Part shown: positions 1 to 64,000 of the stretch, piece by piece
Position numbering within the stretch: the first letter of the stretch is position 1
How the letters are laid out: every line of letters starts with the position of its first letter
Source of the DNA: Hyphochytrium catenoides
Taxonomy: Eukaryota; Protista; Hyphochytriomycota
Direction of reading: 5' to 3'
NCBI GenBank assembly: GCA_900088475.1
Contig: FLMG01000277.1
Coordinates: forward strand, 49,492-113,491
DNA: 64,000 bases
Program-made: the position numbers and the translations under genes
Notes under the pieces: model-generated
What the model was told of the DNA's origin: nothing
Databases searched by the model: none
What the model saw: only the letters and a program-made list of their open reading frames with translations

Positions 1-3000
1 TGTCCTGTGACCTGGAGTTGGCCCCACTTCATTTGAAAGCTTTGAGCGTCAAGGTGTGGCGCAGGATTGAGCTGTAGAGCTGGTGGCACTGCAGAAGCGA
101 GCGATACATATTAGGGCGGAGAGAGAAGAACACCAAGAGCACATCAAAGACTGTCACCACTAGTGGAGCAGTCGCAATCGGAAGAAATGAAAAACAAGAG
201 TCATATGGCAGTCAGCGAGAAATGAACAACAGCCAAAAAGAGCAACGTTTACGGCTCCGACAACAGGCTTCAAACAAGCCTCTTTGGCCGCAATTTCAGG
301 AGCAAGTGACGGTCCCTCTATCATGACTACTAAAAACTTGCACATTACGGGGTAAAACTGATAAGTTGACAGACCTGGCGGCTGAGGAGATGGCGCTGCC
401 ATCAAATCCAAGTCCAAGAGATTGGCTGCAGGGGCAACGGGAGGGTGATCTGCAACAGGTCCATCTTCCTCATCATATCCTTCCTCATTGTCATAGCCGG
501 GACGAACATTTTCCGCAAACTCCGCGGCCTCCTCAGCCATCATTTCCTTGATCTGGTTCTCTTCAGCTATAAAAGTCTCGCTGGGCTTGCCGTATACAAT
601 CGCAAGGGAGTTGAACTCAGAGAAGAGCTTCTCTTTGATGTCGTTGTCCCTCTCCTCTGAAAACATTTCAATGGGTGGCTTCACATAATTAACCACAGCT
701 GCCGCCGCTTTAACGTCCGATGTAAGAAGCCGATGATAAAGGAGAGCGCGATCACGGATCTCTGTGTCTGTACTGTCGTTGATGGCCGTAAAGAGAAGCC
801 GCCCAAGCATGGCTTGAACCTCGCCCGGTCGCTTAAAGAAGAGCTACGGTCGCAGGTATTGACACAAAGAAAAACGGCCGCAGTAAGAGATAGGTCAACC
901 GTTAGCTTCGTGGAACCAACGTGACTTCTTAACCGACCGTTGATGTGACTAATTCATCTAGCAAAGCGACTTCTTCGCCCCCCTGCTCTTCTTTTGCTCT
1001 TTCCTTACACCTTCTCCTCTCCCCCGCCCCGTCTTCTACTAGATAAGTAGTAATAATAGTGGTGGGACCTGGCACCGTCCATCCCACTCCTATTAGCCTA
1101 AGTTCTCACCTTCATCGTGGCGGTGAGCAGCTCTAAACATATAATTGTTGATGTCTCATCCACAAAGGAGTCAATAAGAGGCTCCAACAAGTATGGCGCG
1201 CTCCTAAAGGAACAGGCGGAGTGAAGATTAAAGAATGAAAACGTCATTGGTGTGTTGAGAGGACGCTTCTTTTGAAGTGGATGTAGGACAGAGCAAGTGG
1301 TAGGAAGTCAACCAGCAGGACTCAGTATGGAGAAGAGAACCATCACAGGTGAAGGTACACATACTTCACATCTTCGCCGAATTCTCCCATCATCCATATC
1401 ACGGCCGCCTTGCCTTCCGGGTCGTCAACCTTTTTAAGTGCTTTCTGCAGTGGGAGAGAAGTAATGAATAGGAAAGACTCTTGTGAGCACTCTGACATGC
1501 TGTCTGCGCGCCAGATCTGCTCTGTGTACAAATCGCTGTGTCTGTCTCTGCCTTCCTGTCTCTTCCTGAACCTTTTCTAAACCCGAGAAAGCCCTCTCTA
1601 CCTCAGTATGAAGGCCATGTCTTCCTGACCATGCCTGTACATAGCAAGGACGTAGTGTCTCTAGCTTGCTACTCTCTGGCCATCTCTTGAGCCACTTTTC
1701 CTGTCGCTTTCACCTAAACGGGGTTCCTGTGTCGTCTTCGCTGGATACTTACCGATACTATTGGCAGCACGTCGTGCTTATCTTCTGGATATTTCCTCAA
1801 AAGGTCCTTCATGACCTTCATAGTCTCCGCCTTGACATAGTCCACATCCATCTCTAAAAAGTCTAGCAGGAGATCAAAGATTTGCTGCGCAGAGCTCTCA
1901 ATGCGCACAGCAATCAGGGCAATAGCACGAATGGCCCTGCAGAAGGAAAGAGTACGAGCTGAGCCAACGTTTAGAGATCTCACTAGCAAATATCATGCTC
2001 TCCGTTAAGGCGTTCTAATCACAAGCAGCCTTTAAGATGTATCAGCGAAGCCACCTCGTCCTTGCAACCACGCTTCCGTTCTTCCTTCGTTAAGCGATTT
2101 ATCATGTTCAGTCTTATTCTTACCTTCTGGAGAGCTCTTGGTCAATGCCTTGCACGTACTCACTTAGCTCCTGGAGAATGTCGTTGACATTCTCCTCATT
2201 TGCCACATTTGAGAGCAGTTCAATCTTACAGTACTTCACGTGGCTTGGCTCATTGTACCGCGTGTAGAACTGCCTGTACTCATCATCAAATACTCCTGGC
2301 TGCCTCTGGACCATGTGCTCAATGTAATGGAGAACGACATAAGTGAGTTCCGAGCTTCCCCCGGCCATTAGAGTAAGCAGAGGTTGCTTGAGACGCTGGT
2401 GCACCTGAGAAATATGAGGACAAGAATGCCTTCAGTCAAACCTTTGAAATGGTAGCTGTAAGCCCTTACACTCTACTACATTCTACCTTCAATTTCCCTT
2501 CGCAGTTCGAAATGTCATAGAGTTCTGTCACATACCACCATTTCCACTATTCCTTTGGTTCATCTGGATTATAGAAACGTACCTGCCAATGAAAGTCCGG
2601 CATTCCCTCTGTAAGGTTGAGGAAGCACTTGGTTGCAGCTAACACGACTGCCGAGTTTGATACTCTAAGGCATGTCTCTAGAATGTTCATGATGTTGAAG
2701 GTCTCATCCTGGTTACTAGGCTTGTATCTGGCTACCAGGCCTAGAAGGACACACTGTCCCCATTCATTGAATTCTACAATGCGGTTGAGCAGGTGCGTGA
2801 TGATCTGTGTGTTGATAGCCATGCCACCCTCATCTGCCATGATCTCGTTGAGGGCGATAATGCAGTTCGTAACGACGTGTGTGTCTCTATCCCTCAGCAT
2901 GTTATATAGCGTATCCACCATCTCTGTGTCCTTCACAAGGTCTGGATTGAGTCCATATACCTTCAGGATACCCATCACACCAGTCTTCCGCACATAGGCG

Positions 3001-4256
3001 CTGGAGTCTGTCAGGGAGGCCTGAAGAGGATCTTGAATGTACTCAAGAATGGATTCCAGCCGGAGAGAGCAGAGAGATCGAAGAGCAAGCCCACGAACCA
3101 TAGGATCCTCATTGCGGCTATGGGTGAAGACGGTCATCGCAAGCGCAGTGGAGGAGAGCGTTGACAGGAATCAATCACAAAGGGAATGAGAGAGAAAGGA
3201 GTGACAGACGAAAACCATGTTAGTCGACAAACAACCGAGCCAAAGCTGCAGTCAGAGTGCAATGAAGTAAGGCCACGAATTTTCTAGTCCTTTCAACATC
3301 TTGGCCTTTCAGAATGAGAGACTCGCCAACTAAGAAAGCAAAGAGCACTTCCGCTCATTCCTTCTGGTGAATGGCAGGACCAGTGACAGCGAAGCAAGAG
3401 GGGGTAGCGAACGAAGGATATTGAACAGCAGAAGGGGGTATTAAGAGCTACATAGAACAGAGACGCATCGACAGACATAATGAGATAGCTTGGATGGAAG
3501 GTACTCACCAGTCTGTGAGAAGAGTGTTAATACAGAGAATCGCCAGGTCAGAGTTGGTCGCTGCATAGTTGGTAAGGTACTGATAGACCATCTTCTTGAG
3601 CACCATGTCCTTCGTGTCCACACACATCACCATCTCACTGAACAGGCGGGAGACATCAATGCCCAAGGTCATGTAAGCGATTACTTTCTTCACGATGTCG
3701 CGCTTTCGTTTCTGGTCCTTCTCCACGCTGATATTTCGAAGCAACTGGCAAATGCAAAAGACAGCAGGGAACCAAAGACAGGTATATTCACGTTAGCAGA
3801 GAGGCGGAAAGCGCGAAGGAGAAGAGCAGGCCCCAGACATTCTAAGTAGTGACAAAAGCAGAGATATGATACCCGAAAGACCAAGGAAAGGACGGCCAAG
3901 ATGCGTTCAATGTTGCCATGGCACTAGGGAGGAGAGACCGGAATACAAGGAGAGATAGGAATAGAGGATAATGATAGAAGAGAGAAGCCGTAGTGAAAGA
4001 GACTGCTCTAACTGAGACGAAAAGGAGCCATGTAAGGTCCTAGCAGACGGAGAGGAGGCATTGCTGGTAAGAGGGTACAAGAGCCTTGATGCCGTCCCAG
4101 CTATAGGCTGACAGGTAGTCCAAGCAAGCGTACATTCTTTAGCTCATTAACTTCTCCCTTCTTATGATCTGTGAAGTACGCAGGTCTCTTGGCTGCATCG
4201 CCCCCGGAAGGACCTCCGGGCATGCCCGACGGCCCTGACTTGGTCTTAACTGGCAT
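1..4256 (-). CDS. AP4B1: AP-4 adaptor complex subunit beta (beta-adaptin), multi-exon, 3' end runs off window
   Basis: Phase-compatible GT-AG exons at about 4134-4256, 3509-3744, 2583-3117, 2124-2404, 1753-1936, 1365-1444, 1110-1203, 376-843 and 1-88. They splice to YFTDHKKGEVNELK..KKVIAYMTLGIDVS..DCRNEDPMVRGLALRSLCSLR..APYLLE..EIRDRALLYHRLL..EFNSLAIVYGKP, then the appendage start LDAQSFQMKWGQL. LALRSLCSLR is the AP-4 beta type rather than the AP-1/2 beta type. Confidence 0.9.
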
Positions 4257-5146
4257 CTTGCCTGAAGCACCGAGTTCAAGAAGCGAAGGTCACATTAGCT
4301 TTGAGAATGAGGCCATAAGGATGGACTAAAGACTGAAGCTTCGAAGTAGCAGAAGTAGACCGTGCGAAGTATACACTCAAAAAAGGACGGTTTGGTGACC
4401 TTGTAACGAAAAGCTATCCTGGAGGTCCTTAGCCCAGTGTCCAGCTATTCAAACCCTGTCCTTGCAGACAGTGCAACAAGCTCCCACGCTAACTATCTTA
4501 GTGAGTCCCGCTGCCAGCAGCAAGCAAATGACAATGACCAGCGCTCCTGCAGAGACCAGCTCTACCTTCTTGCACCCTGGTCATGGCCGCAATGAGCTCA
4601 ATCAGATCATCAGATCTCATTTGTCTTGAGAGCTTTGAGAGAAGCACCAAAGAGCCGAAGAGCTCCCACTATCATCAAAGATATGCCGATGCCGGGTGGA
4701 ATTCAGAATACACTAAAGTTGGGGCGACTCACTCTTAGGCCTATTATTACAGTTATTATCACTATTTTACTAACTTAATGTCTCATCATGAATCGTATTA
4801 CTAGGTTCACCCGCTTCTAAATAGTATGCAAGATATTTAGGATTGGCGCCCTTTATATGTTTGGAATTAATTCTATTCTTCTATCTTGCGTCCTGCCCTT
4901 GAGAGACGCAAGCACTCCAGAGCGTCAGCGGAACCATCATCATCGTCAGTTCTTTGCCTGATGACAGGCAACAGTCTGGCGAGCGTTTGATGACTGATGA
5001 AAAATGCTAGCGGTCTATCTCAGGCACTAGCTATGCTGGCAGCAGCGTGCGACTCTCTGTTAGCACCTGCTTCCATGAGAGCAGCTCTTCGTAGGGCAAT
5101 GCCAGCCAACCTCTAGGGGATCATGCGTAGAAGGACGAGAATCCTC

Positions 5147-7850
5147 TCACTCATCGCATCCACCTCTTCCTTGGTTGCTCTCTCGCGCAGACCTGTCCCA
5201 GGCTTTGTCTTTTTCATAGCTTCTGATGTGCGGGATAACGATATCAAGCAACCATTTCGTGACCTCCTCCGCTGTAAAGGTCCTGTCACCTCTGCGAACA
5301 GCTTCTCTTAGCTGGAGCAACAAGGTGAAGTCTAGTGCGCGACCAATATCAGACTTGTGGAAGGTACCGACGAAAGGCGCTTGCTGTACGCGGGCAAAAA
5401 TCTCCTTTCCATTGAGAATTGGAGCTTGCCAGGCCACTGCTGTTGACAGACTTTCTTGATGTGAGAAGATCAGTGCTTCCAGCTGTTCTTTGCATTGCGC
5501 CTCCGTGGGAAGAACGCCTAGCTTCGAGGCAGTGCTAGCCCAGATAGAGCACAGAGCCACAGGGGCGTACCCACGGAATTGTCTTGACCAGACACCCCAT
5601 AGAGCCGCAGAAAGCTCACTCGGTGAGCCTAGTTCTTGGCACACGTCTTCCACCCAGCTTTCTATGGTACAGCTGTCGGCCGCCTTCGCCCGACTGCTCT
5701 CCAGAAGTCTAGCGGGACATAGAGATGAAGCGACCGCTACACTGGCCGCCGAAGCAGCGATCTTCTTGGTTAGTTTGAGCCCCACGGTGTAAGTACTATT
5801 CCCTGTCTTAGTTGTCCGCAAGAGAGATTTCCTGGTAGAGGCCATATACTCCTCACCAAGCAGAAAGAGTTCCTTCAGCCCCATTGAGGAAGACATATGC
5901 ACCTTAAGCGATGCGGTGTCCGCGCTAGTGGCAAGGGATACGAAACGATGTGAGACACGGGGACTGGCACGAGATACCGCGGTTATAGGCTATGTTTTGA
6001 AAGAAGTCACGTCTAAGGGCACCGAAAAGTGGAGCTTTCCCTTGCAGGCATCGGAACATAGCTAGATTGAGTCATCACTGAGGAATGGAGACAGAAGGCA
6101 CAGCGCCGCATATCAGAAAGCTTTACCTTTGGTCGGCTACTGGCCTTAGCACGGCAGCGAACTTAGCGTTTGGAAGCTCTTCATTGTTCCACCGAATGGC
6201 CTGATCTAAGCACTGAACCTCTTGAATAACCTCCTCCCAACGAGCTGCGTTATTAATATGCCTGCAACGCCAGCGGATATAGCATTAGACGACGTAGCCA
6301 GAGGATGTCACAGCTGCTCACAGTGACGCACTGAAGGTCTAAAAAGATAATAGGAAGAAGTCCCATGTCTCGGAACCAAGAGAGGGCAGCGGACGTCTTG
6401 GATTGTGCGTGGAACATCTTTTCAACCTGCCGACAAAAGTTAGAGCGTGGTTGCTTCTCTCGGGACTGCTATTTCACATAGTTTCTTCTGACAGTGCCTT
6501 TCGTCCATTCTGGGGACAATTACCTCTATGCCGTACCGCTCCCGGCTGACCTTATGCCGCAGCTCTTCATGCAGAGAGGGATCCGAAGCTGCCTGGAAGA
6601 AGACCGCATTATGTTAGGGTGTAAGAAGAGGATCCGGAAGAGGATAAACAGCTGCGGCATTGAAGCGGCTGTGCTTCCGACTATGTCACCTACGCTACCA
6701 CTCTCTACCTTACTTACTCTCTCGCCACCTCGCAGCACTTCTATGAATCCTATCTCGCTTAGCATAGACACTCTCCCTTACTTCCAAGATTTCGTTATCC
6801 AGACTGAGGTTGTAACGACTGGCGAAGCGCACTGCCCTTAAAGCTCTAAGAGGATCATCCTTGAAGGTCTCTGCTGCCGGGAGTGGGGTTCTTATTATTC
6901 TCTTCTTCAAATCCGACAGCCCCTAGAGGAGTAGGGAGTGAGAGATAAAACCGAGACGCGACCCATGATAAGGGTTCGTTGAGGTGTCTGGGTAAGGATG
7001 ATGTGGAAGGGCTGGGATATGGGAAGAAACGAAGGAACTAACAGACTGGTCTCCATGAGAACCAGACTTAGGTTACCTGGCCCGTATAGTCCTCAACGAC
7101 TCCTTCAGAGAGGTTATAGAACATTGCATTGACCGTGAAATCTCGCCGCCGGGCGTCCTGTTCCACAGTCCCCTGCGCAACCTTCGTTGGAACCCGGGTC
7201 CCTGCAGCGTAGTCTTCGGTTCTTAGCTGGACAAAGTCTAGGGCGAACCCGTCTACTGTCATACAGGCCGTCTCTAGGTGCTTGGACTGAACCATAGAGT
7301 CCCGGGGCAGCGTCAAAGAGAACAAGACAGGCCATCAGTCGAGCGAGAGTCAGGCATTGTGCACTGAGGTGAATAGAGAAAAGAGAAAAGATTTGAGCCC
7401 CAATCTATCGATATGAGATCATGATGAGTAAGAACCGGTCGCTGTAGGTCACTGCACCTGTGAAGGATTCTTTCTGACTATTCCAAATCCACTTTCACGC
7501 TTCGAATGGCTCTTCCTAAGATAGTCGGCGAACAGGGAAGCAAACTCAGCTCCGCTCAATCTATCTACGACCAGGTCGATGTCGGTGGAAGAGATGCCGA
7601 GCAGCTTATTGCGAACCCAGCCTCCCGCAACTCGAACAGTAGCTTGCGGACAGCATTGTCGACGAGCATGCTCCAGTTTACTGAAAAGCTCTTTCTCTGC
7701 CGATGTGAGAGAAACTGTCGCTGCTGTTACGGATGACACCGAAGAGGAAGCATAAGAAAGGCCACGACGTCGTTGAAGAACCCTCTGCGCCCAGATCTGC
7801 GCAATCGTTGTGGACTGCCACAGTCGATGATGGGATGCCTGCAACACCAT
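5147..7850 (-). CDS. CCA-adding tRNA nucleotidyltransferase (class II), multi-exon, possible mitochondrial presequence
   Basis: Motifs VRVAGGWVRNKLLG..STDIDL (7458-7850), SKHLETA..DFVQLRTEDY..DARRRDFTVNAMFYN (7077-7286), TFKDDPLRALRAVRFA and KVSRERYGIE. Downstream exons join in phase to the 5147-5902 ORF, which has the tail PILNGKEI. The N-terminus is Arg/Ser-rich. Confidence 0.88.
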
Positions 7851-8043
7851 CTTTTCCCTCCTTTCTTAGGTCCTAAGTCACCAATCCTGTTCTCCAGCAG
7901 GCCAATCGCGCGTTCAATGACTCTAAACTTCGGCAGGGAGGTGGTGGTGGTCCCTGACCTCGCTGCGCAGTGCTGCTTCCGCCGGCCTAGGCCGTCCGGC
8001 ATGGCAAACAGGACTGAGCTCGTGAACTGCTGGGAGCTTCTCA

Positions 8044-8132
8044 NNNNNNNNNNNNNNNNNNNNNNNNNNNNNNNNNNNNNNNNNNNNNNNNNNNNNNNNN
8101 NNNNNNNNNNNNNNNNNNNNNNNNNNNNNNNN
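8044..8132. other. Assembly gap (other gaps at 13474-13546, 24308-24356, 40883-40918, 46081-46142, 47891-47923, 49270-49330, 57650-57696)
   Basis: Runs of N. Confidence 1.
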
Positions 8133-8719
8133 CAGGTATCGTAAGGGGTTCAAGGTGGCAAATATGGGTCCATAAAGGAAACAATCTCCTTACGAAACCC
8201 GGGCTTTGTGGGCGAGATCTGGGTGGGACTTGTGAAGCCTTATTTTCGGGCCAAATCTTTTTGTTGATGATGATGAAGATTTGATGATGATGAGAATGAG
8301 AGCTTCGGCTGATGACTCGCCGCTTCTGCTAACTAAGAGCACGGCAAGAGCGGGGCCCTGTCCATACGGTTCTATTACTTACTGCTTATGTGCTGGTGAT
8401 AGCGTTTATACCGGGGAAGGGAGTACTATGATCAAGATGTACGTGTACTAAGTGAGTCGTGTCATCCTTCGTCCAACAAAGACAGTCTTACAGAGGCTAG
8501 GCAGCAAACAATCATCGTCATTTTGCTCGAGACGGAGACAGGTAAGGTCCATAACGACATATAAATAATTTATCAAAAAAAGCATAAGATCCACTTGTCA
8601 TTGGCGGCTGTGTAGCTAAAGTTCCGCCTTCTAGTCCTTTGCTAGTGACACTTCTCAGTCAAGCGACACCTTTTTAAACTGCAGTCCAAATCCCTTTTAA
8701 GTGAACTGCCGTTCATTTC

Positions 8720-11700
8720 TTACCATGTCTGTCCAGGAGGGGGTAATGGCGGAGCACTCATTCCAGGAGCATATATTCCTATGGGCTGCCGTCCAGCTTG
8801 CAAAGGAGGAGCATTGGAAGCGGACGAAGGAAGGGGTGGGGGGTCAGGAGGAAGAGGTGGAGGCAGCGGGACAATATCCATTGGTCCTTGTCTGTCTGAC
8901 TCAAGGGTCTTCTTCTACAGTACAGGCAAAAGAAGAGGACGGCGGTATCAGACAATGGAAGAAAAGAAAGTAGGAGACGAAGGCCTCTGATACCTTCAAT
9001 CGTTTCCTTCCACCCTTCTTGCTTTTTCCTTCTCCCGTGGAAGTCCTAATGCGCTCCAGCGCCGAGTTGTCTTTGTCTTCTGTTACCGAGGAGCTGGCCT
9101 TCCCCTTCCCTTTCTTCTGTTTCTTAAGTGTACCCTCTCTGGATTCTTTGCCCTTGCGACTTGCCTTCCCGTGCTCAGTTCTTCTGGGCATGCTATGCTC
9201 GGAGACCCCTATTGTGAGCTCTCTCGACCTAGAGTCAGGGTAGTCGTCCTGCTGGCTCCCTTCTTCTGAACTAAACTCCTTGGGTTGGCGTCTCCTCCCT
9301 TTTTCCGCCGCCTTTAGCAGCTTCTCTTTCCGAGGCCCACTCTTCTCGCTCTTGATTTGCTCAAGCTCTAATCTCAGCCGGCGAAGTCTTTCGTAGGAGG
9401 CCTCTAGTGCCTCATCCACTTGCCTTGACCTTTCCTCCTCATTGTCTTCTGCTAAGTCCTCCGTACGCTCTACCCTCGAGGTTCTCTTTGACTCTTCTAG
9501 CTCTACACATTGACAATGCGAAAAGTCACACCCAGAGAAACATGATGCAAGCAACAACCGCAATACCTGGTATCTGATATGGGGTCTCTCCTACATCTGC
9601 ATCATCACGCTCAAGAGCTCCCTTGAAAGCCCCGGGTTTGTCCACTATTCCATCTTCGTTCACGGGTTTCTCTTCAATGATATGGGAGCCCACTCCACTC
9701 AATGAGAGCCCACTAACCCCAGAAGTTAGAAGCGTTTTGGACTCCGTCTTTCGATTCTGGCCCTCCTCCTTACCAGAAGCTGCTATTTCGTTGCCCACCA
9801 CGGCCCTGTTGGCGGAGAGAAGCTTTGGATAAGAGGAGAGAGGCATGTTCTTCGGACGTTTTCCGCAACTCTGGCAGAAGTGCAAACAAAGGCCACGGCC
9901 CCAAGAGAAGAAGAACATGAGCTAGAGAGAGAGAGAGATCGGTCAGAGAGAAGGAGAAAGTCATGCGGACAGGAGGTTGCAGCGACACACGAACACTAAT
10001 AGCTATTGATGCCCTTCACCTTGGCCCAGATGGGAACGGGTAATATGGATACTGAGGAGGCGGCACGGCTGGGTAGGGCTGTCCACCAGGATGGCCTTCT
10101 GGCAGTTGACCTGGCTGCAGGTGTGGAGGTGGAGGATAGTAGTAATACCAGGGAGGAGGATAGTAAGGGAAGGGAGATGGAGCTATTGCTTGCTCGTTCT
10201 GTAAGACTGGCGCTTCTGGTGGTTCCTGTCTTTCGACGCTTTGTTTTTCTTCAACATTCTTGTCTTTGGCAGTGCCTGCCCGGTGTCGCTGCTTCTGGGG
10301 ATTTTCCTTTCTCCCCTCGTTCTTCTCCAGAGACTTCTCTTCTCTGCCTGAATGCTTCCCCTCCTCCGCTCCCCTGGGCGTCTTGCGTTCCTTGCGTATC
10401 GGATCCCTTCGGCGACGAGAAGAGGCGGCACCGAGTAAAATAACCTCATCATCATCAGAGGGGAGGGATGGAGCGCTTGTTTCACTCTTATTCCCAGTCT
10501 TTTTGGCACTAGTATCAAAGCTGATAACGCTGTCGCTGTCACGCTTGTAACGGAGAGGACTGCGCGAAGAACTTTCAACGCCATCCATTCGTCCTTTAGT
10601 GTTCGCTGTCTCTCTGCCACTGTCAGAGAACACAAGGGGCCCCGAGCCCTCTTTTGCAGTGTCGCTATCCCAGTATCTGTCATTAGCTCGATACTTGTAC
10701 CACCTCTCTCTATCCTCTCTTTCTTCTTTTTCCTGTCGGCTATCTCTTCCTCTCGCATAGTTTCGATCTATATCTTCCTCATAGGCGCTACCTGGGCTGC
10801 GCAGTCGTCGAGGAGAAAAAGCATATTTCGGATGGTAGCTCCTCTCATCGTCATAGTCATAGCTGTCTCGCTCCCAATCTCTGGAAGTAGCCCAATCTTG
10901 TCTTCTTTCAGGCCACCCTCGGTATTCATCGTAGGCTCTACTCTCTTTCTCTCGGTAGCTGGGAGGTTCCCATGCTCCATGCTCATAATAATCTTCATAA
11001 GAGTCATGGTAGTCTCTTCCAGTGGCGGAGCTGGGGTAGTGTTGCTGTAAGTCCTCTCTCTCTCTCTGGTACTCCACAGGAGGATGACATCTATCCTTCT
11101 GCGCAGGTTCCTCCCAATCTTCGTCTTCCTTATAGCGCATGCTGCTATCATTATAGTGCTCGGGTTCGTCCTCCGACCCTTCCAAACTGGGAGAGGCAGA
11201 AGTAGTGTCTCTCTTCTCAGCAATATCAAATCCTTGAGAGCTTTCTGCCCTTCCTGGCCGATCTAGCATTGCACTTGAGGAAGAATCAGGGTGCCCAGTC
11301 TTCCTCAATTCCTTTGGTCCGACTTCAGAGGCTGAAGGTGCCTGGAAAGGCATTTCACATCCCTTCGGTGATATAGGAAATAGGCCCTCTACATCTTGTT
11401 CGGTGCATTGCTCGAGTGCCTGAGAGAGCGGGGTGGCGGTCTCTACAGCGATCCCTAGAACGCAAAGGACGGCAGTACGAGTCCAAGACATGAAAGAAAG
11501 AGGGAGTGATGGTGAGACAAACGAAGGCAAAAGTCGCAACGGGGGACAGAGAGAGAGAGAGAGTATATGGGGAAACATTATTTTGAGGATAGGCTTTTCA
11601 ACTTTAACAGAACGATCTAACGAAGATTATGGAGATTTATCACCATTACCTTTAGAGTCATTTTCTCCTCTTCTAACTGCTTGCTCTGAACCAAGCCGTT

Positions 11701-12255
11701 CTGATGGTTCTCTTTGAAGAGCTGTATACAAAGCCGCAAGCCATTGTCGTTTGTCGTCTTCTGTGGCGGCAGAGCACTGAAATAGTTTGCGCCCCTTTGC
11801 TTGCAGGGCGAAGCTGTGAGGATAGACATGAAATTTGCCTTTGCCGTCCCAAGGGAGGATCGCCTCGATTGTGTGGCAAGAAAGGTAACGACCCTCCGCA
11901 AAATCGTGCTTCGTCTTGTAGGAGAGGAGCTGTGGGCCCCGCAGTGCGCAGTATCGCGCCGTCCTACGAGGTCATCAACGGTGTTAAGGCTCAGGCCGAG
12001 AAGATAGAGATCGAAGAATGAAAGCAGCAAGCTGGTTTGGATGGAGAAGTGGGAAGGGCGGGTGGTAGCAGACATCAATCCTCGGTCACGAATAGGACGA
12101 TGAGGTGACAGGTCAACCTTGACTGTGTTTCACATAGATCGCCCAGCGTGGGCATTCACTTACATAACTGGCACTGTCGCCCCTCGCTTCAGAAGAGGTC
12201 CATGCATGGAAATATTCATCATCGCCGATGGCGCTTCGTTACCTTGGCTAGTCAT
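8720..12255 (-). CDS. PH-domain protein with long disordered/charged region, Tyr/Pro-rich segment, short coiled coil and C-terminal polyproline
   Basis: Exons 12164-12255 and 11650-11963 splice to MHGPLLKRGATVPVMTARYCALRGPQLLSYK..WDGKGKFHVYPHSFALQAKGRKLFQCSAATEDDKRQWLAALYTAL, a PH pattern with the conserved Trp helix. This frame is not in the ORF track. It continues in phase into 10020-11454, ~9568-9806, ~8993-9502 and ~8720-8914. Confidence 0.75.
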
Positions 12256-13717
12256 TCCTCCTCTTTGGCACTAGTCCTTCAAGCTCTTTTGGGCAGTCGA
12301 TGCAGAGGCAAAAGCCGTAATGGCCGTCATCTAAGCACATACCCACCATGGGTATGCCTATGGGGGCTTTAGGGTATAAGACTCATTGCGATGGTAAGCT
12401 GATTACGCCGCTCCTAACCCACAGACAGGGTTTTGATGTTTGCCCGGAGCTCTGCCAATCGTTTGTCTGCGATGCACAGTGCCATTGCTTACGCAGCAGC
12501 ACATGGGAATGGATGACCTTGGTCGTGGTGAGCTCTGCATCTTCTGCATCTTCTTCCAGTGTCAGAGCCTCCAATGCTGACACGACGCGGCTGTTATTGA
12601 TCGCCATATTGGTAGCTGAGAAACATAGGGATGCAGCCAGATAACTCGCAATTATCGTCTGCTTTACCATAGAAAACCATAAATCTGGGGCTTGGAGACT
12701 TAATTCGACAATGTGGGCGATATTACATGCCTTATTCTAGGGCTTTAAATGTTAAAAGTCTCTTAGAATCGGGAGGGATGACGGTAGTTTCCCTTTGCCC
12801 AATATCAAACGCGGTAAGATCTTGTCTTGCACTCAGGAAGGCTCTGCAGCCGTGACAAGAATTCTACTGTATTATGTAGTTCTATGGGTCGGGAGACCAG
12901 CGATGGTCTGTCATACCAAAGGGCGCTTGGCGGAAATGCCTAGTAGAGCTGCTAGTAGGAGAATCGAACAATTGACTCTCATGGTGGTCAATCCCTCTTC
13001 TCCTGGTCTCGCCTCTCTCTTCAGCCTGTCTTATCGTCCTTTCCCTGAGTTGCCATAACTAATAGAGAACCCAATTGCCAATTGCCTACTACCACGCGCG
13101 AACTATCTACCTGCACACCGCACCATTGAGCCACTCCGCCTGGCACATCATGGCGCCCGATCGTAGCGATCACGCCATTATTGGTCCCATCAGGGCATTC
13201 GGAGACGAGGCTAGCACCAGCAACACCGGGCAGATCTGATCGAGGTTCGAGGAGAAAGATGAAGCAGCTTGATGTTTCAGGCACCTTTGACCTTCCCTTA
13301 CAGTACTTCCCAATCAAGTTACCAGCACTCTGCCACTCTTGCCAAGCTCGTAGGTCATTCCTAATAGGACTGCACTAAATTCGCACTAAAATTAATTCAG
13401 GAATACCGATCCGGAATGGTGTCACGTCGGTTACTGACATGCTTTTGGTGTTTGTTGAAAGCAGAAGAGCAAGNNNNNNNNNNNNNNNNNNNNNNNNNNN
13501 NNNNNNNNNNNNNNNNNNNNNNNNNNNNNNNNNNNNNNNNNNNNNNAGGGATTCAGAGGGCTAGAGAGGAAGGAAATAGCAGAAGGAAAAAATGAAGGTA
13601 GGGGTCAAGGGCGAGGAGGAGCTGATGAAGTTTATAGGAAGAGACAGAGGTATGATCAGGAAGTCGCTGTGCTCTTAAGGACGCGGACAATAAGGATAGG
13701 CCATCCAGGCGCACAAA

Positions 13718-13800
13718 GAGAGAGAGAGAGACAGACAGAGAGAGAGAGACAAAGAGAGAGGAAAAGAAAGGGGTAAAGAGGGGGAGAGAAGAGAAGATTA
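13718..13800. repeat. (GA)n/GACA purine-rich simple repeat
   Basis: gagagagagagagacagacagagagagagagac..., directly visible. Confidence 0.85.
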
Positions 13801-14189
13801 GATAGGGAACTGAGAGTCGGACCACAAAGAGGAGACATGATCAGGAGAGTGATAGATGGCAAGCAGAGAGCTGAAGGAAGAAGAGCTAACGTAAGGAGAG
13901 AACGACTTTATCAACTCAAGGGGAAGCATTAGAAACAGCTGCTGGGCATTCTTATGGTCCGACGGACGTTGAAGCCAAAGCGCTCTTACGAGGGAAGAGA
14001 TAGTAGGGAGCAGGCATCAAGGAAAACGTCGTACTCCTCAGAAAGAACCTGCCCTACTCCTTGTCTTCTCTCTCAAGTTAATCTCAAATCGTCTATCTTT
14101 AAAATAGAGGCAAAAGCGCCTAAGCTTGGCTCGCTAGTTTGATGCTGGACTGAAGCTCTACGTTGCCTGTCACGGAAGCGTCGGGTATA

Positions 14190-17100
14190 ATGACTGGAGG
14201 CGACCTCAACCAAGCAGAGCAACGACTTGCAGGCTCCCCGACGGCGCAGTCTTCCTCGAAGCCGCCAGGAGATGCTGAGGAGCCTCTGTTGATCAGCGCC
14301 GTGCTGCCTCCGCCTGCCTCAGCTGCGGCCTTGCCTACGATGAATGTCTCCGGTTAGCAGCATCGTTCCTTACCTCCTCCTCTCCCGTTTCTTCTGGCCT
14401 CCTTTAACTTATCCCATTCGCTCTCTCTCCCTGTCTGGCAGTGAGCTTTGCTGACTCTCGAACCTGCACATTCCGGTATTCCTAGTCAATCAAGCTCTCA
14501 AACAGACGACCTGCAGCTCTGTTTCTCTTGTCACTGCGCCTTAGCCTGATTCCTTCCTGACCTAACGGTTGTTCAATAATGGTTCTCCCCCCTGGCCTCC
14601 TCCTATCGCCTCCCGCCGCTGCTCCTGTCCATTCATAGATCAATCATCAACTGAGAACCTCCTAAAGAAGAGAAATGCTAGCACGCTGTTCAGCGTTGAC
14701 TTGACCGCATTGGACTCTCTGTTTGAGGTGGTACACCAGCGGCTCAATGCGCACGAGCAAGAACTGAAGCAGCCATCCTGGCTTAAAGGTCAGAGAATGA
14801 TAAAGTCCCTGCCTTCAAGGCAACGTCATCTCATGCCAGGTCACTCTATGACCACGATGTATCAGACATTCTTGCCCGAGTGGAAAGTTTAGAGCGCAAC
14901 GTGAGGTCACTGAAGACGAACGTCCCAAGTGGAGATGAAGGTAGCACCGAACGAACACACTCTACCTTCTCACTCTCAGCGCACAAAGTCGGCACTTCTG
15001 CTTCGTCACTATTTTTTTCCTGTCTCTTCCGTCCTTTCTCTTTTTTCCCTTCCGTCTCTTGTCTCTCCATCCCACTCCACCTTTTCTGGCCCTTTCACTC
15101 TTGTGTCTCTCTTCGGTCCCTCTGCATCTTGTTTAAGAATCTTCTCTCTCTTTCTGTCATTCTCTCTCTTTCTGTCATTCTCTCTCTCTCTCTGTGTCTC
15201 TTCCTCTCTTCTACCTCCAATTCTTAACTCTCTTCAGGCTGATGGATTGTCTTGATGTCCTAGTTTCTATTTTCTCGATAGCTTAAACCCTTCCTGCTGG
15301 TCCTTCGTTCTTCAGGAAGAATCGACTTATTGCCTACATTACTTTCCTGCTTGCTCTTTGACAGCTTCTCAGAACAGTCCAGGCGATGCCGGCAATGGGA
15401 CCCGAGGCTCTATAGAGATGCGATCCCGTATCAGCCTCTTTAATCGAACAAAAAGCCTCCGAAGAGAGTTGTCTTTCTCTCAAGCCGACATGTCTCCTGC
15501 CGCAGCCTCCGACCCCATGGATCCCACATATCAGGGAGCTCCCGGCAGTAATTCCGCGGGTCAAAACTCCATTGATCCTCTCACTGTAAGCAGTCCCGCT
15601 CTCTTTACGATGCCTTCAACACCATCTGGGATTACCTCTTTGTCCTGCTGCAGCTATCCACTGACAATCTCTCCGGCTGCGCTTTATCTCGTAGTGGACT
15701 GATCGACCTTCCTCGCTGTTCTCATAGCATTTTATCTATGTTTCAAGGCTCCGCGTATTTGCATGCCCTTTTCCCATAATCTATGCCTAGAACTATTGCC
15801 TTCAACGTCGGTCTCCAACCCGTGATCTTGTGGACTGCGAACCTGGTCTCTCATGCTGTAAACTTGCTGTTTACCGCTCTCCCTCTTTGTTACCCTTCCA
15901 CGTGTAGGAAAAGCTAATCTCTGGTGCTATCGAGGACTTTCGTTCGGGTTTGGTAAGGACAGAAGTGGTGATTGATGAGTTGAAGACCAACCACGCCAAC
16001 AGACTGCTGGACATAGACACACGGCTCCAAGCGTAAGTTGAGGGTTCCTGTATACATTCTCTCTTGCACCTTCCTTGTTTCTCCCACTGTCTCTCCGCAA
16101 TCATCATCCTATTCTTGACCTTATCCTGCTCTGCCTTGAATCAAGTACCAGCGGTCTCTCTCCTCTAGCCAGAAATTATGATCTTTCGTGTGACCATCAT
16201 CTTTCCGATTTTTGTTCGGGCCTTACTGTGCCGGCCAGGTTCCAACTAGAGATGCAGAAGACCCGAAGAGAGATGAAGCTTCTTCCCACCATGGAAGACA
16301 TCGGACAAAGTAATAAGCGCCTGGACTTTAGCGTAAGTTAATGGCTGGAGATAGTGAAATGAAGGAGTTAGACAGCAGAAGGAAGAAATAGAAATTATGG
16401 TTCTTCTCCTAGCTCGAACTTTCTCCGCTGTCCTTCTTGTCTATCTATCGGCATCGGTTCAAACGGTGCCTCTTCCAGTCTTGAAAGACGTAGTAGCTAT
16501 CTGCCCTATGTCACTCAGACCCCATCGGTCTCCCTGTCCCTGTTCCTTATTCTCTGCACGTCCCAATCTTTCCCGTAACCTCGGCATCGACAGATGGCAG
16601 AGCTGAAGCGCTCAACGTTAGATAGGAGTGTCGACACAGAGAAGCGGCTGTTTAGTAAGATTGACGAGCAGACGGAGGAAGCCAACAAGGTAACTGGACA
16701 ACTCTCTCTGCTAGTAAAAGACGACGTGTGGCTTGTAATGCTCTAGAAGCCCAACGTCCAGAAGGAATTACTCTTAGTGCTACGCTGGCCGTATAGAGTT
16801 TCTGGGGAAGCATCTTTCTCTTTCCTTCTTGACCTCTTCTTTCCTCTCGTTTGCTGTATAGTTCCGTACAAAAATAGAGCAGTCGATTCAGCTGAAGTTC
16901 CAGCTTATGCAGTCCAAGATTGAGCAACTGGAAGGAGATTTGCAAATGGTGCACAAGGGGTGAGGAAGAGTGTGAAGTCCTCCATTGACGAACTCATTCA
17001 ACGCCACGCGAGCAAGCCTCTGCCTCTGTTGGGCCACGACCTTATCAACATCACTCGTAGATCCCGCCATTTCTGACGCATTTGCAATCTACTTCTCTCC

Positions 17101-20100
17101 TCTAACCCCAAGCCGCAAGTTTCCTCTAACCTTTAGTACGCGTAGGTTTGAACAAGAAGTGGAAGGCCTCTCCAGTGTACAGAAGGATTTCAACCAGAAA
17201 CTGGAGACGTTAGGACCTCGCCTTAAGGTGGTCGAGGAGAGCTCTGTTCAGAGTTCGAAGGATATTGTGGGCCTCATGGATAAGTTAGGGAGGGTACGTT
17301 GGCTACACCATGGTCTCTCCTGGCAATAAGATTAGCCTGCTGCTATGCCTTCTCCAGAGTCCACTCCCTCTTGCTCTCGGTCTTCGTCACTCTAATTATT
17401 CCTTAACCCTCAGATCGTGGCGGAGCTTTCAGACGAGGAACCAACAGGTCTCGCGCCTGGTGATGATGCTTCAGGGACATTTTCCTCCATATCATTGAGT
17501 CAAGGAGAAGAGAGCTCTTCCGGCATAGGTTTGCTGAGAAAGAAGAAGTCTAAGGTAGCTCACTCCTCACTGTCCTTGCTGCCTTTGTCTTGCTGCTTGC
17601 ACTGGCCTTCTTCCCGCCTTTAGAATTTGCGCGTGTTCGTTTCCTCTTACCTGAGATGGAAATGCCATGACAAGCGACAATGTGTCGCCTGAGGCATCTT
17701 TCACATGCTTTCTGGCGCCTCTGCGCATTAAGTGCATCCTTCGCGAAACTGCTATCTATTTCGTGGCCCAACATCCTTGACTGGGAAGCTCTTCATTCGC
17801 CGTATGAAGTAAAGTTCTTCTCCTCTATTCCATGTCTTCTTTCGTTCTACTACTTACGCGGTTCTTTTTTTATCCGCCTTACTTGGGTTCCAGATGGAGG
17901 ATAAGCTGGTCTCCGATATTACTGCGGCACAAGAGAAGGCCACAGTCGTGGGTCTCGCTCTGGATGAGTTTCGCACCGAGCAGCTGAGGACTCAACAACT
18001 GGCAGATGAAAGGTTCTTCGCCACGGTCGATACCATCAACACCAACCTGACCAAGCTGCAAGGTGAGCGAGCGGAGTCAGACGGCGGGAGGGAAAATCAA
18101 CATTATCTGTCAGTCGCATAGGCACAAGGTGTAGGGAAGAAGGAGAGGGAATTAGCTTTACATTTCTCCTCTGTAGGCAAAGTGACTGACGCTCGTCCCC
18201 TTGCGCGCCCTACCTCGTAGAGCTCTCTGACCAACAAGTCAAGGACCTCTCCAGCGTCGTAGAGATTGTAAGCCTTTCGATACACTTTCATATGTCTCTG
18301 CATGCTGGTTACTAAGCTACATGCTTTCTTGCTCTCAATTAACAGAAAATTGAAGATCTTGCTATTCGTCAAGTGGCTCTGAAGAAAAGTCTTAGCGATC
18401 ACGACGCCAAGCTAGGAACGCTAGAGAGCACTATCGGAAAGGTGCCGGCATCGAACCACATAGCTGTGTTGTCTTCATCGTCTATCGCGCTGCCGATACC
18501 CTTGCCACTGAAAGCTGTTTGGTGTACGAAACGTGCTTCTTACTCCGCTGACTCCATTGTACGTTTTACACAGAGCGCTGAGCAGATCGAGAAAGTCTCG
18601 GAGTGCTGTCGCGAGGCTGCACGCAGCCAGACCGACGCTCTAGCGAACGAGAAGGCGACTATTCTGCTTGTTATAGAAGAGAGAGTAACCAAAGCAGAGA
18701 GAGGTGGGTTGAGATTGTCAACCCATTCACCACGCTTATCCTGTACTCCTCTCTCGTCTGCAATTACCTACTTCCCGTCCTTCCTTCGTCATCTCCGCAA
18801 TCTTCTGCTCGTGCCTCCTGGTAAGAAGCAATAGCAGCAGTTATTTTCTTATTTGTGACTTCTCTCTGTCCCCAGATGCGGCGCTTGCCGTCACCCAGTG
18901 CCAGAATGCCTTGGAGCTAACGCAAAAGCACCAGGCAGACCTGATCAGTGACATCTTAGAAAGTAACAAGGCGACTGACGCAAAGTAAGCGTCGTCTATA
19001 TTTCTCTGTGGGCCTCTTTACTTGGCGTCCTTGGATCAACGAAGAAGAATTTCACCTCCGAACTTCAATAGCACCCCCTCCTCTCTCTCTCAATCACATA
19101 TACTCCACGCTTGTTGCTTCTCTGCAGTCATGTCCTTTCTTAGGTCTGACCCTCTTACGTTGTCCCTCGTCTTCCCAATTCTTATGACGATACCAAGTTT
19201 GAAGGTCTTAGGAGAACGAGTGAAAGCTGATGAGAAGATCCTGGAGGAGACTGGAAAGCATAGTCGCTCAAATGCAGCCTTCATAGGTACACGGCAGATG
19301 CTGCTTGGGACGACTTTGTACTTCGCACTTCATCATGCTTGTGTCTCTTCTTCTTTCTCTTCTTTCTCTCTAGACCGTCGTCTGGGCTTTCCCAGATATA
19401 CTTCTCTTTGATCTCTGGCAGTTGTTCATTATGGAGAAGAGTCCTTCGCTGTCTGCTTACTTCCTTCTCATGTCTCCTCCTAGGCGACCTCAACGAGACT
19501 GTACAAAAGTTATCAAAGCAGGAGCAAGAGCACGAAAGCCGGACTACTCGTCTGGCAGAGGAACTCACCAAAGCAAGCAAAGTCCACAAGAGAGCGAATG
19601 AAGAGCTGGGGTATGGCCATCCATCCCCACTCTCTCTCCAATCTTCTGTTTCCTTCTCTTCTCTCTTCGCCGGAGGAGGGGGTACCTAGCGTCCTCTAAC
19701 TTTGCTTGTACAGCTAGTGCCTGCCGGCCAAGAGTCTTGACTGTCTTTGTAGACTCCCTCTTATTATCTTTCCGTTCTTCTACTCCATTTTTTTGCCGTC
19801 CTCTTAGCGCTCGGATTGATCTGGTCAACTCCGATCATACCAAATTTCGGTGTGACATCCTTGCCCTTCACGGAGAACACTCTGCGCGACTCCAAGAACT
19901 TGCGAAGCTAGTGGAGACACTGGAAAACAGTGAGCTAGAAGAAGGCTGGAGCCAGCAGCTCTCAAGACACGCTCTCAACCTGGCCAAACTCTGTGCCGAT
20001 TATGAGGACAAGAGGAAGTAAGCGATGGTCTCTTTCCTTGTCAACGCACGCAGTGCTGTCTCCTTGTTTATCCATGTGTCGGTCCGACAGCTATAATCAC

Positions 20101-21931
20101 ACGTGTCTCTCCGTATGTCTTCCCTGGTCTCTCCCACCTCCCTCCTTTCCTCTTTCTGACGATATGCTTACCCAAACTGTTACTCTTGACGGGATCTTGT
20201 GTGCAGAGAGTACGGCGGTACCATGAACGCCGCCATCCTCGAAGAGATCGGGAATAGAAGCCAGGCAATCGCAGGCATCTTCAGCAAAATGGGAGACCTG
20301 AACTCTCTAAGACATGTGTTGGCCTACACTATTGCTAGGTACTGGCCAACCATCTCTCTCACTTCAAGGCCCTTTCTTCCCTAGCAGGAGACTGACATAC
20401 ATTCTTCCCCGTGTCCCATCTCGTTGTGGGCAGCGACAAGGAAGGGGCTCCTCCTTTAGATCGCGCCACCTTTGAAATGGAAAAGGAAAGATACAAGCAT
20501 CAGCTCGTGGACGACTTACTGGCCCGGATGTACAAAGAGCTTGGTCATCTGTCTTCCGCAGCATCGGCTACGAAGCTGCAGCTGGAGAAGAGGCAGACGT
20601 TTGAGCATAGGCTAAGATTGTGCCTTGATCTTTGTCTTCAAAGCAAGGTTCAGATAAATGCCCCGGATCCCACTGCCTTTGGAAGGTATGCGAAGAAAAC
20701 TGCAATGAAGGGCATCCCCTCATCCACTCCTCTTGCTGATTCTCTTAGAGGACAGGGCACCTACATCGTTCTACAGTGCCATTTTTATGCTATACTCCGC
20801 TCCTTATCTTCCGCTTGGTCTGGCCTAAGTTCGGTCTGTTTGCCTGTTCCGCGTTGCTCTGCAGACAAACTATCCTGCCCACCTGCGTGGCATGTAATCG
20901 GCCGCTGGCAAATCGGCCTCTGACGTCTAACAATCTAGCAAGCAGTGGCCCCACAAGTGCTGTAAGTCCCAACGAGCTTGATGCCATGCAGCGGCCTATC
21001 ACGGCAGCATCCGTCAGAAAGAAACCCCAGCAAAGCCCTATAGACACTCGAGCGATTGTTCCTGGCAGAACAGGTATATCGTTTTCGCTTCGCTCAGGGC
21101 AGTGTCCCCTTCGTCCTGCGCCTTCTCACTCTCGTTTCATCTGATTCTACCGATCCGTCAATCAAGGTGCAATCAAGGATAGTCTACCCTCCTCTGCTAT
21201 TATTCCTCTCTCTAGAAGTGTCAGGTCTATCTTACGAGGTTTTGAATGGAAATGGCAGAAAAGTTGCTTGTCCTTCTTATCTCCTTTGCAGTCTATTGAA
21301 TTCTTGTCCCTTATCGCTCCGCGTGTGGTTGTAGGAGCTGCCGGAACCCCTCCAGTAGGAAGTGATTCCAAGTGCATGCACTTACCGCCCAATAAGCCTG
21401 GATATATTATGAGAGGAGGCTTCAAACTCCCTAAAAATACCTCCTCGTTAGACCTCCAGATGTTTGCGACGCCAGATATGGGAGACCTGCCGACGGTTAG
21501 TGGCTAACTCCTTCTCACATCTCACTCTTTCTCTATCTCTCACTCAATAACAGCGCGCCTATCCATGTCTTTGTTGCTGTCAGTAAGTTGCGCCATCCCA
21601 TGAGACCGTTATCCATACCCGACCACCTCTGTGTTCGGCGTTGAGCAAATCGTAGTGCTTCCTCTTGACAGCGTCCCTACCACGGTGCATTACTCTCACA
21701 CATCACAGCTTACTCTCATGTTGTGGCTAACCACTTCCCTGCGCCGCGATGTCTACAACTCTACAGAAACCCATATCTCCTTCCAAAATATCGCTTCAAG
21801 CTTCAGAAGTGAGACCGCAGACAGCTCCTATTTCTATGGAACTCGGCGCAATCAGCCTATCTGCTGCAATAGTAGAGAAGCTTCCCCAGATAGCGGGGAG
21901 CCCAAGAGGTAACCAACAGCCTCCACAATAA
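14190..21931 (+). CDS. Large multi-exon coiled-coil protein with C-terminal CxxCxRP motif (uncharacterised)
   Basis: About 20 short exons with heptad-rich E/K/Q/L translations, separated by CT-rich GT-AG introns. The C-terminal part reads RLRLCLDLCLQ..PTAFGR|QTILPTCVACNRPL, then GYIMRGGFKLPK. The last exon (RPQTAP..KLPQI) ends at TAA 21929-21931. Internal exon boundaries are only partly resolved. Confidence 0.7.
15141..15210. repeat. Intronic CT-rich repeat with a duplicated 18-nt unit (tctctctctttctgtcat x2)
   Basis: Directly visible tandem duplication inside an intron. Confidence 0.8.
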
Positions 21932-23459
21932 ATATATATAAACAGCATTGTCCTCTAAACTCTTTGCGTACGGAGGCAAGTGATAGAGACGGAGGTATTC
22001 TTGCGCATGTCAAACGCACAATAACCTAGATTTTACAAGGATGATTCTATTCTTCGCTTTCCATGGTGAGTACCATGAACCTATTATCTCAAGGAGTTCA
22101 CGCTGTCCGCTCTAGCCCATCGACATGTCTCTCCAAGGCTTAGGAGCTCTTGGCATACGTCCACCTGAACTCCGACATCGTCTCTCTGAGCAGTGACCCT
22201 AGCGCCCCTAAAGACTGGCTTCGAACGGGATCTTGTCACACGAGTCAGGACTTCCTCATTCACCAACCGTAATTTTGCGTCAGTTATCTTCCAACTGCCC
22301 GTGGTTGCTGACAACAGGCAAACCGATGTAAACTGCATGTGAAGACCGCTATTTATGGCATCTCCGCCAGCATTGCTTTCTCCGCATCCCCCGTGGTGCG
22401 CTCTCTTTCAGGATGTTCCTGACTTAAGTGGTCACCTTCCCCTTAGCTCGGCTTCCTTAGCTCGTGAGTAGAAGCTGCGCTCATGCCGCCGCAACCACCT
22501 GCTGCGTCAGCGCCGAGACCTTGCCGAGTGGACAACCGGACAGTGCAGATTTGGCCTGAATCCTTGGATCAACTGTGTACTATAATAAAGCTCTGAATCA
22601 GCCGAGAGATGACGGACAGAGATCTTTTCACAGAGATCATCGGAGTGCTAAGTTCAACTCTTATGGGCGACCATGGCAAGCACACCTGATCTGCTTTACG
22701 TTATGTTTTACTATTACAGGTTGAACTTAAGGCCTAGGAGCTGGGGTTAGAATCAGAACCTCTAAGAATGCGACGATCATGGGAGGCATTCTGATACCAT
22801 TCACAATCAAGCCCACGAATTCTGAATCAGTGAGGGTGGATGGGCTAGTCTAGGGAGGTTAAATGGTATATACCCAAATCTGTGCCGTCCCACCCATCTC
22901 GGCGTCACTTCTATCATCCTTCCTGCCTTTCCTGTCTCTCTCTCTGTCTCTCTCAGTCCTCCATCAAGTTGGACCACAGATTACCGTATTACCACTACAC
23001 ACAAACGCACTCTATGACACTTAGAGGTTGTCAGTTATTACTAGGATCCATCAGTTGCAGCATCACACCCTGATGATGTGAAGCCAGCGCGGCCACTTCC
23101 GCCTCAGTTCACTCGTCCCCAAGAGGCTTCGACCAGATGCCTAATGTTGGTGCAGCCAAAGGACTCGCTCACCTCGGGAAGCACAAGCAGAGCACTGGCT
23201 TGAAAGACATCAAGCGCTGCTTGCGCACAAGATCAGAGTCGTTGGATAAGCCGTGACACCCTAGAGAAAGCGCCTTGGCTGGAGAAGGACAGTGCCGTCC
23301 ACTTTGGTTGCAGTTTCTTTCCCGGCGTCAACATACTGGCAGTCTCTGCAGCCGTTGCCACTTCAGTCATCATCAATCTCGGGATTCGACTCGGACAATC
23401 TTGAGGTGGTACGGGGCTCCTATAAGCACCCAATTCTCCTCTTTGGTCCTACATAGCAG

Positions 23460-23785
23460 GTGAAAGCTGCGACAGGAGGCCCGCTTCCCACTCAATCGAG
23501 ATGGAAATCGATCCTACTGACTCTGTACCAACTCCTCAAATGGTGGCTCCTCGGAATAGTGTCGCAGACAGCCACCGCCAGTCTCTCGAGATATTGAAGG
23601 CGGATTTCCAAAGGGACTTTGAGGCTGAAGTGGCTGTGGAGAATGTACCCCGGGGACAGCTGGAGCTGCCTCCAAGCCTCAAACTGTGGGTGACACAGCC
23701 TCCTGAGATGGAAGAAGGGCTCTCTCAGGTGGAAATGGAGCAAGTGGCTGCCAAGCTTCTCTCTATCCAGCCCAAAGGCCACTGA
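23460..23785 (+). CDS. Probable terminal exon of an unresolved hypothetical gene (upstream exons likely within 22040-23410)
   Basis: Acceptor catagcag| followed by an open frame of ~108 codons with protein-like composition, stopping 133 bp from the COX10 stop. Upstream exons could not be joined convincingly. Confidence 0.35.
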
Positions 23786-23918
23786 GATTTTGGTGCCAAA
23801 CTAGAATTCTCTTCTCTAATGCAATCATGCCCACAGGACCACTGAGGCGTGCCCTATTTAAAGTACATTAGCAGACTCCCCGTCAATAATATATGTTACA
23901 AGGTTCATTCAACTCCAT

Positions 23919-25624
23919 TTACAGGACAGATACAGTGTGCTTTCTTTTTACAGCCACCGCATTCTCCAGAGCCTCATTCGCCGCTTCCTCTACCGCCTCT
24001 GCTATCTCTTCTCCTACCACAGCTGGGCAGAGACCGTCAGCACTAATTTTGACAGGGCTCCGCTCTTTGCCAAATAGCATTTCATGAACACAGACCCCTC
24101 GGAGTCGACGTCGAGCCTCTTCATACTTCTCCTGGAGCCAGCTTTGATTGCTCTTGTCCCCCTGCAAAAGTGCAGGATTGCGAGCCTCGTCCGTTATAGT
24201 GCTCTTTTCTGTTTGATGAAATACCATGAGGCCCAGTAGGACTGGTAGATACCACAGAGAGGTAAGGAACACTTTCTTGGAGTTTGCTACGACGGGATCC
24301 CTGATGANNNNNNNNNNNNNNNNNNNNNNNNNNNNNNNNNNNNNNNNNNNNNNNNNTAGATAGAGGCAATATGCGTTGATAGCTGTGCCCTCTACTGCGA
24401 ACATGGCACTGGTTACACCTCCGCAGTAAGCTATTGCTGGCAAAGGTGCCAAGTAGGCTGTGTACTTCATGATGAGTGCAGCCGTCCTTTGGCCTTTGAG
24501 ATTGCCATTAGTTTCTAGTCGTCTTTAGCTGTGACCAGAAGGTAGTCCATCTCTACGTACCCGTCGGATCGTTTACTGGTACCATCTGGTGCCCTCCTCG
24601 GGCATAGTCCTTTCTTAACTTCCATGCTAAGGCGAAGAAGTGGGGAAATTGCCAGCAATATAAGATGCTGCGAGAGGAAGAACAGGGCAGCATAGGCAGA
24701 CCGAATAAGTTATACGGTTAGTTTATCTTAGAGAAATAGCATGTCCAGGTGAATAGTCGTTACCTGGCTGCTAGTGCTGCTTCTGGTGAGACAATGGTTC
24801 CTGTGGCCGCAGCATAACCCATTAGGGGTGGAATGGCGCCAACCACCGACCCAATCCAGGTGTTGATTTCCGAGCGCCGCTAAGGCGAACAACCTTTAGA
24901 CTCAGGATGACAAGCCGTGTTCCAATGTTGGGGCGCGTTTACCTTCAAAGGAGTGTAGACCCCAGCGTAGAGAGCGATATTAAGTGCTCCTAAGCCTGCC
25001 GTAAGGGGATTGCACCCTAAAGCTAGAATGGCTGTGCTGGCAGTACCACTGCCTATAGCCCATGCTGCAGCTTGGCCCTAAGTGTGAGGAAGGGGAAGTC
25101 AAAGAGCCGAAGAACGCATGATAAAGAAACTGTTCCGATACCATTGATACGCGGCCCGACGGCAAAGGACGCATCTGAGTCCTTTTCATGAGTTTGTCAC
25201 TGTTCTTCTCGTACATCTGGTTCAACGTGTTTGCAGAGCAAGCAGCCAGCGCGGTTCCGACAGTTGCAGATGCCAGTGCATCCCAAGCGATAGGAAACCC
25301 CGCCATTAAAAAGCCAGCCCCCGTAGTCATTACTACAAGCCCACTCAGCCGCGCCTTAGATAATTCAGATATTGTCTGGAGAGTCAGCCGAGGAGCCGTA
25401 GAAGATTTAGCTTTGGCAATACCGGCCTTGGCGCCCTCATTTTCCACCCCAGCGGCTGGACCATAGGCGCTTGTACTGGACGCTTCAATATGTGTCGCAC
25501 TTGGGGCAGAGCGGGATAGCAGTGCAATTGCCACTCTAGTGTGCCCTAAGTGGAGGATGGCATTGTCCCTGGATCTAGCACCAGATCTAGCCACAAGATC
25601 ACGGGCGGTAGATATTCGGATCAT
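23919..25624 (-). CDS. COX10: Protoheme IX farnesyltransferase (heme O synthase), mitochondrial
   Basis: Five exons with short introns give [88 protein letters not shown] and [10 protein letters not shown]. An N-gap at 24308-24356 lies in the last exon. Confidence 0.95.
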
Positions 25625-26586
25625 CCTGTGGGTCGGGCCACTGGCCAAGGAGCCCGAGAAGCCTTCTAGTATCCTCTCATAGAAGAGCTTCTCTCGCCGC
25701 GGGTACTTAGAACGCAAGTGGCAGTACCTAGCACAGCTTGGCCCCGCGACGGTCTCACTGAGCGCACAACCTTGGGAAGCTCCTTTGCCCGGACCCCCGA
25801 TCAGATTATAAGACCGCGCTCCGTCTCTGCGTTGTCCAGGTCAAGGAAGATTGCTCCCACTTACAAGGGCGTGCTAGCAATGATGATGCAGAGAAGAGCC
25901 TCACTCAACTCAGTAATAATAAGTATACAGGTGAGGCCTTGTCTGTCGTGCTCCCAGTCTCCACTCATCAATCAGTCAGTCCACCACACTTACAGGAACC
26001 CATAATGCGTTCAGTATATCTGGATACCGATCACTGCTAGACAGATTGTGGGGCATCAGGCCATCATTATTAGATCAGACGATCCTATGAGATACGGCAA
26101 TGTGGGCACCACCTCGGTTAACCACTATCATGGACGGCAGCTGTGAAAAACTTGGAATCGTCAACAAATTCCTTATATTCATTCGTAGAACTATTACTGT
26201 GAGAAATGCAATACCTTTTTACAAGTCCATCCTGAATAAAATACCCACCAAACGCTATTATTCGGTATAGCCTTCAGCATCCCCCAGGACTGGGCGGGCA
26301 CTAATAATGATGCCTGTCCGTTTCTTCAAACAGCGTTTCCTCCATTAGCATTCTTAACAAGTCTCTGCACCAAAAGGCATCTTCATCTCACCCATTCGCC
26401 ACCACTCCAGAGACCAGAGACTGCCATCGGCCAGCTCATGATAGCGCTTGGCGCATTCCCTTGCAGAGAGAAGCGGGTCCAATGAGCACTCTCTTCACAG
26501 ATCCTGTTCGATGAACGCTAGCAAGTGTCATATTGGTTAGCACTAGAGTCTTAGTGGAGCTTCAACAGGAAAATTAGGTTCTTGTC

Positions 26587-29158
26587 ATGGAGCTCTGCAG
26601 GCTGGCAGAAGTTGAGCCTTGTGCGATTCACCGGGTATGATAGATGCATTGTTGTCTAGTGGCACTATTGTTGACTTCTTTGTCTCTCAGTTCTATCCGG
26701 ACCTATACAATCCTCAGGAATCTATCTTACTCATACGTACAAGCGACCAAACGTTATAGTAGGTGTTCCCTCCTGAGCAGCTTTTGGGTAGAGCTATCTG
26801 ATCTGACGACTATTTCCAGTGCCGTGTCTCCCTTGTGCCCGAACTGCGGTGCTGATCTCGAAAATGGGCTTCTGGACGCGAAAGCTATCGTCTGCCCTCT
26901 AGCCGGGTGCACGTTCAACCTGGAAAACGGTTATCCTATAGAGGGACCGTCCTTCCGTGGTCTCCATTCGTACACTGTCTCTGTAGATTCATCGGAAAGA
27001 GTATATCTAAGGTTGCCAGACCGATGGCCAACCAGCTGTGGCAAAGACTTTCGCCAGCCAGTGGCTCTGGATAGCTCCTCAACTGAAATAATTGTTGTCA
27101 TTGGGGCAGGGGCCACAGGTACAACCCTCATGACTACGTGCGCCGGGTGTAGCAAATGCGGTCGTTTCTTGGTTCTATTATTCCCTATCCCGAACTATCC
27201 ACTCCGCTCGTTATCTTAGACTTTTACTATGTCGCTCTGTGCTGGTATCTTTTCATGCGATAGCAACATCATTTCACGCCATGATGACTATAGGTAGTGC
27301 AGCGGTGGAAACTCTACGGAGAGAGGGCTATGCTGGTCGCATAATCATGATTAGCGCTGAGGTTGTCGGGGGAATCAACAGGTAATATTAATGCGCGGCT
27401 CTCCCTCTATCCGTCCCCGCATTTTAAGGTTGTTTGTTGTTAGGCCTGAAATATTTAGATCGCTAGAAACGTTCGACCCTCTACTGCCGCCTGTATGGTG
27501 GTTCGAGGAAGATTACCAGGAGAGTCTCCAGTGCGATTGCTATTGGGGTTGCGAAGTGGTCAAAGTGGATGCGGACAAGAAGCTTCTGAGCCTTCTAGAT
27601 GGGCGTAGTATTCAGTTCTCTAAGCTACTCATTGCGTCTGGCAGTATACCCAGGATCGCTATCGGGGTACCAGGTACCCCAACTGCTTCTCAGCCCAGAC
27701 CAACCTACATTGGCTGACCCTGAGTGTTTAGGGATGGAAGATTGCAAGAACGTCCATATGCTGGGCTCCATGGAGGAAATTGCTGCAGCAGCTAGAAGCT
27801 GCCAGGATGCGAGGAACATTGTCATCTTAGGCGAGGGCATCATGGCCTTGGAATTTGCACATGGCATTGCAACAACTCCGTCCAGCCTAGAGAAGACCAT
27901 TACACTAGTTAGTGAGGCGCCTGTCCTCCGTAAGCTCTTTGGCAACGAAGTCTCGGGCTTTCTTTGCGAATTCCTTGCTGAGCAAGGCGTACAACTGGAG
28001 TCAGGATGCCAAGTTATTGGTAGGTTTTTTTAAGGAATGGTAGCCTAAAGACGCACTAAAAGAGTTTTGATGACAGGACTGGAGAAGGATTCAGCTGGCA
28101 TGGTGACTAAAATGGTTCTAGATAATGGTACATCGGTACCGGTGGATGCCGTGATTTTATGCTTGGGCTGGATGCCCAATACAGCCTTCCTCAGGAGCCA
28201 AGAGTCCGGGGTGCGGCTTACTGAAAGAGGAGCCGTTGAAATCAACAAGGACTTTTCTGCTGGACGGGATATCTGGGCTGCAGGTGATTGCGCTACGATC
28301 CTCGCTTCTATCCATAGTCAGATTTATGCTGGAGACGAACAGCAATGGCAGAGGAGTCTAAGACATGGAGAGCGGGCGGCGCTAAGCCTCCTAGGCAAAG
28401 CATCTCCGAAGGGAACAGGTTTGACCGTTCTCACCTCCATCCTCAGCAAGAGCAACAAATGTCTGAGATTCGTGGGCCAGCCCAGTTCAGAGATGGACAT
28501 GAATCAGCCACTGATTAGAGATCTGGGGAACTCAAACTTTGCAGCTTTCTATCACAATACAAAGACCAAGGATATCACAGCTGTCGCAGTGATGGGAAGT
28601 GGCTCTCTTCCTTCGTTGCTTTGCCACTTATTCTCGACTGGTCGTCTGCCGTCTCTGGAGGAGCTTGGCAACCTGGAAAACTTGGGCCAGCTAGGAGCTT
28701 GCCTAAGTCCAAGGCGTGATAATGCTACCTCTATTATAGAGGCGCCTTCACCAGACCCTGTTGAAGTGAGGTTGAATCCTCTTCTTGAGGAACATAATGT
28801 ACGTATTGTACACCTAGCCCAATCCCCCCTCCACCCCCTTGATAGGCCTGCTTCCTCGTGACTATGCTGTTGTTGGCTAGCTCTTCTTTACCCCGAGTTG
28901 GGAGAACGTGTAATGACTGACGACCCTTTCGCTTAGATCCTCCGTCAGCTATTTAGCCGGTTCGACCCTCTGGAAACGGGCTCTATCTCAGTGGAGCATC
29001 TCCCAGCAGTGCTGGAGCTCTTAGGTGACCGTTTAGAGGAAGAAGAGCTCCAGGCTGCAATCAACCGACTTGATGAAGATAAATCGCGAAAGGTGAAGTT
29101 TGCTACATTCGTTACTTGGTGGCAAACCATACCAGAGGCCATTCTCGACGGGCCATAA
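26587..29158 (+). CDS. AIFM3/ferredoxin-reductase-like flavoprotein: atypical Rieske-like domain + FAD/NAD(P)H oxidoreductase + C-terminal EF-hand pair
   Basis: Exons at about 26587-26634, 26691-26758, 26820-27118, 27293-27381, 27443-27672, 27731-28019, 28077-28798 and 28937-29158. Motifs are ILLIR..YAVSPLCPNCGADL..IVCPLAGCTFNLENG, IVVIGAGATGSAAVETLRREGYAGRI, KLLIASGS, IVILGEGIMALE and IWAAGDCA. The last exon reads LFSRFDPLETGSI..LDEDKSRKVKFATFVTWW. Confidence 0.82.
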
Positions 29159-29266
29159 CGGGCCAAGAAATACACTGTGCTTCTAATCGGCCAGGGGGTA
29201 AGGAGATAGAGTACCTTTGATTGTATAAATTTAGTGTCTACAGCCTAAGTGTAGTAATGGAAGTTA

Positions 29267-29785
29267 TCAGTCCTTTTTCTTCGCTGTCTGGCTTTCTTTG
29301 AGCTTTGAAGAGTTAGACGTCGCAGCGCCGTTGGTTGCCTTCTCCTCTTCTATAGACTTGGTCTCCTCAGAGTGAGCCCAGCGCTTGGTAATCCATACGA
29401 AGAAGGAAGAGAAAACGTACAAGTTGACACATGCCAAGATAGCAAACGTGCCCCAAAACTTTACGGCAGGGAACGACATGAAAGGAGAGGCGAAGGGTTA
29501 ACATTAATTTACATCACGGTAAATACGGAGGATCGTGTAGAGAAGTCTTACCCAATAGTTAAGCCCAAGGTACTCCTGCCAAACGGTCGTTGCTCCTGCC
29601 TCCAGCCCGATGAGTTCTGCAAACTCATTTGCGAGTGGGCTCTTAGAGAGTGCCACACATATCTTGTTCACCATCACAGTATGCCAGTAGGTTACGAAGA
29701 GCCAGCAAGCAAGAAGGAGGCCGACAAAACCATAGCTGAGAATCCAGGCCAGGAGGCCAGGACGCCTCTCACTCTCACTAGCCAT
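29267..29785 (-). CDS. Small two-exon membrane protein (141 aa, 2 predicted TM helices, C-terminal KKxx)
   Basis: Exons 29552-29785 and 29267-29458 join in phase 0 (tgg|gtaag...aag|ttt). There are two hydrophobic stretches, and the protein ends AKKKD*. Confidence 0.72.
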
Positions 29786-30936
29786 ATGTGTCTCGTCAGA
29801 TCAGTACGTTGAGGTAATGGTCCTTATACTTCAATTATGAAGTCTTCCCCCCTTAGGTCACAGCTTCCCTCCTTAGACTAGTTAGAGTCCAGGATTACCT
29901 GCTCTTGTCTCCATCTAGCCTTTATGTGGTCTCATCAGCAATATGCGGCGCTTGCAGGAGGCGGCGCGCAACCTTGCCGCTTATCGATCTCCTCCCACAG
30001 TTGCACCAGCACACTCTGAAGGCAAAACGGAAGCTAAGGATGATCGTACTCGGCCTGCTGGGAGAAAGAAGGCCCCTGTCGCCTTCCAGATGAAAGAAGC
30101 TTGGACAAGAGAGCTGTCATGAGTCGAAAAGACCGTAGCGTGAGATCAGAATGCCATTGCCTCCCGCCAACGCCTCACACAGTCGTCTCCACTCACTTCG
30201 CAAGGGAAGCGGAGGAAGATTTGTGAGTTGTCAGCAGACAAGAACTTTATTGTGGGTGAAACTCGTTTGTTTCCACCAATCTGATCGAGCCGATCAGGTA
30301 GCTTATATATGGAGGTTTGGAGAAGAGGTTTCTTGCAAGATGATTAATTCAGAGAAACCTTCCTTTCATGACCGATCCGTGGTTATCAACTCTGTGATAT
30401 TCTATATCAAAGGCCAGGCTGGGGGGTCGAGGCCGATAAAACGGACTGTATGCTCTCTCTTCTTCTTGCCTTCTGCCTCTGGTCCTTCCTTCTCTCGGGT
30501 GATGACTGAGTGATGAGAGATGACCTTTCCTTTGAGCTCGGCACAAGGTCTCATCGTCTCTTCGTTCTTCCTCCTTAAACACGCAGCTCTTCTTCTTCTT
30601 GTTGTTTGCTAGGTGAGGCCACCGCCGCCGGGCCATGACAGGCTGCATGATGATGATGGTGTTTAGCATGTAGAGAGGTGATGCAAGAGAGAAAGGGTAT
30701 GCAGTGATGAGCTCGTGATTTTAGCTACTGATGGTTTCCCGGTGGTTTGCTTGAGAGATGAGAGAAAAATTGACGAGTGAGTGTAGCTAGAGTACACCAC
30801 CTGCATTATTATTCCCCCCTTGCCGCTGCTTGCTTGCCCAAGCTTCATGATGATGGGCTTTATCGCCTCGATCTAGAACCCCGACCCTCCGGTGGACTAA
30901 GGGCCATTGTTTTTTACGGCCCTGCAGTAGTGAGAG

Positions 30937-31957
30937 ATGGATAGGCCACAGCCAAAGGCACCTGTGGCTGCCAGGAGGCGATCTGGATCTCGTCTGTTGA
31001 TGTTGAGCCTCATTATCCTGGTCTCCAATTATCAAGTCGTTCGCAATGCTTTGCCCGAGCTTTTTGTCGGGGCGCAGGTGGTGACGACTCCAACTCCTGG
31101 ACCTACCGTGGCACCTTCACCACAGAAAACGAAGTGTCATACATGCACCCCGGCCGAAATCGAGCTTTGTTCTTCGGTGGTTGGAGGAAGAGAAATAGTC
31201 GTACCAGATCTTAGGTGGGCTTCTATGCGTGAACTTAGCTCTATCCTTCTTAGTTTGTTAGCCTTCTCGGCAGTCTCTTCCTCCCCTTCTGTGGCCGCCA
31301 GCTGACTGTTTTCACCTTTCATTTCCGGCATCGAACGTTCCGCCGCAGTGAGTATCCCTACTCTATTACTCAGCAAGGCTATTCGGAGCGTTGTCATATG
31401 CTTGACAAGAAGGTGACCACAGTCCAAAGCGCTGCCTTTGGAGAAGGAGGAACGTTCCATAACACTTCCCAATGCCAAGACCTCGTTACAAAGTTCCATT
31501 GTCTATTGTTGGCTACAGCGTCGAATCATTGCCCTCAAGCCCCATTGCTACCTTGTCGATCAATGTGCATGGAGATAGCAACGAAGTGTGTGCCATCCTA
31601 CAAGTTTGTCGAGTATTCCAGGACAATTTGCGGCGCCATACCCTGCAACAATCTAGCAGCGTCGGCAGCAGGAAACGAGAGCTGCGTGCGAGGTGAGTGC
31701 TGGTGGTGCAAGGCCGTAGAAGTTTTCAAATTTCCTATCTCATTACGCAACAACCAGGGTCGGAAGAAGATTTGGCGCTGGTGGACGAGAGCTTCGACAC
31801 TTGTACTTTGGGCCTTATTGACCCACTAGCGGAGGCTAGCGGCGCTCCTCCTAGAGGGAGGAGGCTTATATTGATGTTCTGTTTCGATGGCCGGATGTCG
31901 CTATATCCTCTACCTTTAGTCCTGGTCATCATGACCACGGTGCTGTTGCTTGTTTAG
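30937..31957 (+). CDS. Cysteine-rich surface protein with Frizzled-CRD-like domain, predicted signal sequence and GPI-type hydrophobic C-terminus
   Basis: Exons 30937-31214, 31349-31692 and 31758-31957 join in phase. The product has 14 Cys before the tail, including CQDLVTKFHC..C..LLPCRSMCMEIATKC. It also has an N-terminal hydrophobic segment, a Pro/Thr linker and the C-terminus ASGA..LPLVLVIMTTVLLLV*. Confidence 0.7.
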
Positions 31958-33224
31958 CTTTCCCACAGCAGGCTGGTGACTATTATCCCCACATCGGCTA
32001 GCTTTACTTAGATAAGCACCAAGGTAGCAGGACCTCATCGAAGGATCGGCAGGTTGGCCAGAACTCTACTAGGGCACTTGCCTATCTCTCTGAGCACGAT
32101 CATTAGCCATCATTGCCTGCCGATTCATGGCAAGATGTTGACTGCTGACCGACGATAGTACTGGTCCTATATGGTGGCCGGATCGGTAGTGAGAGAAGCT
32201 CTCTTCTATCTTTGTTGCCAAGGACGGAAAGTCATAGAGTGGATGATATAAGGTAGGCAGAGTCCACCTGCAGCTCACACGCAGGGTAGCGATGAACCAT
32301 TATTAATAAGGAATAGAACTATTATGGTATTCTATGCCGCTGGCCCTCCATTCTTCTTGCTGCTGCTATCCTCTATCACTGCTGCTACCATCACCGACCC
32401 GGAGGAGTGATAGGGCGAGGAGCCGTTCATAACATCCCTGATCCCTCGTGCTGATGACAAAGCATCATCTTCCTCCTGACGAACGAAGGAAGAAGAATGA
32501 GCCTTTCTTTCCCCATCCATCATCATCCTTCTCAGTCATCATGTTGCCTTACAAGTGTCCGCGGGGTCAGGAAGAGATACGAACTGTGTGCACCCAGATT
32601 CTGATGTCGCGATGATGATTAGAAGGTGATGAATGGATAATGTGCTGGGAAAGGGAGGAGGTGGAGATGGGATATGAAGAAGAGGGAAGGACCGACACGA
32701 GGAGGAGCAGGAGGTGCGCTGCAGCAGCGGGTGCAAGGCGAAGAGACAACCTAACGCTGAGCCGGTACCGGCTTCCTGGGGTTGGTCCGTTACGAGCTAG
32801 GTCTGTGCCTTTCTCTCCCGAAAATTCTTCTGCGATGATGGCGGAGGAGTGAGAGATGATGATGGCGCCGTCCGGCTAGAGACGGTGCAGGAAGAGGGAG
32901 AAGAGCAGGAGGACTCAGAGACAAAGCCGGCTTTCAAGAACCTGTGCAGAGCTCCCCGTAGGCGTACAAAATGGCACAATGGCATAAGTCTTGATAGAAG
33001 TGCGCTTGCCGATGAGGCGATGTTAAGGCATGGTGCAGAGGATCATTCTATGAATGAAGCACACTTGATCGATGACCAAGGCTGAGGATGACTTTGAATC
33101 TTACCTTTGCCAAGGTAATTCTTGCAGCGGACATTTCTCTAAGACTGAGCTATCTACATAAAGGAATGGACTCTCAGTGTGAGAGGGTACTAGATCATAC
33201 CTTTAGAGTACCGAACCTTGAGCG

Positions 33225-36157
33225 ATGGATCTAACGGAGGGGAGCGCCAAGAAGGGAAAGGAAACAGCGACAGCAATGTTCCATCCAAAGCCTTCATGGA
33301 TGGAGGATCAGGTCCAGGCATCGCGGCAACAAGCAGCCGCAAGGAAAATCCAGGCTTGGCAGAGACGGAAACTCTTGAGCGTATCCACTTGGGAAAGTCG
33401 ATTGAGAGAACGTCAAGTGCACGAACTACTCTTCCATCCTATGGACTACCAGGTGAGACATACCCTGCCCAGCAGTCTGTCCCTCTTAGAAGTAAGACAA
33501 GCAGCCTCGGTCCTGCTGTCCTCCACTAACCACAAGCATTCAGTACCTCCTTAGCTGTAGCATCCTAGCTTGGGGAATCATCAACAAGGAAACGAGAATG
33601 AAGAAGAAGCGGTATCAGCTGGTCGAGAGTATCAAAGAGCCCACAAATCTGAATGGGCTTCTGGCGAGTCAGATCCTGTCAACGCAATGTCGATGCATTC
33701 GCGTACAGAGGTCGCTTATCCTGATGTCAGAGAGCTCACCGCCGACAAACTCTTCCTCTCCTTCCTCATCGTGCTGGAGAGTCATACCAGCCAATTCTAT
33801 CTCCACTGTCCCTTCCTTTTCGCTGAGAGCTGTCAACGACGTTGTCTGCCGCATGAAGGGCTATAACGATAATTCCTATGCAAGAATTCTTCAAGATCGC
33901 ATCCGAAGCATCAAGGAGCAAGTGGAAGTCATTGATGGGCTAATGGCTGTTGCAGGGCGCCTTGACAGCACAGAGACGCAAAACAAGTTCCGTCACGATA
34001 GGGGTAGACTTCTCATAGAACTGCACATGCTGGAAAGCAAGGCAAGGAAGCTGGTGGAGGTACGACCCCTCAAGAGGAGATCAGCGCTTCGTGCCAGATG
34101 GCCTGGTGTGAGAAGGTACCGTGGGATGGTGTTGTTGTCTCTCTTAGACGATGTTCCTGTTTGCAATCCCCATGAAATGTGTATGTTCCCTTGAAAGTCG
34201 CTTCCTTGCGTGTGTCTTCTGCTCTCTCTCACGCTTGGTGTCCCGCTAGTATGAGCTTTCTGGCTATCCTACTTTGATTTCTTTTATGTCCTGTCTACCT
34301 CTGCCCCCGGGGTGGACTTATATTTTGTCCGCAGTGTTGAAGAAACTCCTCGTCTCTCTCTCTCTCTTTTCGCCTACTCTTGTTAACGTTATGGCCATAA
34401 CCAAACCCTGTCCGCAGCCTGACATCCGGTCCCTCACGTGGCTCAGCCACGAAGTTAAGGCTTATGGAATATCCTAACCTGGTCGTGTTCTCTCCACATA
34501 ACGTCAAAGTCCTAGCATGGACGGCAGCGCTTGTAGAGATGCTTCAAAAGCGCAGACAAGCTTCTCTTAGGGCAGGGGGAGCCCCACCTATGCCTAGTTT
34601 TCGTCCTGTGCCTTTCGGACCCATTGTAAACATCAGCGCCTGCATCGCCATTCAGAGCACTTGGAGGATGGTGAGGACCAGGAGACAGGTGCTCCCGCAA
34701 ATATTGAAATATAGGGCCGCCATATGCATATCTAGGTATGTTTCACTCCCACCAATGTCCTCCTCTCTCTATCTCACGCTTTCTCTCTCCCTCATATCCT
34801 GACTCTCTTTACGCTGCTCCTATACTTAGGTGGTGGCGGTTTTCCGTGCCGTGGTACAGAGTCCTTCGGCGAGCTCGCCGCCGGCGGAAGCACCAATCAT
34901 TGCCTGGTATGAAAAGAATGTCACAAGAACGATCTAAATCTGGAGTTGCATGGTGCGTTCTCCTAGCATCGTATAATCGTCTTATCCATGAGTCTACCGG
35001 ACATAGCCCTCCATTCTCACTCCAATCCGACCTCTAAGTGTCCATGTCTTGAACTGAGTTTTGATTAGTCCTCCTGTCCTTACACTTCACAACTAGGCAA
35101 GAGATCCAAGAAGCGAGCTCCACGGTATTACCGACTGGCTCTGAGGTTAATCCTCAGGACTTTGCAGACCCCAATAGTAATATCCCATCTCAAGAGGATT
35201 ATAAAGAAGTCGTCGGAAGAAGAGAAAGTGCGTCCGATGCTCTTTCTCACTCCTCTTTGGATGACGAAGTGAGCATTTCGGCCTTATCTCTAAGAGAGGA
35301 ACAGATTGTCACTAGTGAACAGGAGAAGAGTGTATCCAAGGTCCGCATGCGCTTGCTGAAGGACGTTCGCAACTTCCGAGAGAGTCAAGAAGAGGTTCTT
35401 GGCAGGTGAGGAGGATGGCTACGGGAAGATAGAAGGATAAAGAGAGAAAGCGGAAGAGAGTGAGACGTAGGACAGAGATTGTCCGTGAGATGTAGAAGAG
35501 TTATAAATCGGCCTTATGGTGGAGGTGGGAATTCAGGACAATCCGTGAGAAAGCATAGCAAGAGAACAGCGCCAAGCTCATTCTCCTCCAGGCACCGGAG
35601 GGCTGAGGTCAGAGAACTTGGACTCCGACGACAGCATGTGCAGCAGCAGCGCGAACAAGCGAAAGTATTAAAGAAACGGTAAGAGTTCAAGAGGCTAGTG
35701 CTAGATAAGCTTCTCCACGGTAATTGCCCCTACCTGGTCATCCACGCCTATTGAGGGCTCTCCTTCTTTATTGTTTCTTTTGTTATCAGCCTGTCTACAC
35801 CATCTAAATCCCATCTTTCCAAGCCATCGAGTGAGGAAAGAACTCCGGGCAGCAAGGAATGGGGCCGAGCTGGGCCAACGTCGACAGCGAAACATGCAGG
35901 AAATAGCTGCAGCAGAACAGGAGAGATTGACCTATACCCGTGACGCTCAGGACAGAAGAAATCGGGAGCAGGGACGGCAAATAAAGGCACGTCAGGCGCG
36001 CCAAGAGACTCAGGTGGGTTCACCATGAAGAGCAAACGAAGGCTCTGAGCATGGTCGCCCTTAATCACCACCGTCCTCATTTGCCCTGATTTCCTTACAG
36101 AAAAGGATGGCACAGCTCACACTCCTATGTCGAGCTGAGAGGCTTCCTACGTCTTGA
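33225..36157 (+). CDS. IQ-motif (calmodulin-binding) coiled-coil protein, multi-exon, boundaries uncertain
   Basis: IQ-like motifs AARKIQAWQRRK (~33335), ACIAIQSTWRMVRTRR (~34640) and AAICISR|WWR. R/Q/E-rich helical exons lie at 35540-36013. Start and end are tentative. Confidence 0.55.
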
Positions 36158-36914
36158 GTCCAAGCGCCCAAGGAAGCAAGAACCTCTCACACTGATAAAG
36201 AGGCGCAGCAACAGAGCTGCCAGCGCTTAGAGATAGTGCAAGCCTCCGGCCTTAGTGCAATGGACTTAGCCTTGACGCAGCTATGACAAGTCGCCTTGGT
36301 TAACTCAGCAGCCCAAGCCTTCGTGGAGATGGCTCTATCGTCTACGTCTTCCCGCCAGCTCCCACAGCCCAGACCTACAGATCATATCCAGCAGAGTAGA
36401 AGAGAGATAGAGAGACGCGCGAGTAGGGGATCAAGGAGCACAGCATGGACCTTACCAGAAGAACAGATTCTGCTTCTTTGCCAGCTTCTGACCTGGATCT
36501 TCCGATGATCACCGAAACGCCTCCAACCCCAGTAAGGGTGACTTCAACTCTTCTATCTAGAATATCGCGCTAATTTATCAAGGACCTATAGCCCCTGCCA
36601 AGTTGTATTCGAAATTAAGCTCAATAATTGTTGGTTCATTGGGAGACAAGAAGCCTGGCTCTGAGATGACACGAGGACTGGGCCATAGAGATGAGCAGAT
36701 CCGTGAAGAAGCTTCAGGACGAAGATCAGCCAGACACCAGACGAGAAGAGAGAGAGAGAGAGAGTCAGGGAACCTAGGAAAGAGGAAGAGCGGACGGATG
36801 GAGTGAAGAGAACTGAGCCGCGGACTTCGACACCGAGTGGGGAAGAAACAAGGACTCATTCCAGAGAGATTGTGCTGGGCTTCCAGCCATCTCTGTCTCT
36901 CCGGTGCTGGTTCC

Positions 36915-39900
36915 ATGGGACTACTTCGTGCTATTTCCTCCCACACACTCCTTGGCCGTTGCTCCATTCCCTTTCTTTCTGCGTCAGCTACCTCCCTTCG
37001 TTCGTCAGTCCATTCTCCGGCCGCTATTCTGCTTGTTCAGGCAGCACATAGATCATCTTACGCGCAGCCATCTGCCAGCAAGAAGCTGAGCGGGCGTTTA
37101 CCTACGATGGATGTCGAGCGTGATCGGAGTAAAAAGAAAAGGAAAATTGCTATCATCGCGGGTTATATTGGCACCGGTAAGCCATCCTTTCCTTATGTTT
37201 CCTCTTTCTGTCATGTCCCATTTTCTTGATATGAAGCCTTGTCCGGTTGTGGCTTCTCTTGTCCTCGGCCCATTATCTTGACCTCCTCGTCGTACTCCCT
37301 CTTTGATGGCCACCAAGCGATCTGGACACGTCTTCTTCTCTTATATGTCTCGGTCATCAGGCTATAGCGGACTGCAGGAAGGAAGGGCTGATGTGCGGTC
37401 CATCGAGTCAGAACTGAAGAATGCTTTACATCGTGCCGGCTGCATTGAGGAATTTAACCTGGGCAGTCTTACAAAGCTGGGCTGGTCCAGAAGCAGCAGA
37501 ACGGACAAAGGGGTGCATGCAGCTAAGATACTAGTATGTCTTTACTTCGCTCCCTCTCAGTTACTCAGATCCCTGTTAGTCTCTCTTTTTTTATCAGTCC
37601 CAGGAACGCACTATCTCTGTTTATGCCGCCGTTCCCTGTCCATCATCATTATCTCTCCTTTGTCCTCAAGGTCTTGAACGCAGATAACGTCTCACCTTCG
37701 TAAGAGCCATAATGAGGCCACCCCATTCTCAGCGTTTTCCTCCTTGCCCCCTTCTTCCCTCTGTCCACTTTATTCCCTTTGTAGCTCTCCTGCAAACTTC
37801 TGGTTGATCTAGACAAGATGACAGATGATGAGCAGTTCCCCCAGCTGGTCGAAGAGATAAATCAGTATCTACCGCCTGAGATCCGAGTCTTTTCTCTCAG
37901 GTTATACCCTCTCTCCTCAGAACTCGTAGATCTACTTCTCCGTCGCCCTCGCGTTTCGCCAGCTCCTTCTTTCGTAGCAGCGTTTGCAATCCCTATTCTG
38001 GGTGGCTCCTCCCATCGATCTCCCTTTGCTTGGCTTATGTATCGCTGTTTATAGGCGCCAGTCTAAGGGTTACAGCGCCCGTAAGGTCACACATCTACGA
38101 GGCTATGAGTATCTCCTTTCCGTCACTGCGCTTGAGCGCTGCTTTGACTCTTTCCTTCTATCCATGAAGGAGAGGGAACCCTCCACATCTCTCCCAATCA
38201 AGCCTAACTTCAAGTCGGAAGAGTTTCAGAAGACTTTAAGCTCCCTCCTTTCTGGCTTTGAAGGGACGAAGAACCATCATAACTTCACGTCAGGCTTAGA
38301 AAGAGCAGTTAGACTGCTGACCAAGAAGAGGAGGCGGAAAGAGGAAGAGGAAGCGGAGAGCGACAGTGACGACGATGGGGGCCGGCCAGTGCTGGACGAG
38401 AACGAAGAGGAAGAGGGAGAAGACCTGGAGGAAGTGAAGGGGTCAGAATCGCAGAAGGAGGAAGGAGAGACCCCTCAAAGACAGCGAGACTGGAACTGCC
38501 ATCCATTTTTAGAGACAAAGCGCCTACATACTGCCTCTCGCACCATCTATAAGTTTGAGTGCACAGGGCCCAAAAAGCTGGGAGATGAGGAAGTACTAAT
38601 ACTTAGAATAGAGGTAAGTGACCAGGACCAAGATTGTATAAAGGAACGATAGAACGAGAAACGAGAGACAAAGGTTAGCCAGAGAGGCCGTGAAAAAAAG
38701 GACGAGAGAAAGAGAGACCCAGCGAGGGGGGGAAGGGGATGGCGAGAGTGAGAAGGTGACAGAGAAAGAGAAAGAGAGAGAGAGAGAGAGATGTGCTATC
38801 TTAAGGACCTCTCAGCTTCGCACTTCTGCCACCACTGCCACAGGGACAAGCCTTCCTCTTCAACCAGATTCGGTTAATGGTGGGAGGTGCCCTAGCAGTA
38901 AGCATGGGCGTCATATCCGACACTGTCCTTGATGTCGCCCGGGGTAGGTCATGTCTTTGGACTCCTTCTTTCACTCTTTCTTTCTATTGTTAGTTGTACT
39001 CTTATTCTCCTTGGCCTCTTACCTTTATAACTCGAATTGACGTTCTGTCAACTTGTCTTTTAGACTGTCCGTGTTCTCCCACGGTCAGGGTAGTGCTCTT
39101 GTAATGTTATTTTTGCTCTGCAGACACTCTCTATCGAGTCAAAATGCCGTTGGCGCCTGCCGAAGGGCTGATGCTTGTGGACTTCAAAGTCCTCGACAGG
39201 AAGTTGAAAGGCAAAGGACCAGGTCGGTCTGGCAGGTCCTTCTTAGGGGTTGATCCTTCAATGCTCCATAGATAAATACGCTTGACTGTCTCCCCTAGAC
39301 TTAGATTCCTACTCTTGCATTCCCCCGAATGTACATCTTCCACTATCTTCTCACTTTGGCCCTGTTCTACTATTCTCTCTGCGAAGGCGCTGCTAGTGCT
39401 AAGTTACCCGTGGGAGTAGAGAAGGCCATCTCCAAGTTCAAGGAGGAGAAGATTGTCCCGCACGCTGTTGAGAAACTATTGGAGGATGACAGTGAGACCT
39501 TCCGACATTTTGGGTCTGTCCTGGCGCGGTATAAGACCACACCAGAGCAGGAGGAGCGATACAGAGAAATTCTCAGTGCACACGCAGCCAATGAGGCAGA
39601 ACTAGCAAAAGTTCGAGTAAGAGGCCACACAGCGTTGCGTCTATTTGCCTTATCCTTCGACTCGGCCTTTATTCCGTCCCCTTTGTTTCTCTTCTGTAAA
39701 GCTCTGTACCAATTATCGTGTTATCAGCTAGACGTCCGTTTCTGCTCGCTCTTTACTATGCGCGCTCCTCTTTCCTCATCAGATCTAGTACTGTCAGCCG
39801 GTCACTCTCCTAGCTAAGCTCTATGATCAAACCGAAATTTTCAGGCCCAGAGGGATGAGATGCGGCGGTTAGTGGCGCTGTCAGACCCTTCCAGTCGCTC

Positions 39901-40355
39901 TATGTATTATCGAGTTCTCCCCACTGGGATATCGACGACACTCAGCATCAAGTACAGGCTCAGGCCAGGAGTTGAAGTCGCAAACATTCAAAGGGCCCTG
40001 GTGGAGGTAAGGAACTCTCACGCACATTGAAAAGCATGGGAAGACCGTTTGGCCCCAACATTTAGGTTGCATTTATTAGTGTTCCTAGCTTGGTGCATAT
40101 CCGGCTTAGTTTTGTCGCATCCTCGCTCCAAGCAGCTCCTCGTTATGGCTCCTAACCTTTGCTCCTTCTCCTTTCCTCATTGTTGTTATGCCGACTACAC
40201 CCCTCTGAGTCTATATAATCACTGTCTGTCTCTCCTGTCAGAGAATGCATCGGGGCAAGCTGAAGAAGAATGCATCAAAGGAAGAATGTATAGAGTATGT
40301 CGACAAAGTTGGTGTAGAGACTTTGATAGAGGAAGGGAAAGCACTGCCACGATGA
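36915..40355 (+). CDS. tRNA pseudouridine synthase, TruA/PUS1 family, 9 exons
   Basis: Motifs KRKIAIIAGYIGTGYSGLQ, catalytic WSRSSRTDKGVHA, INQYLPPEIRVF, RGYEYLL, FEGTKNHHNFT, GQAFLFNQIRLMVG and MPLAPAEGLML. The last exon ends KALPR* at 40355. Confidence 0.9.
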
Positions 40356-40918
40356 GGGGCAACAGCCACAGATTGTGGAGCATGCAACGTGTCTGCCTAC
40401 TTCTTACGGCAAATTGCTTAAAGAGCCAAGATCCTGCATCAAAGGTGGGGAGAATGTACGCCATAAGAGTTAATGAGACAGCAAGAAAGTGTAAAGGCAG
40501 CGGTGACGTCTTCCGTCTCACGGACGATGAAGAAAAGAGGAGTAGATGAGCGACACAGCGGAGCTGCGCTGGACAGTAATTGCTGTCATACAGGATGCTC
40601 AGCAGGCTGATGAGATGACCTTTCTTAGCGGCAGGCTCATGCATAGGGCGAACTATCTCAGGAGAAGAGAGATCGAGAGAGAAGCAGCACACAGGCGAGA
40701 GAGAGACGGCGCCATCAGGCAGATCTGGTGTGGGTGGCTGGTCGGCTGATGCGGTGATGATGGCCGCTTGATACTTGGCGGCTCCTCCACATCAGAACTT
40801 CAAGAGCCTTCACGTCAGGTTCAGAATAGAACAATCTAGATGAAGCTTTATATTGTCTTATCAGTAATTCTATTCATGATCANNNNNNNNNNNNNNNNNN
40901 NNNNNNNNNNNNNNNNNN

Positions 40919-40958
<40 letters not shown>
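40919..40958. repeat. (TC)20 microsatellite abutting an assembly gap
   Basis: Perfect dinucleotide run following the N-run at 40883-40918. Confidence 0.95.
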
Positions 40959-40961
<3 letters not shown>

Positions 40962-41261
40962 CGCACTTTCTTGTCTCTCTTCCGTCCTTTTTACAAATAT
41001 ATGTTTCTAGGACATCGCTCTCCTCACGCTCCATCCCTCCGCTCTCCCGCGATTGCCGCGCTAGTTGGCGCTTCAGAAGAGACTTCATAGTTACTTAGTC
41101 TGGGTCTCTCCCCTCAGTTAGACACTTTCAATCAAAGCTCCCTAAAGTTCATAGCAAAAGTCTCAAGACATAGCAGTCGGTCAGGTCTCTCTCTTCTTCT
41201 TGTCTGCTACCTCCAGACGCTTCTTTCTCTTGGCATTTGAGGCCGTGCCTGAAGAGCAACA

Positions 41262-44200
41262 ATGGGGTCTCGTGGCAAGTGCGTAGGGATAGTGAGGGAG
41301 GTGTATAACAAATGGGAAAGGAGAGCGCCGCTTTGCCCTTCTCACGTTGAACAACTGTCCAAGCGCGGCATCCAGGTTATCGTGCAGGTCAGCAGGCTCA
41401 TGCCAGGGTTCTCTCCTCCATCGTCTCTCTTCCTTGCTTCCTTCTTTATCTCTCGCTTTCTCCCTCCTCTCTGTTCTGTCTCTGTCTCTCCTGAGTTGTC
41501 ATGGTGACCTCACGGAGGTGTAGCTATACCTGACACTGATGTCGCCTTCTTCTGAACAGCCTAGACTGCTCATACATCACCAGCCTTCTTTTTAACTAGC
41601 TCTGTCTCAATCTCTTCCGCTTATGTGATCCTCCAGGGTAGCCGCGCTCACCATTTGCCTTTTCTCTTGCCCTGAATTATCGCGCTCGTTCCACTGTCTT
41701 TCGCCCTCTCACTGCTCCTCGCGGGTCACTTATTACCTCTTCGACGAACGCATTTCCTCTCAGCCTTCAACCTCCCGCATCTTCCCTGACGAGGAGTATC
41801 GCAGAGCTGGAGCGGAGATCTCAGAGAACTTAGAGAAAGCAGAGCTAATCCTTGGAGTCAAGCAAGTGGAGGCGGACAGTCTGATCCCTGGGAAGACGTA
41901 CATGTTCTTCTCCCATACAATCAAGGGCCAAGAGCAGAATATGCCGCTGCTGGAACAGATCCTTGATAAGAAGAACAGGCTGATTGACTATGAGTGCATC
42001 ACCGAGGTGAGAGAATGCGCAGAGAACCCTGAAGATGAAATCGCGGAGCCAGGAAAGAACGTTGCCTAGTTTTCTGTCCTATTGCCTGATGACTGTGCTA
42101 GCTGTCATCCTCATCTTCCCCTTAGCTTGAGCACTAATGAGAGACGCTTTCCTACCTGGTTTCCTTTTGTAAGTCTTCCCCTTTTGTTCCTGCGCGTGAG
42201 CCTCGTGATATGCAGCATTGACCGTTGCTCTGGTGTTTGGTCGTTCGACAGGGAGGGCAAAGAGGTGGTCGGCGCTTGATAGCTTTTGGTGATTACGCAG
42301 GTATCAAGCAGCTCTAGGGATCGGACGTTCAGTGAACATCTGCAATACTGCTTTGTCCTCTTAAACTCTTCATACCGCATAGCATAGAGTTACTGCTTTT
42401 ACGTCTGACCAGTCGTCTATCTTCTTGTTAGGGAAAGCTGGAATGATCGATACATGTCGAGGGTTAGGTAAGCGAAGTGTGTCTTCTGCCGTGTCTCCTA
42501 TTTCACTACGCCTCCCTTTTTTCCAATGTTTCTTGTTTGTATCTTGCCTCCCTTCGTGTCCTGCGGGCAGTCCTGCTCGAGATGTAACGCGCTGACAACT
42601 AATGCCTGAAGGCGAGCGTCTCCTTTCTCTTGGCTACTCGACGCCGTTCTTGAATGTTGGCTCTGCATATATGTATCCCAACCTGGAGGTCGCCAGATCG
42701 GCAGTGTACGACATGGGACAGCAGATCAAGAGGAAGGGATTACCTGCTGACTTGGCGCCTATGACCTTTGTCTTTACGGGTGCGAACTCTATGTATCTCC
42801 TCTTCTTGAGCTCGCATCGATGCTCTTGCTCTTCTTGTCCTTCAGACACCTCCACTCATTTCTTCTTCAATCCTAGGGACGTGAAACATTTGGCCTTCTC
42901 AGCTCATTTCTGTTTGACCTACGGGTACCCTGTTTCCTCCCTTCGCCATGGCACTTTATACTGTCGTTGCAAGAGCCCTGATGTGGTTGCTGGCTTTCTT
43001 TTGGCATCAGAAGCACTTGTGAATAGCATTCTTTAACCTTGTGATCCCTATTCACGCGGCACTTTAGGCAATGGAAATGTCTCCAAGGGCGCGCAGGGCA
43101 TATTTTCTCTCCTGCCTCATGTCATGGTTGACCCTTCAGAGCTGCCAAAGCTGCCAAGAGATAGGCACACATTATATAGTACGTATCTCAAGGGGTAGGA
43201 CCGTTACTGGTTAAGGCAGAGAAATGGCTGACGATGAGAGGATTGGACATGAAAGCTTGAGCCCTCCGCGTTGACTCCCAAGAATGTTGGTGCAAAGTGT
43301 TCAAGAAGCGAGAGGGAGCTCCAACTCGAACTGAGAGGCTAGGAGAAGGTCAAAGACAAGGAGCGTCGGACTGACGAGCTATTCTCACCTGTTGTTCCTA
43401 ACAGGCACTGTGGTGACGGAGAAGGACATGGTGCGAAGGAAGGACGGTGGGCCATATAGTCGTGACGAATATAGAGAATACCCCGAAAGGTAATTGGGAC
43501 AAATAGCAATATAGCTCTTCGGCCTGTGTCTTCGATCTCAAGCCTTAGTCTTTAGGCTCAGCTATGTTCACCTTCTCTGCCTTAAGTTACTGCCACCACC
43601 TCACCCTCGCGCACCAATTCTCCCATTGAACTAGGTATTCGCCAGTTTTCCATCAAACGATTGCCCCATATTCCTCCGTTATCATGAACTGCGCTTACTG
43701 GGACCATCGTTACCCCCGGCTCCTCTCCTTCGAGCAACTAGAGGACCTTTGGGAGGGAGGGAAGAAGAAGCTTATTGCTGTTGGTGACCTCTCCTGCGAC
43801 GTGAACGGCTCCATTGAATGCCTCACTATGACCACAGAGTACGAAACCTAAATAACTGGCCATTCACACAAATTCCCCTTTTATCAGATAATTGTTCAAG
43901 ACTTCTTACTCACCCTAAACTTCCTTCTTTCTCGCCGTCGCCGCTTATGCAGCATTGAGAAGCCGTTCTTTCTCTACGACGTGAAAGCTAGAGAGACGAG
44001 AGAGGAGCTAGATGGCGACGGCGTCATGATGCTTGGAGTAGATATTCTCCCTTCGGAACTCCCTGTAGAAGCTTCACAGCATTTCGGAGACTTGCTTGTG
44101 AGGTTTGTGGATAAGATACTTAGCAGCGATGGTAATTGAGACGCTCAACGGGTCATATCTTTCTCTGTCGTTGATCGTTCTCTATGACATTCCTATATCC

Positions 44201-47200
44201 CGCCTTTGTCATCGTTGTTCTTTCTTGCTGCGTAAGAGGTAGCTAGTCAGACTCCGTTCGTTACATATGGACGAGTTTTCCCTAATGAGTCCCAGCTATT
44301 CTCAGCTGAGTTGTCAGTGACTCTCCTGATGCCTTCTGCGTCCCCCCATTCAGTTTCCAAGCTAAATATAATCTCTTTCTAATTGTTCACTTGTGCTGTC
44401 TTCCTTCTCCTGGTATCTCGGTCTAGGTCAACATCCCACCCAGTCCCACGATCTCCCGCAAGAGCTCCAAGCGGCTTGCATAGCGGCTGACGGCAAGCTA
44501 ACCCCGGGGTATCAGTACATTGAGAAGATCAAAGAAGAACAGAAACGGAGTAAGGAGTATATCACAATAGCAACGGAAGGCTCCACGTGTCTGCACCTTC
44601 GAGGTCATCTATTTGACTCGGGGCTCATCAATGAGGTCCTCAACGTTATCGAGAAGGAGGGAGGACAGTTCCACCTGGTGGAAGTTGAGGTACCATGACG
44701 GAGCAAATGCCGCTGAGCATTACAAATTTGATGACCACCGTCGTGCGTTCTGGTCACAGGTTGCACCTAACACTGGGAAGGCCTTCGAAGTAAAGTCCAG
44801 CGCGATATTGCAAGTCACGATGGCTGCGGGACGGGACGACTTGGAAAGGGTGCTAGAGAGGTCAGGTCTACTACAATGCAATTTTTCTCCTTTAGCCTTT
44901 ACAGCCTTCTGCCTGGCCTACAGTGTTGCTCCTCAGAAGTTCTGATACTATTCGCTTCTTGGCCTCTTGACCTCAGGGTGCATGAGCAAGTTGCGAGGAA
45001 GCCTGAGGCCGAGGCAGTGATAAAAGAGCTAAGGGACCACTGCAGAGGAGACTACTCGAAGACCTTACCTAAAAGGTGACTACCATAACGTTCACACAGC
45101 AATAAGGAATAATGAGCATAGGCGAAGGAGAATAGCAGGGGGCAGTCCATCTATATAGAAGTAAGGGTTAGTGAGAGTGGCATAGAGTCAACATTCCTCA
45201 TTATAACAGCTTGAATTGTCATTTCAGGCGGCCCTCAGAGAAGGATCAAGCTGCACATAGCCATACAAAGGGGAAAGAGGAAAGCGGCATGAGAAGGGAA
45301 AGGAAAGAGAGGCAAGAAATCGTAGTTTTCGGTGCCGGATTGGTTTCTAAACCCCTCATAGAGTATTTGTCAAGGGATCCCACACGACGGGTGAGAGACC
45401 TCGCGCCGCTTCCCCACCGTTCAAGCTCTTACTCTGCCTTCTTTACTGTCCTAGCGCTCTGGTTTACCTTGTAGTCCTACTGTGGTTGCACAACCGGCTG
45501 CATTGTCTATGACTCTTATTTAAGCCGTCAAGCCTCTTTCCCCTTCGTTTCCTAGAAACCACCCAATTAACCCTAGTTTGTGGCTCTGGTGGCGCAGGTC
45601 ACTGTAGTCTCAGCATTGAAGGGAGAAGCCCAGGCAATGATCAATCGCATTCGTCGCCCAAACCTCCAAGCCCGTACCTGTGATGTAGTCAATCGCGATG
45701 AGGACCGACGAAACTTCGTTGAGACTGCAGATGTTGTTGTCTCCCTCCTCCCTGCCAGCCTTCATCTTCCCATCGGTAAGACATTGGAGAGATTTGTGAA
45801 CTCTAAGTGTTGCCATAAGTTATTGTCTTTCTCTGTTTTTCGTATCCTTCGCTCTTTGTCTCCTTGTATGGATCAGGCTTCGCTTCTTCAAAGAACCTTC
45901 CTCATCTTTATTCGGAAGTAAGCGATCCGTACTTAGTATATGTATCTAATATGTTATAGCCGAGGACTGCATTCAGGCCCGAACGCCGTTAGTGCATGCG
46001 AGTTATATCTCACCTGAAATGAAGGAACTGCATCAAAGAGCTCAAGAGGCTGACATTCCGATCTTATGCGAAATGGGCTTNNNNNNNNNNNNNNNNNNNN
46101 NNNNNNNNNNNNNNNNNNNNNNNNNNNNNNNNNNNNNNNNNNGATAACCTTCATCCCTTAGGATCACATGAGCGCTATGCGGATCATTGATGACATCAAG
46201 GAGAGAGGAGGATCTGTTGTGTCATTCCGCTCTCTTTGTGGAGGCCTGCCATCACCTGAAGCTGCTGACAACCCTCTGGCCTACAAGTTTAGCTGGAGCC
46301 CTATGGGTATGGAGACGAGAGAGAGAGGGTTGAATCCTTTTGTTCTCGTCAATCTCTCTTCTCTCCTATATACTCTCAACGTATTCGAGTGGAATAGTTG
46401 GATTGCTCCGTCCCCTATTTTCGGTCCTCAACCAGTATCAACACCAGGCGCTCTGTATTTATTCATACTAATTCTATCTTCTCAGGGGTCATTACTGCTG
46501 CCCAAAATGCTGCTCGGTTTAGGCTCAACGGGGAGGTCGTTGACATTCCAGGTGAGACTGAGAGAGTAAAAGGGGGATCTTTCTGCGGGTTGTAAGTTAA
46601 GAGGACAGTATCGGTGAAGCTAGACCTAGGGTTGCCTGGGTGTGCACAGCAGGAGCCAAACACGTAGAACGCAGCCAGAAAGTGATTGTTCAATGAAAGG
46701 ACACAGCGATCCCCCAATATTGACAGATAGAGCCAATTGAGTTAGAACATAAATTAGTCGCCCTCTTCCTCTTCACGTCCTTGTGTCCGCCAACACCACA
46801 TTGCTCTGATGTTACAGGGAAGGAGCTCCTGGCCTCGGCTCAGCCCACTAGAGTCATCCCTTCACTAGCATTGGAACAGATACCTAACAGAAACTCCTTG
46901 CCGTACGGAGAGCTATATGGCATAAGTGATGCTAGCACGGTGTACAGGGGAACCTTGCGGTAAGATGAGCTTTGCAAGTAACCACTAACAAACTCATGAA
47001 GAGCTAGGAGTGTCGATGCCTACCCACATTGTTAATCTTATTCCTAGCATCTGTGGTGTTGGCCAAGAACGTCCTTCTCCATTTTGACTTCCGAAGCTCT
47101 GGCTTATTCCATGCCTACTCCAAATGTCTCATCCTTCGACTCTCCGGTCACAGGTATGCGGGCTGGTGCAGCATAATGTACAGGTTCAAGCAGCTGGGCT

Positions 47201-48159
47201 TACTGGAGAAGACCACTGCAAACTTTGATCTCTGGAAGGGTCTGCTTCTAAATCTCGGTGGGTGCTAGGAGTGAATTCTTCTTCAGAATGGTCATGATTT
47301 GCAGGACAGGAACTAGTATCGGGAACAATACAAAACAAGTGCTCATCTAAGAGGTGAGGCATCGGAGGAGAGCACTCATTAGAGTTCTTGCAGGCGTGGA
47401 CCCAAGCTCTGAAGACGATGCCACAGCCACCTTGCGGTGGCTTGGACTGTTAGATGGAGATACAAAGTTGGAAAAAAGAGGAAGCGGGACTGTCGTCGAG
47501 TCGTTCTCCGACTCCTGGAAAAGAAGTTAGCTTACAACCCGGGAGAAAGGTGCGCCAATTGTACCTCCTTCTCCTTGTCAGCGATGACTGCAAAGGCTAA
47601 TGTTGGTCCCCCACATCGGTTCCGTTCTCCCCCGTACTCACGCGCATATCCTTGCCCTCTCTTGCGTCGTCATCTGTCGCAGAGACATGGCTGTGATGTC
47701 CCACGAAATCATAGGTCTATCAGCGAACAAAAGAGAGCGCGAGGTCCACCAATCAACGTTCTTAGCATACGGGGCGAGTGAACAAGACGGCGGAGGAGAC
47801 ACGATTATGGCCAAAACTGTTGGACTCACAGCTGCAGTTGGAGCTGAACTGGTGCTAGAAAGAGCCTTCAAGGCAACAGGTGAGGCTAGTNNNNNNNNNN
47901 NNNNNNNNNNNNNNNNNNNNNNNATCTATGAGAGCTCGGTTCTATGGACAAACATCCTTACAGATCTAAGTGGCAGATTAGACGAGTATACGGAATAACC
48001 TTCTGAAGGTTCATTCTCCTTGACTGACCCCTTCCTGTAGGTGTTCTTGCGCCTGTGACCCGAGAAATCTACGAGCCAGCACTAGAAAGGCTCGCGGCAG
48101 AGGGTCTGACTTTCAAGGAACGCATGCACAAAGAAGTGCTGGGTCAGGCACACCTCTAA
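41262..48159 (+). CDS. AASS: Bifunctional lysine-ketoglutarate reductase/saccharopine dehydrogenase (alpha-aminoadipic semialdehyde synthase), ~20 exons; apparent 1-nt frameshift near 47508
   Basis: LKR motifs: [79 protein letters not shown] motifs: [64 protein letters not shown]. Confidence 0.95.
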
Positions 48160-48226
48160 GGTGTGAACGGCAGGAGACCTCCCCGTCTCTGACTTGCGAT
48201 GAACAGGAGATCTCCAAGGCGATCCT

Positions 48227-51200
48227 TCAACCTCTTCTGGCAGGTGCTGTTTCGACCTCCTTTGCCAAGTACCCTTTCAGAGCTATTCCTAGCCTTTGGT
48301 AAATTCTCTCAGATGGGACAGAACCTGTCTCATAGGAGTGCCACTTGTCGACAGTCAATTTCTGCAACAAAGGTATCAGTCAGTAAATGCCCAATGTGAA
48401 GGAAAGAAGCACTAAACTGACTAATGAGGATAAATGCGGAGAGATTGTGCTAGACCCACCTGTTTCATGGTCCGACTGCTGAGGTCGTCCCGTTGCCTCT
48501 TCAGGAAGCTCTTTTCTACCTTGTCCCAGGTCTATAAGGCAAGCAAAACATAAGGGTGGCAAGTAGCAGGCAATCGGGCCGGGGACATGTCAACATAGGA
48601 AGGAGCTTTTTTGAGAGACCGAAAGGGAAGTGCATGAGTCTAAAGGTGTCGTAGAATCAGAACAGGGGAAAGATAGCCTCGCTTCTTGATGTCAATGGGT
48701 TCCACCTACATTAACCTTAACATACTCCTTGTCACACTGTGGACATTTCTTGCGTCGAGCCTGGAGCTCGTCAAAAGACTGCTTCAACCCACACTTCGGA
48801 CACTCTTTCTTGCTTGGGGACTGGTCATACTCTTGAGCAGCCCGAACATTGTTCAAGCGCTAACAAGGACAACGTTTGTGAGCAATAGTTCATGCAGGGA
48901 GACATCAACATGGTAGTGCAGACCGTAAGCAGGATTAGCGAGCCTCAGTTAACAATCCATGAATTGTAAGGAATAGAGTCAGATCGGAGACCTGTGCTCA
49001 ATCAGTAGACGCAAGGCCAAGGCGCATAGCCCGACGAGGTATATGAAGTTAAGGGACACAGAGAGAAGAACTCACGATAATCTTATTTTTTTGGTGCTTG
49101 CTCAGCCTCTTCAGAACATCGTCCTTCTTTGTTGACTGGAACTGTTCCGGATAGATGTTTGCCAACCAATCGTGATACCTATCGTCAGCGCACAAAGGAT
49201 CAGGCTTCTCATTCTTGCCTCTGACCAAGATCCTCCTTCTCCATTGTTTGACCCTACTGTGCCCTCTGTNNNNNNNNNNNNNNNNNNNNNNNNNNNNNNN
49301 NNNNNNNNNNNNNNNNNNNNNNNNNNNNNNAAGTGCATTCCTGTCGGTCCTCTTCCTTGGCGAAGTCAGCTTTTGGCATTGAGCTCTTACACCTGGTCAA
49401 CCTGTCAACCTAGATGACGAGACACTTGTGGGTTAAGTGGGATGGGACAGGGGAGACGGAGAGATGGAAGAATGCTGACAAATGTTCGTGTGTCAACCCA
49501 GTATTGGAAGAGTTGAAAAGTGCACAAGGTTGTTGCATGCCAGGGTTGCCAAAGAGCGGGTTATTACTTACCAATGCTACTGTATGTGTGAGTGTGTAAG
49601 AAGGCACAGAGAGAGGAACAAGACAGGAGAACGCAAGGGGAAGAAGAATGGAAGTTAGTGTCGGATGGTGCTTTTGGCAAAATGAGACTATCTGGACACA
49701 TACACTCTTTCGCTAGACTGGACTCCCCTTTGTCGACTTCGTCCTTGGCTGCACTCTCTGTCGCGATGGCGTGGCTCGTGGTCTCTGTTATCTCTTTCTT
49801 TCGGCTTCGCTGGACAGGGCGTTTTGCCGACACTAATGGATAAGGCAGAGTGTGAGACTCTTGTCTGAATCCATCGTCGTTCTTCCCTTTTTAGGTTTGG
49901 CGCTCTTCTTTTTCCTTTTCTATCTTTCGCTCCTTCCTACTCCCTCTGTGCTGTCGCGCAACAAGCTAACTTAGAATTTCCCCCTCTTTCCTTACCGTTA
50001 AAGAGTTTCTGGGTCAGGGCCTCCTTGGTCATACCGATGGCGAAGACTGTTGAAGCTGCAGACAGAGGCATAACAATAATAGGGCATAAGAATAGATTGC
50101 CTAAACTCAGAGACCCTACGGAGTAACAGAGAAGATGACTGGAACGGAGATATAGCAAGAGATTGGTGAGTCAAACCTTGTGATCTTGCTAGTTCTGCTT
50201 TCTTCTTTCGAGGATCTATTGTGACAATGCCATCTGACCGCGGCACTCCTCGACCTATTTAAGAAGGAGTGAGGCCTCCTTATAGAGTACCACCTCTAGG
50301 CAGCTAGGTGGATCTGGGTAGAGTGAGTTCCAGACTTACCTCTAATCTTCCGCGCCTCTGGAATGGAGCCCTGATTTCTGATCTCGCTCTCCATCGGAGT
50401 TGCTGACTTTGGGGCCATAGGCACTTTCTCAGTCTCTAACGGTTCCTCGGTCGAATGACTGCTCGGCTGAGCGGTATTCGCCCGCATTTTCTCAACTGGG
50501 ACAATCTGAACAACCGGATTATGCTCTGGCGTTTCTCTCTCTTTTTCTTGCGGAGCGTCGGATGTGCTAGTCTTCGAAGGATTGGCTACTGCCACCGTTA
50601 CGATAGAGGGAAGGAAGAACGTTAAAAGAGCTACGCTACTAGGTTCCTTTGCTCTCTCCTTCCTTTCTCTATCGCTTGACCCCTTGCTCTAATGTCTCTT
50701 AACGGGCTTCCGTCCTATTCCTAGAAAGACCTTACATCGAATGGGAGAAACTTCAGCTGGCCTAATACTAGGCGCGCGGCCTACATGAAGGGGAGGTAAG
50801 CTGACGAAATAAGAGGACAAGGTAGAAAGGACGTGGACATCGAGGAAAATCCTTAACTGAAGTAAGCGCAGGCAAGGTAGGCCGAAGAAGTTACCTTTGG
50901 AGGTTAGAAGATCCTGTACTTCTGCTAAGACCTGCGAGAGGTTCTGGCTGCTGGCATCGCTACTGGAGGAGCTCTTGGACATAAGGTTGCTCTCAAACTC
51001 ATCAGCTTCATAGTCCTGCATTCTCCCTCGACCCCTGGGTGCACGTGCTCTTCTGCGAGGAGAGCTATCAAAGGCATCCTTGTCCTCCAAATGGACATCC
51101 TGTTCGCCGTCTTCAGGTTCCTCCTCAAGGTCGGCATAGCGTTGGCGTCTCGCGCTCGGAGGTGGCTGGAACACCTCAAACGTTTTCTTGTCCTTGTCCT

Positions 51201-51814
51201 CATCCATCTTCTTCTCTGATGTGTCAACAGAGTTAAGAGTAAATTTGTCCTCGGGCTGAATGTCAGTGAGAAGGGTCGTCGCTTTTTCTCCCGCTCCCTT
51301 AAGTGGCTCAGGTACTCGAACGATTCCTTGTGTCCATTATGACAGCTGGAGGAAGGGGCGCGACGGGGGCGTGATCTGCTCTCCACTATTACGAGGAACC
51401 AAAGAACGCCAAAGGCAGAGGGGGCATAAGAGAGGCCATAGCTCTCGTCTCACAAAGAGGAACATAAACGCACTATCAAAGGACTACCTCCAGAGGAGAA
51501 ACATGCCATCCATACCACCTCAAGATAGCCGAGCCAGACGAAGACGATTGAGAACGGAAAGACAGAGCGAGCGGTCAGAGGAGGTCCCAGGTAGAGAGGA
51601 GGCGAGAGATTGCATGGAGAAAGGCAATGACAGAAGAGAAGACAGAGAAGCAGAGGGTTGAACAGAGAGAGAGAGAGAGTGAAAGACACAGCGGCGAGAC
51701 AGAGCGCGGAAGAGAGAGACACAGCCAGAGAGAGAGGAGATGACGGAGGGAGATGATGGTCAAAAATAAAGTACCTTCCCTGCCCATCACTACGGTCAGA
51801 ACCCGCTTCAACAT
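48227..51814 (-). CDS. Hypothetical multi-exon protein, mostly disordered, with C-terminal CxxC-x15-CxxC zinc ribbon
   Basis: The first exon MLKRVLTVVMGREG joins in phase to the ~50895-51327 exon. Exon 48710-48859 reads RLNNVRAAQEYDQSPSKKECPKCGLKQSFDELQARRKKCPQCDKEY, followed by TWDKVEKSFLKRQ and a last exon stopping at 48227. Middle exons are only partly resolved. Confidence 0.6.
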
Positions 51815-52604
51815 GACCACCCACCCCTTTGATAGTTTCTCAACATATCTCCTCCCTACCCACCGTAGAGATGTCCCTTGAAGTTCAAAATGATGGGGAT
51901 TCTGGATGGACTACTCAGAAAGCCCCCACGATCAGAAGGAGGGCATCTTTCGGGTTCATCAAGACTACGCAGAACTCCTCCAGGAGCAGGATGAAGTTCT
52001 GTTACAAGTCAGTTGTCCCCCGAATTCCAGGGCACACAGTCGGGCGCAGGCCGCGGGAGGAGGAGAGACACTGATCGCCATAGATACAGACAAGATACCG
52101 CCGCTTCCGATGGTAGGGCCCTCTAGCGCATTACTGAGCTGCTGAAGTGATATGAGGGTTCAGAAAGTTAGAGTAGCTGGTAGAGAGCCGAGGAAGAAGA
52201 CAAGGGGAAGAGAGGGTTTGGGCTGGATGTGGGAGTAATAGTGCTACACGACTGGGAGCTTTTAACATCGTTATAGTTAGGGTATGAACAGATGCATCCT
52301 AAGATAGCAAGAAAGGTAAAGCAGAGAACATTGTGCTGGAAGCTTTACTAATGACTGATAATGAGTCCTGATCAGTGCATTATGCTTCCTTTTTGCACAG
52401 AATGACGGTGTATTGCAGTGCCAAAGGCAGGCAGAAACTTCTGTCTACAATCAGCATGCCGAAAGCTTGAAAGCTGGTATATAACGGTGACAGCTTGACG
52501 ACGAGAGTGAAAAGTGGTACTGGTGCTATGATACAGAGTGTGCACATCAAGGCTCAGCAAGAGACCAACGGATAACGGCGACAGGGTTGACTCGCAACGA
52601 ATGG

Positions 52605-53705
52605 TTATAGGGCAGAAGACCTTACAACGGTTGGGGTATGAGGAGTGCTTGGTGTTAGGTTGCGAGGTGTTGCGGCGGGAGTGTGTGGAGTCCTAGGCGT
52701 GCGAGGAGTGAGCCCGCCTCTAATGTTCCGGTGATGCACACAGTAGCCACATTCCTTGGCGATCTTATTACAATCAGCCTCCATACACCGGGTGTCCCCA
52801 CCATGCGTGATGCAGTAGCCGCCGCCTCTTGCTGTTTTCTGGCAAGTCTCGAATTTGCAATAGCGTCGTCCTCCATGTTCCACACACAAACCACTTCGCT
52901 GTGCTCCTTTGGTGCAAGCCAATACCTGGCACTTCTGTCCTCCACCGTGCACATAACATAGGCCTCTGCGCTGGCTGCTCTTGGTGCAGTTAGGAACAGA
53001 GCATCTCTTGCCACCTCCGTGGGTGATGCAAAGGCCATCAGACTGTTGAGAATTCTGGCAATCGTCCACGATACACCGCTTGCCTCCGCCATGCGCGATG
53101 CATCTGCCACCACTCTGCGAGCCCTTGTTGCAGCCTTGAATCTCACAACGCCGTCCGCCACCGTGCTTCATGCACAGCCCTCGGCTTCTTGCAAGCTTAC
53201 CGCAACCCAGAAATGCGCAGACCTTGTCTTTTTTGCTGGAAGGAGAGATCCGCCTAGTGCCGTCGAAAGGAGTCTGAGGAGAAGGAGTAGAAAGGAAGAG
53301 GGAGGGCACTTGCGAGAGGCCAGCAATTGCCTGCAGCTGCTGCTGGTGAAGTAGCTCAGGCAGGATGAAGCTGTTAGGGTGCTTGAGAAAAGGTCTTTGG
53401 CTAGAGACAATTTCTGTGTCGAAGATGCTAGTGATAGGTGCAAGAGAGCTCTCCACTTCCGCTAGGAGCTGCTTAGTGGTCTGCTGTAACTGCTCAGCGT
53501 TGCTAGCGGTTGATGCAGGATCTGGAAAGTCATTAGAGCTATCTGCGGTGTCCAAGAGAAGATGTACAAGTGCCCAGTCATCTCCGCCGCTGTGGGTGGT
53601 TTGCGTAGGAGCTGGCTGGGTGTTGAAGGGGTTGGTGGAGAGCTGCAAGACATCTGGCTCTGGAGCTGATGGGCGAACCATAGTGCTGAAGTTAAGGTGT
53701 GACAT
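52605..53705 (-). CDS. WRKY19-like Cys/His (CxxxxC-x9-CxxHGG) tandem-repeat protein, intronless CDS
   Basis: 366-aa ORF with seven 24-aa repeats (e.g. CEIQGCNKGSQSGGRCIAHGGGKR) at 52731-53219. No WRKYGQK domain is present. Confidence 0.88.
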   Translation of the reverse strand: MSHLNFSTMVRPSAPEPDVLQLSTNPFNTQPAPTQTTHSGGDDWALVHLLLDTADSSNDFPDPASTASNAEQLQQTTKQLLAEVESSLAPITSIFDTEIVSSQRPFLKHPNSFILPELLHQQQLQAIAGLSQVPSLFLSTPSPQTPFDGTRRISPSSKKDKVCAFLGCGKLARSRGLCMKHGGGRRCEIQGCNKGSQSGGRCIAHGGGKRCIVDDCQNSQQSDGLCITHGGGKRCSVPNCTKSSQRRGLCYVHGGGQKCQVLACTKGAQRSGLCVEHGGRRYCKFETCQKTARGGGYCITHGGDTRCMEADCNKIAKECGYCVHHRNIRGGLTPRTPRTPHTPAATPRNLTPSTPHTPTVVRSSAL

Positions 53706-54599
53706 ACTGCCTTCTGTAGGGGCTCAAAGGGTTAAATGTCTTCACCCGGTTAAGATCGGCAATGAGGTTTAGTTTGCCGGTCGCCGGTATTTGACGTGAG
53801 AGGGAAAAGAGCAAGTGATCACCTTTTCCTTTCCCTAATTGTCCTTGACATGTGGCAGTCCTTTTGCCCCTCCAGTCCTTGTTTCTGTGTGTGTGACTAT
53901 TCACCCCGCCTCTGATGGAGGAGAGGAGGAGAATAGAGAACAAGAGAGGGAACAGAAGTCATGGATCCCCGTGCATGCTGCTTCCTATGGGAGAGCAAGG
54001 AAGAAGGACAAAGTCAAAGGCAGCTAAGGAAAAGAGGCAGATCAAGGAGCACAGAGAGAGAGGGCCTCACTGAGTGATGTTCAGCTTCTTCATCTAAATA
54101 AGAAGAGATCAGAGCCAAGCGTGTAACAGACACCTTGCTCTTCATGTTTCACTCTTGTTGAGAGCCCATGAGTCCGACCATAGCACCCACCATCCCACGA
54201 CACAACATATGCTTAGCTTCGTACACTCTGACTCTTAGGACTGGGCGAAGATTGTGGGCGTTACATCGTGAAGATCAAAAGACGAAGGAAGAAGGACCAG
54301 GAGAAAGAGGCCGTCGGACGGCTTCTCAAGTCCAACAAAGAGTGAATTTAGAGAGGAAGACAATTGCACTATCTGCAACCTGATGAGAGACAGAGAGACA
54401 GAGAGAGAACTTATGGAGGAAATGACTGTTTCACCTGGTTCCCCTTCTCTTTGTTTTCTGTGTCCACTCTGTGCTCTGTTCGATGAGACAGTCGTGGAGA
54501 GCGCCTAACGCCCTTCGAAAGTATGACATTTGAAGCCTCCGTTGCTCCATAGGCAGAGTCCACAGCCAGAGATAGCCACGAGCAGGGCCAGACAGGGGA

Positions 54600-54640
54600 G
54601 AGAGCAAGAGAGAGAGAGAGAGAGAGAGAAGAGAGACAGC
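54600..54640. repeat. (GA)n microsatellite
   Basis: gagagagagagagagagagaga run, directly visible. Confidence 0.9.
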
Positions 54641-55419
54641 TCAAAGTATGACTCACCCAGGAGAACGTTTGTCTCTCTTCGCCAGCCTCTGTCACAATCA
54701 CGGGGAGACAGAGTCAATCAAAATATTTAGCAAGAGTGTCTATTTTTAGCAAACTATAGAGACAGAGACAACGAATATATATAGACGAGAGAGTGCGATC
54801 AATCCTATCCTGCCTCTCTCATCAGAGAGTTTGTCCGTTCATCGATCTGATCCCAATTGTGGCACCAGAGAGATGGGAGAAAGCGGAGAGCCAGAGGGGA
54901 ATGTTTCAATGTTTGAAAGGAAAAGAATCATTTATCAATGCAAACAGAATTAGATATGAAGGAAGTGTTCCCGTAACGCTACTTTCAAGACGCTGTAGTG
55001 ACTGCGAGAGATCCCATTGGTCACTCTGTCTCGCACCTCTTTGCTCTCTAATTATCATACAGTTGTAGTAGGCAGCCTATTTGGCCAAGCGCTGAGATCT
55101 AAAAATAACGAGGCCCCCGATGACCCTTCACTCTCTGTCAGTCTGATCGGCCCAGGAAGGGAGGGAGGAAGAGGGAGGAGACTGTCTCTATCTTAAACCG
55201 CAAGAACCGGCTCTCCCAGAACCCACCCATCCCAGCTCCTGCTTGTTGCTCCTCTTGTACTTTTCACAACAACTTAAGTAGGGTTTAGCTTGATTTAGAG
55301 CCTGAAATATTGCGTCATTTAATCTTTCAAATGGGCCTACCCACCTGCTCCAGAGATGCAGAGCAATGGTCCGCTGGCCCTTTTTCAAGGACATCAACTG
55401 AGGAAGGAGCGCCATTATC

Positions 55420-55580
55420 AACAGAGGAGACACAGAGACAGAGAGAGAGAAAAGGGGGAGACAGAGAGAGAGAGAGTTGAGAAAGAAAAGAGAAAGAGGA
55501 AGAATGGAGAGAGACATGAGACAGAGAGAGAGGGAAGAGAGAAAAAGAGAGACAGAGTTGAGGAGGAGAAAGAAAGAAGT
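55420..55580. repeat. Degenerate GA-rich low-complexity tract
   Basis: About 160 nt of near-pure purine/GACA repeats. Confidence 0.85.
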
Positions 55581-56721
55581 GGGCAGTGTTTTGCCGTCAG
55601 GCATGAATTATGACCCATTGTTGTTTGATTTCCTAGACTAAGAGATAAGACAGAGCGAGTGAGAGAGAAAAGGGAAGAGCCGACTGAGAGACCACCTGAT
55701 TCTGAAGAGACAAGCGAAAGTTGGCGATCTTTTCCCTTGCTCCCTCGTCCTGTCTGTCCACCTATGGACTTCTGTTCACCTCCTTCTCGAGTTCAAGAGA
55801 AACCAGAGTCAAAAGAGTTGACGAGCATGGCCAAAGGCGGTCCGAGAGGCCATCTTATCCCTTTGTACCCGCACATACACAAGGCAGAGTCGACTTCCCT
55901 CTTCCTGTTTGCTCCACCTTGATGACCTAAGACAGCTGTTAGTCCTGGAGAATGAGGGGCAGCTAGTCAAGGGAATAAGAGAGAGGAGCGGCTGCTGGTC
56001 AACCAAGTGAGAGAGACTGAAGAGAGCGAGAGGAAAGGAGGGAAAAGATAGAGGACCAAGGGGAGGAGGGAGCCCTTTACTCACTCTGTTCTCATCATTC
56101 TTCCTACTTTGTTGGTCGTCTTCTGATAGCCAAGCGCTGGTTCTTATGGAAGATAGTCTCCAAGTGGCTTGAGTAGTAGAATTCTACCTTACCTCTTCAA
56201 GGTAAGACCACCAAAAAGGTTAGGGGGAGGAGGAGAGAAGCAGATAGAGGAGAAAATTTATGGCCTGAGCCTGCAAGCCCCCGACTGCTTGCCTTGGACC
56301 CTGTCAATGCCTCGAGTGGCTTGACTGTGGCTCCAGCTAAATATTTCCCTCAAGCTGTTGGCCTTGAGAGACTCTGCTTCAAGATCGAGACAGAGTGAGA
56401 GTAGATTAAGAGGACGGTTGGGAGACCCTTATGGACATATCGGCGCTCGGTTCCACCACTAGACAGAGGCAAAAGAGAATGACGACGCGGAGAAGAGCCA
56501 GAGAGACTAGAGCCGTCTCATCCTTGATTTATACTAGGATCTGCTGGGAGTCTATAAAGTACATGCTCCCTGTGTTGGTTCTGTATATGGAGAGCAACAT
56601 GTCCCCCTTAAGAGAAGAAAGAACTAGCTAACAGGAGGAGAAAGGCCATGGCGATGACAGGTGACCTGTTCTACTCGCTAGGGTGTCTGACAGGCTTTGT
56701 CGCCTCTTCTACGCAGCATTT

Positions 56722-59700
56722 CTAGAGCTTGCACTTCGGGCCGTGAATACGAAGAGTTACCCTATATATTGGTGTCCTGCCTACTAGTTCTAATAGAGAT
56801 AAAATTGGTTCACCAAGGATGTTGGCTATTATTCGCCAAAAGTCATTGAAGAAGGACAACAAGGAATGACCATAATTCTTCTGACACGAGACATGAAGGC
56901 TAAGATGTAGCAGCACTCCTCGATTTCTATCCTCTCCATACTGTTTGTGCTTAAGTGAGGCGGCTGGCGCTGGCGTTAAAGACTTAGATTTAGATAGCCT
57001 TTTCCTCTTTCTTCTCCCTATCTCGCTCCCACCTAATCCCTGATGTGATGATAACCCTGCAGAGAGGCGCAAGGCGGCCTTCTTCTATAGAATCCATTCC
57101 ATTCCCAACACCATTGTAGCACTATTTAGGGTCTGCCTCGTTCTCACATCTCTCTCTGGCCAGCTTCGAAGTGGGACGATCACATTCAGACGGACCTGCA
57201 TAAGGTGATTCAGTGCTGCAACGGCCGGACAACATCTGAAGTGCAAGGTGTCTCGCGACACTATCTCACGTGGGAGTGCTCCTCGTCTCTCAATGTATGT
57301 CTTTCAGCACGAAAAATGGGCAGCTTTTACCTTGCGCCTCACCGTTCCAAAGGAGTTGCTTTGAAAGGAGAGATATGGCTTCTTCCTGAGCTCTTCAATG
57401 TATGGTCTAAGCCTCACTTTTGGTCCCAGGACTGCCGTCGCTGTGCTACCTCCGAACTATCTCTGAGCGTCACCTGTAATGGATAGCAGAGATTCTATTG
57501 ACCGCGATGGATGAGGGATGTTGTTAGCCAGTGATGCTATCGATCCTGCTCTCTGCTTTGACACTGGTCGATAGCTGTTCATTATCTCTGGTTGGATGCA
57601 TGCTGTCTTCTCTTACAGCAGCTCCTCCAGAGTTGTATTAAACAATAGTNNNNNNNNNNNNNNNNNNNNNNNNNNNNNNNNNNNNNNNNNNNNNNNCAGC
57701 AGTAGGAAACAATCTCCGACCCTCATCATGGACAAACTTTCAACTAGTTGCAGACTTTTTTCTAATACTCGCGCCTCGTCACTGGTTGTCAACCCTGTCA
57801 TGTTCTAAAACTGCCACTGCGGGGGCTCTTCACTCTATTTCGTCTCTTTTTGTCTGGTGTCGATGACAGAGCGTCGTAGTAGGAGAACAGGAGCTTCAAG
57901 GCCCAGAAATGCTGTTGACCAGTAGTAACGCCAATAAAATATTCGGTGGTAAGAGTCGCAAGACTAGAGCTTTGAACACTGGTGGTTCCTTGCCGGTCGG
58001 CGCTTGCAGCCTAATTAGGAGGGAACTCTTGCTGGTCTACAAGCTCGTGATGATAGTGATGATGACTCGCTTGTGAACCCAGCGGGGTTGCTTGATAGGG
58101 ATGAGACGTCCTTCGTCATTCATCACAACCTTAACACCAGAAAAAGCTGATGGGTAAATTTGAAAGGTCACAGATAGAATGTCACGTCGTCAGCTTAGAA
58201 GGATGTTCTCTTGTGTATGTAATTCTATTGCGCTCTGGGTTCCCGTTCACCATCAAGGAAGTATGTGCGACTTCTCGCGCATCAGAAATTTCTCTCGCCT
58301 TGAAGGACCAAGAAGAGAAGCACATTTACATTGTACATCTTGAGAAGGGATCGCAACTTTCGGCACTTTTCTCTCAATCCTAAAGCCGAATTCTCTCGCG
58401 GTCTGCGGCTTCGAGCCGTACAGATAGCACGGGAAAGGAAGGTTTCCGCGTAGCTGGCGCGTAGGGTAAAGTTATTGAGGTCAACACATGTGGTCCATTC
58501 TGAAGCTACGCTGCTGCTGCATTATAGAGCCTATGGATAACGAAAAGTCCTGTAGAATGATCTTCGCTTCTCGTAACTCTTGCAGCAGATATGATATTGG
58601 CTCTTGAGCCAAGGGAAAACGCAGATCTCACTATCCTGGAGTCCTAGTACCCTCCGTTTGGGAAGCAAAGTAGCACCTGCTAGCGCCAGCTAAGAAAGCC
58701 ATACCCAACGTGTTCTTTCTTCGCTTCCTCAAGCATCCGTGAACAGATGGAATGAGTATCTCTATCAGCAACCATCCACTGGCCCTAATCTAGAGGCGAA
58801 GATTAGCAGAATATGACATACTCTGCTCCGTGATGCTTTAACATCATGCAAACGTGAAATGTCATAACGTGCATCTGCTGGAGTGCCTTGCCTCGTGATG
58901 CCTAAGAGAGCTGGCTCCCGGGCCCGCTTTTTCCCCAGACGATTGCCACCAAAGCGTGAACGCCGTATCAGGAGAAGCACCGCAAGCACTCCAAATGCCA
59001 ATTGACTACTGTTCTCGCGGGATCAATGCTACCGTGTAGTACGCGCGACTGCCCTGCAGACTCTCGGTCCGACAAAGCAAGATTTAGTTGGCTGCTTGGC
59101 AGCAGTAGTGCAAGTGCAGCGTATCCTTGCGGCGCTTGGATGAGCTCTTGGATCTTCATCCTGATAAGCGTGTACTTGCAAACCTCTAAACAGGGACCTT
59201 GTCTAAGTATGACTCTAACCAGAAGCAAATCTTCTGCACTGAAGGTAGCGGTCCCTGTTAGCAAGTTGAACGAAGGTGGAAAGGCTAGAAAAGCCGTTAC
59301 TTTTGAAAGATTCATTCGCTTCATGAGACTTTCAGCAATGAAACCTTCTGGAAAGCTCTAGATTATAATTCTGCTTAAAATTCCTTTATTTTACGGAGGT
59401 TTTGAAAGGTTCGCACTCATCACAGAGAGGAAGAAGGGGATTGACGTGAGTGCAATCGAAAGGCAGGCAGACAGGCAGGCAAGCAGCAGTGAGAGAACAG
59501 CCAGTGAGAGAGACAGACAGAAGAGCAGGTCCCAGAGAGAAAGAGACAGGGAAAGAGAAGAGAGACGGTCCTTCAGAGTATGAGCGGGGGAAGATGTGTG
59601 AGAGAGAGAGCTAGGCGCCAGAAGAACAGGTGCATGGATGGACGAATAGAGAGAGGAAAACCAGCGAGAAGAGAAGAAGCCAAGGATAAGGCAACCAAAG

Positions 59701-59837
59701 CAAGTAACACCGACAGTGCCAATATGAGGGAGAGCAAAAGAGAGCGCTAGCCAGCTTACACCCAGTGGAGGTTTATATGCATCTCTACCTAGGTTCCAGC
59801 TGCTCTCCAGTCCTTCCGGGTGCTCCTTTAAGGCCAT
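56722..59837 (-). CDS. Probable multi-exon hypothetical gene (unresolved)
   Basis: The first exons join in phase: MALKEHPEG..PPLG | SFPEGFIAESLMKRMNLSK | GPLPSVQKICFW | MKIQELIQAPQGY. The first intron is CT-rich on the minus strand. Further donor/acceptor-bounded open stretches extend to ~56720, but no unique model or recognisable domain emerged. Confidence 0.3.
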
Positions 59838-60115
59838 TTCTGCGGGAGCTGATGACGCTCCTGCAATAGCTCAGGAGGACTGCCAAGCCGACCGAGCGTC
59901 CGCATGGCTTGTCTCTCAGACACATTCTTGTTCTGAGATATAGCAATAAGGCCACTAACTGACGAAATTCCAGGGTAGCTATAAAGCAAGCCATATCATA
60001 GATTGAAGAAGAGAATAAAGGAGGAGGAGGAAACGAGGACGGTGAATTGGATGAGTCGTGGACCGAACCCGCCGGTTAATCGCATCTGTCTCTAGCCTGT
60101 CACTGTCTCCCTTAC

Positions 60116-63100
60116 ATGAAGGAGATTATAAAGGCAGATGTCTCAAGCTCTGTCCAATGCTCCCGAGCGCCTTTGAAGGGACTTAGCTTGGAACGTCTTC
60201 CCTTACTACCCCAGAACGAGACGGAATCAGGTCCACTCTCCTGTCCAGAAAGAGGCTTCCGGGAGACGCAAGGTGAGGTCCAAGGGAATACTCTACTAGA
60301 TGATGAAGGTCGAAGGCTGGCTGAAGGACAAATAGTGATGAGGTCACAGGGCACCACGCTGGAGCATCTTTGACCTCGAACTCCCTAGGTTCACCATTCT
60401 GCATACCCCGCAATGCTCTAACCCCGAGGATAACACTCGGCAAATCTTCATCAAGAAGAAAGCTTTTGATGCAAGCGTCGAGGCCCAAGGGTGGTATGAA
60501 AAAGGAGGAATTGTTGGTTCTCTCTTTCTCAACCCACTCTTCTTATCTAACTCTCGTCACGCGGTTCTGTGCCTTGTCTTTATTTCTGCTCGCTCTCATT
60601 TACTCTGTCTCTCTTTCTAATTTGTCTCTCTCTCTCTTCTTCTCTCTCTCCCTCTCTCTCTCTCTCTTTCCTCTCTCTCTCTTTCCTCTCTCTCTCTCTC
60701 TCTTTCTCTCTTTTCTTCTACTTCCTGGGTGTGTCTGTCCCACCCCTATGATCCGTCCACCAGTTTCCCTTTCTTCTTTTCATCATTGCCATCTTTGGGT
60801 CTGTTCCTTCTTGATGCTAACGTCCTCCTTCAGATCGCGCTATAACTATGAGCTCCCCAAGCAACAGTAATGAGAGGCAGCAGATGGACGAACTGGCCAT
60901 CGATAACTGCAGCTCTGCTGAGGAAGACAGTGAAGAAGAGGCTAAGCAGACTCATGGTTCGTTACCTTGATGTTCAGGGAGTCTGTAAACATGCATTGTT
61001 TGCTCACTTAGGGTCCGCTGCCCCATTATCCCTATCTTCTCTTGGTGACTTTCGAGTTCATTTGCTTATAAAGTTGGTGCAGTCAACTATCTCTTCTACC
61101 ATGTATCACTAAGCTTGTTCCTTTATAGCGCTCCAATTTTCGGCAGACTTCTCACATGCTCGCGCCCGGTCGGCTTCTTTACTGTCTTCTCTCTTATTTT
61201 CCTAGCTCGCTTAGGGCTTCATTTTCGTAAGGCTGCCAACCTCGCCCTCAGTGAGGTCAAGTCAGCCTGCAGCAAGGTGCTGAAGGACGGCATCTTCCAA
61301 TCTAAACGGAAGCCAGGCCCTAGAGAAAGAGGAAAGAGGTCTCATGGAGGAGGTGATCTGGAGCTTACGCAACAAGCCTTTATTGTGAGACTGAGCGGCC
61401 TGAGAATCTAACCCTGTGGCCCCTATCTTGTGTCAACGTATTATGCAGCACTTTAGAGACCTTCGCTTCAAGCGACATTCTTTGGCCGCTCTATTCTGCG
61501 TCGCATTATGCCTCTGTATCGCTTTGAACAGCGTTCGGTGACAGGGTCCACTAACCTCTTTCATTGTATGAAAACCCACGATAGGAACTATCTCCTTCAC
61601 CGGTAGGAGAGCCTCTCAAACCATTAAATAATGACCGGACGCTGCAGTTGCGAAGATTGAAGCAGCGCGTAACGAAGAGAGCTTCGGATTGGCAAGTGGC
61701 GATAAGGTCTCCAACCTCTTTGCACCCTCTCATCTCTTTCCAATCCAACTAAAACATGTCCAGGTCTATTTCTTAGTTGTCTCTCGGCTCTTGATCTTCC
61801 TCAATAACTTCACCCACTACGTCTTCACTTTTTGCCTACTGACGAATGCTTCATCGCAGCATCCCACTTTCTGCAGAAGCCACTGCTGTTGAGTACACTG
61901 AAGACTTTATTGAGGAGCACCTCCGTTTAGGCTCAGAAGTCATAGCTGTTAAGGTACCTTCCGAAAAGAGCTCCTTTGTCGTCCCCTTTCTATCTCTTGC
62001 CATCATGACCACATTCACTCAGCGTGATTTCTTCCCTCGCTTCCCTCCCTCATCCACCTCTTTGTAGTATGACGGCAGGAAGGCACGTTTCTGGGGCTAT
62101 CCAGAGGACGAAGGCCTCTTCCACGATGTTAACAAGCAGTTTGGAGTTTCGCTGCAGAAGCTTCCAAAGACGATAGTTCCCGGCTATTCAGCCAAGATCC
62201 CCGCTATACTTGTGCTCCTTAAAGACCTGCTGGTTAAATGTGGAGGGATAGGTACGCTATACGCTTTAGTTCTGCCTATCCTTCACATTCCTCCGCCTCT
62301 TAAACTCTTCGAACGTTATCTGCATCCCTTTGATGTCCACATAGTTGAACGAGCTTAACGACCTACAGCCTTTACTACCGGGTTTCCTCGTTTGGTTGAG
62401 GAAACTTCTTCAGTTCTTGTGGCTTTCCTGGTTGTTTATCCCCTGTGGTCTTCCCGTCGTCTCACGCTAGCCTTTGTTCCCTCTTCCCCTCTCGGTTGCT
62501 CACTCGTTACATGTCTCTCTCTCTCCTTCTCTACCCGCATCTCTCTCTTCGCCCTTTTCTCTTCACCTACCTCGGTGGTGGCTCTGTCAATTGCTTCCGC
62601 CATGAGACAGAGACGGAGGGCATTTTCCGTGTGTCTTGCTCTCAAGAAGTCTGCGACGAAACGCGGCGAGCCATCGATGATGGAAAGTTTGAAAGCATGG
62701 ACGACTCTCACGTATTGGCTTCACTTATTAAGGTGAGAAGAGCAGCCTTCCGCACGAGTCTGAGAGCAAGTGTATAGGTCCATTGCTACGTCAGTCTTCT
62801 GCCGGATAATAACCTGTTTCACCTACCTTGCTCTCGGTCTCAGAGCCGTCTAGTCGTCTTCTGCCCTCCCTACGATCATTCTGTTCATATTGTTCCGTTC
62901 GTACCTTATTCGTACGCAACATCCTCAGTCCTCTGTCATCCCTGCCTCCTCCATCTATAGCAACTATTTCGTGAGCTTCCAGTCCGGTTGTTTGACAAGA
63001 TAGACCAGAAAGATATGCATAAGGTTGGCCAACCTTCGCACTGCGTGCAATTCTCCAACGCCACCTGCAACAATCTTTACCGCTATTCCTACCGGAGTCT

Positions 63101-64000
63101 CTCACCTTGTGTCGCTCTCTGCGGCAGGAAGCCTGTTTAGTTCGTCTCTTTTACTCCCTCTTTTCTTCTCTCTGTCAGTCTAACCCACTAACTCTGATAC
63201 CTCGCTTTTTCTGTCGATCATCGTCTAGCTTCTCACCGACGGATTCTCACGGTCTCTACTCATGTTGCCTTCTAGATATGTTCTGCAAGTGATCAAGAGA
63301 TAGAGGCTTTTATGATATGGATTGTCACCGTAAGTCCACGACCACGTTCACCCCTGGCGCTTTCTCTAGGCACTCCAGTCTCTGCTGATACACTCTTCCA
63401 ATTATTTTCTGCGTCCGTCTTTGCTTCACTGTGGCGGCGCTTAGCAGCTAGGCTAGATATCTCCAATCCCGGGTGCATCCACATCTATCCACTTACAAAG
63501 CTATCTTCTTACGTCCTTCACGCTTCTGTCTTGCCATCTGTTGTCGACACAGGAGCCGCGCAGGTCTCTTGCTCTGTGGCTAATGGACTTCATGATAGAA
63601 GTCTCTCAGCATGAGCAACTCAATAAGATGAGCCTCAAGAGTATTTGCAGGATAATGACCCCTAATTTATACAGGTATGAACTTACTGGCTGGTCCCTCA
63701 TCAGCTCGGTCTACTCTCCCGTTCTGGCAGGCTTCTGTTAACTCATCTGCCCGTGGGCTCACTTCCGTCTACTCGGCCAACTGCTCCGGTACTCTCTTGA
63801 CCCATATTGAGTGCATGGTGTATTGTGTTGACAAAAGCAATGTCTCATATGTGACCTATAAACTGAGTAAGCCACGCTCTCACGTAACACTCTTTTCTAA
63901 ACGTAGTGCCCAAAGTGAAAACCCTATGGTGGCCATGACGCGGACAGAAGAGGCGGAGGAGTTCTTCATGGCACTTATAAAATGGAGATCCAAGACATAC
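60116..64000 (+). CDS. Rho GTPase-activating protein (RhoGAP), multi-exon, 3' end off window
   Basis: Spliced exons give QFGVSLQKL..IPAILVLLKDLL..GGIETEGIFRV (arginine finger)..DSHVLASLIK|QLFRELP..LWLMDFMIEV..NKMSLKSICRIMTPNL. The start codon is tentative. Confidence 0.85.
60605..60722. repeat. Intronic (CT)n microsatellite tract
   Basis: About 115 nt of near-pure pyrimidine repeat within a RhoGAP intron. Confidence 0.9.

Follow-up and report, generated by a model that had tools for sequence, protein, structure and literature searches.

In the window, i.e., the whole 64,000-nucleotide stretch of Hyphochytrium catenoides DNA that was analysed, a reductase gene on the forward strand reads as seven exons, of which 28937-29158 is the last, and its product would be a divergent AIFM3-type flavoprotein carrying a linker and an EF-hand lobe as a calcium-independent docking module; we consider this combined reading reasonably likely. 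We are more confident of the structural part taken by itself, namely that 28937-29158 is the terminal exon of the reductase gene, which relies on a predicted splice and is the simplest reading of the locus. The whole model (~26637-29158, + strand, ~654 codons; Table 1) has a frame open throughout, consistent phases and intact GT..AG sites, and the introns elsewhere in the gene are 57-175 nt long with GTA donors, one of them also containing CTGAC. If the model is right, annotations ending at 28861 lose a whole domain and the gene model has to be corrected.

Table 1. Features of the predicted reductase gene, in window positions
Feature	Position	Strand	Description
Predicted exon 1 (tentative)	26637..26752	+	ATG 26637, donor ac/GTTATA at 26753; N-terminal strands of Rieske-like domain
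Exon 2	26820..27118	+	Rieske-like domain (CPNC...CPLAGC), onset of FAD-binding GxGxxG
Exon 3	27294..27381	+	FAD-binding Rossmann helix; family HMM positions 140-161; open once joined
Exon 4	27444..27673	+	FAD domain; partial Pfam Pyr_redox_2 match; family HMM positions 186-234
Exon 5	27732..28019	+	NAD(P)H-binding Rossmann part (GEGIMA); family HMM positions 242-329
Exon 6, domain part	28077..28675	+	End of Pyr_redox_2 (AAGD motif), diverged Reductase_C-like domain
Exon 6, linker part	28676..28798	+	41 residues, Pro/Ser/Leu-rich, C-terminus ...LLEEHN
Intron 6	28799..28936	+	138 nt; GTACGT donor, CTGAC at 28917-28921, TAG acceptor
Predicted exon 7	28937..29158	+	73 codons + TAA; EF-hand pair, then 11-residue tail
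EF loop 1	28964..28999	+	DPLETGSISVEH; Leu at 3, His at 12; from alignment to centrin-2
EF loop 2	29072..29107	+	DEDKSRKVKFAT; Arg at 6, Lys at 9, Thr at 12; from alignment to centrin-2

The upstream part of the gene is, judging from profile comparisons, a very divergent AIFM3-type Rieske-like + Pyr_redox_2 reductase, in line with the Rieske-like/FAD reductase recognised in the preliminary description. Exons 2-6 fall in colinear order along a profile built from 89 AIFM3-type proteins (positions 41-519 of 529), and all ten long top matches combine Rieske and Pyr_redox_2 (+ Reductase_C). Exon 2 covers positions 41-136 of this family HMM (E 1e-17), exon 5 is matched by Pfam Pyr_redox (E 2e-6) and Pyr_redox_2 (E 3e-6), and exon 6 is matched by Pyr_redox_2 (E 3e-11) and by family positions 336-519 of 529 through its residues 5-199. 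For exon 1, the region 26700-26753 shows a weak match (56% over 18 aa) to residues 91-108 of an AIFM3-type protein (P0008), and its stop-free reading frame is compatible in phase with exon 2. The match to the AIFM3-type profile stops at exon 6 residue 199, and the protein runs 114 residues past the end of the family alignment; therefore, the linker and the EF lobe appear as add-ons to the reductase.

The attachment of the terminal exon depends on the predicted removal of intron 6. The last codons of exon 6, gaa cat aat, are directly followed by GTACGT, the presumed branch A lies within CTGAC, 16 nt from the 3' end of the intron, and both splice sites fall between codons. The predicted junction 28798/28937 thus reads GAACATAAT/ATCCTCCGT in the DNA and EEHN/ILRQ in the protein. 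The preliminary description had joined this donor and acceptor in phase 0 to a 73-codon frame, with which the sequence and frame checks agree; its remark that the exon is absent from the list of open reading frames holds for the first codons, the last 55 being listed there as a GTG-started frame (28991-29158). Acceptor 28936 can also be reached in phase from donors 28760, 28766 (GTGAGG) and 28808 (GTACAC), so the exact donor is not fixed; the one in use is most likely 28799, and each of the alternatives would, from its phase, likewise fuse the EF lobe. Retention of the intron adds 20 codons, followed by TGA at 28859-28861.

The surroundings of the EF frame also point to its dependence on the upstream gene. 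Its opening coincides with the acceptor TAG, it contains no in-frame ATG, and the sole in-frame ATG upstream of it (28913) reads into the same TAG; therefore, exon 7 would be expressed solely via splicing to an upstream exon. It begins 138 nt past exon 6 on the same strand, and 108 nt separate its stop from that of the convergent gene (29267), an arrangement in which an independent promoter and first exon cannot be accommodated. Where the AIFM3 family profile has already ended, exon 6 continues without a stop for another 41 codons to the donor; altogether, 62 open codons follow the domain end (chance ~0.07), and the 73 open codons of exon 7 have a chance of ~0.05. In our own reading, the LLEEHN at the end of exon 6 may prolong the first EF helix, comparable to EEQIAEF in calmodulin. 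The codon usage of exon 7 resembles that of the other exons and lies at the 96th percentile among 336 short open frames of the window, which lends weak support, the test having little power on 73 codons; intron 6 minus its stop codons also scores coding-like. Exon 7 is single-copy, and the closest EF-hand within the same genome is just 35-36% identical to it, too distant for exon 7 to be a newly formed pseudogene fragment.

Exon 7 encodes a genuine EF-hand pair, corresponding to one lobe of the centrin/calmodulin type; the first description of the locus had recognised it as calmodulin-like. It matches Pfam EF-hand_7 with 34.7 bits (cut-off 30, E 2.3e-8) and EF-hand_6 with 26.1 bits (cut-off 25), and a phmmer search against the PDB retrieved centrin-2 (E 4.8e-13) and calmodulin (~1e-11) over residues 2-61. 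The AlphaFold2 single-sequence model, of moderate confidence (mean pLDDT 67.7), has the topology of an EF-hand pair with two helix-loop-helix units (H2-9, E16-18, H19-29, H35-46, E52-54, H55-64), in which the short strands fall at loop positions 7-9. The ESM Atlas neighbours of exon 7 are EF-hand clusters without exception. Given these Pfam, PDB and predicted-fold matches, the 73-residue frame is not a chance open reading frame.

The combination of Rieske-like, Pyr_redox_2 and EF-hand domains, which the preliminary description had found unfamiliar, was likewise not seen in the ~270 nearest relatives surveyed or in the literature. Exon 6 retrieved neither itself nor an orthologue from 1.84 billion representative proteins (best E 1.9e-11 at 35%, none above 46% identity), and the 150 nearest of these contained no EF-hand when searched with exon 7 by phmmer and with a loop pattern. 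Similarly, when 63 long relatives were scanned with Pfam, the 25 commonest of the 38 families included no EF-hand, and no EF-hand Pfam entry was present among the best 120 of 4382 AIFM3-type proteins. A scan of metagenome contigs with exon 6 retrieved no relative of it. Three metagenome loci (L012-L014) match exon 7 at 33-54%; tblastn found no reductase in them, and they were set aside as generic EF-hand genes. Finally, our literature search found no paper joining AIFM3 or Rieske with an EF-hand as a single architecture.

The absence of an EF-hand from all ~270 relatives, together with the normal termination of the AIFM3 family at about the point where exon 6 homology ends, would also be expected if the EF frame were an unexpressed relic of a separate gene or a lost exon, with 28799-28936 retained and the protein ending at the TGA at 28859-28861; the degenerate calcium loops described below fit such drift. 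Nevertheless, neither 73 open codons nor a profile match above the Pfam curated cut-off would be expected from a relic, the acceptor lies exactly at the domain start, and the in-phase consensus-like donor ends a 41-codon extension that otherwise has no explanation. We therefore consider a relic unlikely and retain the fused terminal exon.

The calcium loops of this EF lobe are degenerate. In the canonical 12-residue Ca2+ loop, positions 1, 3 and 5 supply oxygen ligands, position 6 is Gly and position 12 is Glu/Asp, a pattern from which both loops depart in the alignment with the reference centrin-2 loops (DADGTGTIDVKE and DDDETGKISFKN). The lack of a position-12 Glu in both, pointed out in the preliminary description, can be read directly in the sequence as His and Thr, respectively. 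These two residues, with Leu3 in loop 1 and Arg6 in loop 2, make canonical Ca2+ binding unlikely, and Ca2+ binding by the lobe is probably slight or absent, as far as can be judged from its residues. In centrins, Asn at position 12 leads to low-affinity or inactive sites (PMC8622359).

Could the spliced-on lobe nevertheless sense Ca2+ and thereby switch electron transfer, as the EF-hands of the plant external NADPH dehydrogenase NDB1 or of NOX5/Rboh do? In NDB1, EF-hands fused to a flavin dehydrogenase confer Ca2+ control on NADPH oxidation, a precedent for such regulation (PMC4587368), and part of the ligand pattern is retained here, with Asp1, Thr5, Gly6 and Ile8 plus a Glu at position 11 in loop 1, and Asp1, Asp3 and Ser5 in loop 2. 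In addition, Ca2+ binding as predicted and as measured may disagree (PMC8622359). Against this, an acidic residue (Glu or Asp) is missing at position 12 of both loops, loop 1 has Leu3, loop 2 has Arg6 and Lys9, the weakening effect in centrins is already seen with Asn, and the loss of flavin-site motifs may have left little activity to switch. We therefore regard a Ca2+ sensor as improbable. The initial proposal of a Ca2+- or IQ-peptide-coupled redox protein is accordingly divided: Ca2+ control is unsupported, because both loops are without the position-12 acid and loop 1 is also without the ligand at position 3, whereas the other part, a lobe that binds a helical (IQ-like) peptide, is the better fit.

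Centrin C-lobes possess a hydrophobic pocket that engages targets also without Ca2+ (PMC8622359), and this analogy, together with the degenerate loops, makes calcium-independent docking more likely than Ca2+ control. In the docking reading, splicing out of the 138-nt intron would provide the reductase with a flexible 41-residue linker and a single EF-hand lobe, and this lobe, tethered in this way, could serve for docking in a largely calcium-independent manner. Like those centrin C-lobes, it could grip a hydrophobic helix, whether supplied by a partner protein, by another subunit or by the reductase, and the flavoprotein would be localised or gated as a result. That an AIFM3-type flavoprotein gained a tethered EF lobe that gates electron transfer by docking on the reductase or on a partner helix, with Ca2+ or another signal as the trigger, seems to us a long shot. 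If true, such gating would have arisen independently, in a soluble protein, as a parallel to the EF-hand control in NOX5/Rboh and NDB1; combined with the four-Cys Rieske-fold domain, it would constitute a new type of regulated redox module in stramenopile-like protists.

The reductase itself has diverged strongly. Exon 2 is a borderline match to Pfam Rieske (20.6 bits, cut-off 20.3), and the CxH...CxxH ligands of the Rieske domain are replaced by CPNC and CPLAGC, in which both His are gone and the ligands are four Cys. The nucleotide-binding motifs GAGATG (GxGxxG), GEGIMA (GxGxxA) and AAGD are retained; of the family motifs around the flavin site, RIEHW and PFFW are lost. The PYDRP motif is altered as well. 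Pfam reports no Reductase_C at E <= 1, and the family profile aligns up to 519 of 529 with PFFW lost. Therefore, with RIEHW, PFFW and both Rieske His lost, an active reductase cannot be assumed from this sequence.

The degenerate loops and the lost Rieske His and flavin motifs could mean that constraint has been relaxed throughout the gene. In its extreme form, the entire locus would be decaying or non-functional, and the four-Cys Rieske domain, the lost motifs and the dead EF loops would all be products of drift. At ~26%, the identity of the reductase to the AIFM3 family lies well below the 45-50% shared by fungal and bacterial members of that family, which fits this, as do the changes in RIEHW, PFFW and PYDRP. 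A decaying locus, however, would hardly keep seven exons open in correct phases with every GT..AG intact, and it would hardly keep the GxGxxG, GxGxxA and AAGD motifs; moreover, this is the sole AIFM3-type locus found in the genome. We thus judge decay very unlikely. Lastly, a separate small gene starting within the 138-nt interval, for which ATG 28864 opens an 11-codon frame that can be joined in phase (GTTGGG donor near 28897), is scarcely credible, as it requires a 40-nt mini-intron with a poor donor, shorter than any intron of the reductase gene, and a promoter inside the final 60 nt of its neighbour's coding exon, all for an 84-aa product consisting of a single lobe.

AIFM3-type proteins occur widely, are strongly conserved and remain little understood, and the fused gene, with its rebuilt metal site, lost flavin motifs and calmodulin-like lobe, would amount to a natural experiment in how a redox enzyme becomes a regulated or scaffolding protein. 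Its value is limited, since this is a single gene in a single genome and EF-hands rank with the domains most promiscuously fused to others.

The AIFM3/AIFL-type proteins of Lithocolla, a chytrid, Batrachochytrium and Hymenobacter have the same domain order and share the Rossmann and AAGD motifs with the present protein. In contrast to it, they stop directly after Reductase_C, where the linker and the EF lobe are added here. For the lobe, the closest sequence matches are those of centrin-2 and calmodulin (PDB 2obh, 2ggm, 1ooj), which have the same fold of paired helix-loop-helix units, and EF3 of centrin-2 (ETG-IS) resembles loop 1 and is likewise without Glu at position 12. Nevertheless, centrin-2 and calmodulin are free proteins with four EF-hands, whereas a lone lobe is attached to an enzyme here, and the position-12 acid is missing from both loops rather than from one.

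Among flavoenzymes with EF-hand sequence, the type II NAD(P)H dehydrogenases (plant NDB1/NDB2 and fungal NDE1) are likewise two-dinucleotide-binding flavoproteins of the Pyr_redox_2 superfamily. They belong to the NDH-2 subfamily and lack a Rieske domain, in contrast to the Rieske-bearing AIFM3-type proteins that are the nearest relatives here. In NDH-2 enzymes, the EF-hand has canonical loops and is inserted into the protein rather than carried on a linker as a C-terminal lobe. The present protein does not combine the NDH-2 core with such an internal insertion, its EF lobe being C-terminal and following the linker. In NOX5, DUOX and plant Rboh, tethered EF-hand modules dock on the flavin dehydrogenase and regulate electron flow. 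Their catalytic domains, a ferric reductase membrane domain and an FNR-type dehydrogenase, are unrelated to those of the present protein, and their EF-hands, which bind calcium, are located at the N-terminus, whereas the lobe described here is C-terminal and has degenerate loops.

The reductase locus most likely encodes a flavoprotein of the AIFM3 type to which an EF-hand lobe, probably blind to calcium, has been added. According to the frames read from the sequence and a scripted exon join, the gene lies on the + strand and is interrupted by short GT..AG introns (175, 62, 58, 57 and 138 nt, in order, between exons 2 and 7). The joined exons read without interruption to a TAA at 29156-29158, giving a predicted product of ~654 residues if the probable exon 1 is counted. 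Upstream, an ATG at 26588 (+) opens a 17-codon frame, MELCRLAEVEPCAIHRV (26588-26641), whose stop overlaps the presumed start ATG, and which may represent a uORF or indicate that the gene model still needs correction at its 5' end.

Features of the reductase gene and of its EF-hand lobe (loop boundaries set by centrin alignment)
Feature	Positions	Strand	Sequence	Basis or remarks
Exon 1, probable	26637-26752	+		ATG 26637, donor 26753, acceptor 26819; basis solely phase and weak similarity to the N-terminal Rieske strands of a relative
Exon 2	26820-27118	+		Frame reading, scripted join
Exon 3	27294-27381	+		Frame reading, scripted join
Exon 4	27444-27673	+		Frame reading, scripted join
Exon 5	27732-28019	+		Frame reading, scripted join
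Exon 6	28077-28798	+		Frame reading, scripted join
Exon 7	28937-29158	+		Frame reading, scripted join
EF loop 1			DPLETGSISVEH	Non-canonical: Leu at position 3, His at 12
EF loop 2			DEDKSRKVKFAT	Non-canonical: Arg at 6, Lys at 9, Thr at 12

Exon 6 ends in gaa cat aat at 28798, followed by GTACGT, and the intron before exon 7 contains CTGAC at 28917-28921 and ends in gcttag at 28936. Donor and acceptor both fall between codons, and the phase-0 join to a 73-codon frame proposed in the preliminary description was recovered by the scripted frame check. Retention of this intron adds 20 residues, then a TGA (28859-28861). Three further in-phase donors (28760, 28766 and 28808) are compatible with the same acceptor; their use would alter the linker by a few residues and keep the fusion. 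Exon 6 remains open for 41 codons beyond the end of the AIFM3-type profile, up to the donor, and the 62 codons past the domain end (a count that takes in the closing stop and the 20 codons gained by intron retention) have a chance of ~0.07. That exon 7 is a relic exon is unlikely. Its codon usage resembles that of the other exons, at the 96th percentile among 336 short open frames in the window, although this test is weak and the intron minus its stops also scores as coding.

The 73 residues of exon 7 are a genuine EF-hand pair, as first described. They exceed the cut-offs of Pfam EF-hand_7 (34.7 bits, cut-off 30; E 2.3e-8) and EF-hand_6 (26.1 bits, cut-off 25), and a phmmer search against all PDB chains retrieved centrin-2 (2obh, 2ggm; E ~5e-13) and calmodulins (E ~1e-11), with residues 2-61 alignable to either lobe of these matches. 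The AlphaFold single-sequence model (mean pLDDT 67.7) is helix-strand-helix-helix-strand-helix, the strands corresponding to loop positions 7-9, and every ESM Atlas neighbour is an EF-hand cluster. Exon 7 is single-copy in the eukaryotic assembly searched (61 Mb, 4759 contigs), where the closest EF-hand is just 35-36% identical; therefore, exon 7 did not arise recently as a piece of a calmodulin or centrin gene. Elsewhere in this assembly, exon 7 as query matched a 2490-codon open frame (L006, G000:C1946:44746-47628, -) as an EF-hand pair in at least nine separate places, which hints at a giant protein carrying a long array of EF-hands.

Position 12 of an EF loop is usually a bidentate Glu. 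Both exon-7 loops lack it in the centrin alignment, as had been noted. A calcium-coupled redox protein, as the preliminary description proposed, has a precedent within the Pyr_redox_2 superfamily, NDB1 (PMC4587368), but the two loops, which depart from the canonical pattern at position 12 and others, give it no support, and this reading is quite improbable.

Exon by exon, Pfam recognized a borderline Rieske domain (20.6 bits, cut-off 20.3), Pyr_redox_2 and Pyr_redox. Among 1.84 billion representative proteins, exon 6 found no self-match and only distant relatives (best E 1.9e-11, 35% identity; just 164 matches at E 0.001), and all ten long top matches presented the AIFM3 layout of Rieske and Pyr_redox_2 (plus Reductase_C). 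A family profile built from 89 AIFM3-type proteins (529 positions) is colinear with exons 2-6 and stops at exon 6 residue 199, profile position 519. AIFM3-type relatives, from chytrids to Hymenobacter, are usually 45-50% identical in a word search with one of these ten matches, a Lithocolla protein, and the core studied here (26820-28675, +) shows ~26% identity to AIFM3-type proteins; by sequence, it is an outlier among them. In the family alignment, RIEHW is replaced by DEQQW, PFFWT by LTVLT and LPYDRP by GGINRP, and the motifs of the Rieske ligands are altered to CPNC and CPLAGC. GxGxxG (FAD), GxGxxA (NAD(P)H) and AAGD are kept in the same alignment, and no second locus of the AIFM3 type was found in the assembly. 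Decay of the whole locus is very improbable. Another flavoprotein reductase, L009 (G000:C2368:138-992, +; E 1e-14 and 25% identity against an AIFM3-type protein), occupies nearly all of a 1064-bp contig as one Pyr_redox_2-like frame cut at both ends. Transcribed divergently from the reductase gene, an open frame at 24983-25717 (-) matches Pfam UbiA prenyltransferase (E 7e-16) and probably represents an exon of a COX10-like haem O synthase.

Exon 7 contains no in-frame ATG, and its reading frame begins at a TAG doubling as the acceptor, into which the single upstream in-frame ATG (28913) also reads; therefore, it must join an upstream exon by splicing. It lies 138 nt 3' of exon 6 on the same strand and its stop is 108 nt from that of a convergent minus-strand gene (29267-29785), leaving no room for a separate promoter and first exon, and membership of a separate mini-gene is extremely improbable. 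The convergent gene comprises two open frames (29504-29785 and 29267-29479); its product is small, hydrophobic and probably a membrane protein, and matches no Pfam family. The exon 6 C-terminal residues LLEEHN extend the entering helix of the first EF-hand. Taken together, this indirect evidence makes it likely that exon 7 is spliced onto the reductase gene as a fusion.

The three-part layout, initially called unfamiliar, found no match in a survey that was a sample rather than a census of all architectures: an exon-7-like segment occurs in none of the 150 nearest representatives (phmmer with loop pattern; Pfam scans), and the best 120 of 4382 AIFM3-type proteins contain no EF-hand Pfam entry. 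Scans of metagenome contigs yielded generic EF-hand genes only, with no reductase alongside, and a full-text literature search retrieved no published account of a Rieske, Pyr_redox_2 and EF-hand architecture.

In centrins, Asn at position 12 gives a weak or dead site, and the open C-lobes bind hydrophobic helices without calcium (PMC8622359). Together with the loop departures, these precedents lead us to infer by analogy that the exon-7 lobe probably acts as a largely calcium-independent, tethered docking module, which would bind the reductase itself, another subunit or a partner. Loop 1 of exon 7 resembles EF3 of centrin-2, both being without Glu at position 12.
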